From positions 20,659 to 84,658 of the forward strand of contig NZ_JAWDMQ010000001.1 in the NCBI RefSeq assembly GCF_046536515.1: a stretch of 64,000 nt of DNA. The letters are read 5' to 3'. Each line of letters opens with the position of its first letter. Position 1 is the first letter of the stretch. This stretch comes from Caldisphaera sp. (GTDB taxonomy: Archaea; Thermoproteota; Thermoprotei_A; Sulfolobales; Acidilobaceae). The translations under genes were made by a program, and so were the position numbers. This document shows positions 1 through 64,000 of the stretch, in pieces. The notes below the pieces were generated by a model, which was not told where the DNA came from, made no database searches, and was given only the letters and a program-made list of their open reading frames with translations.

Positions 1-102
1 ATTATCATTTATATTAACAATCTTGGCTTACTTTTTGTTTAAAAATAAATATCAGATAAAGATATAAACATAACTATAGACTATTTTCTAGAGGGGAAAT
101 AA

Positions 103-1359
103 ATGGGCAAGGTAGCATTGGTTAATGGCCTTGTTTTTGACTCAACAAGAAAACCTGTTTTTAAAGGAAATATTTTAGTTAATAATGGAAAAATTGAAAA
201 AGTTGGAAAATCAAATGAAATATCGATTCCTGATGATTATAATGTAATTGATTTAAAGGGTAAATTTATTATGCCTGGCTTAATAGATGCTCATCTCCAT
301 TTAACAGGAAGCAGAAGCGGAAAAGTAGAAGAAGACTTAATAACACCAATAGGTGTATTTTTTGCAAGAGCTATTAAAGATTTAGAGTCAATTATTGATG
401 CAGGCTTTACAACTGTTGTAGATGCAGGAAGCATAATAGCCCTCCAGCTGAAAGATGCAATTAATGAAAAAACAATAATGGGACCTAGAATTATTGCAGC
501 AGGTCCGGTTTTATCTCAGACTTTTGGACATGGAGACACGCATTATATGCCAATAGAATACGTTGATTATAGAACAACGAAAAAATTAACTCCTTTTACT
601 TCTTTAATTTGTGATGGATCAGACGAATGTAGAAAAGCAGCTAGATATGCATTTAGAGAAGGGGCAGACTTCATAAAAGTAATGGCTTCTGGAGGAGTAT
701 TATCACAAAGAGATAGACCAGAATATAGACAATTTACTTTGGAAGAACTTAAGGCTATTGTGGATGAAGCTAATGCTGTAGGGAAATGGGTACATGCTCA
801 TGCAGAAGGAAAGATAGGAATAATAAATTCAGCGAAGGCAGGAATAAAAGTAATAGCTCACGGTGATATGATGGATGAAGAAGCGGCAAATGAAGTTTTA
901 AAAGCAGGCAGTGTAGTAATTCCAACATTTGCAATTGATTATGCTTTATTAGAGAAAGGAAGCGAACTGGGTGTACCTGAATGGGGTATGAAAAAAATAA
1001 AAGAATTATATGAGATACATGTTGAAAATGCTAGACTAGCATATAAAATGGGAATTAAGCTAGCTACTGGAACGGACTTTTCTGGTGGGGTAGGAAAACA
1101 TGGAGATAATGCTATGGAATTAAAACTTTTTGTAGAAAAAATTGGTATGAAAAATGAAGAAGCATTAATTTCTTCAACTAAGATTGCTTCGGAAGCAACT
1201 GGGTTAGAAAAATTAATAGGGACAATAGAAGAAGGAAAGATTGCAGACCTAATTGTTATTAATGGAAACCCTCTGGATGATATAAACGTATTACTAAATA
1301 AAAATAACATACAACTTGTTATGAAAGAAGGTGAAATATATAAAAATAAACTTATGTAA
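103..1359 (+). CDS. Metal-dependent amidohydrolase (Xaa-Pro dipeptidase-like subgroup)
   Basis: DAHLH (HxH), KVMASGGV, HAHAEG, IAHG and ATGTDF motifs of the amidohydrolase TIM barrel; N- and C-terminal beta-sandwich segments. Confidence 0.85.
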   Translation: MGKVALVNGLVFDSTRKPVFKGNILVNNGKIEKVGKSNEISIPDDYNVIDLKGKFIMPGLIDAHLHLTGSRSGKVEEDLITPIGVFFARAIKDLESIIDAGFTTVVDAGSIIALQLKDAINEKTIMGPRIIAAGPVLSQTFGHGDTHYMPIEYVDYRTTKKLTPFTSLICDGSDECRKAARYAFREGADFIKVMASGGVLSQRDRPEYRQFTLEELKAIVDEANAVGKWVHAHAEGKIGIINSAKAGIKVIAHGDMMDEEAANEVLKAGSVVIPTFAIDYALLEKGSELGVPEWGMKKIKELYEIHVENARLAYKMGIKLATGTDFSGGVGKHGDNAMELKLFVEKIGMKNEEALISSTKIASEATGLEKLIGTIEEGKIADLIVINGNPLDDINVLLNKNNIQLVMKEGEIYKNKLM

Positions 1360-2245
1360 TCTTGAAAAATTTTAAATTTTTATTATATTTTTAAACATTT
1401 TTAAATTAATAGGAGTTCCTTATATATTTTATAATGTTTTCGTATATACTATACTAACAAAATATTAGCAAAATAAATACATTTAAAAAATAATTTTAGA
1501 TAATTAGTATAATTTAGGTGTGCCTAAAAATGGAAAAATATAAATTATTCTGTATATTAGGATTATGTATTCTATTATTATTTTCTATGCCTTTTGCTTA
1601 CTCTAAATCGGGAACTTCCAAATTTATAATCAATCAAACTACATTTAACCTCACCCCAGGTCAAAAAATAAGCGAAGAGTTCCAGCTAATTTTAAGTAGC
1701 GGAAGTACATGGGGCACAAGCATTGTTGTTTCTCCTTCTATAACTGGAATATCAATAATATTTAATCCAAGTAGTGGCGATCCAACTTTTTCTGGTACAT
1801 TAACCATATCGGTTTCAAACAATACTAAGCCAGGAGAATATATATTTAATGTAAGTGCAACTGGAGACGTTCCAACTACTTCTCCAACAACAATTATAGT
1901 TTATGTAAGTTCTCCAGCAGTTACTACAACAACGACTTCAACAACGACTTCACCTCCTCAAACAACATCATATACCTCTCCTACAACTCAAACCGGAGTT
2001 ACTTCAACAAGTCAAAAACATAATAATTATTTTTCATATGTCATAATTATAATGATATTATTAGCTATTATAATAGGGAGTTCATTATATTATACTAAAG
2101 GATTAAAAGCAAACAAATTTGCTATGACAGGCTTATCTGTAATTAGCGTTATATTATCACTTTATCTAATTGTTGCTGATTCAACATTAAGAAATTTTGC
2201 AGCTATTCATTATTATTTGCTTATTATATATACTATAGTATTGAT

Positions 2246-2546
2246 AAAGCAAACGACAAACCTTCCCCTTCTAGGGGCGAGGTAAAGTTTTTTAAGTTTA
2301 GAAACTTATTAAAAATTGAGACAGTTGCTAAAGGGGTATGCGTCACTGAAACATGAGGTACGCCTCTACCCCAACTAACAAGTGTAATAAAATAGGGTTC
2401 CAAGCCGATCAACTCTTAAGGCATGAGGAGCGGGAGCCGATTTCTCCCGCAATATCGGCTTGGAGGATAATAGAGTAGCACCCGTAAAAGGGGTGTAACC
2501 CTTGAGACCTCAGGAAACTCGCCCTTCAGGGCGGGGAGGAGGTCAG
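2246..2546 (+). mobile_element. Non-autonomous IS200/IS605-family miniature element (no tnpA/tnpB)
   Basis: Inserted 3' of TTGAT (2241-2245) with no target duplication. Left-end hairpin CCCCT-TCT-AGGGG. Right-end hairpin CTCGCCC-TTCA-GGGCGGG followed by GAGGAGG-TCAG. GC-rich against an AT-rich background. Excision restores the host ORF. Confidence 0.85.
2301..2313 (+). promoter_or_regulatory. Putative BRE/TATA promoter inside the mini-element
   Basis: GAAAC-TTATTAAA lies about 20-27 nt upstream of the first GC-rich stem (GGGGTA, 2333). Confidence 0.4.
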
Positions 2547-2562
2547 AGCATTAAATCCAATC
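2333..2562 (+). ncRNA. Putative TnpB omegaRNA/reRNA scaffold plus about 16-nt flank-derived guide
   Basis: Stems GGGGTA/TACCCC (2333-2338/2367-2372), TCCAAGCCGAT/ATCGGCTTGGA (11 bp; 2399-2409/2454-2464), GCGGGAG/CTCCCGC, GCACCC/GGGTGT and the RE hairpin. Position at the IS605 right end matches TnpB guide RNAs. Boundaries inferred. Confidence 0.6.
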
Positions 2563-2876
2563 ATGTATATTACAAAAGAAGAGATTAGTTTTACTTTGTT
2601 TAGCATTATTACGGGTTTATTTTTTATAGGTATGCTTATAGATTCACTTATGGGTATGCCCTTTTCATCTTTAGAAAATGTTGGTAGCGGATTTAGTTTA
2701 AATTATTTTTATGGTTTTGGAATGAATGGATTATCAAATTTTTCAATTTCATTTGTTTTTTCTTCTTTATTAATAGTAACGTTTCTTATATTAATTATTG
2801 GCATAATAAGTGTTGTCAAATCAAAAAATTCCGCTAATGTTTGATCATGAAAAAAGATAAAAATTTAATTATTCAA

Positions 2877-3257
2877 TTAATACGAGCATTTATTTATATT
2901 AATTTTTCTAAATAAATTATTTACAATCTTTTCATTCACTTTTTTCCCATGAGGTCTTAAGCCTCCAGTAAAGCTTGAGGGAATATGCAACAGTTCATGA
3001 ATTATTACCTTTACTTTTTCTTCCTTTGATAAAATATCAAATCTTTCACTTACTACTTCAATCACATAGATAGGCTGTGATTTTAATGCGAATCTAATGG
3101 CTGATGGTATGGAATAAATCCTTGCAAAAGCCCTTGTTTTTGCATTATAGCTCCTAATAATATAAACATATTCAAGTTTAATATAATCTAATTTTAAGTC
3201 ATTTACAATGCATTCCATTAAATTTTCTAAAAATTTATCATTTTTGTATGTTATCAT
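2877..3257 (-). CDS. Small putative metallopeptidase (HExxH)
   Basis: IIHELLHIP zincin motif in a 126-aa protein; probably co-transcribed with the M20 gene. Confidence 0.7.
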   Translation of the reverse strand: MITYKNDKFLENLMECIVNDLKLDYIKLEYVYIIRSYNAKTRAFARIYSIPSAIRFALKSQPIYVIEVVSERFDILSKEEKVKVIIHELLHIPSSFTGGLRPHGKKVNEKIVNNLFRKININKCSY

Positions 3258-3259
3258 TT

Positions 3260-4519
3260 CTATCTTAACCTTAGCATTATATAAGCAAAAACTTTTGAGT
3301 CATTAATTAAATTATCTATAATAGAATATTCATTAGGCTGGTGTGCGACATCATCATGGGTTGACCAAACAACAGCTTCATAATTATACGCTCTCAAAAA
3401 TGATGCAAAAGTTATACCTCCAATGCCTCCAACAATAGCATCTTTATTTCTTAATTCTTTAATAGTTTTTTTAATTTCTAAGACTAATTTATTATCGGTA
3501 CTTGTTGGCTTAGGAGAATCGTTTTTATCTATTATTTCAAGATCTATTATAGGAAATACTTTGTCTTCTATAATTTTTTTGCTTTTTTCTTTTAACTGTT
3601 CAATGGTTTCGTTAATTTCACTTAATACACTATCCAACTTATAATCTGGAATAACTCTACAATCAAAAGTAACTTCATGAAATCCTGGTATAATGTTTGG
3701 TGAAGAAGAGCTTCCTTTTACCATTGTAGGTTCAAAAGTAGACTCAGGAGGATCAAACAAATTATTTGTTTTATTAAACTTTTTGTGAAGTCTATCATCT
3801 ATTTGTTTGGCTAATTCAAGTGAAATCCTATGTGCATTTAAACCTAAATGTGGTGTCGAAGCGTGTACCTGTTTGCCTTTTATTATTAGTCTAAATTGTA
3901 ATATAGATTTTTCAGCTATTTCAATAAAAGTTCCATCTTTATTACCTGCATCTGGCACCAAATAGTAATCGTCTTTATTAAAAAGATAGTTATGGTTTTC
4001 TAACAAGTATTTCATTCCATATTTAGATCCGGCCTCTTCATCGCTTACAAAAGCTAGCTTTATTGTTAATCTTGGACTAACTTTTTTATTCATTAGAGCC
4101 TTTACTGCATATAAAGATGATATAAGTGATTGTCCATTATCTTCAGAGCCCCTAGCATATATTTTGTTGCCTATGATCTTTGGTTCAAAAGGCTTTGTTA
4201 TAGTCCAATCCAGCATATTTCCAGGTGGTACTACATCGATATGGGTAATTATCCAAAGAGCCTTGCTATCTTCGCCTTTATAAGTTGCTATTATGTTTGG
4301 TCTAACTTTATCTTTAGCCCTATTATCAGTAGAATAAAACTTTTCTATTTTATCGAAATTAAATTCGTTGTTTAAAATTTCTATGAGTTTGTTAGCTTTA
4401 TCAATTTCCCCTTCTCCGCCAAAATCGGGACTTATAGCAGGTATTTTTAGAAGATCTATAAAAGATTTAATCGCATCATCCTTTATTTTTTCAACTTCTT
4501 CTAAAACTAAGCTCTCCAT
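3260..4519 (-). CDS. M20 family metallo-hydrolase (DapE/ArgE-like)
   Basis: THIDVVPPG, RGSEDNG, DEEAGS, AEKS and HQPNE motifs. Confidence 0.88.
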   Translation of the reverse strand: MESLVLEEVEKIKDDAIKSFIDLLKIPAISPDFGGEGEIDKANKLIEILNNEFNFDKIEKFYSTDNRAKDKVRPNIIATYKGEDSKALWIITHIDVVPPGNMLDWTITKPFEPKIIGNKIYARGSEDNGQSLISSLYAVKALMNKKVSPRLTIKLAFVSDEEAGSKYGMKYLLENHNYLFNKDDYYLVPDAGNKDGTFIEIAEKSILQFRLIIKGKQVHASTPHLGLNAHRISLELAKQIDDRLHKKFNKTNNLFDPPESTFEPTMVKGSSSSPNIIPGFHEVTFDCRVIPDYKLDSVLSEINETIEQLKEKSKKIIEDKVFPIIDLEIIDKNDSPKPTSTDNKLVLEIKKTIKELRNKDAIVGGIGGITFASFLRAYNYEAVVWSTHDDVAHQPNEYSIIDNLINDSKVFAYIMLRLR

Positions 4520-4606
4520 TTGTATCCCTATTATTTTAAAACCTATAATTAATATAAAAATTTATTCTATGAAAAGATATTAAGTTAAAGTACAATATAA
4601 TTAGAT

Positions 4607-5038
4607 GTGATAAAAATGGTTGAAAAAGAGAAAATTACTTCTGATGAAGTTGATATCGAATATGAAAAAGATAAGGTTACATTAAAAAAATTAACAAGAA
4701 TGACTAAAAAATTAAGTTTTGCTGGTATAGAGACACCAGATATGAAAGATCCTCTAGCAATCCCCCCACTCAGATTGGTTTCTTCAGATAATTTATCTAT
4801 AGAGTTTTCTAGAAGAAGATTTTCTTTACCTTTTTATCATAGGAATATGGATTACGACGAACTAATAATTTGTTTAAAGGGCAAAGCTTTGTGGGAAACT
4901 GAGACAGGAAATTTTGAATTAAATGAAGGAGAAATGTTAATTATACCAAGAGGTATAGCTCATAGACCGATAAATCCTAGCAACGATTATATGGCATTAG
5001 AAATAAAATATAAGAATAAACTCTCTTTCTCAGTATAA
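4607..5038 (+). CDS. Stand-alone cupin resembling the homogentisate 1,2-dioxygenase N-terminal region
   Basis: HRNMDYDELIICLKG...ETETG...GEMLIIPRGIAHR resembles the HmgA RNxDGDEL...ETEFG...IPRG segment; only 143 aa. Confidence 0.65.
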   Translation: MIKMVEKEKITSDEVDIEYEKDKVTLKKLTRMTKKLSFAGIETPDMKDPLAIPPLRLVSSDNLSIEFSRRRFSLPFYHRNMDYDELIICLKGKALWETETGNFELNEGEMLIIPRGIAHRPINPSNDYMALEIKYKNKLSFSV

Positions 5039-5041
5039 GGG

Positions 5042-6544
5042 TTAAATGCTATCTACAAAATAAATTTTTCTAATTTTTTTATAGAATGCAACTTTAGAAT
5101 TTACAAAATTTATTAAATCCTCTTCTTTTATTTTTCCTTTATAATTTTCCTTTAGTACTACTTTGGCTACCGGTAAATCACCAACTTCAGGATCTTTTTC
5201 TCCAAATACATAAACTTCTTTTACAGCTTCATGTTTTAATAGCAAGCTCTCTATATCTTTTGGAAATATAGGATATGCTTTATACTTTAACATCCTTTTT
5301 TTAACTCCCTTAAAGTATAATAGTCCCTTATCATCTGATGAAACTAAATCGCCTGTTTTTAGAAAACCTTTATAAAACGCTTTATTAGTTTCTTCGGGAT
5401 CTTCATATCCCTTCATTATCCAAGGAGCTTTAATTAAAAGCTCTCCAGTTTCTCCTTGCTTCACTTCTTTTTCTGGGTTATTCGGATCAACTATTTTTAT
5501 TTCAACACCATATATTGGTAATCCTAAAGTACCTTTAACTTCATATAATTCCTTCGGCTGATACGTTACTGTCCAAGATTCCGTCATACCATAGAATTGG
5601 ACTAAAGGTGAACCAAATACCTTTACAAACTTTTCCTGCGTTTCTGGCTTTAATGGAGCTCCACCAGAAAGGCCTAGCTTAATAGTATTTCTAAAATCTT
5701 CATTAGATTTTTCTATAGTTTCTATGAGAGAATCAAAAGACATAGGGGCAGCAGACATAAAGTTTATATTTAAATTTTTTATTGAATTTTTTACTAATTC
5801 TGGATCCCATCTTTGAACCATAATTGCCGTTCCGCCATTAAATAATGGAGTTAAAAGGCTTATTTGTAACCCTAATACATGGGTTATTGGGGCTATAACA
5901 AGTGAATTGGGTTTAAAATCAAACGAAATCGTTTTAGATAATGCTTGAACAGCATATGATAAACCCTTATAAGTATGGTAAGTTTGCATAGTCCTTCCTG
6001 CTATGCCTGCATAATACATTATTACTGAAACGTTATCTAAATTTATTATTTTATTCTCATTATTATTAACATTGCTCTTAATAATGTCCTTTAAATAAAA
6101 AACTTTGGGTAATTCGTTATCTTCTTTAACCTGACCATCTAATACTAACACTTCATTTATACCTGAATCCTTAAGAGTTTTTCCCTCCCTTTCAAAAAAT
6201 TGCCAAGATATTAAAGCATATTTTATATTTTTTCCTTCAATTTCTAATTTTAAATCTTCAGAAATTGTTAAAGGATCTACCAATACAGCCATATTTCCGC
6301 TTTTCATTATACCTAATAATCCGATAACTGCATCAATCGTGTTATGGGCTGCAAATAATATTTGAGATTCTCTAAACCCTTTTTCTAATAAAAAACTAGA
6401 TATCTTATCAGATAAGTATTTTAAATTATGGTTTGTAATGCAATGATAATTTTCAAGCTGTATTATGCTACATTTATCATGTTCTTCCTCTGATAATTCA
6501 TCGAAAAATTGAAATATTGGTTTATTAATAAAAAATTGATTCAT
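5042..6544 (-). CDS. AMP-binding (acyl-CoA synthetase-like) protein with degenerate motifs
   Basis: SGGAPL, QFYGMTE and FLKTGDL present. P-loop reads YYAGIAGRTM. Protein ends before the C-terminal PKTxxGK lysine motif. Confidence 0.8.
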   Translation of the reverse strand: MNQFFINKPIFQFFDELSEEEHDKCSIIQLENYHCITNHNLKYLSDKISSFLLEKGFRESQILFAAHNTIDAVIGLLGIMKSGNMAVLVDPLTISEDLKLEIEGKNIKYALISWQFFEREGKTLKDSGINEVLVLDGQVKEDNELPKVFYLKDIIKSNVNNNENKIINLDNVSVIMYYAGIAGRTMQTYHTYKGLSYAVQALSKTISFDFKPNSLVIAPITHVLGLQISLLTPLFNGGTAIMVQRWDPELVKNSIKNLNINFMSAAPMSFDSLIETIEKSNEDFRNTIKLGLSGGAPLKPETQEKFVKVFGSPLVQFYGMTESWTVTYQPKELYEVKGTLGLPIYGVEIKIVDPNNPEKEVKQGETGELLIKAPWIMKGYEDPEETNKAFYKGFLKTGDLVSSDDKGLLYFKGVKKRMLKYKAYPIFPKDIESLLLKHEAVKEVYVFGEKDPEVGDLPVAKVVLKENYKGKIKEEDLINFVNSKVAFYKKIRKIYFVDSI

Positions 6545-6562
6545 AAATTATAAATCACCATT

Positions 6563-8461
6563 TCAGCTACCACTCATCGCTTTTTTAAATTCTTCGTATC
6601 TTTTTCTTAAATCTTCAAAAGCTACTGGATCGTCAAGCGTTGATAAATCTCCTAAAGGCTCGTTTCTAACAGTTGCTCTTAATAATCTTCTCATAATTTT
6701 ACCACTCTTTGTCTTTGGTAACTTGTTAACAAAAACAATGTAATCTATTATAAAGCCAGAGTTCTTTGCATATTCTTTTAATTGATTAGATAACTTTTCA
6801 TCTGGTGTATAACCTTTTCTGGGGACAACAAATAGCAATAATTTTTCTCCTTTTCCTTCAAACGATGGCATGCTTGTTGCTGCAACTTCAGCAACTGCTT
6901 GATGGTTTCCTATTAAGCTTTCAACTTCCATAGTACCTACTCTTTCACCACCTGGTTTCAGAACGTCATCAGCTCTACCTAATACAAACAAATACCCATC
7001 TGAATCCATGTACCCATAGTCTCCAAAGAATACGTAACCTGGGAATCTTGATGTATAGACTTTACTATATCTTTCCAAATTTGGATCATTCCACATTTTT
7101 CCTAATGCTGGAGAATAAGGTTTCAATACTATATAACCTTTTTTACCTGGAGGTAATGGAGTTCCATCATCATCAACTATTACTACTTTACTTAATGGAA
7201 ATTCAATACCTGCAGAACCTGGCTTAAACGGTATTTCTCCTATTCCGTAAGGAGTTGCTGCTGCAGGTGATAAATGCTCTGTAAACCAATAAGCATCACC
7301 TATATATACATCAGGCAATTGTTCTCTAAACCAATTAAAGAATCCTACATTTAAAGTTTCCCCGGTATTGAGAACTATTCTAAGTGATGATGTATCTCCG
7401 GCTTTAACTGATTCTTCTCCTAAGCTCTTTAATGCATAAAGTGAGGTAGTTGATTGCCATACTAAGGATACATTAAACCTCTCTACAATTCTAGACCACA
7501 AATCCGGTTTAGCTCCAATATAGCCTTCAAATAAAACTGAAGTGATTCCGGAAACTGGAGCTGTGTAAAGGTTTGCCATAGGCCATACCGGCCAACCTAA
7601 TGCCGAAACAGTCCACCAAACATCATTAGGTCTCAAATCATATAATCCTCTAAAGGTCCAATTTAATGATAATGGGTATCCTATTTGTGTTTGTGTAATT
7701 CCTTTAGGCTTTCCGGTCGTACCGCTAGTATAGTAAATTGTTCCTACTTCATTAGCTTCTACTGGTTCTGGAGGAACGTAAACTTTACCTTTAGGAGCTA
7801 TATCCTCGTAAACAATATCTCTATTTTGTTTTAATGAAAAGTTTGTAAAACCTCTGCTAACAACTAAAACTTTTTCTATAGGCAAGTTAAATTTATTAGC
7901 AACATTATCAAAGTAGTTCTTGATATTAATTTCTGAACCTGCGTTTATAGTATTACCAAATACAACAGCATATTTTGATCCTGTATCAACAAATCTGGTT
8001 GCAATTATTTCATCAGTTAAACCGACATAATGTATTACAGCTATAGCTCCTAACCTATGAACAGCAAGTCCAAATATAACTGCCTCTGGAGAACTAGCCA
8101 TGAGCATTGATACAGTATCTCCATGTTTTACTCCCATTTCTTTTAAAACATAAGCTGCCCTGTTTACCTCATAATATAAATCTTGATATGTAATGGATTT
8201 TGTATTTCCCTTCTCGTCCATCCAATAAAATATTACTTTGTTTGCTTCATTAGGCAAATGCCTATCAACAGCATTATATGCTAAGTTTGAAATTCCCCCA
8301 ACAAACCACTTTTCAAAAGGTGGTGTTCCTTCCAAAATTTTTACTGGCTCTTTAAACCAAGTCATTAAATTCATTCTGTCGCGCCAAAATTTCTCCGGAT
8401 TTTCTAACCCCTCTTGGTTCATTTTCCTTATTTTTTTATAAGAAAATAACTCCCCTTCCAC
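6563..8461 (-). CDS. Acetyl-CoA synthetase-like AMP-forming ligase
   Basis: YYTSGTTGKPKG, DAYWFTE, GRADDV and LPKTKSGKIMRR. Confidence 0.88.
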   Translation of the reverse strand: MEGELFSYKKIRKMNQEGLENPEKFWRDRMNLMTWFKEPVKILEGTPPFEKWFVGGISNLAYNAVDRHLPNEANKVIFYWMDEKGNTKSITYQDLYYEVNRAAYVLKEMGVKHGDTVSMLMASSPEAVIFGLAVHRLGAIAVIHYVGLTDEIIATRFVDTGSKYAVVFGNTINAGSEINIKNYFDNVANKFNLPIEKVLVVSRGFTNFSLKQNRDIVYEDIAPKGKVYVPPEPVEANEVGTIYYTSGTTGKPKGITQTQIGYPLSLNWTFRGLYDLRPNDVWWTVSALGWPVWPMANLYTAPVSGITSVLFEGYIGAKPDLWSRIVERFNVSLVWQSTTSLYALKSLGEESVKAGDTSSLRIVLNTGETLNVGFFNWFREQLPDVYIGDAYWFTEHLSPAAATPYGIGEIPFKPGSAGIEFPLSKVVIVDDDGTPLPPGKKGYIVLKPYSPALGKMWNDPNLERYSKVYTSRFPGYVFFGDYGYMDSDGYLFVLGRADDVLKPGGERVGTMEVESLIGNHQAVAEVAATSMPSFEGKGEKLLLFVVPRKGYTPDEKLSNQLKEYAKNSGFIIDYIVFVNKLPKTKSGKIMRRLLRATVRNEPLGDLSTLDDPVAFEDLRKRYEEFKKAMSGS

Positions 8462-8608
8462 CTATTTTCACCTTGTACACATTATAGTATTTGATCTTGA
8501 ATATTTAAATTTTCCCACATAGTTCCTACTATACAAATTGCTTATATAGTAGATTTAGAAATTAATAATAATTAAAAAATAAATATAGCATAATAAAAAT
8601 TAAATAAA

Positions 8609-9064
8609 TTAACTTAATTCAAAATATTTTATATCGTTTATAGTTCCTTTTCTTTCATTAGTTGGCCTAAATACAGGCTTTAGCTTTATACCAATTTCTA
8701 GCTTATCTAACGGCACGTTTAATAGGTGTATTAATCCTGTTTCTGCGTTTTTAGGTTTAACTACACCTACTATTCTGGGACTAGATAAATTATTTTTGTA
8801 CATATCTTGGTATACTATTGTATATGAAACTAAGATCCATTCATCATTTATTTCTACTAGTTCTCCTTGAGTGAAATCAGGGCAAAACGTTTTTGGAGGG
8901 ACATATATTTTATCATGGCATTTCATACCAAGTATTTTTCCTTCCTTTAATCCTTTAGCGAATTCTAGTCCATGAATACCTGGTGTATATACATATTTTT
9001 CAACTTCTTGTTCTCCTGGAAATATAACTAAATCCTCCATCCTATTTCTTTTATCATAACTCAT
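8609..9064 (-). CDS. DUF35 OB-fold/Zn-ribbon protein (partial Cys set)
   Basis: GKILGMKC...YVPPKTFCP plus OB-fold; adjacent to thiolase genes. Confidence 0.8.
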   Translation of the reverse strand: MSYDKRNRMEDLVIFPGEQEVEKYVYTPGIHGLEFAKGLKEGKILGMKCHDKIYVPPKTFCPDFTQGELVEINDEWILVSYTIVYQDMYKNNLSSPRIVGVVKPKNAETGLIHLLNVPLDKLEIGIKLKPVFRPTNERKGTINDIKYFELS

Positions 9065-9075
9065 ATCATATCACC

Positions 9076-9615
9076 TCATAATGGCTCAAAACATTCTATA
9101 TCTAATATGCTTCCCGTTCTTTCCTCTTTAGGTTTCCACTTCACTTTAACTTTCATGCCTATGGCTTTTCCGCTTATTACATCTTGAGGATCAACGCATA
9201 TTTTATGGAAAAGTCCTGCAAATTCATATTCTCCATCTCTGTAACCAGGAACATCAAGTTTTATAGTTCCTACAACTTCAGGCTTTTCTATTTTTTCTCT
9301 TTTTGTAGATATATAAGTAATTACAGCTGTGTGAATTTCTCCTGTTTGGGGCACTTCGACCCATTCGTTTGTTGCAACATGGCACCACTCGCAATAAGAC
9401 CTTGGAGGTACAAATATTCTACCGCACTTTGGACATTTCCTTCCTAATATTTTTCCTTCTTTTAATCCCTGTAAGAACTTCGATATTGTTGTTCCAGCTG
9501 CAAAATCATATTTTGCTTGAGGCATATCTTCAACTAGACCTATAAGGGAATACATCTCATTTTCTTTAAGTTTTATTCCAGGTAACTTATTTATCTTAGA
9601 GCTCATATCATACAC
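9076..9615 (-). CDS. DUF35 OB-fold/Zn-ribbon protein
   Basis: CPKCGRIFVPPRSYCEWC four-Cys ribbon plus OB-fold. Confidence 0.85.
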   Translation of the reverse strand: MYDMSSKINKLPGIKLKENEMYSLIGLVEDMPQAKYDFAAGTTISKFLQGLKEGKILGRKCPKCGRIFVPPRSYCEWCHVATNEWVEVPQTGEIHTAVITYISTKREKIEKPEVVGTIKLDVPGYRDGEYEFAGLFHKICVDPQDVISGKAIGMKVKVKWKPKEERTGSILDIECFEPL

Positions 9616-9618
9616 CCC

Positions 9619-10806
9619 CTAATTACTTAAAACTATAACTGTACCAGCTTGCATGAGATCTCCCCAGGCATTCGCAACAGCTTTATGAACCGGCTTCTTA
9701 ACTTGTCTTTTTCCAGCTTCGTATCTAAGTTGCCAGAAAAGCTCTGCAACTTTCATTGTTCCAGCGGCAGCTATTGGATTTCCGACACCTAATAATCCTC
9801 CACTTGGACTTGTTGGTAGTTCTCCGTCTCTATTAAAATATCCTTCCTTGACTAGTTTCCATGCTTCGCACGGTCTAGCAAGCATTAAACCTTCTATATG
9901 ATGTAACTCCTTATAATCGAATGGATCGTATGGTTCAGCAACGTCTATTTCTTTCCATGGCCTTTCAATTCCAGCCATCTTATATGCCATTCTTGCTGCA
10001 TGGTTTAGGTATCTTGGAAATGCAAGTTCTCTATTATACCAATGCTGATTTTCAAGCGTAAATCCTATACCATCTACCCAAACTGGGGTATCTGTTATTT
10101 CTCTGGCAACATTTTCTGACGTCATTACTAAAGCAGCTGCTCCATCTGTAACAGGTGAAACATCTAATAGATTAACTGGCCATACTAAGGTTTCACTCTT
10201 TAAAACATCATCTACAGTTATATTTGCAGCCGTCAATGCGGCAGGATGATCCAATGCATTTCTTTTGTTTTTAACGCTAACAAGGGCAATATCTTCTTTT
10301 TTAGCGCCACACTTAGCCATATATCTCCTCATTTCCATTGCGAATATCCAGATTAAATTAGGTCCCAGCGGTCTTTCAATAATTGGATCCCATATATACT
10401 TGAAAACGTATTGTGGATGCGGATGGGCTGGACTCATTTTTTCTTCAGCAATAACCAAAACTTTCTTGCAGACACCGCTAGCTATATGCCAATATCCTGA
10501 CTCTGGGACAAAAACTCCAGTGCCTCCTCCAACATATACTCTAGTCATGGGTTTATTGATTGCTCCAGATCCATCCGCTAAGTATTCTCCTTTAAAGTGC
10601 ATTCCATCAAATGTATCAGGAGCTGATCCAATAACAACACAATCTATGTCTTTGAGAGTTAAACCTGCAGAGTCTAAAGCCATTTTTGCAGCTTCCCATG
10701 CTAGTTCTCTAGGTGTTTCTAAAGCTCTCCTCATAAATGTAGTTAGACCAGCACCTACTATTGCTACTCTATCCTTCATAAATATATTAGATCTCATCTT
10801 TCTCAC
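9619..10806 (-). CDS. Thiolase-superfamily (SCP-x/Ltp2-like) protein
   Basis: VAIVGAG, SPVTDGAAALV, EPYDPF and SPSGGLLGVGNP. No Cys at the nucleophile position (VYVGGGTG). Confidence 0.85.
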   Translation of the reverse strand: MRKMRSNIFMKDRVAIVGAGLTTFMRRALETPRELAWEAAKMALDSAGLTLKDIDCVVIGSAPDTFDGMHFKGEYLADGSGAINKPMTRVYVGGGTGVFVPESGYWHIASGVCKKVLVIAEEKMSPAHPHPQYVFKYIWDPIIERPLGPNLIWIFAMEMRRYMAKCGAKKEDIALVSVKNKRNALDHPAALTAANITVDDVLKSETLVWPVNLLDVSPVTDGAAALVMTSENVAREITDTPVWVDGIGFTLENQHWYNRELAFPRYLNHAARMAYKMAGIERPWKEIDVAEPYDPFDYKELHHIEGLMLARPCEAWKLVKEGYFNRDGELPTSPSGGLLGVGNPIAAAGTMKVAELFWQLRYEAGKRQVKKPVHKAVANAWGDLMQAGTVIVLSN

Positions 10807-10807
10807 C

Positions 10808-11962
10808 TCACACCGAAAGAAGAGCTACCATACTTGTGTAAGTTGGAACCCCCCTCCATGATGCTACTAGACCTCTCCTAACATTTTTCAACTGATGATT
10901 GCCTGCTTTACCAGTTAATTGAAGATAAGCTTCTAATAGCCTGGATAACCCAGTTGCCTCTAGTTGAATTCCCATAGACAAGCTACCTCCGCTGGGATTA
11001 ATTGGTAGATAGCCATCACGATTAAAGTCACCTTTTTCTAGCATTTTATGGGCTTCACTTTCTTTAACGAGCATTGTCTCTTCTAAAGCTAATAATTCCA
11101 TAAAACTAAATCTATCTTCTACTTCTGCAAAATCTACTTGTGGGTTTCCGTTAAGATTAGCCAATTTATACGCCATAATTGCTGCATTTCTAAATGACTT
11201 CATTTTTCCCCATTCATGCCATTCTGTTGCCCCTGTACCAGTTTCTGTTGAATATCCTATTCCCTCTATCCAAACTGGATTATCTGTTAATTTCTTTGCA
11301 TATTCCTCGTTAGCTAAAACAAATGTTATACTAGCATCACTAAATGGAGCTATCTCATAATTTGTCATAGGATATATACTATAGTTAGATGATAATACAT
11401 AATCCAAATCTAACTTTGTTGAAAAGGAAGCTCTTTCATTGCTCAATCCATTATTTTTATTTTTAACTGCAACCATAGCTAAATGTTCTCTTTTCGCGCC
11501 TGTTCTTTTCATATATGCAACAGCGTCTAAGCCTGCATAAAATAATGGATTAACGTAATCCAAAGGCCTTACATGCAAAGGATCTAATGCAAACCTATAA
11601 ATATCCTGTAAAGTCTTAATTTCGCTTGGTTTTCCATGGGATTCTACAGATACTACATTAAAGTGACCAGTTTTGATGAGCATATATGCATGAGCTATTC
11701 CTTCTAATCCATCTCCAGCAACAGTAAAAGTTGGTCTTAATGCTCCTCCAATTGGTTCTGGGGCGAATTCATCAGCAATTGCTATTCCCTCCCACATGTC
11801 TTCTTGACAATCAACAAAGGCATCTACATCATATCTTGGATCAATTTTGGCGCTAGAATATGCTCTTGCTGATGATTCGAACATCATATCTTGAAAGGAT
11901 ATATCAATTGTTGTTGGCTTAAAACCATACCATCCCGCTGCGACTATACCAACACGTGACAT
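10808..11962 (-). CDS. Thiolase-superfamily protein (second subunit)
   Basis: VGIVAAG, APFSDASITFV, EVEDRF and NPSGGSLSMG. Start moved to MSRVG (11962) behind a GGGTGTG RBS. Confidence 0.85.
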   Translation of the reverse strand: MSRVGIVAAGWYGFKPTTIDISFQDMMFESSARAYSSAKIDPRYDVDAFVDCQEDMWEGIAIADEFAPEPIGGALRPTFTVAGDGLEGIAHAYMLIKTGHFNVVSVESHGKPSEIKTLQDIYRFALDPLHVRPLDYVNPLFYAGLDAVAYMKRTGAKREHLAMVAVKNKNNGLSNERASFSTKLDLDYVLSSNYSIYPMTNYEIAPFSDASITFVLANEEYAKKLTDNPVWIEGIGYSTETGTGATEWHEWGKMKSFRNAAIMAYKLANLNGNPQVDFAEVEDRFSFMELLALEETMLVKESEAHKMLEKGDFNRDGYLPINPSGGSLSMGIQLEATGLSRLLEAYLQLTGKAGNHQLKNVRRGLVASWRGVPTYTSMVALLSV

Positions 11963-12055
11963 TAGCACACCCATATGTATTTTGAAAAAAACTTGTATAA
12001 ATACTCTGAGTATATTAGTATATATAACAGTGTACACGGAGTAAGTGGTGGGAGA

Positions 12056-14035
12056 ATGGTATATATTTGGACACCTCCAAAAGAATTAAAGGATTCATCA
12101 AATGTATTTGAATTCATGCAAAAATATAATTTTGAAGATTATGGTAGTTTAGTTAAAAAAAGCCAAGACGATTTAAAATGGTTTTGGGGTAATTTGCCAG
12201 AATGGCTAGGATTAGAATGGTTTAGAAAATTTAAAGAAGTTTATGATACTTCTCAAGGGATCGAATGGACTAAATGGTACATAGGGGGGAAAATTAACAT
12301 TTCTTATAATGCTCTTGATAGAATAATAAAAAATGGGCTAGGTAATAAAACAGCAATGATATGGTATGGAGAAGATGGGAAAGTAGTTAATTTAAGCTAT
12401 ATAGAAATGCTTGATAAAGTAAATAGATTATCAAATTATTTAAGTGAAATAGGTGTGAAAAAAGGTGATGTTGTATCAATTTATGCGCCATTAATGCCAG
12501 AAACTGTTATAGCTATGTATGCTTCTTTTAGAATAGGCGCTATAGCTAACCCAATATTTAGCGGGTTTGCCCCTGACGCTGTAGCAGAAAGGATAAGGGC
12601 TGCGAACTCAAAGGTGTTGGTTACATCGGATGGATATTATAGAAAAGGAAAAATAATAGAGCTTAAAAAAAGCGCTGATGAAGCTGTTAAGAAATCTGGC
12701 GTAGATTTAAAAGTTGTTGTTGCAAAAAGATTCAATAAAATGGAGCTTCCATGGGATGAAAAAAGAGATATTTGGTTTGACTCTGCAATAAATGGAAAAA
12801 GGCCAAATTTTGAAGCGGTAGAAACAGAAGCTGAAGATCCAGCATTGCTTATGTTCACGAGCGGAACAACAGGTAATCCAAAAGGAGCTGTAATTAGCCA
12901 AATAGGGTCTATTTTGCAGCCATCAAAGGAGCATTATTTCAACTTAGATATTAAACCTGGATCAATCAGAGATTATAATGATATATTATGGTGGATTACT
13001 GATATTGGATGGATGATGGGTCCGTGGCAAGTTATAGGAACTCAAATTTTAGGAGCAACTCATTTTTCACTTGAAGGAGCACTGGATTATCCGAGTAAAG
13101 ATAAAGTATGGGACCTTATAGAAAAACTTAAAATAACGCATCTTGGATTTGCTGCAACGGCAGCAAGATTGCTAAAATCTTTTGGAAATGAAGCTTTAGA
13201 AAGCCACAATTTATCTAGCTTAAGAGCCTTCGGAAATACTGGGGAACCAATAGATGAAGACACCTGGTTCTGGGTAATGAAAGAAGTTGGTAAAGAAAAG
13301 AGGCCTTTAATTAATTTAAGCGGAGGAACAGAAATATTAGGGTGTTTTCTCTTACCATCTCCTGTTGTTAATCTTAAACCTTCAACCCTTTGGGGACCAG
13401 GTTTGGGTATGAGTGTTGACGTTTTTGATGACTATGGAAATCCTGTAAGGAATAAGCCAGGTTATCTTGTTGCAACAAAACCATCTCCAAGTATGACTAG
13501 AGGACTTTGGAAAGATCCGAAAAGATACCTAGAGACTTATTGGAGTACATTTAAAGGGGTTTGGTTCCATGGAGATTATGCGTTAATAGATGAGGATGGT
13601 CTTTGGTTTATTTTGGGGAGAGCTGATGATGTAATAAAAGTAGCAGGCAAGAGAATTGGTCCAGCAGAAGTTGAAACCATAATAAATTCGCACCAAAGCG
13701 TAGCAGAAAGCGCATGCATTGGTTACCCAGATCCTGTAAAAGGTGAAGTTATAGTTTGCTTTACAATACCTAGGCCTAATAAAGATATTACAGATAAGGA
13801 AATTAATGAAATAAAGAGTTTAGTATCGGAAAAGCTTGGAAAGCCCTTTGAACCTGAAAAAATAGTCAAGGTTAAGGATCTACCTAGAACAAGAAGTGGA
13901 AAAATTATGAGAAGAATAATAAGAGATGTAGCAAAAGAAGGAAAGGCTAGCGTATCTCCTGTAATTGAAAATCCAGATTCCATTGAGGAAGTAAAAAGAG
14001 CTGTTAATGAATTAAAAGAAATAATGAAATCGTAG
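12056..14035 (+). CDS. AMP-forming acyl-CoA synthetase (acetoacetyl-CoA synthetase-like pocket)
   Basis: FTSGTTGNPKG, NLSGGTE, GRADDV and LPRTRSGKIMRR. Start moved to ATG 12056 after GGTGGGAG. Confidence 0.88.
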   Translation: MVYIWTPPKELKDSSNVFEFMQKYNFEDYGSLVKKSQDDLKWFWGNLPEWLGLEWFRKFKEVYDTSQGIEWTKWYIGGKINISYNALDRIIKNGLGNKTAMIWYGEDGKVVNLSYIEMLDKVNRLSNYLSEIGVKKGDVVSIYAPLMPETVIAMYASFRIGAIANPIFSGFAPDAVAERIRAANSKVLVTSDGYYRKGKIIELKKSADEAVKKSGVDLKVVVAKRFNKMELPWDEKRDIWFDSAINGKRPNFEAVETEAEDPALLMFTSGTTGNPKGAVISQIGSILQPSKEHYFNLDIKPGSIRDYNDILWWITDIGWMMGPWQVIGTQILGATHFSLEGALDYPSKDKVWDLIEKLKITHLGFAATAARLLKSFGNEALESHNLSSLRAFGNTGEPIDEDTWFWVMKEVGKEKRPLINLSGGTEILGCFLLPSPVVNLKPSTLWGPGLGMSVDVFDDYGNPVRNKPGYLVATKPSPSMTRGLWKDPKRYLETYWSTFKGVWFHGDYALIDEDGLWFILGRADDVIKVAGKRIGPAEVETIINSHQSVAESACIGYPDPVKGEVIVCFTIPRPNKDITDKEINEIKSLVSEKLGKPFEPEKIVKVKDLPRTRSGKIMRRIIRDVAKEGKASVSPVIENPDSIEEVKRAVNELKEIMKS

Positions 14036-14045
14036 GCTAATAAAG

Positions 14046-15704
14046 CTACGGGTTTTGAACATTATATATATTTTTATATTGACTTCTTATTGTTTTTTTA
14101 TCAAATTTTCCAGTGCTTGATTTTGGTATTTCATTTACAAAGAATATCTTATCTGGAATTTGCCATTTTGCAAACCTTTTTGATAAATGCTCTTTTAATT
14201 CTTTTTCTAACTCATTATAGTCTTTATTTCTATACTGTTCCCTCAATACTACAAGAGCTATAGGTCTTTCTTCCCATTTGGGATGAGGTACTCCAACTAC
14301 TGATGCCTCTAAAACAGCAGGATGTGCCATTAAGTAGTTCTCCAAATCTATACTAGAGATCCATTCCCCTCCGCTTTTTATTAGATCTTTAATCCTATCG
14401 ACAATTTTAACATAACCATTTTCATCTATAGTTGCGGCGTCACCTGACTTCCACCAATTATTAATAAAAGACTCTCTTGATCTCTCATCATTATAATACT
14501 GTTTTGCAACCCATGGACCTCTAATAATTAATTCTCCAATACTTTTTCCATCCCAAGGTAATTCATTACCAGCGGGATCTATTATTTTTACTTCAACACC
14601 AAATATTGGTAAGCCCTGCTTTCTTGCATATTCGATTTGCACATCTTCGCTTAGTTGTTTAATTTTTATCTTTGGAAGATTTGCAGTAACTAAAGGAGTT
14701 GTTTCAGTTGCACCATATGCATGAGTTATATTAATTCCAAATTCCTTCAGTTGCATCATAAGTGCCAATGGAGGTTCTGTGGCACCTGATACAAACCTTA
14801 TATTATTCAATTTTGGTCTAGGTTCCATTTTTCTAAGCACTTCTAATAATGGAATTAATATTGCAGGAGCACCAGCTGCCGCTGTAACCCCTTCGTTAAT
14901 TAAAATGTTTGCTAGGCTATCTGGTGTATATCTTCCAGGCAAGACTATTTTAGAACCCATCATTGTTGCAGCTATATGAGCTCCCCATCCGTTTGCATGA
15001 AACATAGGGACTATTGCTGCAAATGTATCTTCAGGCTTGAAATTTAATACCCCATTAATTCCCCAACCATGTAATATCAAACTTCTATGAGAATAATAAA
15101 CGCCTTTCGGTTTACCAGTAGTTCCAGAAGTATAACATGCTGTTGCAGCTGATTTTTCATCGATTTCCTCATAGTTCTTTTTAGGAGAATTGCTTTTAAT
15201 TAAATCCTCATAACTATATACATTGTTTTTAATTTCTATACTAAGCTTTGTAGGATCATCACTCATTATTATAGAAAAATCAAATTTATTATTCTTCATC
15301 AATGCATTTCCTAATTCTAATAGACTTTCATCAATTAAAATGCCCTTTGCTTTAGAGTGCTTAATTATATAATCGAGGTCATTAATAGCTAATCTTTGGT
15401 TCAATTCAAGCATAACTGCACCGATACCTGTTATTGAAAAATAAGACTCGTAATATCTATGATCATTCCAACCTAAGACCGCTATTCTATCACCTGGGTT
15501 AGTTCCTAACGATTCTAATGCACTAGACATTCTCTTTACGCGATCGTAAACTTGACTGTAATTCATTCTATGAACTTTTCCACCTTGCAAATTTCTGTAA
15601 GAAACTACCTCTGTGTCGTAATGAACTTTTGATGCATATTCAATTACTCTCCACAAATTAAGTTGATAATCATCATTCATTGTCGAGGGAAATCCCCTAA
15701 TCAT
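14046..15704 (-). CDS. Medium/long-chain fatty-acid-CoA ligase (AlkK/FadD-like)
   Basis: CYTSGTTGKPKGV, PMFHANGWG, AYGATET, DRIKDLIKSGGEWISS and IPKSSTGKFDK. Confidence 0.9.
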   Translation of the reverse strand: MIRGFPSTMNDDYQLNLWRVIEYASKVHYDTEVVSYRNLQGGKVHRMNYSQVYDRVKRMSSALESLGTNPGDRIAVLGWNDHRYYESYFSITGIGAVMLELNQRLAINDLDYIIKHSKAKGILIDESLLELGNALMKNNKFDFSIIMSDDPTKLSIEIKNNVYSYEDLIKSNSPKKNYEEIDEKSAATACYTSGTTGKPKGVYYSHRSLILHGWGINGVLNFKPEDTFAAIVPMFHANGWGAHIAATMMGSKIVLPGRYTPDSLANILINEGVTAAAGAPAILIPLLEVLRKMEPRPKLNNIRFVSGATEPPLALMMQLKEFGINITHAYGATETTPLVTANLPKIKIKQLSEDVQIEYARKQGLPIFGVEVKIIDPAGNELPWDGKSIGELIIRGPWVAKQYYNDERSRESFINNWWKSGDAATIDENGYVKIVDRIKDLIKSGGEWISSIDLENYLMAHPAVLEASVVGVPHPKWEERPIALVVLREQYRNKDYNELEKELKEHLSKRFAKWQIPDKIFFVNEIPKSSTGKFDKKTIRSQYKNIYNVQNP

Positions 15705-15799
15705 ATCATAACCACCTTTGTCCCTTTATTTTTGTATTCAAAAAGGTATATAAACATTACATTGAAAACTAAAAATATTTTTTAAATATAGAAATAAAA

Positions 15800-17764
15800 T
15801 CATTCTCCTTTATAAATTGGCTTTCTTTTTTCTAAAAATGATCTCATGCCTTCTGCAAAATCTTTTGAATCTGCTAATATAACCAGTTCGTTTAATGAGT
15901 TCTTAAGCGGGTTAACGAAAATTGATTTAGATGAATTTACTGCATTTTTAACTGCTTTTAATGATAATGGTGATATCTTAGATATTTTATTTGTAATTTC
16001 AAAAACAGCAATATCAAGTTGTTCGTCAGGAACAACTATATCTACTACTCCTAAGTTTTTAGCCTCATCCGCATTAATCCAATCTCCTGTTAACGCATAT
16101 CTAACTATCTTCTTATTTGTTAAATAAATACCTAACGGAGAGGCTATAGGAGGAAACGCTGCAATAACTGATTCGGGTATTGAAAATATTGCGCTTTCCG
16201 TTGAAATAACTATATCTGATAATAAAGTTAACTCCATTCCTCCACCAAATGCGTACCCTTTAACTGCAGCAATAATCGGTTTTGTGTAATTTAACATTGT
16301 GTTAACTAAAGGCCATGCCAGCTCGTCAAGCCATTTTTTTGCTACAGAAGAATTAGTCCAATTTTTCATCATTTCTATATCATCGCCAGAACAGAATGAA
16401 CTTCCTTCTCCTGTTAATACAACGGAATAAACTCTCTTATCGTTTTCTGCTTTTTCTAAAAATATCCTTATATTTTTCCAGACATCTTCATTTAAAGCAT
16501 TAAGCCTGTTAGGTCTTCTTATAGTTATTACTGCATGGTTTTCCACTATTTCATAAGAAACTGGTCCCATATATTCTATAGAATATGTATAATCGAAAAA
16601 TCCTTTTCCAGACTTAACTCCTTTTCCTGTATTCAACATATTAACTAAATACTGATTTGCTTTATATAGCTCGTATCCAGTTTCTTTATATCTTTTGTCT
16701 AATAAATTTATAATATTATCTAAACCATAATGGTCAGCATAATACAATGGACCATACGGCCAATTCATGCCTAGCGTCATTGATTTTTCTATATCATTTT
16801 TGCTAGCTACTTCGTTTTCTATAAGCCATGCAGCTTCGTTTACAGCTACAGATATTATTCTGGCTGGATTCAATTTATACATAGAATCGCTAGGTGCTAA
16901 AATCTGCTTTTTAAATATTTTATTTGTATATTTATAAAATCCCTCACCTGCCTTAGCACCAATTTTACCTTCTTTTACCATTTTCTCCAATATATTTGGA
17001 ATGAAAAGCTTCTCTCCTCTTTTAATCATTTCGTTCAATGCATTATAAACTACATCTATTCCAACATAATCCAAGAGCTCAATAAATCCCATGGGAAATC
17101 CTAATCTAAATCTAGTCATTCTATCTATGTCTTCTTTGTTATACCCTTCTTCTAGCATTATAATTGATTCAAGGAATGTTTTTGTATTAATTCTATTAAC
17201 TAAAAATCCTGGAACATCTTTTTTGACCAGCACATAATCTTTTTTAATTTTATTTACATATTCTATAATGCCTTCTAATGTTTCTTTAGATGTTTCTTTT
17301 CCTAGTATTAATTCAATCAACGGCATTAAAACTGGAGGATTCATAAAATGTATTCCTATAAATTTATCTTTTTTATCAATTGCTTTAGCCAAATCATTTA
17401 TAGGTATTGTTGATGTATTTGTAGCTAAAATGGCATCCTTTTTTGCATATTCTAATACATTTTTAAATACTTTAACTTTTAAATCATAATTTTCAGGCAC
17501 AGCTTCAATAATTAGATCGCAATCACTCAAATCTTTATAATCAGTAGACGTTTTAATTTTTTTAATTATATCATATATCTTTTCTTTTTCTATTAATTTT
17601 GATAAGCTTGATTCTATTTTTTTGATTGCATTATCTAATATTTCCTGAGAAACATCTATCATAACAACATCATATGAATTTAAGGCAGAAACCTCTGCAA
17701 TCCCATGCCCCATTGTTCCAGAACCTATAATACCAACTTTTTTAATATTACCCAAATTCCTCAC
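15800..17764 (-). CDS. 3-hydroxyacyl-CoA dehydrogenase / enoyl-CoA hydratase fusion
   Basis: GIIGSGTMGHG Rossmann motif, EAVPE, NTST and HFMNPP; C-terminal crotonase (FCSGDD, GGGMEL, FSIPE). Confidence 0.92.
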   Translation of the reverse strand: MRNLGNIKKVGIIGSGTMGHGIAEVSALNSYDVVMIDVSQEILDNAIKKIESSLSKLIEKEKIYDIIKKIKTSTDYKDLSDCDLIIEAVPENYDLKVKVFKNVLEYAKKDAILATNTSTIPINDLAKAIDKKDKFIGIHFMNPPVLMPLIELILGKETSKETLEGIIEYVNKIKKDYVLVKKDVPGFLVNRINTKTFLESIIMLEEGYNKEDIDRMTRFRLGFPMGFIELLDYVGIDVVYNALNEMIKRGEKLFIPNILEKMVKEGKIGAKAGEGFYKYTNKIFKKQILAPSDSMYKLNPARIISVAVNEAAWLIENEVASKNDIEKSMTLGMNWPYGPLYYADHYGLDNIINLLDKRYKETGYELYKANQYLVNMLNTGKGVKSGKGFFDYTYSIEYMGPVSYEIVENHAVITIRRPNRLNALNEDVWKNIRIFLEKAENDKRVYSVVLTGEGSSFCSGDDIEMMKNWTNSSVAKKWLDELAWPLVNTMLNYTKPIIAAVKGYAFGGGMELTLLSDIVISTESAIFSIPESVIAAFPPIASPLGIYLTNKKIVRYALTGDWINADEAKNLGVVDIVVPDEQLDIAVFEITNKISKISPLSLKAVKNAVNSSKSIFVNPLKNSLNELVILADSKDFAEGMRSFLEKRKPIYKGE

Positions 17765-17832
17765 CTAATACATAATTGTACATATTATATTTAAAACTAT
17801 TTTATAACATGTTAATAACAAAATAGATTGTT

Positions 17833-18984
17833 TTATTTTTTAACGGCAGTTATTTTTCCCATCAATGATTTTGCAATAACAAGCTTTTGTATTTCGTTTG
17901 TACCATCTCCAATCTCAATACCTTTTATGTCTCTATAATATCTTTCTATGTTGCTTTCTTTGCTATAACCAAAACCCCCCTCAACTTGCATTGCCAACCT
18001 AACCAAATCTACACCCCACTTAGCTGTTGCATACTTAGCTATAGAAGACCACATAGGGTAATCTATATCATTGTTATCTATTTTTTGAGCAGCATTATAA
18101 ATTAAAAGCCTTGATGCCTCAAGTTTTGTCTTCATTTCTGCAATCATGCTTTGAACCATTTCATGTTCTATTATAGGTTTGCCCATAGTTTCCCTAATCT
18201 TTGCATAGCTTAGAGATTCATCGAATGCTGCCTGCATTATACCTAGTCCCATAGCAGCAGTTACCACTCTTCCTTCATTTACTCCATCCATAACTATTTT
18301 GAATCCGTTATTTAATTCCCCAACCAAGTTTTCTTTAGGAACTCTGCAATCTTTAAACAAAAGCTCGCTAGTCCCACTACCACGGACTCCCATCATATCT
18401 AGTTTGCTTATTTCTATGCAATTATTTTTATCTAAAACAAAAATTGATATTCCTTTATGCCTTTCTTCTTGTTTCCCAGTTCTTGCAGCAACTAAGAAGA
18501 AGTCTGCATATGTAGAATTAGTTATCCAAGTCTTCCTACCGTTTATAATGAAATCATTACCATCAATTTCAGCTCTTGTTATTATATTTGCTGCATCAGA
18601 ACCACAGCATGGCTCACTTAATGCAAATGCACCTATTTTACCTTTACCAAGTTTTGTTAAGTATTCCTCTTTTATTTCATCGCTTGCATAATGAACTAAT
18701 GGGTATGCAACCATAGTGCCTGATACTGTTGCCATTATTGATATTGCTCCAGATACCCTAGCTAATTCTTCAACAACAACAACTGATTCCATAGTTGATA
18801 AATTAGGTCCACCATATTTATCAGGAACTCTTAATGCAAAGTAACCCATGCTTGATACTTGGTCTAAAATATCTTTATTGATATAATTATCTAAATCAAT
18901 TTTTTTAGCAACAGGAGACAATACCTTTTCTGAGAATTCCCTAACTGAACTCCTCAACAAATCAATATCAGATTTTGCACTCAA
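17833..18984 (-). CDS. Acyl-CoA dehydrogenase
   Basis: FALSEPCCGSDAA, NGRKTWITN, GVRGSGT, GGFGY and YRDIKGIEIGDGTNEIQ. Confidence 0.93.
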   Translation of the reverse strand: MSAKSDIDLLRSSVREFSEKVLSPVAKKIDLDNYINKDILDQVSSMGYFALRVPDKYGGPNLSTMESVVVVEELARVSGAISIMATVSGTMVAYPLVHYASDEIKEEYLTKLGKGKIGAFALSEPCCGSDAANIITRAEIDGNDFIINGRKTWITNSTYADFFLVAARTGKQEERHKGISIFVLDKNNCIEISKLDMMGVRGSGTSELLFKDCRVPKENLVGELNNGFKIVMDGVNEGRVVTAAMGLGIMQAAFDESLSYAKIRETMGKPIIEHEMVQSMIAEMKTKLEASRLLIYNAAQKIDNNDIDYPMWSSIAKYATAKWGVDLVRLAMQVEGGFGYSKESNIERYYRDIKGIEIGDGTNEIQKLVIAKSLMGKITAVKK

Positions 18985-19219
18985 TTTAATACACCAATAA
19001 TTTGTAACATTAAAGGGTTAATATATTAATTTAAGCTTTTTATAGTTTTTTACTACTTTCTTCAACATTATTATAAATATTTAAATAAGAAGGGTTTTAA
19101 AATAAATTAGAGATTTTAAATTCTTTGAAATTTAATGCTTTTAATATTAAGTAATTGAATATCTTATTGTATACTAAGATTTATTAGATTCAACAATAAA
19201 AAATTATACAGGTGGGAAA

Positions 19220-20896
19220 GTGGTAGTATTGCACAGCAAAGATGTAATAAATAAGTATGTTTCTGAAGGGTGGTGGGATAATATAACTCTTATAGAAAGA
19301 TTCAAAAGAAATGTACTTAAAAACCCAGAAAGGTTAGCTGTTGTTGATCCGCCTAATAAAAAAGACATAACGGGTTTAGCACCTGAAAGGTTGACATATT
19401 TTGAGCTATACGAAAGAGTAAAAAGAGGGGCTTCATATTTACTTGATCATGGAGTTTTCAAAGACAAAATCGTGTTAGTTCAATTCCCAAATACCATAGA
19501 ACTTGTTTTGGCGTATTTGTCTATTTGGAAGGCTTCTACTATAATTTCTCCTATACCATTGCAATGGAGAAAATATGAAGTAAAGAAAGTATGTAACATA
19601 ATAAAACCTTATACCTATATGTTAATAGAAAGATATAAAGATTTTGATTATCTTTCAATGTCTAAAGAATTAATGGAAAATGAATGCTCAAGTATTAAAA
19701 ATATTATTACTTTATCACAATGGAGTGAAATTACAAAAAATTACAAAATAAGAGATGATATTAATGAAACATACTTAGATGGAAACGATATTGCTACAAT
19801 TGCCTGGACCTCTGGAACTGAAACAGATCCTAAAGCTGCACCATTAACTCATAATAATTGGGGATTCTTAAGATTTTTATACGATGGAAATAGATACCCT
19901 GGAGCTATATTGAATGATGGAGAAGTAATAGCTGTTTCTTCACCTCTTATTAATATGGCAGCCATTGGAGTTGGATTAGTTCCATGGATAATTATATCTG
20001 GCACATTAGTTCTTCACAATCCATTTGACCCTGTAATATTTTATAACCAATTGATAAACGAAGGCGTTACTTTCACATTAATGGTCCCAGCTATAGTAGT
20101 ATCTTTATTAAAGCAGGGTTTATTTAATCAAAGACTGAAATTAAAATACTTGGCTCAAGGTGCAGCTCCGCCACCTCCATGGACATTTGTTGAACTTAAC
20201 AAACTAGGGATTGAGCCAATAAATATATGGGGCCAAAATGAAGGAACTGGACTATTTTCTACAAGAGAAAATATAGAGGACCTTGAAAAAAGATCAAGAG
20301 CCTTTCCATGGCCTCATAAAGGTTTAAAATGGTACCAAGTTTTTAATAATGCTATTGATACTAAAATTGTAGATCCTGCTGGAAATGAGCTAAAAGAGCC
20401 AGGGCAAATAGGAGAGCTATGCTATAAAAGTCCTTTCACTATGGCATCATATTTTAATCAACCTGACTTTACAAAAAAATCATTCGACAATGAAGGATAT
20501 TTTTGCACTGGTGATTATTTCCAAATAATTGATCATAGTACCATATCATTTTACGATAGGAAAAAAGACATAGTTAATAGGGGTGGCTTCAAAATACCAA
20601 GCGCAGAAATAGAAGATCTATTAAAGAAGCATCCAAAAATATTAGATGCTGCCGTAGTTGGATGGCCTGATCCAAGGCTAGGAGAAGTAGTTGCTGCTTT
20701 TGTTGTATTAAAACCTAATGAAGCTTTAGACTTAGAAGAAATCAGAAAGTTCATGGAAGAACAACAAGTGGCTAAATATAAATGGCCCGAAAAATTGATA
20801 ATTATTGATCAAATACCAAGAAATCCCTTGGGAAAAGCTTTAAAAAATATGTTGAGAGATAAAGTTAAAGAATTAAGTGAAAATCAATCTATTTAA
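19220..20896 (+). CDS. AMP-dependent (aryl/cyclic) acid-CoA ligase
   Basis: WTSGTETDPK, GQNEG, YFCTGD, RKKDIVNRGG and IPRNPLGK. N-terminus (YVSEGWW) resembles DhbE/cyclohexanecarboxylate ligases. Confidence 0.85.
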   Translation: MVVLHSKDVINKYVSEGWWDNITLIERFKRNVLKNPERLAVVDPPNKKDITGLAPERLTYFELYERVKRGASYLLDHGVFKDKIVLVQFPNTIELVLAYLSIWKASTIISPIPLQWRKYEVKKVCNIIKPYTYMLIERYKDFDYLSMSKELMENECSSIKNIITLSQWSEITKNYKIRDDINETYLDGNDIATIAWTSGTETDPKAAPLTHNNWGFLRFLYDGNRYPGAILNDGEVIAVSSPLINMAAIGVGLVPWIIISGTLVLHNPFDPVIFYNQLINEGVTFTLMVPAIVVSLLKQGLFNQRLKLKYLAQGAAPPPPWTFVELNKLGIEPINIWGQNEGTGLFSTRENIEDLEKRSRAFPWPHKGLKWYQVFNNAIDTKIVDPAGNELKEPGQIGELCYKSPFTMASYFNQPDFTKKSFDNEGYFCTGDYFQIIDHSTISFYDRKKDIVNRGGFKIPSAEIEDLLKKHPKILDAAVVGWPDPRLGEVVAAFVVLKPNEALDLEEIRKFMEEQQVAKYKWPEKLIIIDQIPRNPLGKALKNMLRDKVKELSENQSI

Positions 20897-20904
20897 TTCC
20901 TAGA

Positions 20905-21090
20905 TTATAAAACCCTAGGAGTTTTTGTTAAAATTTCTAATTTGTTTTGACAAACTAAAACAGTATCTGGATATCTATATCCTCCTAAACCATTTAAATA
21001 CCCGTTCTATGGCTAGAACCATATTCTTCTTAATAATGGTATTAATTTTTTTGAAACACTTGGGAGTTCATGAGTAAGAGTGTGTAGTTT
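20905..21090 (-). pseudogene. Frameshifted C-terminal remnant of an M24 (Xaa-Pro) aminopeptidase
   Basis: Minus strand reads, across two frameshifts, THELPSVSKK / KKNMVLAIE / YLNGLGGYRYPDTVLV...EILTKTPRVL*. This matches the M24B tail HExP...MVxxIEPGIY...GGxRxxDxVLV...ExLT. Confidence 0.6.
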
Positions 21091-21217
21091 ACCTAAAATA
21101 GAATTCTAAACAATATCTTCTTTTATTAAATCTTAATTTAATAAATAATTTTTTAATTTGTCAAAAAAATTTATATATTTATTTATAAAGGAAAATAAAG
21201 GCAAAAAGTGATAAAAA

Positions 21218-21976
21218 ATGAATCCAATGATTTATGCATGGATATTCTGGATATCAGGAAATACAATAAGCACTGCATTTGGAGCATATTTAGTTAGAAA
21301 ATATAGGAATACCTACGGCCTTCCAACACTAATAGTATTATATTCTATTTATTCTGTAGGTGCAAATATTTTAGCATCAAGAATAACAATTTACAACATT
21401 ATAATACCTTTCATAGTCTCGGGAGGTACATTAATATTTCCATTCGCTAGCCAACTTGATGATATGATTAATGAGGTATATGGTAGGAAAAAAGCTTATA
21501 CAGCTATTGCTGTTGCTTTAATAGCAAATATATTAATGGCGACCTTCATTTTAGCTGATGCTATGTTACCAGTTCCTTCTTGGGAAGATGTTGCTAATAA
21601 ATATTGGCTCCAGTTTATGGTAGCTGCTCCAAGAATAATGATAGCATCATACATTGCTTTTGGGGCTGATGAGTTATGGAATGCAACCATTTTTGCTAAG
21701 TTAAAGATAATGGCGTATAAAACCGAAGAGGATTGGAAATCAAATAGAAGAATTATTGCTTTGGTTTTGACTAGAGTTACGACATCTGATATATCAACAA
21801 TGATTATAGATAGCATCATATTTTACCCACTAGCTTTCTTTGGTATTTTAAATTTAAGTGTTGTCCTAAATATGATATGGATGGGCGCTTTAATGAAAAT
21901 TATTTTAGCAATATTTAATTCTCCATGGTATATAGTTTATAGATTGCTAATCAAAAATGTAAAAAGAGATTTTTAA
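21218..21976 (+). CDS. yhhQ: Queuosine/archaeosine precursor (preQ0/preQ1) transporter, YhhQ/Vut_1 family
   Basis: ANILASRI, GGTLIFPFASQLDDMINEVYGRKKA, APRIMIASYIAF and IDSIIFYPLAF. Confidence 0.8.
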   Translation: MNPMIYAWIFWISGNTISTAFGAYLVRKYRNTYGLPTLIVLYSIYSVGANILASRITIYNIIIPFIVSGGTLIFPFASQLDDMINEVYGRKKAYTAIAVALIANILMATFILADAMLPVPSWEDVANKYWLQFMVAAPRIMIASYIAFGADELWNATIFAKLKIMAYKTEEDWKSNRRIIALVLTRVTTSDISTMIIDSIIFYPLAFFGILNLSVVLNMIWMGALMKIILAIFNSPWYIVYRLLIKNVKRDF

Positions 21977-21990
21977 TTTAAAATATATAA

Positions 21991-23859
21991 TTAATATAAT
22001 TTAATAAAATTAAATCCTAGTTTATCGCATGTATGATAATATTTTAATTCTTTTATTGTTTTAGAATAGACGTTTAATGCATTACTATTGTAACTATCTG
22101 ATACCTTCATAAAAGATTTATAGTATTTAACCAAATACCCTGCCATATTAATTGTATTGTTTTGGATTGCTTGAGCAAAGAAATTCTCTTCAAAACCAAT
22201 TCCATTAACCAAGTATACTGCGTTTAATGTCTTAGTAACAACAGCGTTATTACTTGTTAATCCAACTAAAACAGCCCCACCATATTGATTTATTATCTCT
22301 AAAATGCCGCTAAATCCCCCTATAGCATTTAAATTATATTCTAAAGATTCAGTCAAGTTGTATTTTCCATTAATATACATAATTGAATATGAAGGATTCA
22401 TGCTAATAGTTCCGTTTTGCAAATAGGTTGCATTATATGGTATTATATATGGATTTGTAATTGGAGCTACAAAGAAATCATAATAAAAGCTTATAGGATA
22501 ATTTGCATTTATAAGTAATGAGGAATTTAATAAACCTTTTTCATAGGAACTCTCAGAGAATTTTTCATCCAAAAATGCGTATTGATTAAAATATGAAAAC
22601 GTTTGCTTTGCAATAGTTATACCTGATTGAGCAGATGATGCTATTTCTCTTCCATATTTATAATTTAAAATTGATGTATAGTTTATATAATAATTAGATG
22701 CTTCTTGATAATATATGCCTGTAAATCCTGGAATTAATATTGGTTGAGTATCAATTAAATTAGATTTCATATTAATTATTTTTCCAGAAATTAAGGGATT
22801 AGAACTATTTACCCAAAGCATTAATACACCAGATATATCCCATGTGAAATATGGGCTTTGCATCATTTCTTCAGCTAGAATTAAATTGCTTATAGTAACA
22901 GATAATGTTACGTTACTTCCTAATGCTAATAGTGGAGTTAAATCTATATAGTAGGGCATATGGAATGAAAGTGTATTAATAGATGTTAAAGGTTTCCAAT
23001 AGAATAAATTGATTCCTCCAGTATAAATTGTCTCAAATGGATTTAAAATACCAGCTAATTCGTTGTTGTAATAAACTTCTATATTTCTTATCGCTGGTTC
23101 ATTAGCGTACCAAAATTCGTCGTCTTCTCCACCTTCTTCAAATAATAACAACATAGATTTTTCGGTCCCATTGGGTATATTTAATGATTGCATAGCAATA
23201 TCCTTATTAGGTGTTAAAACTGTGTATGAATACCCAAAACTATTAGTAAATAATGGTATGAAATAGTTGGGTAAATTACTTGGTGGACTACCATTATAAA
23301 GATATAGAGTTACGTTTACTAGGTAATAACCAGTTATCCCTATTTTAGGTACAATATAGTTGGGCAGCACTATTTGAAATTCAACTGGCCCAGATAAAAG
23401 TCTTTCAAATAAAGTCAGATCTACTTCCGATGTGGAATTTAGAATTTCTTGTGTTGACCCCCAAAATATTGGAGTACCATTAGCAAATATATAAAATGCC
23501 CTATCATACTGAGTTCCATTATGCTCACTTATTGAAACGTTCATAAGTATTAAGCTGTAGTTTCCTCTTGGTATATTAATTATTTTATTATAAGGTATCA
23601 TTCCACTTTCTCCAAAATATGCGTTCGTTGCTATATTAATGACAGTTGGGGTAACGTTTGGAGGAATAATATTGAAAGCTTCAAATGAATAATAACCGTC
23701 ATTTCCATTCATTCTTTTAATAATTGAAGAAGATATTGTAATGTTTGCAATCCTTTTTCTATATAAATTACTATTAACTTCTGTATGAGCTAAAGGCAAA
23801 ATATTTATCAACAATAAAGGGATTAAAATTATTATAGAATATACTATTATCCTTCTCAT
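21991..23859 (-). CDS. Secreted peptide-N4-asparagine amidase A (PNGase A/At)-like protein
   Basis: Signal peptide; GTQYDRAFYIFANG..IFWGST, EDDEFWY and FETIYTGGINLFYWKP...INT resemble the PNGaseA family. Overlaps the upstream gene by 4 bp. Confidence 0.75.
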   Translation of the reverse strand: MRRIIVYSIIILIPLLLINILPLAHTEVNSNLYRKRIANITISSSIIKRMNGNDGYYSFEAFNIIPPNVTPTVINIATNAYFGESGMIPYNKIINIPRGNYSLILMNVSISEHNGTQYDRAFYIFANGTPIFWGSTQEILNSTSEVDLTLFERLLSGPVEFQIVLPNYIVPKIGITGYYLVNVTLYLYNGSPPSNLPNYFIPLFTNSFGYSYTVLTPNKDIAMQSLNIPNGTEKSMLLLFEEGGEDDEFWYANEPAIRNIEVYYNNELAGILNPFETIYTGGINLFYWKPLTSINTLSFHMPYYIDLTPLLALGSNVTLSVTISNLILAEEMMQSPYFTWDISGVLMLWVNSSNPLISGKIINMKSNLIDTQPILIPGFTGIYYQEASNYYINYTSILNYKYGREIASSAQSGITIAKQTFSYFNQYAFLDEKFSESSYEKGLLNSSLLINANYPISFYYDFFVAPITNPYIIPYNATYLQNGTISMNPSYSIMYINGKYNLTESLEYNLNAIGGFSGILEIINQYGGAVLVGLTSNNAVVTKTLNAVYLVNGIGFEENFFAQAIQNNTINMAGYLVKYYKSFMKVSDSYNSNALNVYSKTIKELKYYHTCDKLGFNFIKLY

Positions 23860-26800
23860 TTTACCATCCTCCTCATAGCTAATGCTATACCTCCTATAAT
23901 TATACCTATAATACCAACTGTCAAGCCTGAAGCACCTACTACATAAGATGTTGAGCCTTTCTTACTGGCTGCAAGTGCCGTTGAATTTACGGAACTTATC
24001 ATTTTTTCTAAGTTATTAACTAGTGTTGTCAAGGTAGAATTGAAATTAGATGATGCTGTGTTAATTTTGTTGTTTAATAATGAAACATTTGATAATATAT
24101 AAGATTGGAGTTGAGATGATGCTGTGTTAATTTTGTTGTTTAATAATGAAACATTTGATAATATATAAGATTGGAGTTGAGATGATGCTGTGTTAATTTC
24201 TTTTGATAAAGTATTTTCTAAATTATCAATAAGCAAGGTTTGGTATAATAAATGATAGTTATTATAAATTTTTACACTAATATTATAAGATAAACCATTA
24301 TTTAAAATAATAGTAACAATGTATGTTCCATCAGGCATAGATGTTGAATTGAACGGAATGGCCAATTCTAACATTCCGTTCGCAATTTTATAGGTGTAAT
24401 TAATGGGTATGCTGTCAAGTAATACTTGTACTGGTGTAAAGTTATTATTTGATAAATTAATATAAACATAATTTATAGCCTGCGTTACATTGATAGGATA
24501 GACAGATACAACCTTTGGTAATGTTACATTAGATAAATGAGTAACATTGTATTCATTTAACCCACTTAAAACAATTTTACTGTTTTCCTGCGAAAATGCG
24601 TATATAAGATTTTCAAATACAGAATTTACTATGTTAGCATTGCTATTAATCAACGAAACACCAACTATTCCAGGACCTATATTATCGTTTAACAAACTTA
24701 TATTAGAATCTTCAGCCATTATTCTATTTATTTGAGATCCGATTATCTTTACTGTTGAATTTGCTATAGTTAAATTGTTTATTACACTATTTTCTATGAG
24801 TAATGATGCATTTTTAATAATCAAACTATTAGAATACACCCCTTCTATACTATTACCAATAACGGTTCCCATAGGTAAAGAAGTATAATTATTTTGGTTA
24901 ATAATTAAAGAGCCTATGAAAGTATAAGGCTCTAGATATATATTATAAGGAGTAGATACTTCATCATTGCCATTAGCAGCTTCTCCTGATACAGTAACTG
25001 ACCATGGACCTGATAATTCCATAGAACTTAAACCTGTAAATATTCCGGGACTGCTTAATGAAGGTAACTGTAATATTCCATACCATTCGTTTAATGATGA
25101 ATTATATTGTAATGGTATTCCAACTGTGAAGCTATAATCTAATAATCCTGAATAGTATTGATCAGGTATCAAAGTTGCAGTAAATGTTCCATATTTAACT
25201 TCTGTTCCGTTTTGATATGTAATATTTGCAAATACTTTTATATATTGTCCTTCATATGCTGTAGAAACCGATTCTATATTAGTATTTAATGTAGAGGGGG
25301 AAACGTAGAATGATTGATTCGCATAACCAAATAATGGACTTATAGCTGTTGATTCGTTAGAAATAAAAACTACATTGTAAAATCCGGAAGTTAAATTGGA
25401 TGGTATTGTGAAAAATCCTGTTTGGAAGCCTGAAGATGTGGGTTGTAATGGAATCTGAGCGACTAAATAATTAGATAAATTATATATGTTTGCATATATA
25501 TTGCTTGTAAACATACCAAGACCAATTGGATCAATTGCTAAAGCAGCAAGAATAACTGTTTCTCCTGGTGAAGCACTTGGCAATCCATCATTTACTGGTG
25601 TTATGACAAAGCTTTCTAGAATTGCCTCTCCAAAATATTCATAAGTATAGACATTTCCTTGCGATGAATTCACCATTAATATATAAGATCCTTGTGGGTC
25701 AGGATAAGGTAGAATCATTTCTCCATAATATATGCCTCCTCCTTCTGAAATTAAAGGTGTACTATAATAAACAACTCCATTTTTAATTAAATATGCATTT
25801 AATGATAAATTGTCGTCAGGATTACCATTTGGCAATGTAGCATATACTTCCACATAAAATGGGTAATTAGCAAACAATGGAGGACCATAAGGATATGGTG
25901 CTGGCGTTGGAGGTGATATTATAGCTAGTCCTACACCTACATCAATATCTGTTGCCCCCATACCCACTAAATTACTATTTGAAGTTCCATTTACTACTAT
26001 TGTCCATATATTTGGAGGCATACCTTGCGTAATGTTTACATTCCCTATCCAATACTGACCATTAAATTCTAATGGTATTTTTTCTAATAAACCGTTAGAT
26101 GTATAGATATATGCATTAAAGTTCCCTGCTGTAACTAAAGAACCATTTTGATAAGTTATATCCGATATTATTTCAAAAGATGTATTATACATATACCATG
26201 GATATTGTGCACCATTTTGATAAGTAGTTACAGATATTTCTAAATGAGCTTCGCTAATAATATTTTCAATTGCTTTAGCTAGCAAACCGGCATTAGGACT
26301 GCCTAATCCTGTTACTAAATTATATCCTGAATTTGCTGAATAATAACCATTATATCCAAAATTTATTTGGTGAAACGCCATATCATATAAAGTTTTATTT
26401 TCATATATTTTATATAATAATGGATTTAGTAATCCTAAACTAGTATTGAGATATCCATCAATATCTGCTGTCACTCCAGCCCATAATGGTGATGCTAGGC
26501 TAGTTCCTCCAATTACTTCTAAACTTCCATCAACTAACTCGACAAAGCCTGTATAGGGATTTGCGTCAGCTGCTACATCTGGAACAGCTCTATAAGTTCC
26601 TGTAACAATTCCTAATTGATACCATGGCTTTGGTATTAATGTGGAATACCCTCCTGTCGAAGCAACTTCACTTGTTCCATAAAGTGGTGAAACCGACCAT
26701 GCATTTTCATATCCATAAGTACCGGTTGAGTTCAAATCAGATAAATAACCTGAAGTTATATTAACAAATAATGAAGTTCCTCCTACTGCTGTTACAAATG

Positions 26801-28061
26801 GTGATGTTGATGGAAATGAAACTCCCCCGTATAGTTCTGGGGTACCTCCGTAAGCGCCCTCATCTCCGCTAGATGCAAAGAACGATATTCCTTCTGCACT
26901 ACCTAATGCAAAATAATAGTCTGCATATGCATAGCCTAAATTAAATTGGGCTTGCACATAATATGGATCTGACGTATAGAAGCCCGTTAAAGCTATCGTA
27001 TTTTCTGATGCACCCCAACTCATTGACACAACGTTTGCCAAATCCAAGCTTACTACATAATCTATCGCCTCATACAATGCATTTGCTGGATTAGATGTTA
27101 CTAACAAGTAAATGTGAGCATATGGAGCCATTGTTTGAGCTGCTTCTACGTCTAAAGCAGTTTCTATATCCCAACCTGTTCCAATTCCAATACTTGGATG
27201 ATAAGGACCTATAGGTATTAAAGTTAAGTTTACTGAGGGAAGCCCAAACATAGAATCAAATTGATATAGATCTTGATAAATTAGTGGATCTCCATAGGCA
27301 TCTATTATAGCTATTGATGATCTATCGCTGTATTTCATTATATTGGTTACATTATATGCCCCTTCAAAGTCTCCAGGGGTGTAATATGTTATTGCACCCG
27401 CCATTTGATCTTTTTTAAAATCATTAAATAGTTTATAACCAGAACTATTTAAAGGAACAAAGTATTTATTTATTATTTTTCCCGATAAGAGATAAGGCGG
27501 TTTAAATTGAGTAAAATTATTTAATCCAAATATTAAGGTATTTGAGAGTATAGATGGTATTTTTGGATTGTTATTAGGAGCGTAATAAATTACACCATTG
27601 TAGCTTTTATAAAGAACTAAATTTGTTTCAAATACCTTCTCTACTAAATAAGCTGGACCTTCAGCCATAATTGAAAATCTATCAGGACTTTGGTAAGTAA
27701 TTATGAATCCTTGCGATTTTAAGTAATCTATTACATTATTAAATTCTTGTAAAGGCGGAGAAAACGTATTTAAGACTTCATTTCTATTTAATGGCTTAAT
27801 TTGTTTGTTTGCCACCTCTTGAGATAAAAATAGTAAATAACTATAATTTTGAGGAGGGAAGAATACTGAAAAACTAATCATTGTATTATCTGGTAATTGA
27901 CCCAAATATGTGCCGTTAAGTGAAGGGCCATAATAATATGTACTGTTATTAGTTGCTTTATTTGATACTGCAAATGTCAAAGGACCAAAAATAGATAGGA
28001 TGAAGACAAATATAAACACAAACGAAGAATATTTAATTAGTTTCTTAAAAGTTTTACCCAC
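23856..28061 (-). CDS. S53 (sedolisin/kumamolisin) serine protease, large, C-terminally membrane-anchored
   Basis: Prodomain; ETALDVE, SSGDEG and GGTSLASP catalytic motifs; long beta-rich extension; coiled-coil stalk and C-terminal TM helix. Confidence 0.9.
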   Translation of the reverse strand: MGKTFKKLIKYSSFVFIFVFILSIFGPLTFAVSNKATNNSTYYYGPSLNGTYLGQLPDNTMISFSVFFPPQNYSYLLFLSQEVANKQIKPLNRNEVLNTFSPPLQEFNNVIDYLKSQGFIITYQSPDRFSIMAEGPAYLVEKVFETNLVLYKSYNGVIYYAPNNNPKIPSILSNTLIFGLNNFTQFKPPYLLSGKIINKYFVPLNSSGYKLFNDFKKDQMAGAITYYTPGDFEGAYNVTNIMKYSDRSSIAIIDAYGDPLIYQDLYQFDSMFGLPSVNLTLIPIGPYHPSIGIGTGWDIETALDVEAAQTMAPYAHIYLLVTSNPANALYEAIDYVVSLDLANVVSMSWGASENTIALTGFYTSDPYYVQAQFNLGYAYADYYFALGSAEGISFFASSGDEGAYGGTPELYGGVSFPSTSPFVTAVGGTSLFVNITSGYLSDLNSTGTYGYENAWSVSPLYGTSEVASTGGYSTLIPKPWYQLGIVTGTYRAVPDVAADANPYTGFVELVDGSLEVIGGTSLASPLWAGVTADIDGYLNTSLGLLNPLLYKIYENKTLYDMAFHQINFGYNGYYSANSGYNLVTGLGSPNAGLLAKAIENIISEAHLEISVTTYQNGAQYPWYMYNTSFEIISDITYQNGSLVTAGNFNAYIYTSNGLLEKIPLEFNGQYWIGNVNITQGMPPNIWTIVVNGTSNSNLVGMGATDIDVGVGLAIISPPTPAPYPYGPPLFANYPFYVEVYATLPNGNPDDNLSLNAYLIKNGVVYYSTPLISEGGGIYYGEMILPYPDPQGSYILMVNSSQGNVYTYEYFGEAILESFVITPVNDGLPSASPGETVILAALAIDPIGLGMFTSNIYANIYNLSNYLVAQIPLQPTSSGFQTGFFTIPSNLTSGFYNVVFISNESTAISPLFGYANQSFYVSPSTLNTNIESVSTAYEGQYIKVFANITYQNGTEVKYGTFTATLIPDQYYSGLLDYSFTVGIPLQYNSSLNEWYGILQLPSLSSPGIFTGLSSMELSGPWSVTVSGEAANGNDEVSTPYNIYLEPYTFIGSLIINQNNYTSLPMGTVIGNSIEGVYSNSLIIKNASLLIENSVINNLTIANSTVKIIGSQINRIMAEDSNISLLNDNIGPGIVGVSLINSNANIVNSVFENLIYAFSQENSKIVLSGLNEYNVTHLSNVTLPKVVSVYPINVTQAINYVYINLSNNNFTPVQVLLDSIPINYTYKIANGMLELAIPFNSTSMPDGTYIVTIILNNGLSYNISVKIYNNYHLLYQTLLIDNLENTLSKEINTASSQLQSYILSNVSLLNNKINTASSQLQSYILSNVSLLNNKINTASSNFNSTLTTLVNNLEKMISSVNSTALAASKKGSTSYVVGASGLTVGIIGIIIGGIALAMRRMVK
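24048..24199. repeat. Exact 66-bp tandem repeat (about 2.3 copies) in the S53 stalk
   Basis: AGATGATGCTGTGTTAATTT... recurs at 24048, 24114 and 24180; encodes INTASSQLQSYILSNVSLLNNK. Confidence 0.95.
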
Positions 28062-28235
28062 AATAGTTCACCAGACGATTTTATTTATATTATTTAAGTT
28101 TAATAAATCTTTCTAATTAACAAGAAATGTTAAATAACAAATTGATCTTTAAAGGACTATCTCAAGCTTAATTTTATACTAATGCAATATTTTTTAAGTC
28201 AAACAAAAGATTATAAATTGGTGAATGAATTGGTA

Positions 28236-28916
28236 ATGAAGTTTATAGAGAGACTTGAGAAATGTAACAAACTATTGCAAATAGCTCTTGATTTCACTGA
28301 TATAAATCCTGCAATTAAAATTGCATCAAGCATTGATAGAAGAGAAAATTTAATCTTAGAAGCAGGAACTCCTCTTATAAAATCTTATGGAATTAATTCT
28401 GTTAAATTATTGCACTCGTTGAAAGGTAATCATCTAGTTTTTGCAGATCTAAAAATTATGGATGTAGGATCTTTGGAGGCTAACCTTGCATTCAGTAATG
28501 GAGCTGATGCTGTATCTGTATCAGCTGCAACTAATATAGAAACGATAAAGGAAACGGTTGAGGAAGCAAATAAATGGGAAGGAGTCGTTTATGGAGATCT
28601 TATTGGAGTTGAAGATATTCAGAAAGGTATTGAAAAACTTAAAAACGCAAAAGTTCATGTAGCTTTACTACATATAGGAATTGACGTTCAAGTTAAAATG
28701 GGTGTTACAGCTGGAAATTATGCTCAATTAATAAAAAAAATAAAGGATAGCTTTGGAGGAATAGTTGCAGTAGCTGGAGGTATCAAGCCTGAAGAAGTAC
28801 CTTTAATTTCATCTGCTGGAGCTGATATAATAATAATAGGAGGAGGTATAACTAAAGCCAAAGATCCTTATGAGGCAACTAATATAGCTATTAAAAACTT
28901 AAATTCAAAATGTTAA
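28236..28916 (+). CDS. hxlA: 3-hexulose-6-phosphate synthase (OMPDC/HUMPS family)
   Basis: LQIALD, LEAGTPLIKSYG, ADLKIMDVG and AVAGGI. Start is probably ATG 28236 (ORF track starts at 28182). Confidence 0.8.
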   Translation: MKFIERLEKCNKLLQIALDFTDINPAIKIASSIDRRENLILEAGTPLIKSYGINSVKLLHSLKGNHLVFADLKIMDVGSLEANLAFSNGADAVSVSAATNIETIKETVEEANKWEGVVYGDLIGVEDIQKGIEKLKNAKVHVALLHIGIDVQVKMGVTAGNYAQLIKKIKDSFGGIVAVAGGIKPEEVPLISSAGADIIIIGGGITKAKDPYEATNIAIKNLNSKC

Positions 28917-28946
28917 ATTATTTAAAACTTTACAATAAAGTTTATA

Positions 28947-29915
28947 TTGGAGATTAAAGTGAAAAAGGGTATAATGGTAGGCTTTGGAAATGTTGGAAAA
29001 GCTTTAGCTAAGGAACTTATTTCTCTTAACAAGATTGAAATTATAGCTGTGATAACGTCAAAGGGAGTCTATAAATTAAAAAATAATTGGAGATCAGAGT
29101 TAAACAATTTAGCAAATGAATATCCAAGAGGAAATAGAGAGAAAATCGATATTTTAGATTTAATTAATGAATTCATTCCAGATATAGCCTTTGTAACAAT
29201 TCCTCCCTCATATTATAATGGAGAACCTAATCTATCAATATACAATACGTTGATCGATAACAATATTAATATAATAACAGCAGACAAAACAGGACTTGCT
29301 TTAGAATTTAGCTCTTTGATGAAGAAAGTTAAAAACAATAAATTGTTCTTTGGATATAGAGCAACAGTAATGGCTGGAACGCCAGCCATTGATGTGGCAA
29401 AAGGACTTAGAGGGAGAAATCTAAAAGGGATTAAGGCTGTGTTAAATGCAACAACAAATTATATCCTGAGTTTAGTTGAAAGCGGATACTCAATGCAAAG
29501 TGCTATAGATAAAGTAAAAGAATTGGGTTTGGTTGAGCCAGATCCAAAAATTGATATAGACGGTTATGATGCAGCTGCAAAACTGAGTATAATATTAAAC
29601 ACATTAGATATAGAATCTAACATAAATGAAATCAAGAGGGAATCCCTACTAAATATTAATGAGGAAAAAATTAGAAAAACTTTGAACGAAGGAAAAAGGA
29701 TAAAATATATTGCTTATTTTGATGGTAACAAAAAAGGCGTGCATTTGGAAGAAATTGAAATGGATTCTCAACTTGCTAGAGTTTCAAAAAATTATAACTG
29801 TATCCTATTTAATGTTGATAATGATACAATAACTTTAACAGGACCAGCCGGACCAGCTATTTCTACTGCTAAATCTATGATAACAGATGTGCTAGAATAC
29901 TTAGAAAAAGATTAA
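28947..29915 (+). CDS. hom: Homoserine dehydrogenase
   Basis: VGFGNVG, ITADK, ATVMAGTP, LNATTNYIL and EPDPKIDIDGYDAAAK. Confidence 0.88.
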   Translation: MEIKVKKGIMVGFGNVGKALAKELISLNKIEIIAVITSKGVYKLKNNWRSELNNLANEYPRGNREKIDILDLINEFIPDIAFVTIPPSYYNGEPNLSIYNTLIDNNINIITADKTGLALEFSSLMKKVKNNKLFFGYRATVMAGTPAIDVAKGLRGRNLKGIKAVLNATTNYILSLVESGYSMQSAIDKVKELGLVEPDPKIDIDGYDAAAKLSIILNTLDIESNINEIKRESLLNINEEKIRKTLNEGKRIKYIAYFDGNKKGVHLEEIEMDSQLARVSKNYNCILFNVDNDTITLTGPAGPAISTAKSMITDVLEYLEKD

Positions 29916-30038
29916 TCTCTTTAATTATATTGCAGATTTGTAAAATTATACTATTTTAATAGATTTCACCTATTTTAATTTAAACATAAGAACATAAAAT
30001 TATTAAGGTAAAATATTAACATTATTTTAGGTGGTATA

Positions 30039-30389
30039 TTGGAAACATATAAAGTATTAGGCTTAATAGGTCTTTTGCTAATCTTATTTGTAACAGTTAT
30101 ATTTTCTATCTTTATGTTATTTGGATTTTATTACTATTATGGATTTATGGGAATGATGGGATATTATAGACATTATTATATTTATAGATATTCATTTATG
30201 ATATTTCCAATAACAATAGGAGCATTATCTATAATATTTGCAACAATTGGGATTTCTATAAATGATAGGATTGCGTCTGGAATTTTGTTAATACTATCTG
30301 CCTTTATATCTATACCAATTGCTTTTGGAGCATTTGGAATAGGCTTCATTTTATTGTTATTATCAGGAATACTTGCGTTAATAAAGTAA
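30039..30389 (+). CDS. Small hypothetical membrane protein
   Basis: Four hydrophobic helices and a Tyr-rich loop; TTG start after GGTGG. Confidence 0.6.
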   Translation: METYKVLGLIGLLLILFVTVIFSIFMLFGFYYYYGFMGMMGYYRHYYIYRYSFMIFPITIGALSIIFATIGISINDRIASGILLILSAFISIPIAFGAFGIGFILLLLSGILALIK

Positions 30390-30515
30390 ATTTTTATTTA
30401 ATGCTAAAATAATTTATAAAACGCAATAATTTTTTATGATTACTTATGCTTTATAATTTTCAATAATAAAAAAATATATACCCTAATGAATACATTAACT
30501 ACAAGGTAGAGAATT

Positions 30516-31340
30516 ATGCCAACTAGTAAAGTTATGAGTTTAAATGAGGCTGTCGATCTTATAAATAACGGTGATTTAATTACAATTAGCGGAATGACAT
30601 TTTTTAGAAATCCTATGAGCTTTATAGCAGCTTTAGTTAATTCAAATAAAAAAGACCTATCTTTTGTCGATAGAGAACCAGGATTTGGATTAGATGTGCT
30701 GACGGCAGCTAATAAGTTGAAAATGATTAGGGCTGCAATGGCAACATTTGAACACTTTGGGCTATCTCCAAGCGTAAGAAAGGCTGCTGAAAGAAAACAG
30801 GTAGACTATTTAGAAGATACTTGCGGAGCAGTAATAGCTGGATTGAGAGCAGGAGCTCAAGGAGTTCCTTTTATGCCAGTTAGGGGTGTAATAGGTTCCG
30901 ATTTGGTTAAAATACATGAAGAAAGAAATACATGGAAAATTATAAAAGATCCATTTACTAATGAAGACATTGCAATTATAAAAGCAATTGAACCAGATGT
31001 AGCTGTAATTCATGTTCATATGAGCGATGAGTATGGAAACGCAGTTATATTGGGTCCCAGATATGAAGACGAGTTAAAAATAAGGGCTGCCAAGAAGGTT
31101 ATAATAACAGCTGAAAAGATTGTAGATAAAGAAGAACTAAAGAAAAGAAATGCAGAAACTTTATCTTCTACACTAATTCACGCTACAGCAGTAATAAATG
31201 CAAAAAATGGTGCATGGCCAACTGCTATGTATACTATGTATGAAGCAGACTATAAGGCGATAAAAGAGTATTATGAATATGCAAAAGAAGGAAGAGCTAT
31301 GGATTGGATTAAAGCCAATTTAATCAAAAGGTGGTATTAA
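30516..31340 (+). CDS. Family I CoA-transferase alpha subunit (glutaconate CoA-transferase-like)
   Basis: RNPMSF, LRAGAQGVPFMP, DPFT and PDVAVIHV...DEYGN. Confidence 0.85.
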   Translation: MPTSKVMSLNEAVDLINNGDLITISGMTFFRNPMSFIAALVNSNKKDLSFVDREPGFGLDVLTAANKLKMIRAAMATFEHFGLSPSVRKAAERKQVDYLEDTCGAVIAGLRAGAQGVPFMPVRGVIGSDLVKIHEERNTWKIIKDPFTNEDIAIIKAIEPDVAVIHVHMSDEYGNAVILGPRYEDELKIRAAKKVIITAEKIVDKEELKKRNAETLSSTLIHATAVINAKNGAWPTAMYTMYEADYKAIKEYYEYAKEGRAMDWIKANLIKRWY

Positions 31341-32090
31341 ATGTCATCTAGACCGACTGATATAATGATTAAATGCCTAGGAAGCTTTATAGAAAATAAT
31401 GAATACGTTTATCATGGGTTAGATAGTATACTACCTCAGCTTGCAATGGTTTATGCAGCAAAATATTTAAAGAAAGACTTCATATGGCACAGCGTTGCAG
31501 AACCTTTTTTAATTGATCCATCAAAGTTAAGGGTAAGACCTTCTACAGGAGATCCATACTCCGAGCAGGAAGGTATTGCAACATTAACAACCATAGATGC
31601 ATTTGATATTGCAGCTAAAGGAAAAATGGATTTAATGTACTTTGGAGCAGCTCAAATAGATGAAGAATCAAACATAAACTTAACTGTTATTGGGAGCTAT
31701 GAAAAACCAAAAGTAAAGCTTCCAGGAGGGGCTGCTACAGCATATCTTTACCCTATAGTTAAGAAGATAGTGATATGGGCGAGACATGATCCTAGGGTAT
31801 TAGTGAAAAGGGTAGATTTTATAACAGGTAATGGAAGTTTAAGGATTAATAACAATCTAGGCACATACTTATGCACAAACAAGGCATTAATAGAGTTCAA
31901 AAAAGGAGGACCAATTTTAAAGGCTCTTATTCAAGGATTTGATGTAAAAGATGTTATTTCTAGCACAGGTGGAATGAAAATACAGGTACCAAATAAAGTA
32001 GACGAAATAAAAGCATTAAATGATGAAGAGCTTAGAATAATTAATCAAGCAGATCCCTATGGCTTAAGATATGAAGAGAATTATGGCTGA
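31341..32090 (+). CDS. Family I CoA-transferase beta subunit
   Basis: FGAAQIDEESNINLT and KLPGGAAT; directly abuts the alpha subunit. Confidence 0.85.
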   Translation: MSSRPTDIMIKCLGSFIENNEYVYHGLDSILPQLAMVYAAKYLKKDFIWHSVAEPFLIDPSKLRVRPSTGDPYSEQEGIATLTTIDAFDIAAKGKMDLMYFGAAQIDEESNINLTVIGSYEKPKVKLPGGAATAYLYPIVKKIVIWARHDPRVLVKRVDFITGNGSLRINNNLGTYLCTNKALIEFKKGGPILKALIQGFDVKDVISSTGGMKIQVPNKVDEIKALNDEELRIINQADPYGLRYEENYG

Positions 32091-32104
32091 ATTGGTGAAT
32101 TTTA

Positions 32105-32593
32105 ATGGAAGATGTTTTTTGTAGAATTATAAAAGGTGAGGAAAAATCTTATACAGTTTACTCAGATAATAATGTTATAGCTATAATGGATATTTATCCC
32201 ATGTCAAGAGGACAAACCTTAGTTATACCTAAAAAGCATTTTGTATACTTTTATGAAATGCCTGACGAATTAATTTACAGTTTCTATAAAGCTGTAAATA
32301 TGGTAGGTAGAGCAATGATTAAGGCATTTAACCCAAAAGCTATAGCATTAATTGCTAGAGGACTAAGGGTTCCTCATTATCATTTAATATTGATTCCAGT
32401 GAGGGAAGGGGATATTACAGATAAATATTTTTCAGTTATGGATGCATATCAGGGCTTCCCTAAAGTAAGCCTTGATAACCTTCAATCAAGGCTTGAAGAT
32501 TTTAAATCTTTAGCATTAAAAGGAAGGGTACAAGTTAAGGAGGAAGATTTGATAGAGGACATGAACAAAATCAAAGAATCTTTAAATTCTTAG
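32105..32593 (+). CDS. HIT family protein (third His absent)
   Basis: DVFCRII, DIYPMSRGQTLVIPKKH and VPHYHLIL. Confidence 0.8.
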   Translation: MEDVFCRIIKGEEKSYTVYSDNNVIAIMDIYPMSRGQTLVIPKKHFVYFYEMPDELIYSFYKAVNMVGRAMIKAFNPKAIALIARGLRVPHYHLILIPVREGDITDKYFSVMDAYQGFPKVSLDNLQSRLEDFKSLALKGRVQVKEEDLIEDMNKIKESLNS

Positions 32594-32596
32594 TTG

Positions 32597-32674
32597 TGGC
32601 GGACCCGGGGGGATTTGAACCCCCGACATTCGGCTTAGGGGGCCGACGCTCTATCCTGGCTGAGCCACGGGTCC
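32597..32674 (-). tRNA. tRNA-Arg (anticodon CCT), CCA encoded, intronless
   Basis: Cloverleaf GGACCCG/CGGGTCC; D arm GCTC/GAGC; anticodon arm TCGGC-CCCCTAA-GCCGA; T arm GGGGG-TTCAAAT-CCCCC. Confidence 0.93.
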
Positions 32675-32753
32675 AATTAGGACCACTAGGCCCCAGCATC
32701 CCTCTCGGTATGATGCCAAAAGTTTAGTTTGTAAATAAAATTTTAAAGCTTTA

Positions 32754-33422
32754 CTAATCTTTAATATATTGCCTTATAATTTCTTTAGCTCTCTCCAAGG
32801 CTTTTTCTATGTTTCCTTCTTTAACGTATTTTTCATAGATATCATCTTTTTCTACTTCAAAATATAAATTATATCTAAGCTTAGGATCAATAATTTTTTC
32901 TTTCATATATCTTTTTAATTCCTTCATTGAATCGTAAAGCGTCTTAATTTCTATATCATTTTTTAAACAACTTTCTATTTTTTCTAAGCTTCTTCTCGCA
33001 GCAATACCAGTATAGCCTAAGCTTGTTGTAGCAACTTCCAAATATTCATAAAGTTTTTTCCTAAACGGTACTATTACGTTACCTTTTGAAGCATCTGTTG
33101 CATTATTTATTAATTTTCTTTTCTTTTTAGCAATTTCGTATATTTCATTATTAATTTCATTATTATTTGTAGCTATAACTATTAAATCGTTTTCCTCAAT
33201 TAACTTTTCTAAATCTTTTGGATCTTTTATTTCAAAATTTACTAATTTTACCTTTCTATTATTTTTTATTTCATTTATATCTTCGCTGAAATAAGAAGCC
33301 ACTATAGTAACATTTGCACCAGCATCCAAAAAGGTTCTAGCTCTTCTATTACCTACTTTACCCCCACCTATTACCAAAACATTAAAATCAGAAAAATCAA
33401 TATATAATGGTATGTAAGTCAT
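32754..33422 (-). CDS. sirC: Precorrin-2 dehydrogenase / sirohydrochlorin ferrochelatase (SirC/Met8-like)
   Basis: YIPLYIDF, VIGGGKVG, VIATNN and INNATD. Confidence 0.85.
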   Translation of the reverse strand: MTYIPLYIDFSDFNVLVIGGGKVGNRRARTFLDAGANVTIVASYFSEDINEIKNNRKVKLVNFEIKDPKDLEKLIEENDLIVIATNNNEINNEIYEIAKKKRKLINNATDASKGNVIVPFRKKLYEYLEVATTSLGYTGIAARRSLEKIESCLKNDIEIKTLYDSMKELKRYMKEKIIDPKLRYNLYFEVEKDDIYEKYVKEGNIEKALERAKEIIRQYIKD

Positions 33423-34590
33423 TTAAATTCCACCTTTTTTCTATTTCATTATAGTCCAAAAAGCATAGAGGCTCATCTCCCCAAAAATCTTTGTTAACAA
33501 CTTTTGCTCTACCCCTACTGCCTCCACCACATATCTTTTTAAATAAACAAGAAGAGCATCTTTCTCCTCTCAAGTTTTCCGACAAATTAACAAATTTTTC
33601 AAGGTTTTTATTGCTTAAGTTAAGAATGTCTTTCAACTTTTGCTCTCTTAAATCTCCTATTATATAGTCTTCAATAAATTGACATGGTCTTACAGTTCCA
33701 TCAGGATAAATACTAATTGTTTTCCTTCCGCAATCACCTTGAGCTTCTATCATTTTAAGGTATTTAATAAAATCATCCTTATTATTAGCAATCTGATCTG
33801 CAACATATATTCCAATAAAGTTTCCCCTAACAAGCTGGATTTCTAGCTGAGTCTTGTATTCCTTTGCTTTCTCTATGAGCTCTTTTGAGAGTTGAATTAA
33901 TTGATCCTTTGTAGGTAGATCTGAAACTATATTAACAGCTCTCCCAATAGTATCTAAAAGATATAATGATACTCTTTTGGCTTTAATTTTCGCAGCAAAG
34001 TCTATCATCTTAGGTATTTCTAATACGTTATATTTTGTAACAGTAGTCCTTATTCCTACATCTATTCCATATTTGATTGAGTTCTGGATACCCCTTATAG
34101 TTAACGAGAATGCGCCTTCATAACCCCTAAACTTATCATGATACTCAGGGTTTATGCTATCAAGCGATATGCCTATATAATCATACCCAAGTTCTTTTAA
34201 TTTTTTTGCATTTTCTTCTGTTATCAATGTTCCATTACTGCTTAAACCCAGTTTAGGCCTTTTTTTATTAGATAAAATTTCTGATAATTCCCAAAATTCT
34301 TTTCTGTATAAAGGCTCTCCACCTGTAAAAATTACTAAAGGGATCTGCAAATTTACTATTTCATTTGCTACCTCAATTAACTTTTCTCTGCTTAATTCTT
34401 CCTTTGTACTTTTTGATGAAGCATCTATATAGCAATGTACACAATTTAAATTGCATTTATACGTTATATTCCAGAAAATAACAGGTCTTAATTCGTTAGA
34501 AAAATTCGACGGTTTTTCTTTATTATAATGTCCTTTTATCTTTGATGATACAGTTCCTTCTCCAGTTACCATAACACTTATAGGAATCAT
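33397..34590 (-). CDS. ahbC: Radical SAM/SPASM Fe-coproporphyrin III synthase
   Basis: RPVIFWNITYKCNLNCVHCY, AhbC-like N-terminus and SPASM cysteines (DCG, RPC, CSSC...ICGG). Confidence 0.75.
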   Translation of the reverse strand: MIPISVMVTGEGTVSSKIKGHYNKEKPSNFSNELRPVIFWNITYKCNLNCVHCYIDASSKSTKEELSREKLIEVANEIVNLQIPLVIFTGGEPLYRKEFWELSEILSNKKRPKLGLSSNGTLITEENAKKLKELGYDYIGISLDSINPEYHDKFRGYEGAFSLTIRGIQNSIKYGIDVGIRTTVTKYNVLEIPKMIDFAAKIKAKRVSLYLLDTIGRAVNIVSDLPTKDQLIQLSKELIEKAKEYKTQLEIQLVRGNFIGIYVADQIANNKDDFIKYLKMIEAQGDCGRKTISIYPDGTVRPCQFIEDYIIGDLREQKLKDILNLSNKNLEKFVNLSENLRGERCSSCLFKKICGGGSRGRAKVVNKDFWGDEPLCFLDYNEIEKRWNLNDLHTIIY

Positions 34591-35549
34591 CTGACCACAC
34601 CTGGTTTTAAATCGGCTAAGCTATATATGATCATAAGGTCTTTTGGTTTACACTCTCTTTTAAGAATATTAGCCATATCCTCTATTTTCTTTTTATCTAC
34701 AGCGTGAACCATAGAATAGCTTACATGCTTCCATCTACCTTCTGGTACGGATTGCCTTAAAACAACATGAGTTGAAAAACTCATTGAGGCAGCGCATTCA
34801 CATATTGATTCTTCATTTCCATTGGGTTCCATTACTATCATTCCATTTTCCTTAAATCCAAGTTTTTCTCCATCTAAAGAAGCCCCTGGATCGGCTAAAA
34901 CCCCTTTATCTAGTAATTCTTTTAATATGTATTCAAGCTCTTCCTCCTTTAAATTATACTTCTTTAAAACAAACTCATAAGGTTTCTCATTTATAGGAAG
35001 GCTTTTTACAGATAATGGAAGATCTTTATCAACGTTTAAATCTTTTAATAAAGGAACTCTTTCCCGCAATAAAGCGTATTTCCCAGCTTTGGATATACCG
35101 TTTATAATATCATACTTAACGCTTAATTTATACGTTCTTTTAGAAAGCAAAACAACATAGGATTTTGAATTAGACTCTCTAGTCATTCTTTCTGCTAAAT
35201 TAATCAATTCTTCATTGCTAGCTCTTTTAGCTACTATCCAAACATTATAAATTGGGTGGTTTCTCAAATAGCTGTGAGTAACAAGAGGATCTTTCATAGC
35301 TATTTCGGCTAACTTTTTATAATTTTCTCCAGAATCAAATGCTATTAAAGCAGCTTCATTACCTTGTGCCCTAAAATTGTAGTAAAAACCTATTCTCTTT
35401 ATTATGCCTTCTTTTTTTAAATTATTTATTCTTTCTAATAGATCTTCCAGCTTTAATCCTAATTTATTAGCTATATCGTCATAAGGCCTTGTATGTAAAG
35501 GAAAATCATATTGTAATTCCATTAATATTTCCTTATCTATTTGGTCCAT
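34587..35549 (-). CDS. ahbAB: Siroheme decarboxylase, fused AhbA-AhbB (Lrp/AsnC-like x2)
   Basis: MDQIDKEILMELQYDFPLHTRPY, THSYLR..P.YNVW; second repeat contains THVVLR...W...YSMVH. Confidence 0.75.
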   Translation of the reverse strand: MDQIDKEILMELQYDFPLHTRPYDDIANKLGLKLEDLLERINNLKKEGIIKRIGFYYNFRAQGNEAALIAFDSGENYKKLAEIAMKDPLVTHSYLRNHPIYNVWIVAKRASNEELINLAERMTRESNSKSYVVLLSKRTYKLSVKYDIINGISKAGKYALLRERVPLLKDLNVDKDLPLSVKSLPINEKPYEFVLKKYNLKEEELEYILKELLDKGVLADPGASLDGEKLGFKENGMIVMEPNGNEESICECAASMSFSTHVVLRQSVPEGRWKHVSYSMVHAVDKKKIEDMANILKRECKPKDLMIIYSLADLKPGVVR

Positions 35550-35558
35550 ATAATCACC

Positions 35559-36734
35559 CTAAATTAAATAATTTAAATTGTATTTATTTAATAACTGTTC
35601 ATAATCCCCAGGATTATATAAACATGAAGGATCTTCGCTTAGCGGATCTCCAGAATATGCAAATGATCTGGCTCTGCTACCTCCGCATATATTTTTGAAC
35701 TCACATATTCCACACTTCCCTTTTAGCTGAGAAGATCTCAATTTTTTGAAAAGTTCAGAATTCCTGTAAATATCTACTATACTTTTATTTTTTATGTTTC
35801 CCGCTGGATAAGGCAAAAATCCACTAGGATATACATAGCCATCATGAGATACAAATATTATTCCTTTACCATCCCTGGTTCCATGGGTTTCAGCCTTACT
35901 TTCTTGATTTGGTTCTCCCATTTTTTCTCTTAGCCTGCTCACAAGTTCATAATAAAGCTTTCCATGATTTATTGCTTTTTCATGATCAATACCATTTTTT
36001 TCTAAATATCTGTAAAGCCATGCTACCCTTCTAAATATTGGTCCTTCCGAAGTCCTTATTGTTATATTATATTTACTTGCCTCATATAAAAAAGATGAAA
36101 CGTCTTCCCATTCATCCTTAGTTAAATCTTCTTCAAATTTACCTCTTCCAACAGGTATTAAATAAAAAACTTCCCATACCTTTACTTTCAATTTGTTTAT
36201 TAACAAATCCACCATATCGGGAAGTCCTTCTACAGTTGATCTCATAACAGTAGTGTTTATTTGTACCTTTATTCCTTTTTCACTTATTTTCTTTACAACT
36301 TCAACTGATCTGTCCCATGTACCTAAGATTCCCCTAATTTTGTCGTGTGTTTCTCTATATGGAGAATCAATGCTTATAGATACGGAAGATACATTATATT
36401 TTAAAATCTTTTCTATAGCTTCATCATTTAATAAAGGAGTTACACTTGGAGATAACGCAACAGTTATCCCTTTATCTTTAGCATAACTTATTAGATCCCA
36501 TATATCTTTTCTCATTAATGGGTCTCCACCAGATAAAACCAGTATGGGAGATGGTTTTCCAAACTCATATATTTGATCAATTAACTTTATACTTTCCTCA
36601 TGACTTAATTCGTTAGGCAGAGGTTTTGTTATAGCTTCTGCTCTACAATGTTTACAAGCAAGCCCACAGGCCTTAGTCGTTTCCCAAAATATCAATATGG
36701 GCTTTTGATCCATAGGCCATTCTCTATGACTCAT
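35559..36734 (-). CDS. ahbD: Radical SAM heme synthase (AhbD-like, TIGR04053-type)
   Basis: FWETTKACGLACKHCRAEA, SGGDPL, DGKGIIFVSHDGYVYPSGFLP and CGICEFKNICGGSRAR. Confidence 0.72.
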   Translation of the reverse strand: MSHREWPMDQKPILIFWETTKACGLACKHCRAEAITKPLPNELSHEESIKLIDQIYEFGKPSPILVLSGGDPLMRKDIWDLISYAKDKGITVALSPSVTPLLNDEAIEKILKYNVSSVSISIDSPYRETHDKIRGILGTWDRSVEVVKKISEKGIKVQINTTVMRSTVEGLPDMVDLLINKLKVKVWEVFYLIPVGRGKFEEDLTKDEWEDVSSFLYEASKYNITIRTSEGPIFRRVAWLYRYLEKNGIDHEKAINHGKLYYELVSRLREKMGEPNQESKAETHGTRDGKGIIFVSHDGYVYPSGFLPYPAGNIKNKSIVDIYRNSELFKKLRSSQLKGKCGICEFKNICGGSRARSFAYSGDPLSEDPSCLYNPGDYEQLLNKYNLNYLI

Positions 36735-36809
36735 AGTTTACCCCATAACTTTTAATACTTTCTAAATAAATATTAAATTGTATATGTTTATATAGACACG
36801 TATAATTAG

Positions 36810-37100
36810 TTACATAGATTTCTGTCTCATTTTTATTATTTCATCTGATATCAATTTTAGAATTTTCCTTTTGTTCTCCTTTTTTAATATAACTACCCTC
36901 TTCGTTTGTTCGTACCACAATTTAGGATATTTCTTTTCTTCAACTATTGGATTTAATCCTAATTTCTTTGCTGCCATTACTATTTCTTCAATGCTAGGCT
37001 TTACTATGGCTTTATTTTTTGATATCTTCCTACCTTTATTTTTTGACAAGCTTGAATCTAGATAAGAAGGCCAAATAATGTATTTATTTTCTTTAGGCAT
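36810..37100 (-). CDS. srp19: Signal recognition particle 19 kDa protein
   Basis: IIWPSYLDSSLSKNKGRKI...KPSIEEI...KKYPK. Confidence 0.92.
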   Translation of the reverse strand: MPKENKYIIWPSYLDSSLSKNKGRKISKNKAIVKPSIEEIVMAAKKLGLNPIVEEKKYPKLWYEQTKRVVILKKENKRKILKLISDEIIKMRQKSM

Positions 37101-37110
37101 GGAACATAAC

Positions 37111-37536
37111 CTACTCTGCCTGTTGCATTAACTGCTTTTTTCTAATAGATAATAACTTTACTTCTTTTCTGAGCCAAAGTTCCATTAATGGGCATGTAGA
37201 TGGTTCATAATATCCCCCTAACCCACACTCATCTATATGAGGACATGTCGTACAAGGAATATCCAAAATTGAAGATAAACTAATGTTTAGCAATTTGGAT
37301 TCAATTGGCTTTTCTGTTATAAATAATCTATAAGTCCTTCTGCCATTAACGATTACTTGTTCCCTTTTAATTAAACCCTTCTTGGCCAATCTTAATACAA
37401 GCCTTGATCCTTCCCTACTATCTAATCCCATCATTTTCCATAGTTCGCTTTGCAAAACACCATCTTTATGATCTTTTATGGTTTCTAATGCAGCCTTTTC
37501 TACCTCATCCGAATTACGCGGCAATCTATCATGCAC
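37111..37536 (-). CDS. TFE beta subunit (C34/hRPC39-like; winged helix plus Fe-S domain)
   Basis: GVLQSELWK...LAKKGLIKRE winged helix and C-terminal CTTC-x5-C-x10-C. Confidence 0.75.
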   Translation of the reverse strand: MHDRLPRNSDEVEKAALETIKDHKDGVLQSELWKMMGLDSREGSRLVLRLAKKGLIKREQVIVNGRRTYRLFITEKPIESKLLNISLSSILDIPCTTCPHIDECGLGGYYEPSTCPLMELWLRKEVKLLSIRKKQLMQQAE

Positions 37537-37788
37537 CTCAGTTATATTAGTCTAGTTTTTAGATACACTACTCAATAAATATAGGATGACTAAAAGATTT
37601 ATATCTTTAGTATTTCGTGTATTAATAATGCATTAATTAATCTTTTAAAATTCTTTTTTATTAATATAACATAAAAATTTTATTAAAAACATTTTATTAA
37701 AAAGTTAAGTAATCTTCTTATAATTAAAACATTTTATTATCCCCTAGCTTAATTTGTAATATATGATTAAATGCAGAGGTGAGCATAA

Positions 37789-38001
37789 GTGGAAAATTCA
37801 GTAAAAGAGGCAAAAAAGATTTTAGATGAAACAATAGAGTTGGCAAAAAGAATATATGGAAAGAAATGGATGAGAGAATTAAATTCTATAGAAGATAGAT
37901 TTGGTGGAGACCCTTATGATGTTTTAGAATTTCTAAGAAAAGAGGCTGAATCAAAGGGAATTAAAATAGAAAAAGCGCAAAATGAAAATAATGTAAAATA
38001 A
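37789..38001 (+). CDS. Small helical hypothetical protein
   Basis: 70-aa ORF with GAGGTGA RBS and GTG start; genome-like codon usage. Confidence 0.65.
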   Translation: MENSVKEAKKILDETIELAKRIYGKKWMRELNSIEDRFGGDPYDVLEFLRKEAESKGIKIEKAQNENNVK

Positions 38002-38134
38002 TTTTTCTTATATAATGTTAGTTTTTGAAAAAAATTATGGCATAGCAAATTGTTTAATTATTATATATAATATAAAAAAGTTGACATTAAAAAGGCTTTA
38101 AAAATGTAATTCTAGTATACCTTTACCTATTATA

Positions 38135-38199
38135 TATGTTAAAGCATAAAATTTCATTATAAACTTATACATTGTTTCAATTATGTTAAAGCATAAAAT
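38135..38199. repeat. 18-bp direct repeat TATGTTAAAGCATAAAAT upstream of gar1-tfb
   Basis: Exact copies at 38135-38152 and 38182-38199. Confidence 0.75.
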
Positions 38200-38253
38200 A
38201 TACCAGTATTACTCTTACTAAAAGGGCATTATAGTTAGATAGGGGAGGTATTA

Positions 38254-38532
38254 TTGCCGGTTCCATCAAATAAAAAATTAGAATTACTAGGCAAACCTAA
38301 AAACATGATATTCAATTATATTTTGATAAGCGTTGAAAATAAAGGTTTAAGATTAAAGATAAATAGTAATGTTTATGATAGTAGATTCAATTTAATTGGT
38401 AAGATAACTGATATAATAGGTAATGTGAATAAACCTTATGCTGTTGTGAAACCAATAAAAGAAAAAATTAACTTTAATGATGTTTTCTTCGTTGAAACAA
38501 AGAAATATGGGAACCGGCATAATAAGAGGTGA
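38254..38532 (+). CDS. gar1: H/ACA RNP subunit Gar1/Naf1
   Basis: VYDSRFNLIGKITDIIGNVNKPYAVVK. Confidence 0.85.
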   Translation: MPVPSNKKLELLGKPKNMIFNYILISVENKGLRLKINSNVYDSRFNLIGKITDIIGNVNKPYAVVKPIKEKINFNDVFFVETKKYGNRHNKR

Positions 38533-39476
38533 AACTTATGGAAAGATGCCCTGTATGCGGATCAAGAGATTTGGTAACAACACCTGAAGGTAGGATTGTT
38601 TGTCAAAGATGCGGTACTGTAATAGATGAAAACATATTTATAGATAAACCCGAATGGAGATCTTATAATGAAAAAGGAATACAAAATACAAAAGGTGTTG
38701 AGAGAGCTTCTCAGGGAACGACTTATTTAAGACATGATAGAGGAGATGGAGTCATAACTTTTGTGCCACCAAAAGCTAGAAACCACATAAAATCACTAAA
38801 TAATAGAAGAATAAGTATGAAACATGCTACATCGAGGCAAGAAATGCCAAGGATTGCATTATTTGTCTTAGCTAATAAGGTAAGCGATTATTTTAACTTG
38901 TCAATACATGCTAAGGAGACGTTAGGATATATTCTTCATAAATATGTTGAAAAAAATGGAAATTCCGTGGGAAAAGACAAGGAAGCTATAGTAGCTGCAG
39001 CCCTTGCAAAGGTTGTAGAAGTTTATAATTTAAACATATCACAATCAGAAATAGAAGAATTTATGGGAATAGATAACAATAAAATTTGGGAAGGGAAAAA
39101 GAAGCTTAATGATCTGGGTATATTACAAGAATTTAGGTATATAGAATCACAAAAGGCAAATTATATTGACAATAAAGAAAGAATGCTAACAAGGGTAGTA
39201 ACTTATATAAACAGAATTGTTTCTACATTAAATTTAGATCAGCAAATTATTGAAGAATCTATAAGATTTGTCAATAATTCTATAATGTCTGGCAAAACAT
39301 TATATGGTAAAAAGCCGGAAGCAATTGCAGCAGCAGCGGTTTATTTAACATCTAGACTTAATGGCTATGATATAAGTCAAAAAGAAATAGCAAATTCTGT
39401 ATCGATTAAAGAGTCTACCGTTAGAAAACTTTACAAATTCCTCATAGGAAATATGGCAGTCATAGTGTATCTATAA
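38529..39476 (+). CDS. tfb: Transcription initiation factor IIB paralogue
   Basis: CPVC..CQRCG Zn ribbon, PEWRSY B-reader and two cyclin repeats (GKKPEAIAAAAVY, SQKEIA..V.IKESTVR). Confidence 0.9.
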   Translation: MKLMERCPVCGSRDLVTTPEGRIVCQRCGTVIDENIFIDKPEWRSYNEKGIQNTKGVERASQGTTYLRHDRGDGVITFVPPKARNHIKSLNNRRISMKHATSRQEMPRIALFVLANKVSDYFNLSIHAKETLGYILHKYVEKNGNSVGKDKEAIVAAALAKVVEVYNLNISQSEIEEFMGIDNNKIWEGKKKLNDLGILQEFRYIESQKANYIDNKERMLTRVVTYINRIVSTLNLDQQIIEESIRFVNNSIMSGKTLYGKKPEAIAAAAVYLTSRLNGYDISQKEIANSVSIKESTVRKLYKFLIGNMAVIVYL

Positions 39477-39538
39477 CTATATTATTACATTTTCTCCTTT
39501 TAAACTTAAAACGCTAGTATTACCTTTTGGTGTAAAAG

Positions 39539-42500
39539 TTGCAAATAATATTAATTATGGCTGCATCAATATTTATCGCATTAACAACGATTTCCATAAT
39601 ATTATATTATAATTCGAAAAAAATATTATTACAAAAAAGAAAAATTCCTAATAACATATTAAAAGATTTATATTTGAGCCTAATAGAATGGTATGTAAGA
39701 ACATCTAAAGATAATTATTCTGACTATGCTCAACTATTGTTAGCAAACAAAGACAACATAAACATACTAAGACTTAGTAGAATTTTAAGGAACATTAAAT
39801 ATTGTCCAAAGGATTCAGAAAGCTTATCTTTATATCTTAGCAAATTAGGTCTTTATGAAGATGTAATAATGCTATCATCCAAAGGCTGCAGTATTTCATC
39901 TTCTGCACTCATGGAATCTAGGAATGCATTGATAGCCTTAGGAATAACAAAATGGGAGCAAGAGGCATCCAAAAAACTAGGTAAAGATTCAATTTTATCT
40001 AATAAAGTCGATTTAGTTTCAATATATTGCTCTAAAAACAAAATTCATGTGTTTATAAATGATAATGAGATAGAAATACCCCCTAAAGGATCTGAATGGA
40101 GAATTGGAGATCCAAGAGAAGGGCTTGAACTGCTATTATCATCAGCTAAACCTTCAAAGGTTATATACTGGGGCGATTGTGGAAAAAGCCTAGATGCATA
40201 CAATAAGATTAATGCAAAGGATCTTTATTCAATAGCATTTCCTGACTCTGAAACATCTATAGTTTCAGCATATTATCATTTGCTTATTCCTTTTTCAACT
40301 ACTCCAGCTAAGGCAATTTACTACATATCTCTTATATCTAAAAAAATTATTGATAGCTTAGGTATAGAATGGAAAAATATGCCGGAAGATGTTAAGAATG
40401 CAGAATATATTAAAGATATTCAAATACCAAAAATGGAAGAAAACTATTTTATAGTAACAGATAAGCCTAGACTTATATATCCTATTTGGAAGCCTTATAC
40501 TTTAAAACAATTACCGTTAACCGGTAATTCATGGGATTATGCTGCGCGTGTCTCAATAGCTTCTTTAAGAGCAAGACATGGAGAAATAGCAAAAGCTACT
40601 GTAATAAAAAGAGGGAATGAACTTGATAAATCATTACCTTATTTAATAATAGGTAACATAACAGAGAACAAAGAATTGAATAGCAATGAACCTTATCAAA
40701 TAGAACCGTGGGATCTAGATTGTGTGGAAAAAATTGATAAAATAAAGTTAGATTGTGTGGAAAATAATGAAGATTGCTTATTTATGCATGGCTTAACTAT
40801 ATGGGAAAAAGAAATGATAAACATAGGAGCAAATATACCATGTAAAAAAGAACACAAATTTAATGACCCAAGAGGAATCGAAATAAATGAAGAATTAAAT
40901 ATTAAAGCTAAAGAGAAAATTGCTGAAACTTTTATACACCAAGAAATTTCAAAAAAATTAAATATATTAGGCCCTTCAAAAACAAAAATTAAGGTATTAT
41001 CTACATCGAATGAAATTAGAGATCCAATTAAAGCATCAGAATCAGCATTAAAATTACTTGGGAATGAAGGTAGAAAACTTATCATTACTCCTAATGATGC
41101 TTTAGCTAAAATAATTAGTAATATAATAGATGGGATATATATAAGTGACATTAACGATTCTAATGAATGGTTCATTAATAATAATATCGGTGTTATTTCA
41201 TGGGAGAAAAACATAATGTTTCCTGAAATATCATCTATGGCTAATGATATAGTATTAATGTTTCCTGAAAGAATAATAAATAACGTCAATTATGATGGCA
41301 AAAACTATTACGACTTCTATACATATAGGACGTTAGAAATTGCATCAAAATATGGAGCTAAAACTGTATCTAGGGCTTTAGCATTATATGAAAACAAAGA
41401 TTTTATTGACCTTATAGAACCTAAACAATATGTTAACATAAAGAAAGATGTAAATTATGATTATATTCTGGAGGAAGTGAATTCTTATTTTAATAAACTT
41501 TGGAAATCGAAGCCCAGACCTTACCAAGAAACCAGTATATCAACCTTTTTTAAAATGCTCAAAAACGGGAATCCCACCATAGAAATAGTTATTTTACCAA
41601 CTGGTGCAGGAAAAAGTGCTATATTTCAAATAATTTCAAAAGCTCTGCAAGATTCAGGTTTAGGAGGATCAGCCCTAATTGTATCTCCATTAAAGGCTTT
41701 AATACATGATCAGGTCGAAAATGCTAAATCTAGGGGTTTTAAAACTCTATACATAGACTCTAGTGTACCTATATCAAAAAGAATTGATGCTATAAATTCT
41801 ACAAAAGCCGGTTATTTGGACTTCTTATATATAACGCCCGAAAGATTTGGAACTGATATTATTGATGACATATTTGAAAAAAGTACTCCATCTTTAATTG
41901 TTTTAGATGAAGCTCATACTCTTTCTAAATGGGGTTTCAGTTTTAGGCCTAGTTATCTTTATATGGCCTCTAAATTGCAAAAAATTAGAAATAATGGATA
42001 TCCACCTATTATAGCATTAACTGCTACAGCCCCAAGAGATGTAATAAATGATATATTGGAAAGCTTAGGATATGATCATAATGATGCAGAAATACATTAT
42101 ATCTCGTTGAAAACAGAAGAAACATTAAATATAGAGTATAGCGGGAAGCCAAAAGTTTTAATTGCACCAACAATAAGAGACGAATTGAAATTTGATGTAA
42201 TACCCGTTCCAGAAAAAGGAGAGGATAGGGTTAAAATTTTAGCAAGCAATGCAAAGAGCTTAATAGAATTTGCAAACAGTTTCAATGAACCATGGTTGGG
42301 TTTAATTTTTGCTCCATATGTAGAAAGCAAGAATGCATGGTGGTTCAATGCTGAAAACCTATCAAAATGGTTATCTGATGAACTTAATCTAGATATTTTA
42401 TTTTATCATGGTAAATTAAATGAGAAGAAGAGAAGAGAAATAGAAAAGATCCTATCGGAATCATCAAAAACATTTAGCGGACCCAAAATTTCAGTAGTTA

Positions 42501-43744
42501 CAAAGGCCTTTGGTATGGGAATAGACATACCTAACATAAGATGGATAATACATAGCATGCCTAGCGAAAGCGTTGAGGATTTTTATCAAGAATCGGGTAG
42601 AGCAGGAAGGGATGGAAAAGAGGCCAGAATCGTTGTCCTTTACAATCCTAATGATATAATAAGAAGAAAGTCTCTAGCTGAAAAATCAGCTATAAGAGCA
42701 AGTGGAGTTCTTAAAGTATATAATAAAATTTTGGCATACAGGTCTTTATTAGCTGAGAAAGCAAGTAAAGTAGAAATAATACCTATACCGTTAGATGTAC
42801 TAACAGATGATGAGTGGGCTGCTGTAAGGTATTTAGATGTATTAAGAAACTCTGGAATACTAGATTATTCTTTAGTTAGAGGGCCGTTAAAAGCATATGA
42901 AGCTAATAAAAAAGATATAGAATTAATTTACGGATGGTGTGTTCCCATAGAAAAAGGCTATTGTTTAACAAAGGGAGGGCTAGAAAAAATAAACAATGAA
43001 CTTAAACCTATAGATATTATGACAACCCTATGTGAAGTTACTAATAGTAAATATGAAGCATTAATTACGTTTGGCAAAGAAAGAAAAATATCAAAGGATT
43101 ACTGCGAAAAATCAATAACAACTGATTACAACAAAAACTTAATAGCATTAATAACATTATCACCTGGAGAAAAGAGACAAGCTAAATTTTTGGACCAAGA
43201 GGTATTTAATGAAGTACTTAGATTTTCAAATAGAGAAATAGAAAAAATTGAAGAAATGCAAAAAATCATAGAAGAGGCTATTGCAATAAGATCAAGAAAC
43301 GGCCCTAATAGCGTAGATCCATTAATCAAAAAAAGGGTTGATGAATATTTAAATAAAGAGGCACAAAAGCTTGACTACAAAAAAATTAAAGATTTAGGCA
43401 ATATTATTGAATGTAATCCTTTAAAAGATTGTGCAAACAGAATAGCTCAAACTATAATTGACATGGAGAAAACTTTTGGCGAAAAAAATGTAACCATTGC
43501 TATTAATTCCTATGACTCTTTAGAATCAATTGAAAAGGAATATAGGAAAATGACAGGCATAACTCCAAGGTTTTCTAACCAGGCATATAAAAAGATATTA
43601 GCTTACATTAATAAGGGAAAAGAAGAAAAATTGATGGATTTTGGATACTTGGTTATCATAGCCAAAAAGAATAGTAGAAATGAAACTATGATAGATTTCC
43701 TCAGCAAATACAAATATGCAGCCTCTTATTTTTATAAGTTTTAA
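39539..43744 (+). CDS. Very large RecQ-family SF2 helicase
   Basis: RPYQ (Q motif), LPTGAGKS, SPLKALIHDQV, LYITPERF, DEAHTLSKWGFSFRPSY, ALTATA, FYHGKL, TKAFGMGIDIPNIR and YQESGRAGRDG. Confidence 0.88.
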   Translation: MQIILIMAASIFIALTTISIILYYNSKKILLQKRKIPNNILKDLYLSLIEWYVRTSKDNYSDYAQLLLANKDNINILRLSRILRNIKYCPKDSESLSLYLSKLGLYEDVIMLSSKGCSISSSALMESRNALIALGITKWEQEASKKLGKDSILSNKVDLVSIYCSKNKIHVFINDNEIEIPPKGSEWRIGDPREGLELLLSSAKPSKVIYWGDCGKSLDAYNKINAKDLYSIAFPDSETSIVSAYYHLLIPFSTTPAKAIYYISLISKKIIDSLGIEWKNMPEDVKNAEYIKDIQIPKMEENYFIVTDKPRLIYPIWKPYTLKQLPLTGNSWDYAARVSIASLRARHGEIAKATVIKRGNELDKSLPYLIIGNITENKELNSNEPYQIEPWDLDCVEKIDKIKLDCVENNEDCLFMHGLTIWEKEMINIGANIPCKKEHKFNDPRGIEINEELNIKAKEKIAETFIHQEISKKLNILGPSKTKIKVLSTSNEIRDPIKASESALKLLGNEGRKLIITPNDALAKIISNIIDGIYISDINDSNEWFINNNIGVISWEKNIMFPEISSMANDIVLMFPERIINNVNYDGKNYYDFYTYRTLEIASKYGAKTVSRALALYENKDFIDLIEPKQYVNIKKDVNYDYILEEVNSYFNKLWKSKPRPYQETSISTFFKMLKNGNPTIEIVILPTGAGKSAIFQIISKALQDSGLGGSALIVSPLKALIHDQVENAKSRGFKTLYIDSSVPISKRIDAINSTKAGYLDFLYITPERFGTDIIDDIFEKSTPSLIVLDEAHTLSKWGFSFRPSYLYMASKLQKIRNNGYPPIIALTATAPRDVINDILESLGYDHNDAEIHYISLKTEETLNIEYSGKPKVLIAPTIRDELKFDVIPVPEKGEDRVKILASNAKSLIEFANSFNEPWLGLIFAPYVESKNAWWFNAENLSKWLSDELNLDILFYHGKLNEKKRREIEKILSESSKTFSGPKISVVTKAFGMGIDIPNIRWIIHSMPSESVEDFYQESGRAGRDGKEARIVVLYNPNDIIRRKSLAEKSAIRASGVLKVYNKILAYRSLLAEKASKVEIIPIPLDVLTDDEWAAVRYLDVLRNSGILDYSLVRGPLKAYEANKKDIELIYGWCVPIEKGYCLTKGGLEKINNELKPIDIMTTLCEVTNSKYEALITFGKERKISKDYCEKSITTDYNKNLIALITLSPGEKRQAKFLDQEVFNEVLRFSNREIEKIEEMQKIIEEAIAIRSRNGPNSVDPLIKKRVDEYLNKEAQKLDYKKIKDLGNIIECNPLKDCANRIAQTIIDMEKTFGEKNVTIAINSYDSLESIEKEYRKMTGITPRFSNQAYKKILAYINKGKEEKLMDFGYLVIIAKKNSRNETMIDFLSKYKYAASYFYKF

Positions 43745-43821
43745 TAAAGTTAAGGTAAGTATTACTATGCATTAGCCTCTAAGTTTATATTTTGTATAGT
43801 TAAATAGTGAAGGTGGTTTAG

Positions 43822-44073
43822 ATGTCACTTCAGGCTTTACAGCAGGTGTTTGGATCAATTATAGCTCACATACCAGGCGTATCAGTAAATGGTGTTAGCT
43901 ATTACATAGCTTTCGCTGGAATAGCTATACTGTTAACATTTGTGGTTGCAGGAGTAATAATAATGCTAGCTAAGGCGTTCAAAGCTACGTGGAATTTGAC
44001 GCCATCAGGATTTTTGAAATTATTGTTAGCATTAGGAGTAGTGTTAATAATTATCGGTATTGTTGTTCCATAA
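43822..44073 (+). CDS. Small two-TM hypothetical membrane protein
   Basis: GGTGG RBS; two hydrophobic segments. Confidence 0.65.
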   Translation: MSLQALQQVFGSIIAHIPGVSVNGVSYYIAFAGIAILLTFVVAGVIIMLAKAFKATWNLTPSGFLKLLLALGVVLIIIGIVVP

Positions 44074-44719
44074 CAACTTTAGATTTTTCTTCTAGCAAAA
44101 CGCGTTTTCTTTTAAGTATCTTTAACCTAACAAAGTCTTCCCTCATACGCTCATCTAAGACTGATGCTATGTACTTTATAGTTTTAATATAGCTTGGCAG
44201 TATAACATAATCTAAAGCGTTTATTAGCCTTTGAGTTTCCTTGAGTTCATCTATTAGTCTTAATATCGTTTCTTCGTACATGGCTAAATTAAGTATCGAT
44301 GGAAGTAAGTTTTTCAGCATTATATAAGATATTGTTAAATCTGGCGAACTTCCAGGAGGAAGGGAGGGGATTGCTAAAGTTTCCATTTTAGGTGTGAAAG
44401 TAGGTGTTCTAACTGAATATAAAACTCTCATACCTGTTTTCAAGACAAAGCTTTCTGGTACTGAAGACGAATACAGATTTACTTTAGCTATTCCTTCATT
44501 TACCAGACCTCTATAATAAGTTGTGAATAAATCTACAGTATTTTTAAAAACTTCATTTTGATATTTATTATAATCTTCTGCAGTACTTCTAATGTAATGC
44601 AGTAACACTTCTCTTTTTTCATCCATAACTTTTCTAACTCTTTTTATCATTGCATAATCTCTTTTTAATCTTATTAAGTTTATTTTTGTTGGTAAAGTTC
44701 TGCGTGGATCTACACTCAA
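44051..44719 (-). CDS. atpD: A/V-type ATP synthase subunit D (isolated gene)
   Basis: PTKINLIRLK...DEKREVLL and ELKETQRLINALDYVILP...IKYIASVLDERMREDFVRLK. Confidence 0.88.
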   Translation of the reverse strand: MSVDPRRTLPTKINLIRLKRDYAMIKRVRKVMDEKREVLLHYIRSTAEDYNKYQNEVFKNTVDLFTTYYRGLVNEGIAKVNLYSSSVPESFVLKTGMRVLYSVRTPTFTPKMETLAIPSLPPGSSPDLTISYIMLKNLLPSILNLAMYEETILRLIDELKETQRLINALDYVILPSYIKTIKYIASVLDERMREDFVRLKILKRKRVLLEEKSKVVMEQQYR

Positions 44720-44844
44720 TTCTAAGCTCCCCGTAATTTAATACAGCAAATATATTTAAGTTTTTAAAATTGTTATATTATTATAAAATAATATTGTTTA
44801 AAAAACTATTAATCTTTTTATTAAAACATAAAAAATGAGGAATT

Positions 44845-45921
44845 ATGAAACTAGAGATAGGACAAGGAAAGAATCAAATAATAGTAACACCAGAAAGCGA
44901 GGAAGATTTATGGAATTTAATGCTTATACTAAGGAAAGGAGATTATATATATACAAGAGTATTAAGAGACGTTTCAACAAAAAACTCTAAAAGTAAAGAA
45001 AGAAAACCTATCGACATAAAATTAAGAATAGAGAATACCGAATTTCAACCTTTAACTGGTAAACTAAGAATTTTTGGAGTTATAGAAGAAGGACCGGAGA
45101 GATTTGGAGTTAAAGGGAGGCACCAATCTGCATATATTTCTTTAGGTCAACAAATAATATTGGAAAGGGAAGAAGAGTGGGATGAAAAAACTATAAACAA
45201 ATTAAAGTCAAGCGGTCCAAAAGGTAGGGGGTTAATAGTTGCAATTGATTATGATGAATATGCTATTTCTCTTATAACATCTCTTGGTGTCTACAATATA
45301 GAAAGCAATAGCATATACATAAGCGGAAAAGATGATCCAAATAGAGAAAATGAAATAGATTCATTGATTAACGATTTAGCTAACAGAATTATAAATTATT
45401 TATCTAAAGAAAAAGCAAATGTTTTAATTATAGCTGGTCCTGGAAAATTAAAAGATGAACTATCGGAAAAGATAAAAAGTATGACAAATATAAAAATAAT
45501 AATAGATAACGTTTCTAATGGAGGAATAGCCGGTATTAATGAGGTTTTAAGAAGGAAATCTATTATAGATGTTTTAAAAGAATTTTCATCAATAAAGTCG
45601 CAAGAAATTCTTGATGAGTTTATGATGTATGCATCAGAGGACAGAGATATGATTGCATATACTTTAAATGAAGTCTATAATGCTGCAAAATTAGGCGCTA
45701 TCGATAAGGTTGTAATTCTAGATAAACTTATTTATAGCATAGACGATAATGAAAGGTTAATAGCTGAAAAAATTATTGAATATGCAGAAAAAACTAGAGC
45801 TGAAGTTATTATAGTAACAGAGGACTCTATTGTTTATCCTATGTTATCTAACTTTGGAGGAGTTATAGCAATATTAAGATATAAAATTCCAAAGGATAGT
45901 TTAAAAAATTATAGTAATTAA
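44845..45921 (+). CDS. pelA: mRNA surveillance protein Pelota (aDom34)
   Basis: PESEEDLWNL, LRIFGVI..GP, IAGPG, AAKLGAI and FGGVIAILRY. Confidence 0.92.
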   Translation: MKLEIGQGKNQIIVTPESEEDLWNLMLILRKGDYIYTRVLRDVSTKNSKSKERKPIDIKLRIENTEFQPLTGKLRIFGVIEEGPERFGVKGRHQSAYISLGQQIILEREEEWDEKTINKLKSSGPKGRGLIVAIDYDEYAISLITSLGVYNIESNSIYISGKDDPNRENEIDSLINDLANRIINYLSKEKANVLIIAGPGKLKDELSEKIKSMTNIKIIIDNVSNGGIAGINEVLRRKSIIDVLKEFSSIKSQEILDEFMMYASEDRDMIAYTLNEVYNAAKLGAIDKVVILDKLIYSIDDNERLIAEKIIEYAEKTRAEVIIVTEDSIVYPMLSNFGGVIAILRYKIPKDSLKNYSN

Positions 45922-46727
45922 CTGTTAATTGTGTTTATAATAAAATCAAGAGTATTCTTATTAGATGTTGCGATTACATTGCCAATTACACTAACGTTGT
46001 TTGCATTAACATCAGAATCTTTTCCTTCAGAATTTACAACAAATCCTTTACACTCTCTTATAAACCCTATTGCAGCTGCTACATCAACGTTTCTTAACTT
46101 GCCTCTCAAATCAATAAAAGCATATGATCTACCCATACCTGTATATATTAATTCTAAAGCAGAACTTCCTAAACTTCTTATTTTTAAACCTGGTTTTCTT
46201 TTTAAAACATTAGCTAGCTTTAAAGCCTCTTCTTCTCTTTCTAAATAAGCGAATAAGATTTTTGATTCTTCTTTATTATTAATTTCAACTCTATTATTTC
46301 CCTCAAAACAGCCATTACCTTTAGAATAGGAGAAAGGTTCACCATTAAAATAAACAGGATATACAACTCCCGCTATTGAATTGCTTATGTTATCCTTATT
46401 TGGAGGTATTACAGCCAATGAAACTGAACTCCAAGGTATGCAATTTTCATAATTAATACTTCCATCTAACGGATCCAAAACAAATGTATATTTACCATTA
46501 CCTATTACATTAGATTCTTCAGTAACAATTTTATAATCTATATTATAACTATTCAATGCCTCTGCAATAATTTTTTCTGATTCTAAATCTGCTTTTATAG
46601 TTTCCCCTCTAATTAATTTAATTTCATCTTTGTTACAAAAATTTTTTCTTAAATACTTAACTGACTGATATGCAACATCTATTATTAATTTTCTTAATTC
46701 TTCATTGTCATACATTTTTACTCCCAT
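45918..46727 (-). CDS. suhB: Inositol monophosphatase / FBPase family
   Basis: KADLESE, TEES, LDPLDGSINY, RSLGSSALE and LRNVDVAAA. Confidence 0.85.
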   Translation of the reverse strand: MGVKMYDNEELRKLIIDVAYQSVKYLRKNFCNKDEIKLIRGETIKADLESEKIIAEALNSYNIDYKIVTEESNVIGNGKYTFVLDPLDGSINYENCIPWSSVSLAVIPPNKDNISNSIAGVVYPVYFNGEPFSYSKGNGCFEGNNRVEINNKEESKILFAYLEREEEALKLANVLKRKPGLKIRSLGSSALELIYTGMGRSYAFIDLRGKLRNVDVAAAIGFIRECKGFVVNSEGKDSDVNANNVSVIGNVIATSNKNTLDFIINTINS

Positions 46728-46754
46728 TTTTAAGAATGCTTTTCAATTTAAATT

Positions 46755-47948
46755 TTATTCTGCAAAATATGAGTTCGCATTTTTTCCTCCAAAAAATCTT
46801 TTATACATATAAATGTTTAATGCTGTGATTACACTATAAGATATAAATGGAACTGAAATTAATGAAACATCCATAAAAGGAGACGCTATAAAAGTCCCAA
46901 TTGATGAGAATCCTAATCTTGAACCTTGATTAATACCTGATATCCTTCCCCTTTCTTCTGGTGGTACCATAGATAGCATGGCAGATTGTTGTATTGGTAT
47001 CGCAATTACTCTTAATGCAGGAAAAACAATATATATTCCTATTGATACTGGAAATACTCTAACAAAAGGAAATGCCAACATTAATGGTATAGTTAAACCT
47101 CTTGTTATATATATACTTTTTAAAAATCCTATTGTCTTATCTATTTTTGGGGCTAGAAGCATAGAGAAAGTAGCTAATAAAGAAGCTATTGTTGTATAAA
47201 TACCCATATGAGATCTAGTAACATCATACAATGAAATAAATATTGGTATCAGGAATGGAACTATTATGCCATTAGATAAACCATTTAATAATCCCGTTAT
47301 AGAAAATTTCAAAGTCACATTACTTGATTTCATTTTAATTGATTTTGCTCTAATGTGTTGACTTTTTATCAAATATACAAAAATTAATGGTATTATACTA
47401 AATAATAGAGCTATTTCAAGCTCAAGTCTATATGAAAAAATTCCACCTATTAGAGTTCCTCCAGCTGCAGCAATATTTGCAAAAAATGAAAATATTGAAA
47501 TTAAAGTAGTCCTATTTTTTCTTGAAGTAAAATCTGCAATCAAAGCATTTTGTACGGGAGCTGTTGAGCCGCCAATACCACCACCCGCCATAGCTCCAGT
47601 ATTGCTTATTCCTCCAAGAATTGCAGAAATTGCTGCCGTAACTAGATTTATTTTTATTAATAAAACAAATATTGATATTACTAATAACACTGAGGACAAG
47701 AATAAGCTGTGCCTTCTTCCCATTAAATCTGCCAAATATCCAAACACGATTGAAAATAATGCTGTAGCTAAACCTGCAGAAGCATATATTATACCTAAAG
47801 TTAACAAACTTAAATGAAGATATTTTAATGCGATATACGGATAAACTATTGATACAATACCTGCAGAAACACTTCTCATAACTCTAATAGTACCTAAATA
47901 AGTAAGCGAATTTCTATAGTCATTTTTTGAGACAACATTATTTGACAT
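46755..47948 (-). CDS. MFS transporter
   Basis: GYLADLMGRR motif A; 12 TM pattern. Confidence 0.88.
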   Translation of the reverse strand: MSNNVVSKNDYRNSLTYLGTIRVMRSVSAGIVSIVYPYIALKYLHLSLLTLGIIYASAGLATALFSIVFGYLADLMGRRHSLFLSSVLLVISIFVLLIKINLVTAAISAILGGISNTGAMAGGGIGGSTAPVQNALIADFTSRKNRTTLISIFSFFANIAAAGGTLIGGIFSYRLELEIALLFSIIPLIFVYLIKSQHIRAKSIKMKSSNVTLKFSITGLLNGLSNGIIVPFLIPIFISLYDVTRSHMGIYTTIASLLATFSMLLAPKIDKTIGFLKSIYITRGLTIPLMLAFPFVRVFPVSIGIYIVFPALRVIAIPIQQSAMLSMVPPEERGRISGINQGSRLGFSSIGTFIASPFMDVSLISVPFISYSVITALNIYMYKRFFGGKNANSYFAE

Positions 47949-47989
47949 TTTTTCACCGAGTATATTTATTGGGAATATGTATAAATATT

Positions 47990-48748
47990 TTATATTATAT
48001 ATGGTAAACCTTTTTCACATATTATCGAATCTTTGTTTGTTATTTTTCCAAAGCTGTCTAAAAGACCATAATAATAAGCAACAGTAGAAGACATGGCAGC
48101 AGAGCCATTTTTATTTTTAATTAATATCATCTTTTTATAATTGTTTTCATCTTTTTCTGGATAATCTGAAATGCATGCAGAAGAAATTTTTACAGTATCA
48201 TAGAATCTATCGATTTTAATTGCTATTACATTAAAAGTTCCAATAAAAGCTCCGACATCTTTAATATACTTATTAACTTGATATAAAATTTTATCTATAT
48301 TTTCTGTGCCTTTATCAAACTTAGATACAAGGAAACCTAGTATTTCACTGTCAGTATAAAGCTTTGGATTTAAATTAACATCCTTAGATATTATATTTTT
48401 ATCTACAATACCATTATGAGCTAAAGCAATTAGGCCTGTAGAGGTATGAATTAAATAAGGATGAGAATCTATAAACCCTCTAACAGGTTGACCTTCAGCA
48501 GCTAACCTGGAATGAAAAATAGCATAGTATTTTGAGTTGTCACTTAAGTTTAATAACGCTTTATCTTTAAATATCGGAGTGCTGGTTTTATAATACAATG
48601 AAATATCTGGATTTACAATAAAATATCCCCATCCAGTATCATGCTTTCTACCCCCATTAAAAATATCGTAATTTGATGCCTCAACTAGCGACTTATATAG
48701 GCTTTCTATCATGCTTTTATTTGAGTTAGAAACAAAAAGCCTGCACAT
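47990..48748 (-). CDS. Class II glutamine amidotransferase-like (Ntn) protein
   Basis: N-terminal MCR, HDTGWG, FHSRLA, HPY, AHNG and TDSE. Confidence 0.82.
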   Translation of the reverse strand: MCRLFVSNSNKSMIESLYKSLVEASNYDIFNGGRKHDTGWGYFIVNPDISLYYKTSTPIFKDKALLNLSDNSKYYAIFHSRLAAEGQPVRGFIDSHPYLIHTSTGLIALAHNGIVDKNIISKDVNLNPKLYTDSEILGFLVSKFDKGTENIDKILYQVNKYIKDVGAFIGTFNVIAIKIDRFYDTVKISSACISDYPEKDENNYKKMILIKNKNGSAAMSSTVAYYYGLLDSFGKITNKDSIICEKGLPYII

Positions 48749-48749
48749 A

Positions 48750-49496
48750 CTACTCCTCCCATTTTCCTATCTTAAGTGCTAAAAATAAGTATATTAAAGT
48801 TTCAAGCAACAATATTAACAATAACGAATAGCTCATACTACCTTTAATCATATACTTTTGCAATAAAATTGATGCAGGAGTTGCAGGAGATATCATAAGA
48901 GGTAATAATGCGTATTTTGGTAAATATGTATATGGGTAATATAGGGGAGGTAGCATAGTTAATATAACGGATAAAAAGGATCCAACCCCCCAAGAGTTTC
49001 TCATATGCGACACCCTACTACCTGTCATATAAGCTAAGCTTGTTGCTGCAATCATAACAATTATTGATGTTAATATTATTAATCCTAAAAAAAGTAAATT
49101 AAATAAATTGTAGACAAATCCCAAGACTATATATAAAAGCAGTCCTGGTAACGAATACAATAAATTTCCAAACCCCATACCAAGAAGGTATTCTATTGGG
49201 GTTACATCTGCCGCTATTAAAAGCTCTTGCAATTTTAATTCTAATTTAAAAAATGATGTATCTCCTATAGCAGTTAGGGCATTTCCAGTAATAATAGAAA
49301 TTATACCTCCCAGTATTGCATATTGAACTAAATGTCCCTTACTGACGATATATAGAAAGAATAAAAGGGAAAGAGGTAATGCTAAATATGACAAAACGTA
49401 ATAAAATCCCCTTTTTATGGATGAATAACCATAAAACCAAATAAATGCCAAAACAAACCTCCAGTTAAATTTAACTTTCTTCAATGTTAACACCAC
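48750..49496 (-). CDS. ABC-2 type exporter permease
   Basis: Six TM helices; PPLYYP; follows the ABC ATPase. Confidence 0.8.
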
Positions 49497-50343
49497 TTAA
49501 AATTAAAACGTCTTCTAAGCTTACTGGTTTAACTGAAATTTTGACTCCACCGTTTATGCTGGATTTGCTTATTAATTCTTTTGCTTCATCTGGGGTCACA
49601 TAAGAAATTTTTAAACCTCCTATACTTATTTCTCCTATACCTTCAATCCTAACTTTTCCTTTTAAAGGTTCAAGTAATTCATTTAAGCTACCAATTTTTA
49701 ATGCTTTTCCTTTATCTATTATAGCTATTTGATCACAAAGAGCTTGAGCTTCTTCCATATAATGTGTTGTTAATATGACGTTTCCTTTAAGTTGTCTTAT
49801 AGCACCCCATACCTCTAGCCTCGATATAGGATCTAATCCTACTGTAGGTTCATCTAAAAATATAACTTCAGCCTGTGAAGCCAATGCCATTGCAACAAAG
49901 ATCTTTCTTTTCATTCCCCCTGATAATTCATCAGTCGGAGTTTCCATAAAATCTCCTAGCCCTATTTCTTTTAAAGCTATTTCAGCCAAATTAAATGATT
50001 CCTTTATTGAAAAACCTCTCGCAGTTAAATACATAACCAAGTGCTCCAAAGGTGACGAAATTCCAGCCGGTTTGACTTCTTGCGGAATACTGCAAATGAT
50101 CTTTCTTAGCTTGTGTCTATCGTTAATAACATCATAACCCAAAATCATTGCCTTTCCTGATGTCTGCCTTAATTGAGTTGAAAGGATTTTAACAAGTGTT
50201 GTCTTTCCTGCTCCATTTCTGCCTATAATACAAGATATTCTAGAATTTAAGGTTAAATCAAGTTCGTTTAATGCTTTTATACCATTACTATAGATTTTAG
50301 TTAGCTTTTCTGTCTCTATTATATTACTCAACGTGTCCCCCAA
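49471..50343 (-). CDS. ABC exporter ATP-binding protein (DrrA-like)
   Basis: [27 protein letters not shown] and TTHYMEEA. Confidence 0.92.
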
Positions 50344-50421
50344 TCAATATTTATTCTGACAATATATATTTTTTAAGCAATATTAAATAAGTTTTTTACC
50401 ATTAAGTTGCAAAAATATAAA

Positions 50422-50731
50422 GCGTGCGGGGAGGGTTGAAGGGCTCGCCACCCTTTAATTCCGAAGGCGCAATGCGGGACCAGTAATCTTGTTAAGTTAC
50501 CAGACATGATAGGAGGTCCCCACAGCAAGATGAACTCCGCGCCGTGGAGTTTGCATAGGTTGGGGATCTGTCGGAGGACAGATACCTACAACCATAATCG
50601 GGAGAACCTGGCCAGGCCCGGAAGGGAGCAACCTGTGCCCGAATGCAAGCGTTCACGGTTTGCGGAGAAGATTTGCTATGGGGAGTAAAACCCCTATCAT
50701 ATCTGGTAACTTAACAAGAAGCCGCACATGC
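50422..50731 (+). ncRNA. ffs: Archaeal SRP (7S) RNA
   Basis: Helix-8 signature GCCAGGCCCGGAAGGGAGCAAC; long helix CTTGTTAAGTTACCAGA/TCTGGTAACTTAACAAG; terminal GCGTGCGG/CCGCAC(AT)GC helix; about 310 nt. Confidence 0.92.
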
Positions 50732-50809
50732 TAAATTTTAATTAATAATTATTTTATATTAAAAGTTATATTTAAAGCGAAAATAATCATTATTGCAAAA
50801 TATTTAAAT

Positions 50810-52282
50810 TTGAATTTATTAGCTATATATTTGAAAAACATAATTAGGCGAATAATTTTGCAGACAAACAAGAGATATTTATATATTGTATCTTTCATAA
50901 CATCTTTTGCTGCAATATTAACTCCGTTGGATAGCACTATTGTTAGCGTTTCATTACCAGTTATTTCGAAAGACCTAAATATGAGTTATGTCGAAACGAT
51001 TTGGGTTCCCTTGGGATATCTATTAGCTTTAACTGTTTTATTATTACCCCTAGGAAGGGTTTCCGATATAAAAGGAAGAAAAACTTTATTCACGAACGGA
51101 TATTTAATTTTTACTATAGGAACTATAATGAGTGGTTTATCATTTAATGGTATAGAGCTCGATTTTTGGAGAATAATACAAGGAATAGGGGCAGCATTTA
51201 TATTATCTGTTGGTGGAGCAATAATAACTGAAACTTATCCTGCTAACATGAGAGGAAGAGCATTTGGTATATGGTCTTTTTCAGTTTACTTAGGTACTAC
51301 TGTAGGTCCTGTTATTGGTGGACTAATAGTTAGCATAACAACGTGGAGATACATATTTTTTATTACAGTTCCAATATCTTTAATCGGTTATATTTTATCA
51401 ATAATTTATCTAAAAGAATCCAAAATAAGATCAAATGCTAAAATTGACTATAAAGGATCAATATTATTGATACTAGGATTGCTTAGCATCGTCTATGGCA
51501 TAACATACGGTTCCTTTATTGGGTGGAACTCCATTTCTATATTAATATCATTAATAGGACTGATACTTTTTAGTTTATTTATTGTTTATGAAAACCGAAA
51601 TAAGGAAACAGCAATATTAGATGTTGGATTATTGAAAAATAATATTATGTTCACTGCAGGCAATTTAGCAGCATTATTAAATTATACCGGCTATTTCTAC
51701 TTATCTTTCTTCATGTCTTTTTACATGCAAAGAATACTAAACTTTTCACCTTTTTTAACGAGCTTACCTTTAATATCATTATCTATATCTATGGTAATAG
51801 TTTCTCCTATAAGCGGTTGGCTATCAGACAAAATCGGATCAAGGTTATTGGCTACACTTGGAATGATACTAATTATGATTGGCTTGTTACTTTTAATACC
51901 ATTAGGAACTAAGGCAAGCCTTATAGATATATCATTGAGAATGATTACTATAGGAATAGGCATGGGTCTTTTCTCATCTCCAAATACAAATGCAGTAATG
52001 GGATCAGTAAGTAAAGATAAACTAGGAGTCGCCTCAGGAACATTAAATATGATGAGATTCTTAGGACAATCTCTAAGCCTTACTGTTGCAAGCTTAATAT
52101 TGTCTTCTTTTATATCACACAGCGTTCTATCTTCAATATTTACTGGATTAGAAACATCGAACTTTGAAATATCATCAGAATTGTTTTTAATAGGACTTAA
52201 GAGACTTTATTTAATATCATCTATAATTATAGGCATTGGTGCTATTCTTTCAGCATTAAGGAACAAAAAAGTATTTAAATAA
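50810..52282 (+). CDS. MFS DHA2 (EmrB/QacA) efflux transporter
   Basis: LDSTIVSVSLP, GRVSDIKGRK, RIIQGIG and GPVIGG; 14 TM. True start may be TTG near 50858. Confidence 0.88.
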   Translation: MNLLAIYLKNIIRRIILQTNKRYLYIVSFITSFAAILTPLDSTIVSVSLPVISKDLNMSYVETIWVPLGYLLALTVLLLPLGRVSDIKGRKTLFTNGYLIFTIGTIMSGLSFNGIELDFWRIIQGIGAAFILSVGGAIITETYPANMRGRAFGIWSFSVYLGTTVGPVIGGLIVSITTWRYIFFITVPISLIGYILSIIYLKESKIRSNAKIDYKGSILLILGLLSIVYGITYGSFIGWNSISILISLIGLILFSLFIVYENRNKETAILDVGLLKNNIMFTAGNLAALLNYTGYFYLSFFMSFYMQRILNFSPFLTSLPLISLSISMVIVSPISGWLSDKIGSRLLATLGMILIMIGLLLLIPLGTKASLIDISLRMITIGIGMGLFSSPNTNAVMGSVSKDKLGVASGTLNMMRFLGQSLSLTVASLILSSFISHSVLSSIFTGLETSNFEISSELFLIGLKRLYLISSIIIGIGAILSALRNKKVFK

Positions 52283-52325
52283 AATGCTTATATTTATAAA
52301 ACCCTCTTTGTAAAATGTAACTTGA

Positions 52326-52399
52326 GGGCCGGTAGCTCAGACTGGAAGAGCGCTCGGTTGGCATCCGAGAGGCCCCGGGTTCAAATCCCGGCCGGTCCA
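52326..52399 (+). tRNA. tRNA-Ala (anticodon GGC), CCA not encoded
   Basis: GGGCCGG/CCGGTCC acceptor with G3:U70 alanine identity pair; CTCGG-TTGGCAT-CCGAG anticodon arm; TTCAAAT T loop. Confidence 0.95.
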
Positions 52400-52488
52400 T
52401 TTGACCGGTCTGGCTTTTAGTATTTTTCCATAATAAATTTCTAAAAAAATATAAGCAAACACTATTATTATAACTATAAGGGGATCAT

Positions 52489-53298
52489 ATGTCAATAAAT
52501 AGCAATGTGAAAGCCTGGATTTTATCTGTGGGAAATGAACTATTAATAGGTAGAATAGTTAATACAAATGCATCTTGGATAGCTAAGCGGCTTACTTTTT
52601 TAGGAGTTACGGTAACTAGAATAATTACAGTACCAGATATAATAGATGATATTGTAGAAGAAATAGATAGAGGTTTGAAATATTCAAATATCATTATAAC
52701 AACCGGTGGACTAGGTCCAACCTACGATGACAAAACTCTTGAGGCAGTTGCTAAAGCTGTTAAAAGAAAGCTGGTCCTAAATAAAGATGCATTAAAAATG
52801 ATATCAGCAAAATTTTCAAAAGGTAATTTGCCTATGACAAAAGAAAGAGAAAAAATGGCGTATTTGCCTGAGGGCGCAATACCATTGAAAAACTCTGTAG
52901 GCACTGCACCAGGTTCATTCCTAGAATTAGATGGGAAAATTTTAATTTCTCTACCAGGAGTGCCTAAGGAGATGGAAGCCATATTCGAAGAAGAATTAAT
53001 TGAAAAAATCAAAAAGATAACTCCGCCTATATCTGTTGTTGAGTGTGGATTTAAAGTTGAGGGCGTACCTGAGTCCTCAATAGCTCCAATATTAGAGCAA
53101 ATAGATAAAAAATTTTCAAACTTATATATAAAAAGCCATCCCAAAGGAATAGAAGTGGGTGGCCCTATATTAGAAATAAAGGTACTTGCATCAGATAAAG
53201 AGGAAAATAAAGCAAGAGAAAAGGCGGAGAGTGCTTTAAAAATTGCAAAAGAACAAGCAGAGAAACTTAAAGGAAAAATATCTGAGGAGTATTGTTAA
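52489..53298 (+). CDS. cinA: CinA-like molybdopterin-binding-domain protein
   Basis: SVGNELLIGRIVNTNASW, TTGGLGPTYDDKT, GTAPG and LPGVPKEM. Confidence 0.8.
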   Translation: MSINSNVKAWILSVGNELLIGRIVNTNASWIAKRLTFLGVTVTRIITVPDIIDDIVEEIDRGLKYSNIIITTGGLGPTYDDKTLEAVAKAVKRKLVLNKDALKMISAKFSKGNLPMTKEREKMAYLPEGAIPLKNSVGTAPGSFLELDGKILISLPGVPKEMEAIFEEELIEKIKKITPPISVVECGFKVEGVPESSIAPILEQIDKKFSNLYIKSHPKGIEVGGPILEIKVLASDKEENKAREKAESALKIAKEQAEKLKGKISEEYC

Positions 53299-53467
53299 TC
53301 AGCAAATAATATTGACTTTTGTTATAGCACTCTTTGGGGTATCGCTAATTATTTTAAACAGATATTATGATAATAAAGCATTATTTTGGTTGGGAGTTTC
53401 TACGATGATAGCTTCCCCATATATATCATTTTACATAATTTATAAAATTTATAAAAATAAAATCTGA
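53243..53467 (+). CDS. Small two-TM membrane protein (start uncertain, probably downstream of 53243)
   Basis: Two hydrophobic helices filling the gap between genes. Confidence 0.5.
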   Translation: MQKNKQRNLKEKYLRSIVNQQIILTFVIALFGVSLIILNRYYDNKALFWLGVSTMIASPYISFYIIYKIYKNKI

Positions 53468-53525
53468 GCCAAATATTAACTTTAATTTTTAACTCTCCTT
53501 AATATAAATAAAAAGGGTAATAAAT

Positions 53526-53966
53526 ATGTCAGAGCAGATAAAATCAAGCAAAAGACCACCAAATTTAGAAGTTTCAGGTGATGAAGAACTAATAAGAAAA
53601 GTTGAAGATGCATTAAAAGAGGTCTATGACCCAGAAATTCCAGTTAACGTGTATGATTTAGGTTTAGTTTATCAAATAGAAGCAAAATATGTTGATAACA
53701 GGCCAAAGATAACCATTGTTATGACTTTAACAGCAATAGGCTGCCCAGTTACAGGTTCTATACTAGCATATGTTGAAGAGGCTATAAAGGACAGAATACC
53801 AGATGTTGATGATAATGTAGACATAGAGGTAACTTTTGAGCCTCCATGGAATCCTGATATGGTAAGCGAAGAAGGTAGAGAATTATTAAAAGAAGTATAT
53901 GGATATGATGTTGTTGAAGAATGGAAGAAAAATACTCAATATGCTCAACAAGCTAACCAATCATAG
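53526..53966 (+). CDS. DUF59/SufT-like Fe-S cluster assembly protein
   Basis: LKEVYDPEIPVNVYDLGLVY, MTLTAIGCP and FEPPWNPDM. Confidence 0.9.
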   Translation: MSEQIKSSKRPPNLEVSGDEELIRKVEDALKEVYDPEIPVNVYDLGLVYQIEAKYVDNRPKITIVMTLTAIGCPVTGSILAYVEEAIKDRIPDVDDNVDIEVTFEPPWNPDMVSEEGRELLKEVYGYDVVEEWKKNTQYAQQANQS

Positions 53967-54028
53967 TTGTTTTAATTATAAAAAGTAAAATAAACTATAC
54001 ATATAAAATTTTTTGACAATAAAAATTA

Positions 54029-54727
54029 TTGGGGCAAAGAATGTCTATTAAAAACAATTGGATTATTGGAATAGATGAGGCAGGTAGGGGTAGTCTTGTT
54101 GGAGAATTAATAGTAGGATCTTATGCTATAATGGAAAATAATTTGAATTTCCTTAAAGAGATTGGTGTTAAAGATAGTAAAATGTTAACTCCAAATCAAA
54201 GAGAGTTTCTTTATGAAATTTTAATAAAGAATGGAAAATTTTCTGTTATACCTATAAAACCTGTTGATTTAGACAAAAGCAACATAAACATTTTGGAGGA
54301 AAAGGCTGCTTTACAAAACATCTTAAATTTAAAAAAACAGATTGGAAATTTAAGCAATATAAGTTCAATAATAATAGATAAATTCGGGAACTTAAGGATA
54401 TTACACGTAAAATTAAAACAATTAGGATTTAAGGGGAATTTAATTGTTGAACCAAAGGCAGATGTTAACTACTTAGTTGTTTCTGCAGCAAGCATAATAG
54501 CAAAGGTAATTAGAGATAAAAGATTAGAGATTCTAAGAAAAATGTATGGAGTTAAAGGAAGCGGGTATCCTTCAGATCAAGAAACAGTTAATTATGTTCT
54601 TTCAGAATTGAAAAAAGGAAAGAAACCAGAATATATAAGGTACTCATGGGAAACGCTAAAAGGCACTGAATTCTATATTAAGAAAAGTAAAAGAACTTCA
54701 AAATCTCTGCAGGAATTTATGAAATAG
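54029..54727 (+). CDS. rnhB: Ribonuclease HII
   Basis: GIDEAGRG, GVKDSK, KAD...VSAASIIAKVIRD and GSGYPSD. Confidence 0.93.
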   Translation: MGQRMSIKNNWIIGIDEAGRGSLVGELIVGSYAIMENNLNFLKEIGVKDSKMLTPNQREFLYEILIKNGKFSVIPIKPVDLDKSNINILEEKAALQNILNLKKQIGNLSNISSIIIDKFGNLRILHVKLKQLGFKGNLIVEPKADVNYLVVSAASIIAKVIRDKRLEILRKMYGVKGSGYPSDQETVNYVLSELKKGKKPEYIRYSWETLKGTEFYIKKSKRTSKSLQEFMK

Positions 54728-54729
54728 AG

Positions 54730-55785
54730 GTGGATAAAACGAGCAAACAATCTATAGGCAATAGACCATTTGAAGCGCTTCTTAAATTTATGGATAACTA
54801 CGGTTATTCAAAAATAGGCTCAAGGGAATGGCTAGAACTTGATAGATTAACAAAAATTGGTTTTCAATACCTTGCCACAGAAACCCTGGTTAGGGAATAT
54901 TCATTTATAGAGGATGAAAGCTATCATGGAAAAGAAGTTTTTTCTCAAGAATGGAAAGGCACTAAAAAAATTGTTCTCTATTCAAATGGTCAAGAAAAGG
55001 CCGATGTAATTATAAGCAGAAAGGTTAATCCAAACATGAAGTCATTATCATGGAGGTCTCTTCTCGACTTTTTACCTCAACCTCCATTGCCATTATTTGT
55101 AATAGACCTGAGTATGAAGTTCATACATACACCAGAAGAATTGGCTAAGTTAAGACTTCAAATAGGTATAAGTTTATCGGTTTTAAGAGAATATTTATGG
55201 GATTCTCATCTGGCTATTACAGGAACTGATGAAGAAACAAGCAAGTGGATTTTAGAGGTTTTAGGTTATAACAAGGTATCAATATCAAACGCAAGGCCAA
55301 GTGAAATATTATGGGGATTCGATGCAGATAAGGTAATAATACTTAGACCTGATGCACCTAATGCATTAAAACCAGAAGATGTTTTAACTGCCGATGCTTT
55401 TCTTATAGGAGGAATTGTTGATAAAATTCCTAGACCTGGAATGAGCCGCATGCTCGATAGTCTAGTTCCTTGGGGAATTCCTAGAAGACTTGAATTAAAA
55501 GGTTCTGTTATTGGTGTACCTGAAAGAATTAACAGGATAATAGAAATTTTATTAAAATCAAGGTATTTATATAATGGTGATATAACCAAAGCAATAATTT
55601 CTACAATGACCAAAAAAGATAGGGTATCAAGGGCTTACAGAGAGATAATTAAGGATGCTAAAGATGAAGGTGGAGTCAAGTTTGTAACAAAAGAAGACTT
55701 TAATAAACTAAAAAGTTGGTTACCGCTGAATTACGATGAGTATTTAGAAGCTGCTAGAAGGGCTCACGTAGAAATTAGAGATTAA
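54730..55785 (+). CDS. trm10: tRNA (purine-9)-N1 methyltransferase Trm10 (SPOUT)
   Basis: LRPDAPNAL and AFLIGGIVDK; crenarchaeal N-terminal extension. Confidence 0.82.
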   Translation: MDKTSKQSIGNRPFEALLKFMDNYGYSKIGSREWLELDRLTKIGFQYLATETLVREYSFIEDESYHGKEVFSQEWKGTKKIVLYSNGQEKADVIISRKVNPNMKSLSWRSLLDFLPQPPLPLFVIDLSMKFIHTPEELAKLRLQIGISLSVLREYLWDSHLAITGTDEETSKWILEVLGYNKVSISNARPSEILWGFDADKVIILRPDAPNALKPEDVLTADAFLIGGIVDKIPRPGMSRMLDSLVPWGIPRRLELKGSVIGVPERINRIIEILLKSRYLYNGDITKAIISTMTKKDRVSRAYREIIKDAKDEGGVKFVTKEDFNKLKSWLPLNYDEYLEAARRAHVEIRD

Positions 55786-55856
55786 TTCTTATTATTAATA
55801 AAAACTTTCATATATAAATTTTTAATTATGAATTCAATATTATATAGGGAATTAAA

Positions 55857-56747
55857 TTGAGAAGTGTTGACTTAAATGAATTTAAGGTTTCTATAATAGG
55901 TTCCGATAGCCTCGGAGTCAGATCTTTAGCTACTTTTGTCAACGTTTGCGAAAAAAATATAGGAATAGATCTAGGTGCATCTTTGGCACCAAGAAGATTT
56001 GGCCTCCCACCTCATGAAATAGAAATAAAAAAATTAAATGAAACGCTAAAGCAAATAGAAGATCATATTAAAATATCAGATATTATAATAATTACTCATT
56101 ATCATTACGATCATTATATTAGAGACAAACCCTATCTCTATTATGGAAAAAGATTATTTATAAAAGATCCAAACAAAAATATTAATAGAAGCCAATCGTT
56201 TAGAGCTAAAATTTTCCTAAAAGAAAATAAAGTAGAAGAAAATGCAGAAATTAACATAGCTGATGGGAATTCATACAATATTGATAATGTTGTACTAGAA
56301 TTTTCAAAGGCATTGTGGCATGGTGAAGAGAAAACAAAAGTCGGAAAGCTTGTTATGTTAAGAATTATTTGCAACAATAAATCTATAATCTACGGAAGTG
56401 ATATTCAAGGTCCTGGTAATGAAGAGGCTTTGGAAAAGTTAATTGAATGGAAGGGAGCTGAATTATTAATATTAAGTGGCCCTCCAACATATTTTGCTGG
56501 ATATAAAGTTTCCCAAAAGTCTGTAGAGAAAGGGTTGGATAACTTGAAAAAAGTTATAGAAAATAAAGTTGCAAATAAAATTGTTGTAGATCACCATATA
56601 CTGAGAGATATTAATTATAAAGAAATATTAAAAGATCACTATAGGCTTGCTAAAGAAAATGGCGTTTCATTATTAACAGCTGCTGAATTTATGGGATATG
56701 AGATACAGCAATTGGAAGCAAGGAGGAAAGAACTTTGGGGAAAATAG
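55857..56747 (+). CDS. UPF0282-type MBL-fold metallo-hydrolase
   Basis: DSLGVRS, SLAPRRFGLPPH, ITHYHYDH and DHHILRD. Confidence 0.82.
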   Translation: MRSVDLNEFKVSIIGSDSLGVRSLATFVNVCEKNIGIDLGASLAPRRFGLPPHEIEIKKLNETLKQIEDHIKISDIIIITHYHYDHYIRDKPYLYYGKRLFIKDPNKNINRSQSFRAKIFLKENKVEENAEINIADGNSYNIDNVVLEFSKALWHGEEKTKVGKLVMLRIICNNKSIIYGSDIQGPGNEEALEKLIEWKGAELLILSGPPTYFAGYKVSQKSVEKGLDNLKKVIENKVANKIVVDHHILRDINYKEILKDHYRLAKENGVSLLTAAEFMGYEIQQLEARRKELWGK

Positions 56748-57388
56748 ATATATTATTCTTGGAAAGTTCATTAGAAATTGCTCCCAAAGAAATTAGCAAA
56801 AAATTTTATAAAAAAATTAAAAGAGATGATATAATTTTAGATATAAGCCTACATTACAAAAGCATGGTAAAATTAAAAGATTTTTTAAAAAGGGGAAGGC
56901 CAGATATAATACATCATTCCTTATTAAATATTTTAGAAAAGCCCTTTGTATTAAATGGGTATGTAGATGTTTACATGCATGTCTACGATAACAGGGTCTT
57001 CAAATTTAACAATAAAATAAGGATACCTAAAAATTACGATAGATTTAAGGGGTTGATGGCACAACTCTTAAAGTATAACAGTGTACCTCCTGATTCTGAA
57101 GACCCATTAATTTTTTTAGAGTCAAAGAGCTTAGAAGAATTTATTAAGAACAGAAAAATTTTGTTACTAAGTGAAGATGGAGAAGATTTCAGCATAAATG
57201 AGCTAATAAACTTTGCTTTAAAAGAAGGTTTAACAATAGGTATAGGCGCATTTGCTCATGGAGACTTCAGAGAAAATATTAGCAAAGCTGCTTATAAAAA
57301 GGTTAGATTATATAATGGATTAAAATTAAAAACATGGGATGTAACATGTTTAATATCATCAAAATTAATGGAAATGGTGAATTTTTAA
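56735..57388 (+). CDS. nep1: 16S rRNA pseudouridine N1-methyltransferase Nep1/Emg1
   Basis: LESSLE, RGRPDIIHHSLL, RIPKNYDRFKGLM and IGAFAHGDF. Confidence 0.9.
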   Translation: MGKIDILFLESSLEIAPKEISKKFYKKIKRDDIILDISLHYKSMVKLKDFLKRGRPDIIHHSLLNILEKPFVLNGYVDVYMHVYDNRVFKFNNKIRIPKNYDRFKGLMAQLLKYNSVPPDSEDPLIFLESKSLEEFIKNRKILLLSEDGEDFSINELINFALKEGLTIGIGAFAHGDFRENISKAAYKKVRLYNGLKLKTWDVTCLISSKLMEMVNF

Positions 57389-57434
57389 AGAAAATAAATT
57401 AACCTAAGAACAAATATTAATACGGGGACGCAAT

Positions 57435-58805
57435 ATGGCTAAGCTTTTCGGAACTGATGGTGTTAGAGGCATAATTGGCGATCTAATCACGCCAGAGTTT
57501 TCACTAAAAATGGGCCACGCTATTGGTGCATATTTTGGAAAAGGTTCAAGATTACTTATAGGTAGAGATGTTAGGCTTGGAGGGGATATGATATTAAGAT
57601 CATTAACCTCTGGTCTGTTAGCAGAGGGTATAAAAGTATATGATGCAGGTCTTTTACCTACACCGGCATTGCAATTTGGTATAAAATCTCTTGGCTTTGA
57701 TGGTGGAGTAATGATTACTGCAAGTCACAACCCACCAGAGTATAACGGAATAAAGGTTATTTCAGCAGATGGTATAGAAATCCCTCATGAAAACGAGGAT
57801 ATAATAGAAAACTATTACTTTAATAATTATTTATCTAAAATGGAATGGAGATCATATGATAATGAAGTTAAAACAAAAGAAAATATTATTGATATTTACA
57901 TAGATGCTGTATTAAGCCAAGTCGATGCAGAAAAAATCGCTAAAAAAGGCTTTAAAGTTGTCGTCGATTGTGCAAATAGCGTAGGTTCACTAACCGCTCC
58001 TTTATTATTAAGAAAGCTAGGAGTTAAGGCATATACAGTAAATTGTAATTTAGATCCATATTTTCCCGGAAGAAACCCGGAACCTAATGCCGATACCTTA
58101 AAAAATACTATGAGCTATATAACTTTAGTCGGAGCCGATGCCGGTTTCGCGCATGATGGCGATGCCGATAGAGCGATGATAATGGATAACAATGGAAGAA
58201 TTCAATGGGGGGATAGAACAGGTGCATTGCTGACCGAATTTTCAACAAAAATATGGAGAAACTATAACAAAAAAACATATACATCTATTTCTAGCAGCAA
58301 TTTAGTTGAAGAATATTTGAGGCCAAAGGGAATTGAAGTAAATTGGACACCTGTTGGAAGCGTCACAATCGCAAGAGAAATAACTAAAAGAAAAGATGCA
58401 ATAAGCGGGTTTGAAGACAACGGAGGATATATGCATGTACCCCACCACATTGTTAGAGATGGAGCAATGACGATTGCTTTAACTCTATACATGCTATCAG
58501 AAAATAATGAAAGCTTAGCAAGCCTTTACGATAAACTACCTCAATATTATCCTATTAAGACTAAAATAGTTGTAAACAAAGAGCAGGCTTTATGCGGAGT
58601 CGAGGCTGTCAAAGAAAAATATTCATCTTATAAAATTTTAACAATTGATGGAGTAAAAGTTTTTGGTGATGATTTTTGGCTATTAGTAAGACCAAGCGGT
58701 ACAGAACCTTTACTTAGAATATTTGGTGAAGCAAAAAGTCCAAAGAAAATAGAAGAAATAGTTAATGAAACTATAAGGCATATAAAAGAAAAGTGCATAA
58801 GGTGA
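57435..58805 (+). CDS. Phosphohexomutase (PGM/PMM/GlmM family)
   Basis: LFGTDGVRG, ITASHNPPEYNGIK, HDGDADR and VRPSGTEP. Confidence 0.92.
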   Translation: MAKLFGTDGVRGIIGDLITPEFSLKMGHAIGAYFGKGSRLLIGRDVRLGGDMILRSLTSGLLAEGIKVYDAGLLPTPALQFGIKSLGFDGGVMITASHNPPEYNGIKVISADGIEIPHENEDIIENYYFNNYLSKMEWRSYDNEVKTKENIIDIYIDAVLSQVDAEKIAKKGFKVVVDCANSVGSLTAPLLLRKLGVKAYTVNCNLDPYFPGRNPEPNADTLKNTMSYITLVGADAGFAHDGDADRAMIMDNNGRIQWGDRTGALLTEFSTKIWRNYNKKTYTSISSSNLVEEYLRPKGIEVNWTPVGSVTIAREITKRKDAISGFEDNGGYMHVPHHIVRDGAMTIALTLYMLSENNESLASLYDKLPQYYPIKTKIVVNKEQALCGVEAVKEKYSSYKILTIDGVKVFGDDFWLLVRPSGTEPLLRIFGEAKSPKKIEEIVNETIRHIKEKCIR

Positions 58806-58810
58806 AATAA

Positions 58811-59197
58811 ATGAGATATTATTTTTTTGAGTTATTAGCATGCCCAGAATGTAAAAGCGATAATTTGGAACTTTACGAACTTGATGTAAAAGAAGATAAA
58901 GTCAATTTAGATGCGGAGAGGATAAAGTGCAAAGAAAAATGTTCGTATCAAAGAAAGCCTGCAGGTGAAGTATCATTAGATGTTTGTAAAAAGTGCATAA
59001 ATCTTGATGTAATAGACGGCGTAATTATATGCAAGAACTGTGGAAGATGGTATCCGATTATAGATGGAATACCGAGAATGCTGAACGATAAATATAGAAA
59101 ATACCATGAAGACGTTGAATTCTTAAAGAAATATTTAAATAAGATCCCTTCTGATATTAAAAGTCTAATGAAAATACCGAATATAAATGAAAAATAA
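58811..59197 (+). CDS. trm112: Trm112 family methyltransferase activator
   Basis: ELLACPECK...GVIICKNCGRWYPIIDGIPRML. Confidence 0.85.
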   Translation: MRYYFFELLACPECKSDNLELYELDVKEDKVNLDAERIKCKEKCSYQRKPAGEVSLDVCKKCINLDVIDGVIICKNCGRWYPIIDGIPRMLNDKYRKYHEDVEFLKKYLNKIPSDIKSLMKIPNINEK

Positions 59198-59234
59198 AAG
59201 CTTTTGTAAAAATATAGAATAATTGGTGATGTAA

Positions 59235-59498
59235 ATGCCAGGCTTTAGCACATGGCTAACAATAGGATTTATAATAATAATGATAGGATTTATAATAATA
59301 TTTGTTGGAGCAATATATTCATCAAGTCAACAAAGCAATCAAAAAACTGAAGTAGGTGGTGTAATAATGATAGGCCCGATTCCAATTATTTTTGGAAATT
59401 CTTGGAAAGCTGCAACAATTGCAATAGCTTTAGCTATTGTACTTATGATAATAGCTATAGCTTTCATGTTAGTTGGAAAAGGGATTATTTTAAAATAA
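59235..59498 (+). CDS. DUF131 (TIGR00304-like) membrane protein
   Basis: EVGGVIMIGPIPIIFG signature. Confidence 0.85.
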   Translation: MPGFSTWLTIGFIIIMIGFIIIFVGAIYSSSQQSNQKTEVGGVIMIGPIPIIFGNSWKAATIAIALAIVLMIIAIAFMLVGKGIILK

Positions 59499-59587
59499 TT
59501 TATTATCAGTTAATAGCATATTAAAATACAAAATTAAAGGTATTAAACTTCCCCACTTAAAGCTTCTTATCAATATTATTAAAATTA

Positions 59588-59761
59588 CTAAGATAACCTT
59601 TTTTCAAACTCTTGTACCAATAAATCATATTTACTTTTTAATTCATCTAATCTCTTTCTGTATTCTTTTTCTAATTTTTCTTTACTTTCATTATATTTAT
59701 TTTCAAGCTCTTTAATGTATTCTTTTTCTAATTTTTCTTTACTTTCATTAATCAGTGACAT
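59588..59761 (-). CDS. Unannotated 57-aa charged coiled-coil protein with internal repeat
   Basis: GGTGG RBS then MSLINESKEKLEKEYIKELENKYNESKEKLEKEYRKRLDELKSKYDLLVQEFEKRLS*; exact 35-bp repeat at 59659-59693 and 59716-59750. Confidence 0.7.
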   Translation of the reverse strand: MSLINESKEKLEKEYIKELENKYNESKEKLEKEYRKRLDELKSKYDLLVQEFEKRLS

Positions 59762-60055
59762 CAAATACCACCTTAATCTTCTATCTAAGTATAGTAATAT
59801 ACGAAAATTTATGCTTTGCTTTATGCTATATTTAATTTACCAATTTAAATAATCTATCATTAAAATTTTTAACTTTTTAAGAATTTTAACTAAAACTAAA
59901 GTAGCATAGATAGAGAATGCAAGAACCTATAATAATAAACTATTTAATATAACAAGGTAAAATAAAAATATTATGTTCTAATTTAAACTAAGCTAATAAA
60001 ATCATCAAAAATGAATTAAAAATCAATTGTTTTAATCAGCAAAACCCTAATAAAA

Positions 60056-62440
60056 TTAAACTAAGTTTGCTTTATACAAAAATACAACTATTGCATAAAA
60101 ATATTTCTGACCATTATTTTGAATTGACCAGGAATATGGTATTGAAACGAATATTTTAATTGGTTGATAGTATTGAGTTGGATTAGGAACTGAAATAGGT
60201 TGAAATGCAATATTTCCATTTACCGGATCAATATAGCTAATAGCAGCTGGAGTAAACGACGTTGCGTTCCCAATGAATTTGGCCCCAGAACCAAAATCAC
60301 CATATTTATTTAATGTACTTATACCATAAAACATCAGGTTATATATGGTTGTTTCTAATGTATTTGTAACATTTTTTAAAGGAGATCCATAAAAAGCAGG
60401 GAATTGATAATAAACATAATTACCATATGTAGAAAAAGATGAATAAATAGAGGTTAATGGATTTCCATATATAGGGTTAACCCTTTCCGATATTCTAAGC
60501 ATTTGATAAGATTTAGCTATGTCCCCCAATCCATAGGTAACTCCATAAATCCCAGCATTTGGATTGATAGAATATATTGTAGGGTAGGGTATCATAATAA
60601 CGGAATTCGTAGAGTTACTATAGATACCTAAGAAAACATCATAAACCACTAAATAAGTATTATTTTTTGGTACATTAAGCAAAGTTAAATATCCTAGGCT
60701 TTGATTTATTGGAGAAGTTAATACATTTGCTACTATTTCTATTTGTGTCCCATTAATAGTTGATCCATCAACAACTGTTGTTCTATTCCCTAAAACACCG
60801 ATCCAATAACCATAGTCCCACCAAGAGACTATTACTGCACTTTTATTTGTGTCATTTTTAATATAACCCAAAGCGTTAAGCCATGCATCATTTATAGGTG
60901 CAATGGTTTTATATCCCCCATTAGATGTTGGCACAGAAATTGGGCCAAGGTATCCAGTTTCAATATCAGGTGCCATTAAATTTAATGTATTGTAATCTGG
61001 TTTAGCATAACTAATTGCCATACCCAAAATAACAATGGATAAAATTACACCTGCCGCTATACCACCATAATTTTGCTTTTCTACAGTCTTTTTAGTTTTC
61101 TTATTATATTCATAAGTCTTAAAACTCATAAAAGTTCCTATAGTGACTCCTGAGGATAGGGTTAAGAAAAATGCAGCAGAAGATAAAAAGTATGCCTCAT
61201 TAATGCTTGCATACATAAATATAAAACCATAAATAAACAATGATAATTTAAGTATTTCTATTTTTGAAACATTCTTTCTTAAATATATATTATATATTTC
61301 CGCAATCAAGCCTATTATTGAAATTATGAAAAGAACTCCATAATCAGCCATCGCTTCGCTAATAGATACAGATTGATATTCTGCAACCGTTAAAGATATA
61401 ACGCTTTTCATTGGAGTAATTCCTAATGCTAATAATACCCTGCTTGGTAAAGAAATAAAGCCTGTTACAACTAAAGATAATAATAATCCAAATATAACTA
61501 TAAGAAACCATATATGCATTTTTACATCAAAGTTTTTCTTTATACCTATTTTATTCAATAAATTTAATCTGCCGATCTCTTCTTCTATTAAATATACAAT
61601 GACAACACCTAATAATCCTAAACCAATACTATGCGTATAGAAACTAATCCCTGCTGTTGGAGATGAAAAAACTGATAAAGAATAACCCAAAATTATAAAT
61701 AAATAATTGTAAAGACTATTTCTATTCGGTTTAATAAAGAAAGGCTCTATTAATATATAAATTGAAATGATTAATGCAACATATTCGTACCCACCCCAAA
61801 ACCATGAAACTAATCCTCCCACAAATCCGGCAAAAAATGAATATATAAAGACTTTATTTCTTTTATTCTCACTAAGCGATAAACTAAAAAGGTATAAAAA
61901 CCATGATATTAATGCAAATCCAAAGATACGTTTACCTGGGAAGTTAGCAAAAGTTTGATCAAATAATATTACTGGATAAAGAGCTATAACAGATGAAGAG
62001 GCTAAACCTGCTAACTTTGAACCAGTTATTTTATATATTAAGAAGAATGTTCCAAATATTGCTATTATTGAAAAGGCAACTGGAAGCAGGCCTAAAATAT
62101 TAGTTAAATAGTTTTCATTTAACCCTGTGATTTTTGCAATAAATGCTGCTAACCAAGACATTCCAAGATATTCGGTTTTTAAAAAGTTTCTACCCCAAGG
62201 ATACCACCATGTATTGACATGCTCCAAACCAGAAAAACCTAATAAATTATGATTAAAAAAATATACTGATAGCCAATATCTTTCCCAAGGGTCTGCTTCA
62301 TTTAAATACTTCAGTCCATAATTTATTGCAGGTAATAACCTTATGTATATTGCAAATCCTACCAATATAACTAACATTACATATATCAATATAGATTGCA
62401 GCATTTTGGATAGCAAGATGTTTTTAACTTTGCTTGCCAT
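60056..62440 (-). CDS. aglB: Oligosaccharyltransferase AglB (STT3)
   Basis: EADPW, TVAEY, WFWGGY, SWWDYGYWI and GNRTTVVDG; multiple TM helices. Confidence 0.93.
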   Translation of the reverse strand: MASKVKNILLSKMLQSILIYVMLVILVGFAIYIRLLPAINYGLKYLNEADPWERYWLSVYFFNHNLLGFSGLEHVNTWWYPWGRNFLKTEYLGMSWLAAFIAKITGLNENYLTNILGLLPVAFSIIAIFGTFFLIYKITGSKLAGLASSSVIALYPVILFDQTFANFPGKRIFGFALISWFLYLFSLSLSENKRNKVFIYSFFAGFVGGLVSWFWGGYEYVALIISIYILIEPFFIKPNRNSLYNYLFIILGYSLSVFSSPTAGISFYTHSIGLGLLGVVIVYLIEEEIGRLNLLNKIGIKKNFDVKMHIWFLIVIFGLLLSLVVTGFISLPSRVLLALGITPMKSVISLTVAEYQSVSISEAMADYGVLFIISIIGLIAEIYNIYLRKNVSKIEILKLSLFIYGFIFMYASINEAYFLSSAAFFLTLSSGVTIGTFMSFKTYEYNKKTKKTVEKQNYGGIAAGVILSIVILGMAISYAKPDYNTLNLMAPDIETGYLGPISVPTSNGGYKTIAPINDAWLNALGYIKNDTNKSAVIVSWWDYGYWIGVLGNRTTVVDGSTINGTQIEIVANVLTSPINQSLGYLTLLNVPKNNTYLVVYDVFLGIYSNSTNSVIMIPYPTIYSINPNAGIYGVTYGLGDIAKSYQMLRISERVNPIYGNPLTSIYSSFSTYGNYVYYQFPAFYGSPLKNVTNTLETTIYNLMFYGISTLNKYGDFGSGAKFIGNATSFTPAAISYIDPVNGNIAFQPISVPNPTQYYQPIKIFVSIPYSWSIQNNGQKYFYAIVVFLYKANLV

Positions 62441-62629
62441 TTTAATCCTCTTTATAAAAACAAAGCATAAATTAATAAATTTTTTAAAATAATTACATAA
62501 TCAGTAAATAATTAAACTAGCTTATATAAAAAATTTTAAAATAAAATGTTAAAACACAAAATTGTATTCAATATTTTTTATTTGTCGCACTTAAAAACTT
62601 TGTATTTTTATAATAAACAAGGTGATTTT

Positions 62630-64000
62630 ATGCCTTTAGGATCATCTCAGGATTATCTAAACAGACTAAAAGAAAGAGAAAAAGACCTTAACATATATAT
62701 AGGAGGAGAAAGAATTACTGATCTATTAAATGAACCTATAGTTAAGCCTTCTATAAATGTAATATTAAAAACATACGAATTAGCTAAAATTAAAGATTAT
62801 AAAGGTATATTAACGGCTTATCAAAATAATGAAGAAGTTAATAGATTAGTTTATGTAGAGCAGAGTATAAGTGACCTTTTAATGAGAGCCGAATCCCAAA
62901 GAATATTAAATTCAAAAATAGGCAATTGCAATTTTAGATGTACTGGTCATGATGGTATCAATGCTGTTTTTGCTTCTACATATGATATAGATTCAAAACT
63001 TAACACAGAATACCATAAAAGATTTGCATTATGGTTAAAAGAAGTCCAGTCAAATGATTTGGTAGTAGAGACAGCTATGACGGACGTAAAGGGTGATAGA
63101 TCAAAAGGACCACTTGAACAAAAAAATGATATGGCATATGTTCACGTCGTAGAAAGAAGAAAAGACGGAATTGTAGTTAGAGGGGCTAAGATGCACATAA
63201 CAGGGGCAGCAATAGCTGATGAAATATTAGTTATACCTACAAAAAATATGAAACAGAACGAAAAAGATTATGCAGTTTCTTTTGCAATAAAGCCAGATAC
63301 CAAAAATTTATATTTTGTATCAAGCTGGCACCCCATGGATATTATGAAAAAAGTCTCAAAAGAGATTGGAACTGATATAGATTACCCTCTTCCATTCGGA
63401 CATAGAAGCACTTATCTTGTCATATTTGATGATGTTTTTGTACCATATGATAGAGTATTCATGGATGGAGAATATGAATTCACAGGCAAGTTAATTGAAT
63501 ACTTTATTTCTCATCACAGAGCAGGAGGTGGAAGCTGTAAAGCTGGATTTGCTGACGTTATATTAGGCTCTTCTGCATTAATGGCAGATGCTAATGGAGT
63601 TCTTAACGCCAGTTACATACAAGATAGGCTATTAGATATAATGAGACATGGAGAAGCTGCATATGCTGCAGGGCTTGCTGCCATGGTTAAGGGTTATAGA
63701 CATGCAAGTGGAGAATATATACCAGATTTAAGGTTAGCTAACATAGCAAAGTTGGATTCTATAGAACATCTGAAAGAAGCTATGGTTGCTGCAGCAGATA
63801 TTGGAGGCGGTATAACAGTTAATGCGCCATCATCAAAGGATTTAAATATAGAAGGATTATCTAATAAGATAGCTATGGCATTACAAGGAAACCAATCATA
63901 CACTGCAGAAGAGAGATTAAGGATTGCCAGATTGATGCAATTATGGGTTGCAGGTCCTCATTTAGTTGGATTAATACAAGGTGGTGGTCCGCCTGCAGCA
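62630..64000 (+). CDS. 4-hydroxybutyryl-CoA dehydratase (AbfD)/HpaB-family flavoprotein, runs off the window end
   Basis: GGTGA RBS and ATG 62630, open to 64000. GNCNFRCTGHD, AMTDVKGDRS, VVRGAKMHITG, IFDDVFVP and HRAGGGSCK give the C-x3-C and H-x6-C Fe-S ligand pattern. Confidence 0.82.
   Translation, partial: MPLGSSQDYLNRLKEREKDLNIYIGGERITDLLNEPIVKPSINVILKTYELAKIKDYKGILTAYQNNEEVNRLVYVEQSISDLLMRAESQRILNSKIGNCNFRCTGHDGINAVFASTYDIDSKLNTEYHKRFALWLKEVQSNDLVVETAMTDVKGDRSKGPLEQKNDMAYVHVVERRKDGIVVRGAKMHITGAAIADEILVIPTKNMKQNEKDYAVSFAIKPDTKNLYFVSSWHPMDIMKKVSKEIGTDIDYPLPFGHRSTYLVIFDDVFVPYDRVFMDGEYEFTGKLIEYFISHHRAGGGSCKAGFADVILGSSALMADANGVLNASYIQDRLLDIMRHGEAAYAAGLAAMVKGYRHASGEYIPDLRLANIAKLDSIEHLKEAMVAAADIGGGITVNAPSSKDLNIEGLSNKIAMALQGNQSYTAEERLRIARLMQLWVAGPHLVGLIQGGGPPAA

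Follow-up and report, generated by a model that had tools for sequence, protein, structure and literature searches.

Protein-less insertion elements of the PATE type have been described in Geobacillus stearothermophilus (ISGst-related; PMC10055086) and Haloquadratum walsbyi (PMC3119063), where they are multicopy, keep the ends of tnpB-bearing insertion sequences (IS), lie 3' of the target motif of their family with no target duplication, carry an RNA module that abuts the flank, and would rely on TnpA and TnpB in trans; these traits recur, or are predicted to recur, in the element presented here. PATEs often encode omega-RNAs that need TnpB in trans (Meers et al., 2023; PMC10055086). Structured 3' RNAs of tnpB-only elements or PATEs, to which the module reported here can be compared, include the IS1341-type sotRNAs and the PATE RNA VNG_R0052 of Halobacterium salinarum and the HgcC RNA of Methanocaldococcus jannaschii (PMC4615843), and HgcC, IS1341 sotRNAs and PATE RNAs were linked earlier (Gomes-Filho et al., 2015; PMC4615843). 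With regard to the nucleases, TnpB proteins with a rearranged RuvC-II site have been recognized as the RIIr clades (Altae-Tran et al., 2023; PMC10691335), and TvTnpB of Thermoplasma volcanium is an active, TAM-dependent, RNA-guided nuclease with the TAM NTGAC and an optimum of 60 °C (PMC10530073).

In this work, we characterized a locus in a 64,000-nucleotide stretch of a Caldisphaera sp. genome (hereafter, the window), in which a membrane-protein gene is interrupted by a 301-bp element. The site is made up of the following features:

1518 to 2245, plus strand: upstream (5') portion of the split membrane-protein gene, starting at GTG 1518 or ATG 1530
2241 to 2245, plus strand: target or transposon-adjacent motif (TAM) TTGAT, family consensus N-TGAT
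2246 to 2546, plus strand: protein-less element of 301 bp, with near certainty an IS200/IS605 derivative (MITE/PATE), co-oriented with the host gene
2547 to 2844, plus strand: 3' part of the interrupted gene, with a free-standing 93-aa ORF from ATG 2563

Read along the window, TTGAT (2241-2245) is followed by a block that runs from AAAGCAAACGAC to GGAGGAGGTCAG (2246-2546), and then by AGCATTAAATCCAATC (2547-2562); with its flanks, the site reads ...ACTATAGTATTGAT / AAAGCAAACGACAAACCTTCCCCTTCTAGGGGCGAGG ... CTCGCCCTTCAGGGCGGGGAGGAGGTCAG / AGCATTAAATCCAATCATG.... The block is GC-rich, and the GC content of the genome is 31.9%. In the occupied allele, the upstream ORF (1518..2285) continues for 13 codons inside the element and stops at 2285, and the ATG of the 93-aa ORF is located 17 nt past the element. 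Joining position 2245 to position 2547 yields a single open frame of 341 aa (...LIALNPIMY... / ...IVLIALNPIMYITKEE...), with a 1-nt ambiguity (A/A) in the exact join; the coordinates, the junction and the in-frame fusion of ORFs 1518..2285 and 2563..2844, as given in a first-pass annotation made from the sequence of the window, were correct.

In the host protein, an N-terminal signal or anchor segment is followed by a domain of ~100 aa, a linker with a Ser/Thr content of 59%, and five hydrophobic segments. The 5' gene part encodes all of these as far as the first hydrophobic segments, and the insertion point lies within the third C-terminal transmembrane segment of the five. The protein had been described as a Thr-rich surface protein; a surface location is suggested by the signal peptide, the Ser/Thr-rich linker and the five hydrophobic segments. 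A Pfam search with the membrane protein returned no family, homologues of the gene were found in just 2 of 40 related genomes, and a search of the genome contig collection with the fused protein returned no match to a related locus.

The two homologues are uninterrupted orthologues from same-genus genomes, with the length of ~340 aa that had been anticipated (one of 339 aa with 76% identity, the other of 346 aa with 63%). Both congeners display the same gene order, namely amidohydrolase, membrane-protein gene, a 126-aa ORF and M20 peptidase, and the neighboring peptidase of the window is 87% identical to its counterpart in Caldisphaera sp. MAG KMA_Bin23. Nucleotide and protein alignments with these orthologues are colinear and gap-free across the junction, where the congeners carry TTAAT followed by AGTG, and the window TTGAT followed by AGCA. 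The long 301-bp form of the element is absent from the 40 related genomes, two of which contain the right-end ~80 nt only. As a side observation, comparison of the two gene halves with the orthologues gave a dN/dS of 0.29-0.30 in the window lineage and 0.18 between the relatives, values too saturated, and from too small a sample, to show any relaxed selection on the gene halves.

An empty allele was recovered in a scan of metagenome contigs, in which contig Ga0080003_1000209 matched the 24-nt joined site; a pattern search for the empty site in the genome contig collection gave no match. The metagenome contig is colinear with positions 10141-24292 of contig C1, on which the insertion lies, over 13,851 bp at 99.6% identity, with 55 mismatches and no gaps, and its sole structural difference over these 13.9 kb is the exact absence of the 301-bp element. 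At the site, it displays TTGAT followed by AGCATT / AGCATTAAATCCAATC, that is, the TAM with a full match to the predicted guide and no target duplication. Its ORF is intact and differs from the joined frame in three residues, which correspond to all three within-gene differences between the alleles, each of them non-synonymous (n=3). Because a natural allele with 99.6% identity is empty, the insertion is very recent (the first-pass annotation had taken it to be recent) and is therefore younger than the ~0.4% flank divergence. The alternative, a seamless excision in the lineage of the empty allele, is less parsimonious.

The element belongs to a numerous family. Within its own 1.52-Mb, 97-contig assembly, the 301-bp sequence gave 46 blast matches, ~29 of which are near full length with 87-96% identity; a short form of 240 bp also occurs, and ~38 right ends are accompanied by at least 130 nt of element sequence. 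In the ~29 long copies and also in the parents with tnpB, TGAT directly precedes the left end, GGTCAG (GGAGGAGGTCAG) closes the right end, and the sequences beyond are unrelated. Counted over 43 left ends, T (42), G (38), A (43) and T (41) occupy positions -4 to -1, and T occurs at -5 in 22. Hence the motif TTGAT, proposed from the window alone, holds for the window copy and for the tnpB-bearing copies on C1, C6, C9, C10 and C30, and the family-wide motif is NTGAT rather than strictly TTGAT, the T at -5 being weak. The draft status of the genome (97 contigs) gives some room to the idea that the GC-rich block arose as a chimera during assembly, or that the two ORFs are naturally separate genes; its probability is negligible, since ~38 copies with identical termini and differing flanks constitute a multicopy family, the exact empty site occurs in an independent assembly, and the orthologues are single ORFs, findings by which both forms of this explanation are refuted. 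The stretch 2246-2546 is thus confirmed as a real and precise insertion into a once-single gene.

The element and its 3' flank are organized as follows:

2246 to 2295, plus strand: left end, common to the tnpB-only parent IS, with the hairpin CCTTCCCC-TTCTA-GGGGCGAGG (~2261-2282)
2286 to 2389, plus strand: middle module of ~100-110 bp, found neither in the parent IS nor in the 240-bp short MITE
2399 to 2464, plus strand: MITE-specific stem of 11-12 bp, UCCAAGCCGAU / AUCGGCUUGGA (2399-2409 with 2454-2464)
2454 to 2546, plus strand: conserved 3' RNA module, putative omega-RNA scaffold, matched by model R1
2547 to 2562, plus strand: predicted guide AGCATTAAATCCAATC, the flank directly 3' of the right end, which may extend to ~21 nt (…ATGTA)

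No credible ORF was found within the element, only chance ORFs of 41-59 aa. Its left-end hairpin is followed by an A/T-rich, TATA-like stretch, and the middle module contains a further TATA-like sequence (TTATTAAAAA) and a GGGGUA...UACCCC hairpin; this module is ~91-93% identical in a second PATE family of ~430 bp with a different left end. The MITE-specific stem, in which A-U and G-U pairs alternate among copies, encloses a remnant of tnpB codons ~5-20 (2409-2454) that includes a GCGGGAG...CUCCCGC hairpin. When compared by blast, the left end, the tnpB start and the last ~77-80 nt match parent elements on C1, C3, C30, C54 and C55, and relative to the full IS, the MITE has kept its left end, codons ~5-20 of tnpB and, past a junction of 12-17 nt, the final 27 nt of tnpB with a right end of 50 nt. 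Subterminal hairpins are present at both ends, with no terminal inverted repeats, and the right end displays CGCCC-TTCA-GGGCG followed by GGGAGGAGGTCAG. PATEs are recognized by subterminal hairpins, a fixed motif without target duplication, and a gene-less body with the ends of a gene-bearing IS; all of these were found here, and we have hardly any doubt that 2246-2546 is a PATE/MITE of the IS200/IS605 type. As judged from the shared segments, it arose through an internal deletion in a ~1.5-kb tnpB-only (IS1341-type) IS of the same genome. The long and short MITE forms have one common deletion junction; therefore, its position at the start of the conserved module represents a single event.

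For the analysis of the RNA module, we built an alignment of the 3'-terminal 200 nt of 25 homologous IS copies, all from other archaea, plus one from this genome. The foreign copies were used because the genome's own MITE copies diverge too little, which made covariation among the latter uninformative. Conserved structure in the foreign copies is confined to the last ~90 nt and consists of the hairpin GUAGCACCC-GUAAAA-GGGGUGUAAC and a terminal stem, GACCUC...[CGCCC-UUCA-GGGCG]...GAGGUC-AG; the final eight codons of tnpB form the first hairpin (GUAGCACCC...GGGUGUAAC), and the UUCA-tetraloop hairpin lies inside the long terminal stem. In the 25 foreign copies, 21 pairs were obtained, with 96% of cells paired against 38-61% in slid controls; three pairs carry changes on both sides, and none of 500 shuffles reached the covariation score, so that support from covariation is real but modest. 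Another stem, located upstream in the tnpB coding region of the own copies (ACAAUAAAGA/UCUUUUAUUGU), was rejected, as its pairing is inconsistent and it had no RNAalifold support across the family.

The covariance model R1, built from the sequences of other organisms alone, gave a single match in the window, at 2454-2546, over its full length (86.7 bits, E 5e-20); in the whole genome, tnpB-linked copies scored 97-110 bits, and ~60 sites exceeded 50 bits. The 167 nt from 2396 to 2562, which comprise the stem, the module and the 16-nt predicted guide, have a predicted fold of -69 kcal/mol (z = -4.2). Homology to the parent IS resumes at 2467 and covers the final ~27 nt of tnpB plus a right end of 50 nt (~80 nt); as this deletion junction lies just upstream of the conserved structure, all family-conserved structure is retained. 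The parent-homologous part of the putative MITE scaffold thus spans ~80 nt, with the MITE-specific stem in place of the parental upstream part. Characterized TnpB scaffolds are usually longer than ~80 nt. The Rfam model of HgcC (RF00062) matched positions 2436-2559 with 24.5 bits, where the gathering threshold is 50, overlapping the module and running into the guide, and 88 sub-threshold HgcC matches occur genome-wide, the best with 42.9 bits.

A quite plausible explanation, to which we give somewhat less than an even chance, is that the element is a passive MITE, that is, a TnpA substrate only, which encodes no functional guide RNA, leaves the empty allele untargeted and was inserted with neutral or slightly deleterious effect; the right-end module would survive through its youth and through a partial role as a transposase recognition hairpin. 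Over the 301 bp, conservation varies little (0.91-0.97), and the RNA module does not stand out as more constrained than the rest. Uniform conservation is what a passive element would display, and yet, being flat, it does not separate this explanation from an RNA function. Several MITE copies carry deletions in the hairpins of the module, the single deletion event behind all MITE forms and the short ~80 nt kept from the parent's 3' end are in line with passivity, and so is the location of the copies: only 2-3 of ~38 lie in ORFs that are restorable by removal, and most are intergenic, as under ordinary purifying selection on insertions. The window copy is therefore unusual in sitting in a gene, as might be expected of a young insertion or of a gene that is dispensable. 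However, a mere transposase substrate accounts poorly for the retention of the first hairpin, which lies upstream of the presumed TnpA site (the subterminal hairpin similar to that of the left end) and is conserved with compensatory changes in distant archaea, nor does it lead one to expect that the window copy would keep its module intact at 86.7 bits and gain a stable stem just upstream of it.

The 16-mer AGCATTAAATCCAATC has one perfect match in the genome, namely the occupied site itself, where it is preceded by GTCAG and not by TGAT. At an element-free site, the predicted target would be TTGAT+AGCATTAAATCCAATCATGTA, and the metagenome allele, an empty site of the type that the first-pass annotation had proposed to look for, contains TTGAT with a full match to the predicted guide; the predicted guide and a TAM-bearing target are accordingly real sequences that exist in nature.

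Candidate nucleases are encoded outside the window by parent elements of ~1.5 kb, each with a single ORF of 455-459 aa. Intact copies, with at least five tnpB genes among them, are located on C1, C3, C30, C54 and C55, and broken ones on C6, C10 and C86; the C1 parent (96436-97956, TnpB at C1:96486-97865) lies 73 kb beyond the insertion. A tnpB with a TTGAT TAM in the genome, on which the first-pass annotation had relied, is represented by these intact cognate genes, the own copies of which are TTGAT-flanked. The parent TnpB matches the Pfam families OrfB_IS605 (PF01385, 103 bits) and Cas12f1-like_TNB (PF07282, 40.6 bits), and a HMMER comparison with PDB sequences detected Cas12f alone (E ~1e-3). 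In the alignment to Cas12f, D247 (RuvC-I) and D421 (RuvC-III) are present, and the canonical RuvC-II Glu is replaced by Gly (G345, in STIYLGYP); D247, G345, E388 (EYNTS) and D421 are invariant in the five own and 11 foreign homologues, with E388 situated 43 residues after G345. By these motifs, we assign the parent TnpB to the rearranged-active-site class (TnpB2 / RIIr), a class that has been little studied. Loss of activity through the RuvC-II Gly was considered and rejected, as the alternative Glu is invariant and activity of the class has been published (PMC10530073). SisTnpB1 was also discarded as the closest characterized archaeal enzyme, for it belongs to the other class, with a canonical D-E-D site and the TAM TTTAA; canonical D-E-D TnpB families occur in this genome as well.

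Homologues of the parent TnpB with 67-78% identity were found in widely separated lineages of hot-spring archaea, namely in Nitrososphaeria, Marsarchaeota, Caldivirga, Desulfurococcaceae and Acidilobus MAGs. Among the five intact tnpB paralogues, dS is 0.3-0.76 and dN/dS 0.12-0.18; therefore, these genes are maintained by selection, and such maintenance of intact cognate TnpB genes also argues against a purely passive element. Regarding the transposase, the genome contains one intact Y1 TnpA (C56:4721-5077; PF01797, 132 bits) with HUH and Tyr motifs. The tnpA-tnpB element on C56 has a right-end hairpin nearly identical to that of the MITE and differs from it in the left end and the target motif; mobilization of the MITE by the C56 TnpA is thus an assumption based on likeness of the right ends.

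On these grounds, a complete guide-RNA mechanism can be outlined for the PATE at 2246-2546, and we consider the chances that it operates in full to be evenly balanced. The element would be moved in trans by TnpA. An omega-RNA with the guide AGCATTAAATCCAATC(ATGTA) would be transcribed through it from the host-gene promoter or from the promoter-like A/T box behind the left end; the shared orientation of element and host gene and the TATA-like boxes within the element make such transcription plausible. TnpB, supplied in trans, would load the PATE omega-RNA and, in the same cell, cleave any copy that lacks the element at its TTGAT-flanked empty site, and the cut copy would then be repaired from the occupied one. 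This sequence of steps corresponds to the model of Meers et al., and the lock-in of a knockout, as proposed in the first-pass annotation, amounts to the published homing or retention model applied to a PATE. If the mechanism is true, the disruption of the gene would be hard to lose.

The same annotation had proposed that excision would act as an on/off switch for the protein, an idea that gained no support and is contrary to its own notion of lock-in. A phase-variation switch, in which reversible insertion and excision by TnpA at TTGAT would toggle the membrane protein for the benefit of the host, could draw on the seamless excision of IS200/IS605 elements (PMC10055086) and on the occurrence of occupied and empty alleles in near-identical genomes. 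We regard it as very improbable: a single recent insertion explains the two alleles equally well, the only known route of re-insertion at the same site is recombination triggered by TnpB, which opposes loss of the insertion, relatives with TTAAT at the site cannot be targets, copies in genes are as scarce as stated above (2-3 of ~38), and no link connects the gene to any variable phenotype.

The retention mechanism can also be extended to the whole set of ~38 MITEs and the ~430-bp PATE family, which would then be selfish elements made of guide RNA only: the middle module would serve as a portable promoter or 5' domain, the omega-RNAs would be expressed independently of tnpB, and the TnpB of at least five parents would defend ~60 sites, knockouts included. 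This extension is unlikely in our estimation; if true, the guide repertoire would be far larger than the set of nucleases.

When placed among known systems, the element shares with ISDra2 of Deinococcus radiodurans the motif TTGAT on the 5' side of both left end and target, as well as a guide, here a predicted one, drawn from the 3' flank; it differs in that the ISDra2 TnpB is a canonical D-E-D nuclease, borne by a bacterial autonomous element with tnpA. The omega-RNA of ISDra2 is longer than the Caldisphaera module. In the HgcC consensus (RF00062), the UUCA-tetraloop hairpin is followed by GGAGGAGGUCAG, as in the Caldisphaera element, and the common CGCCC-UUCA-GGGCG-GGGAGGAGGUCAG motif fits the earlier link among HgcC, sotRNAs and PATE RNAs; by sequence, the element appears related to HgcC, and with a score below the Rfam threshold it is not a member of that family. 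The parent TnpB shares with TvTnpB (PMC10530073) and the RIIr clades (PMC10691335) the RuvC-II Glu to Gly change and an alternative Glu ~43-45 residues downstream, and with TvTnpB also a thermoacidophilic archaeal host and a close TAM (NTGAC, compared to NTGAT here); unlike TvTnpB, it is a putative nuclease of another family, of 459 aa, with a CHCH-type zinc ribbon.

The occupied and empty alleles, the TAM and target, the RNA module, the trans-acting candidate nucleases and a single transposase can all be named at this locus, which makes it a clean natural case in which the parts of the retention model can be laid out for a protein-less element. It further offers a set of substrates for two questions, namely whether PATE omega-RNAs work in trans, and whether a thermophilic TnpB2 can manage with a scaffold of ~80-90 nt. 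PATEs with an omega-RNA module are already a known kind of element, and no new principle is involved. Compared with the PATEs of G. stearothermophilus and H. walsbyi, the Caldisphaera element is distinguished by a crenarchaeal thermoacidophile host, a parent TnpB assigned to the rearranged-active-site class, a chimeric middle module of ~100 bp, and occupied and empty alleles documented at 99.6% flank identity; what deserves attention here is this pair of alleles, the TnpB partner with its rearranged site, and the middle module that is common to a second PATE family.

At the site where the 301-bp MITE, a protein-less IS200/IS605 element, splits the membrane-protein gene, the motif TTGAT (window 2241-2245) is also found in the empty metagenome allele (Ga0080003_1000209), which lacks the MITE, whereas the uninterrupted orthologues of two congeners carry TTAAT (L043:~2193-2199 and L045:~2225-2229). 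It follows that the target motif was gained by a single A-to-G change in the window's lineage, preceding the insertion. Downstream of the element, the 3' gene fragment (window 2563-2844) has retained an ATG 17 nt past the MITE right end, so that a 93-aa membrane fragment could still be produced from transcripts reading out of the MITE.

Further protein-less elements were identified in the window's own draft genome (G000), as follows:

G000:C65:3483-3779 (L007), minus strand, a further copy of the 301-bp MITE family
G000:C22:7355-7785, with about 10 other sites (contigs C5, C16, C17, C28, C33, C37, C57 and C78), a second protein-less family of ~430 bp

Taking out the MITE copy at L007 joins 253 and 47 codons into one open frame of 300 aa, which is restored in the same orientation as the element, and it seems that a second gene has been split by this family. 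As for the ~430-bp family, its left end is that of the C56 tnpA-tnpB element (TTACAAC|TGAAAGCC...) and its interior is different, while a middle module of ~100 bp (window 2286-2389) is common to this family and the 301-bp MITE, with ~91-93% identity; the module was not found within any tnpB gene.

The IS200/IS605 load of the whole genome is very heavy for 1.52 Mb: the TnpB zinc ribbon has 37 matches, right-end-like termini number 126, and the omega module, the conserved 3' RNA module at the right end, is hit about 60 times. At least four TnpB families are represented, canonical D-E-D as well as Gly-substituted, and just one intact Y1 transposase was found. Of all 126 right ends in the genome, 74 have an A directly after the terminal GGTCAG and only 4 have a G; this A frequency, well above the A content of the genome, may reflect an integration or cleavage preference for TGAT|A, or a 1-nt uncertainty in the element end.

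Beyond this genome, TnpB homologues (loci L054-L089) are 67-78% identical and carry almost the same right-end module, in MAGs labelled as Nitrososphaeria, Marsarchaeota, Caldivirga, Thermocladium, Desulfurococcaceae and Acidilobus; such similarity across these labels points to horizontal spread among acidic hot-spring archaea.

Follow-up and report, generated by a model that had tools for sequence, protein, structure and literature searches.

A protein-less IS200/IS605 mini-element of a Caldisphaera-like archaeon, with a recombinant make-up and a predicted 80-nt TnpB guide scaffold

The window analysed here is a stretch of 64,000 nucleotides from a Caldisphaera-like archaeon, and the locus of interest lies near its start, where a gene for a membrane protein is interrupted by an element of 301 bp at 2246-2546 (Table 1). 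An open frame at 1518-2285 runs into the element and the reading frame picks up again at 2563-2844; when exactly the 301 bp are removed, the two join into a single frame of 341 codons for a membrane protein, and an intact protein of 337 residues (P0001) is 99% identical to this joined frame. The next relative of the interrupted protein is Calag_0122 of Caldisphaera lagunensis, with 61% identity. Uninterrupted loci are found in two public metagenome (ENA) assemblies (L131 and L132), where the empty allele reads ..CTATAGTATTGAT|AGCATTAAATCC.., with the junction also given as ..GTATTGAT|AGCATT..; the edges of the element in the window read TTGAT|AAAGCAAACGACAAACCTTCCCCTTCTAGGGGCGAGG ... CTCGCCCTTCAGGGCGGGGAGGAGGTCAG|AGCATT. 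The neighbouring genes encode an amidohydrolase (103-1359), a small protein with a PhageMetallopep domain (2877-3257) and an M28/M20 peptidase (3260-4519), and the synteny around the interrupted gene is identical in both metagenome loci.

Table 1. Features of the element and its surroundings in window coordinates, followed by the segments of the element (numbered from its first base) as compared with the tnpB-bearing parent.
Feature	Position	Strand	Remark
Target and presumed TAM, TTGAT	2241..2245	+	abuts the 5' edge of the element; conserved core TGAT
Left end, AAAGCAAACGACAA followed by a subterminal hairpin (2260-2283)	2246..2283	+	homologous to parent 1-48; DNA fold
Promoter region, TTTTTTAAG box (2288-2296) and CTTATTAAAAATT box (2305-2317)	2284..2317	+	layout as in the parent's tnpB promoter
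Leader, hairpin GGGGTA..TACCCC at 2333-2372	2318..2398	+	absent from the A-type parent
11-bp stem (2399-2409 with 2454-2464) around a 46-nt tnpB 5' piece (2409-2454)	2399..2464	+	TCCAAGCCGAT pairs perfectly with ATCGGCTTGGA
Hairpin GCGGGAG-CCGATTT-CTCCCGC inside the tnpB 5' piece	2430-2450	+	
Parent's last 80 nt: final 10 tnpB codons, stop, right end	2467..2546	+	99% identity
Scaffold helices: H1 2472-2502 (GGAGUAGCACCC / GGGUGUAACC); H2 2506-2511 with 2539-2544 (GACCUC / GAGGUC); H3 2518-2535 (right-end hairpin, UUCA loop)	within 2467..2546	+	
Predicted guide, AGCAUUAAAUCCAAUCAUGU	2547..2566	+	placed by the established TnpB/omegaRNA layout; would need read-through of the right end
Membrane-protein gene split by the element	1530..2844 (1530-2245 plus 2547-2844)	+	joined flanks form one frame
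Parent's left end and TTTTTTAA box	element 1-50		
No parent counterpart	element 51-163		
Parent 99-144, codons 6-20 of tnpB	element 164-209		96% identity
Element-specific segment	element 210-221		
Parent's last 80 nt	element 222-301		99% identity

An earlier note on this DNA had listed a TTGAT motif immediately 5' of the element, a left hairpin with CAAA at its foot, a TATA-like box, nested stems including a perfect one of 11 bp, a right-end hairpin and a terminal TCAG, and all of these proved to be in place. The 5' foot of the left-end hairpin carries ..GACAAA.., both promoter boxes are A/T-rich and TATA-like, the right-end hairpin reads CTCGCCC-TTCA-GGGCGGG and TCAG closes the element at 2543-2546. 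Folded as RNA, the stretch from 2317 to 2546 reaches -91.2 kcal/mol (z = -5.07), and none of 200 shuffled sequences folds as well. The absence of an ORF and of a target-site duplication was likewise borne out: the element has no conserved ORF, its frames of 41 and 59 aa being chance ones that indels break in other copies, and in a direct comparison occupied and empty alleles differ by exactly the element, with no target-site duplication. Its ends, AAAGCAAACG.. and ..GGAGGTCAG, do not form inverted repeats; with neither terminal inverted repeats nor a target-site duplication, the element was rejected as a MITE in the strict sense. It is a non-autonomous IS200/IS605 element, that is, a PATE (loosely, a MITE), and its G+C content is 47%, as against 32% for the genome.

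A BLASTN search of the element's own assembly (1.52 Mb, 97 contigs, 99% complete) returned about 29 full-length copies of 286-306 bp with 86-96% identity, all in different flanks. Dispersed copies following TTGAT had been expected; the copies are there, but only TGAT is the conserved target, preceding 27 copies out of the 28 whose 5' flank could be scored (TAAT precedes the other), and position -5 is variable. All full-length copies terminate in ..GGTCAG and none shows a target duplication. Four of the 29 are intragenic, and few copies besides the one in the window destroy a gene. Diversity among copies is highest in the left end (2246..2283; pi 0.227), mostly through indels in the hairpin.

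When public metagenome contigs were searched with the element's leader, 64 stretches from the same population were obtained, with flanks 97-100% identical. A copy of the same family (family A) follows ..ATAATGAT in metagenome contig L100 at a site that is empty in the own genome (C46:1185|1186); conversely, L104 and L082 carry the empty alleles for two own-genome copies, C48:4454-4754 and C42:2271-2568 respectively, and a copy of a second family, B, follows ..TTTAC in L128 at a site that is empty in the own genome (C4). Presence/absence polymorphism without duplication is thus seen at the window site, at three more family-A sites and at one family-B site. The element has recently been mobile, and it inserts exactly 3' of TGAT without duplication. 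Among 201 genomes of the order, the parent's right end was found and the full element never. In many of the metagenome contigs (L070, L077, L079, L087, L091, L093, L097, L113, L116, L117 and L123) the sequences to the left and right of a mini-element lie on separate contigs of the own genome, which may reflect chimeric assembly across the repeat, or else genuine rearrangement where copies have recombined. The whole genome (1.52 Mb) holds 109 right-end-like sites (GGGCGGGGAGGAGGTCAG, at most two mismatches) and 77 matches to the covariance model described below. Ends of the IS200/IS605 type are a major repeat class of this genome and, because many contigs end in them, are probably a cause of the fragmented assembly.

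The left and right ends of the element also occur about 1.5 kb apart, at six places in the genome, with a single gene between them. This gene encodes a protein of 455 aa with the Pfam domains OrfB_IS605 and Cas12f1-like TNB, and hence a TnpB, which has 13 matches in the genome, among them several intact frames, three with one stop and some that are cut by contig ends. The element shares 82% identity with this parent in the left end and 99% in the last 80 nt. An autonomous parent with the same ends and both tnpA and tnpB had been anticipated; the tnpB parent exists, with intact copies, but it is tnpB-only (IS1341-like) and carries no tnpA. The idea that the element lost both genes has to be amended in the same way: the element is protein-free, it would need TnpA in trans and one intact Y1 tnpA is present, but with a tnpB-only parent tnpA was never lost. 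This sole intact Y1 tnpA of the genome, with HUH and Tyr motifs, lies on contig C56 in an IS605-like element of about 1.8 kb (C56:3427-5215, L018) together with a tnpB of 420 aa; the left end of that element follows TTAC and is of the other type, and its right-end hairpin and tail are nearly those of the parent. Its G+C content of about 50% in a genome of 32% suggests that it was recently imported. A second tnpA, on contig C62, is broken. Insertion sequences of 1.5 kb resembling the parent at the nucleotide level are present in MAGs of Marsarchaeota, Nitrososphaeria and Sulfolobaceae, a similarity by which the 1.5-kb IS has evidently been exchanged among hot-spring archaea.

In the parent as in the element, TTTTTTAA is followed by 20 nt and then by TTGAGA, and this identical spacing points to the parent's own tnpB promoter. 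The earlier note had credited the element with a promoter of its own; a promoter is indeed retained, but it is nothing newly acquired, since its position and spacing mark it as inherited from the parent tnpB. Archaeal promoter geometry predicts a transcription start near 2318-2320. Between 2318 and 2546 the longest run of T is at most 3 nt, with no internal T-run terminator, and the element lies in the same orientation as the gene that it interrupts.

The right end was examined with RNAalifold on the last 200 nt of 16 homologous ends from the same TnpB family, drawn from several genera. The consensus fold is restricted to the last ~80 nt, where it forms the three helices listed in Table 1; upstream of the parent's last 80 nt no conserved structure was found in these 200 nt of the 16 elements, the local stems there not being conserved by eye. 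In this fold 96.7% of cells are paired. Double changes occur in 16 cells, where shuffles give 5.4, and covariation scores 0.165, where they give 0.099; neither value was reached in any of 500 shuffles, and sliding the partner columns by 1-3 positions makes pairing fall to 45-62%. With its deletion breakpoint at position 222, the mini-element resumes the parent sequence 5 nt before H1, so that exactly the structured part of the parent's 3' end was kept. A covariance model built on 15 ends from other genomes, leaving out all own-genome sequences, matches window positions 2463-2546 over its full length with 82.5 bits (E = 1e-16), compared with 86-99 bits for the tnpB-linked copies of the own genome and about 31 bits for family B. 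The covariation that the earlier note had looked to is thus found in the parent family, and the element fits a model made without it.

What did not survive is the view of some 215 nt of nested stems as the whole guide scaffold, because the last 80 nt alone derive from the parent's right end and the rest consists of the leader, the 46-nt tnpB 5' piece and the inverted-repeat arms. As the stretch 2467-2546 comprises the 3' end of the parent tnpB and the right end and stops at the element boundary, a guide would come from the flank. By sequence, the putative guide scaffold is one of 80 nt and not of ~215 nt; the earlier claim is kept to the extent that, within the parent's 3' end, covariation supports precisely these 80 nt. 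Among 27 copies, at most one position is unpaired in H1 in 24, in H2 in 26 and in H3 in 22; deletions break H1 in 3 copies, and H3 has at least two unpaired positions in 5 (in 4 of them by deletion). Covariation among the copies themselves is weak (double changes at 3 of 56 pairs) because the copies are young, and their intact helices may merely reflect this youth. A long-range helix between GCUGCU of the leader and AGUAGC of the scaffold, proposed by RNAalifold on the copies, was rejected, as it shows 2-3 double changes and as many mismatches. Against Rfam, the element reaches 24.5 bits with HgcC (RF00062), where the gathering score is 50, and does so through the terminal hairpin only; sot0042 (RF02656) gave no match. 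The TnpB7 of Sulfolobus islandicus (SisTnpB7) loses activity when its reRNA is shorter than about 176 nt; the element keeps all covariation-supported helices, in a length of 80 nt.

The 5' part of the element has a more composite history. The 11-bp stem is formed by element-specific inverted-repeat arms that flank the tnpB 5' piece. Of 27 copies, 23 leave no more than one position of this stem unpaired, and 25 do so for the hairpin at 2430-2450. The tnpB-derived peptide of the element has no match in Pfam. In other genera the stem of the 5' hairpin is kept through a compensatory change (GCGGGGG/CCCCCGC) and wobble pairs, while loop and peptide vary, and this 5' hairpin is probably, on such comparative grounds, a functional nucleic-acid element of the parent IS family. 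It has the form GCGGGAG-loop-CTCCCGC followed by AATACC, as in the parents L017 (G000 C30), L025, L015, L009 and L010, for example, and its exact 21-mer occurs in MAGs of Marsarchaeota, Nitrososphaeria, Methanobacteriota and Sulfolobaceae.

The leader of about 80 nt is common to family B mini-elements and to chimeras, and it is the least diverse segment of the element (pi 0.067, compared with an element mean of 0.116 and 0.103 for the scaffold). Its exact 24-mer has no match among 185,579 species representatives, and it matched no Rfam family. A C/D-box sRNA was considered and rejected, there being neither a C box nor a terminal D box. Elements with a B-type left end on metagenome contigs likewise have the leader, placed in front of a tnpB that is truncated and frameshifted; it thus has the look of a 5' region from a B-type IS, and family A can be read as an A/B recombinant. 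One metagenome contig, L111 (Ga0080003_1000185), shows at about 7530-9560 a B-type element (leader and truncated tnpB) interrupted by a full A-type tnpB element in the opposite orientation, so that these elements also nest in each other.

Family B mini-elements of about 430 bp (for example G000 C5:18934-18507, C22:7362-7784 and C78:121-561) have the left end AACTGAAAGCC.., the target TTAC, the same promoter-leader cassette and a 3' part of about 220 nt with sub-threshold matches to Rfam HgcC and sot0042. The two targets might pair with left-end guides in the manner of IS608, TGAT with the ACAA at the base of the hairpin and, in family B, TTAC with AAAG; no weight is placed on such pairing here. 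Matched combinations of left end and scaffold are common (A/A, n=29; B/B, n=7) and mismatched chimeras are single, the A/B ones with decayed right ends; both kinds of chimera occur (A left end with B body, and the reverse), all with the leader (C16:19916-20344, C57:107-516, C2:5811-6107). There are in addition 18 copies of scaffold-less minis with a single hairpin, eight of A-type, six of them 45 bp long, and ten of 39 bp, each consisting of a left-end head, one hairpin and a right-end tail. The 45-bp A-type minis (AAAGCGAACGACAAACCTCGCCCTTCAGGGCGGGGAGGAGGTCAG; for example G000 C11:13697-13741 and C28:16704-16748) and the 39-bp minis (AACTGAAAGCCTCGCCCTTTAGGGCGGGGAGGAGGTCAG; C4:4432-4470 and C39:8909-8947) differ in their targets, most A-type ones following TGAT and most 39-bp ones TTAC. 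Whether by transposition or by in-situ deletion from hairpin to hairpin, the minis may have arisen in either way.

We propose that a 1.5-kb tnpB-only IS lost nearly its whole tnpB and recombined with a second family of mini-elements, and that the product would be moved, as single-stranded DNA, by a Y1 TnpA acting in trans. Transcription from the inherited tnpB promoter, together with read-through from the interrupted gene, would run across the right end into the flank, and the 3' 80 nt of this RNA with about 16-20 nt of flank would form an omegaRNA for the TnpB of the full-length copies. TnpB would then cut the empty allele at TGAT/TTGAT + AGCATTAAATCC.. (the predicted target being TTGAT + AGCATTAAATCCAATCATGT), and repair from the occupied copy would restore the element, so that the mini-element may borrow both its transposase and its homing nuclease. 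TTGAT followed by the exact predicted guide sequence is present in the empty allele. To this full model, in which TnpA-dependent mobility is joined to a transcribed omegaRNA and to TnpB homing, we assign a probability of roughly 0.55, favouring it because of the mobility of the element, its parentage, the covarying scaffold, the spacing of the promoter and the published precedent. It counts against the model that the intact TnpA belongs to an element with the other left-end type (TTAC), with similar hairpins.

The rest of the probability is unevenly divided. A real possibility, although one we put below even odds, is that the element is purely a substrate of TnpA, for which promoter, leader, hairpins and 80-nt tail are baggage, with an RNA that TnpB does not use. 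The scaffold-less minis of 39 and 45 bp are present at 18 sites, so that a scaffold is dispensable for presence at many sites, and terminal-only PATEs of 52 bp have been described (PMC3119063); to this may be added the weak covariation among copies, a scaffold diversity no lower than the element average and a scaffold far shorter than the ~176 nt needed by the Sulfolobus TnpB. Yet the breakpoint spares exactly the covarying fold, whose covariance-model score remains comparable to that of the tnpB-linked copies; the promoter architecture is kept; scaffold-bearing family A copies (29) outnumber the scaffold-less A-type minis (8); and chimeras in which left end and scaffold are mismatched are few, the A/B ones having decayed right ends.

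A role outside the transposon cycle altogether, as a host-relevant small RNA or as a mobile promoter, in which the leader or the read-out into flanking genes would matter and TnpB guidance would not, appears improbable to us. The leader is the least variable segment and common to several element families, and a PATE-derived ncRNA of Halobacterium improved growth on overexpression; but the leader's failure to match Rfam or, as an exact 24-mer, the species representatives, and its position in front of a tnpB remnant, as in a transposon 5' region, speak against such a role, and the distribution of the copies, with four of 29 intragenic and no common flank, is that of a parasite subject to purifying selection. 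That the element might be an immobile fossil, the decayed remnant of a tnpB element deleted in situ, we regard as hardly tenable: in-situ internal-deletion derivatives of the parent do exist, such as a 696-bp copy on contig C9, but 29 copies with the same breakpoints at different loci, and above all the coexistence of occupied and empty alleles at several sites, including that of the window, refute it.

With PATEs and standalone omegaRNAs already published, the element is an ordinary case, if a well-documented one; of note are its very short scaffold, the 5' hairpin that has been conserved and the recombinant, modular make-up of the families. Its value lies in being an unusually complete natural example: empty alleles from the same population fix its boundaries exactly, the guide predicted for this copy, which disrupts a gene, corresponds to sequence of the intact allele, and the parent is represented by several intact genes for TnpB. 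Derivatives that are matched, mismatched or devoid of a scaffold coexist, and they would offer a direct test of whether RNA-guided homing aids the spread of protein-less elements. One could go further and see a natural experiment in the combination of one promoter-leader cassette with two left-end types (TGAT and TTAC) and two scaffold types, by which the homing of protein-less elements is put to the test; this stronger reading we consider rather unlikely. If the pattern of combinations did reflect selection, TnpB guidance, and not just TnpA, would drive the amplification of gene-less elements, and a scaffold of 80 nt, perhaps aided by the leader and the 5' hairpin, would suffice for an archaeal TnpB. 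Should the 80-nt scaffold work, it would also be of interest for compact, thermostable TnpB editors.

The retention of scaffold and promoter, which the earlier note took to be the unusual part, has clear precedents. PATEs 'often encode omegaRNAs' that are used in trans (Meers et al., 2023, 10.1101/2023.03.14.532601), standalone omegaRNAs are active in trans according to the summary in PMC10691335 (Altae-Tran et al., 2021), and an ncRNA that stems from a PATE and bears the UUCA hairpin is both transcribed and functional in Halobacterium (Gomes-Filho et al., 2015, PMC4615843); in Sulfolobus cells, trans-expressed reRNA works, as reported by the study that set the ~176-nt limit of SisTnpB7. The sotRNA and HgcC families (RF02656, RF00062; PMC4615843) comprise RNAs from the 3' end of IS1341-type tnpB, and their hairpin at the right end, like the one described here, has a UUCA tetraloop and is succeeded by GGAGGAGGUCAG. 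The match to HgcC is better (36-43 bits) for the minis of family B and for the IS605-like element on C56 than for the element itself, which reaches 24.5 bits. SMN1 of Sulfolobus islandicus, an active non-autonomous element of ~320 bp mobilised by ISC1733 (Berkner and Lipps, 2007, in PMC3718332), is, by the description given there, alike in its size of about 300 bp, its lack of proteins, its thermoacidophilic crenarchaeal host and its dependence on a transposase of the IS200/IS605 family, and differs in host genus, which is Caldisphaera-like here. Standalone omegaRNA loci, as summarised in PMC10691335, are similarly mobilised guide loci without effector or transposase in genomes with effector-bearing copies; those were shown to work in trans, whereas the putative scaffold here is much shorter than the tested examples. 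The closest likeness is to the PATEs of Haloquadratum (Dyall-Smith et al., 2011, PMC3119063) and Geobacillus (Meers et al., 2023), which are also protein-less, lack inverted terminal repeats and target duplication, carry subterminal palindromes like those of tnpB-bearing IS in the same genome, originate by internal deletion and occupy strain-specific sites, and the 39- and 45-bp minis resemble the 52-bp terminal-only PATEs of Haloquadratum (PMC3119063). Unlike these PATEs, the element described here is recombinant, with a leader shared with a family that has another left end (TTAC) and another scaffold type, and it keeps only an 80-nt scaffold together with the 5' hairpin of tnpB.
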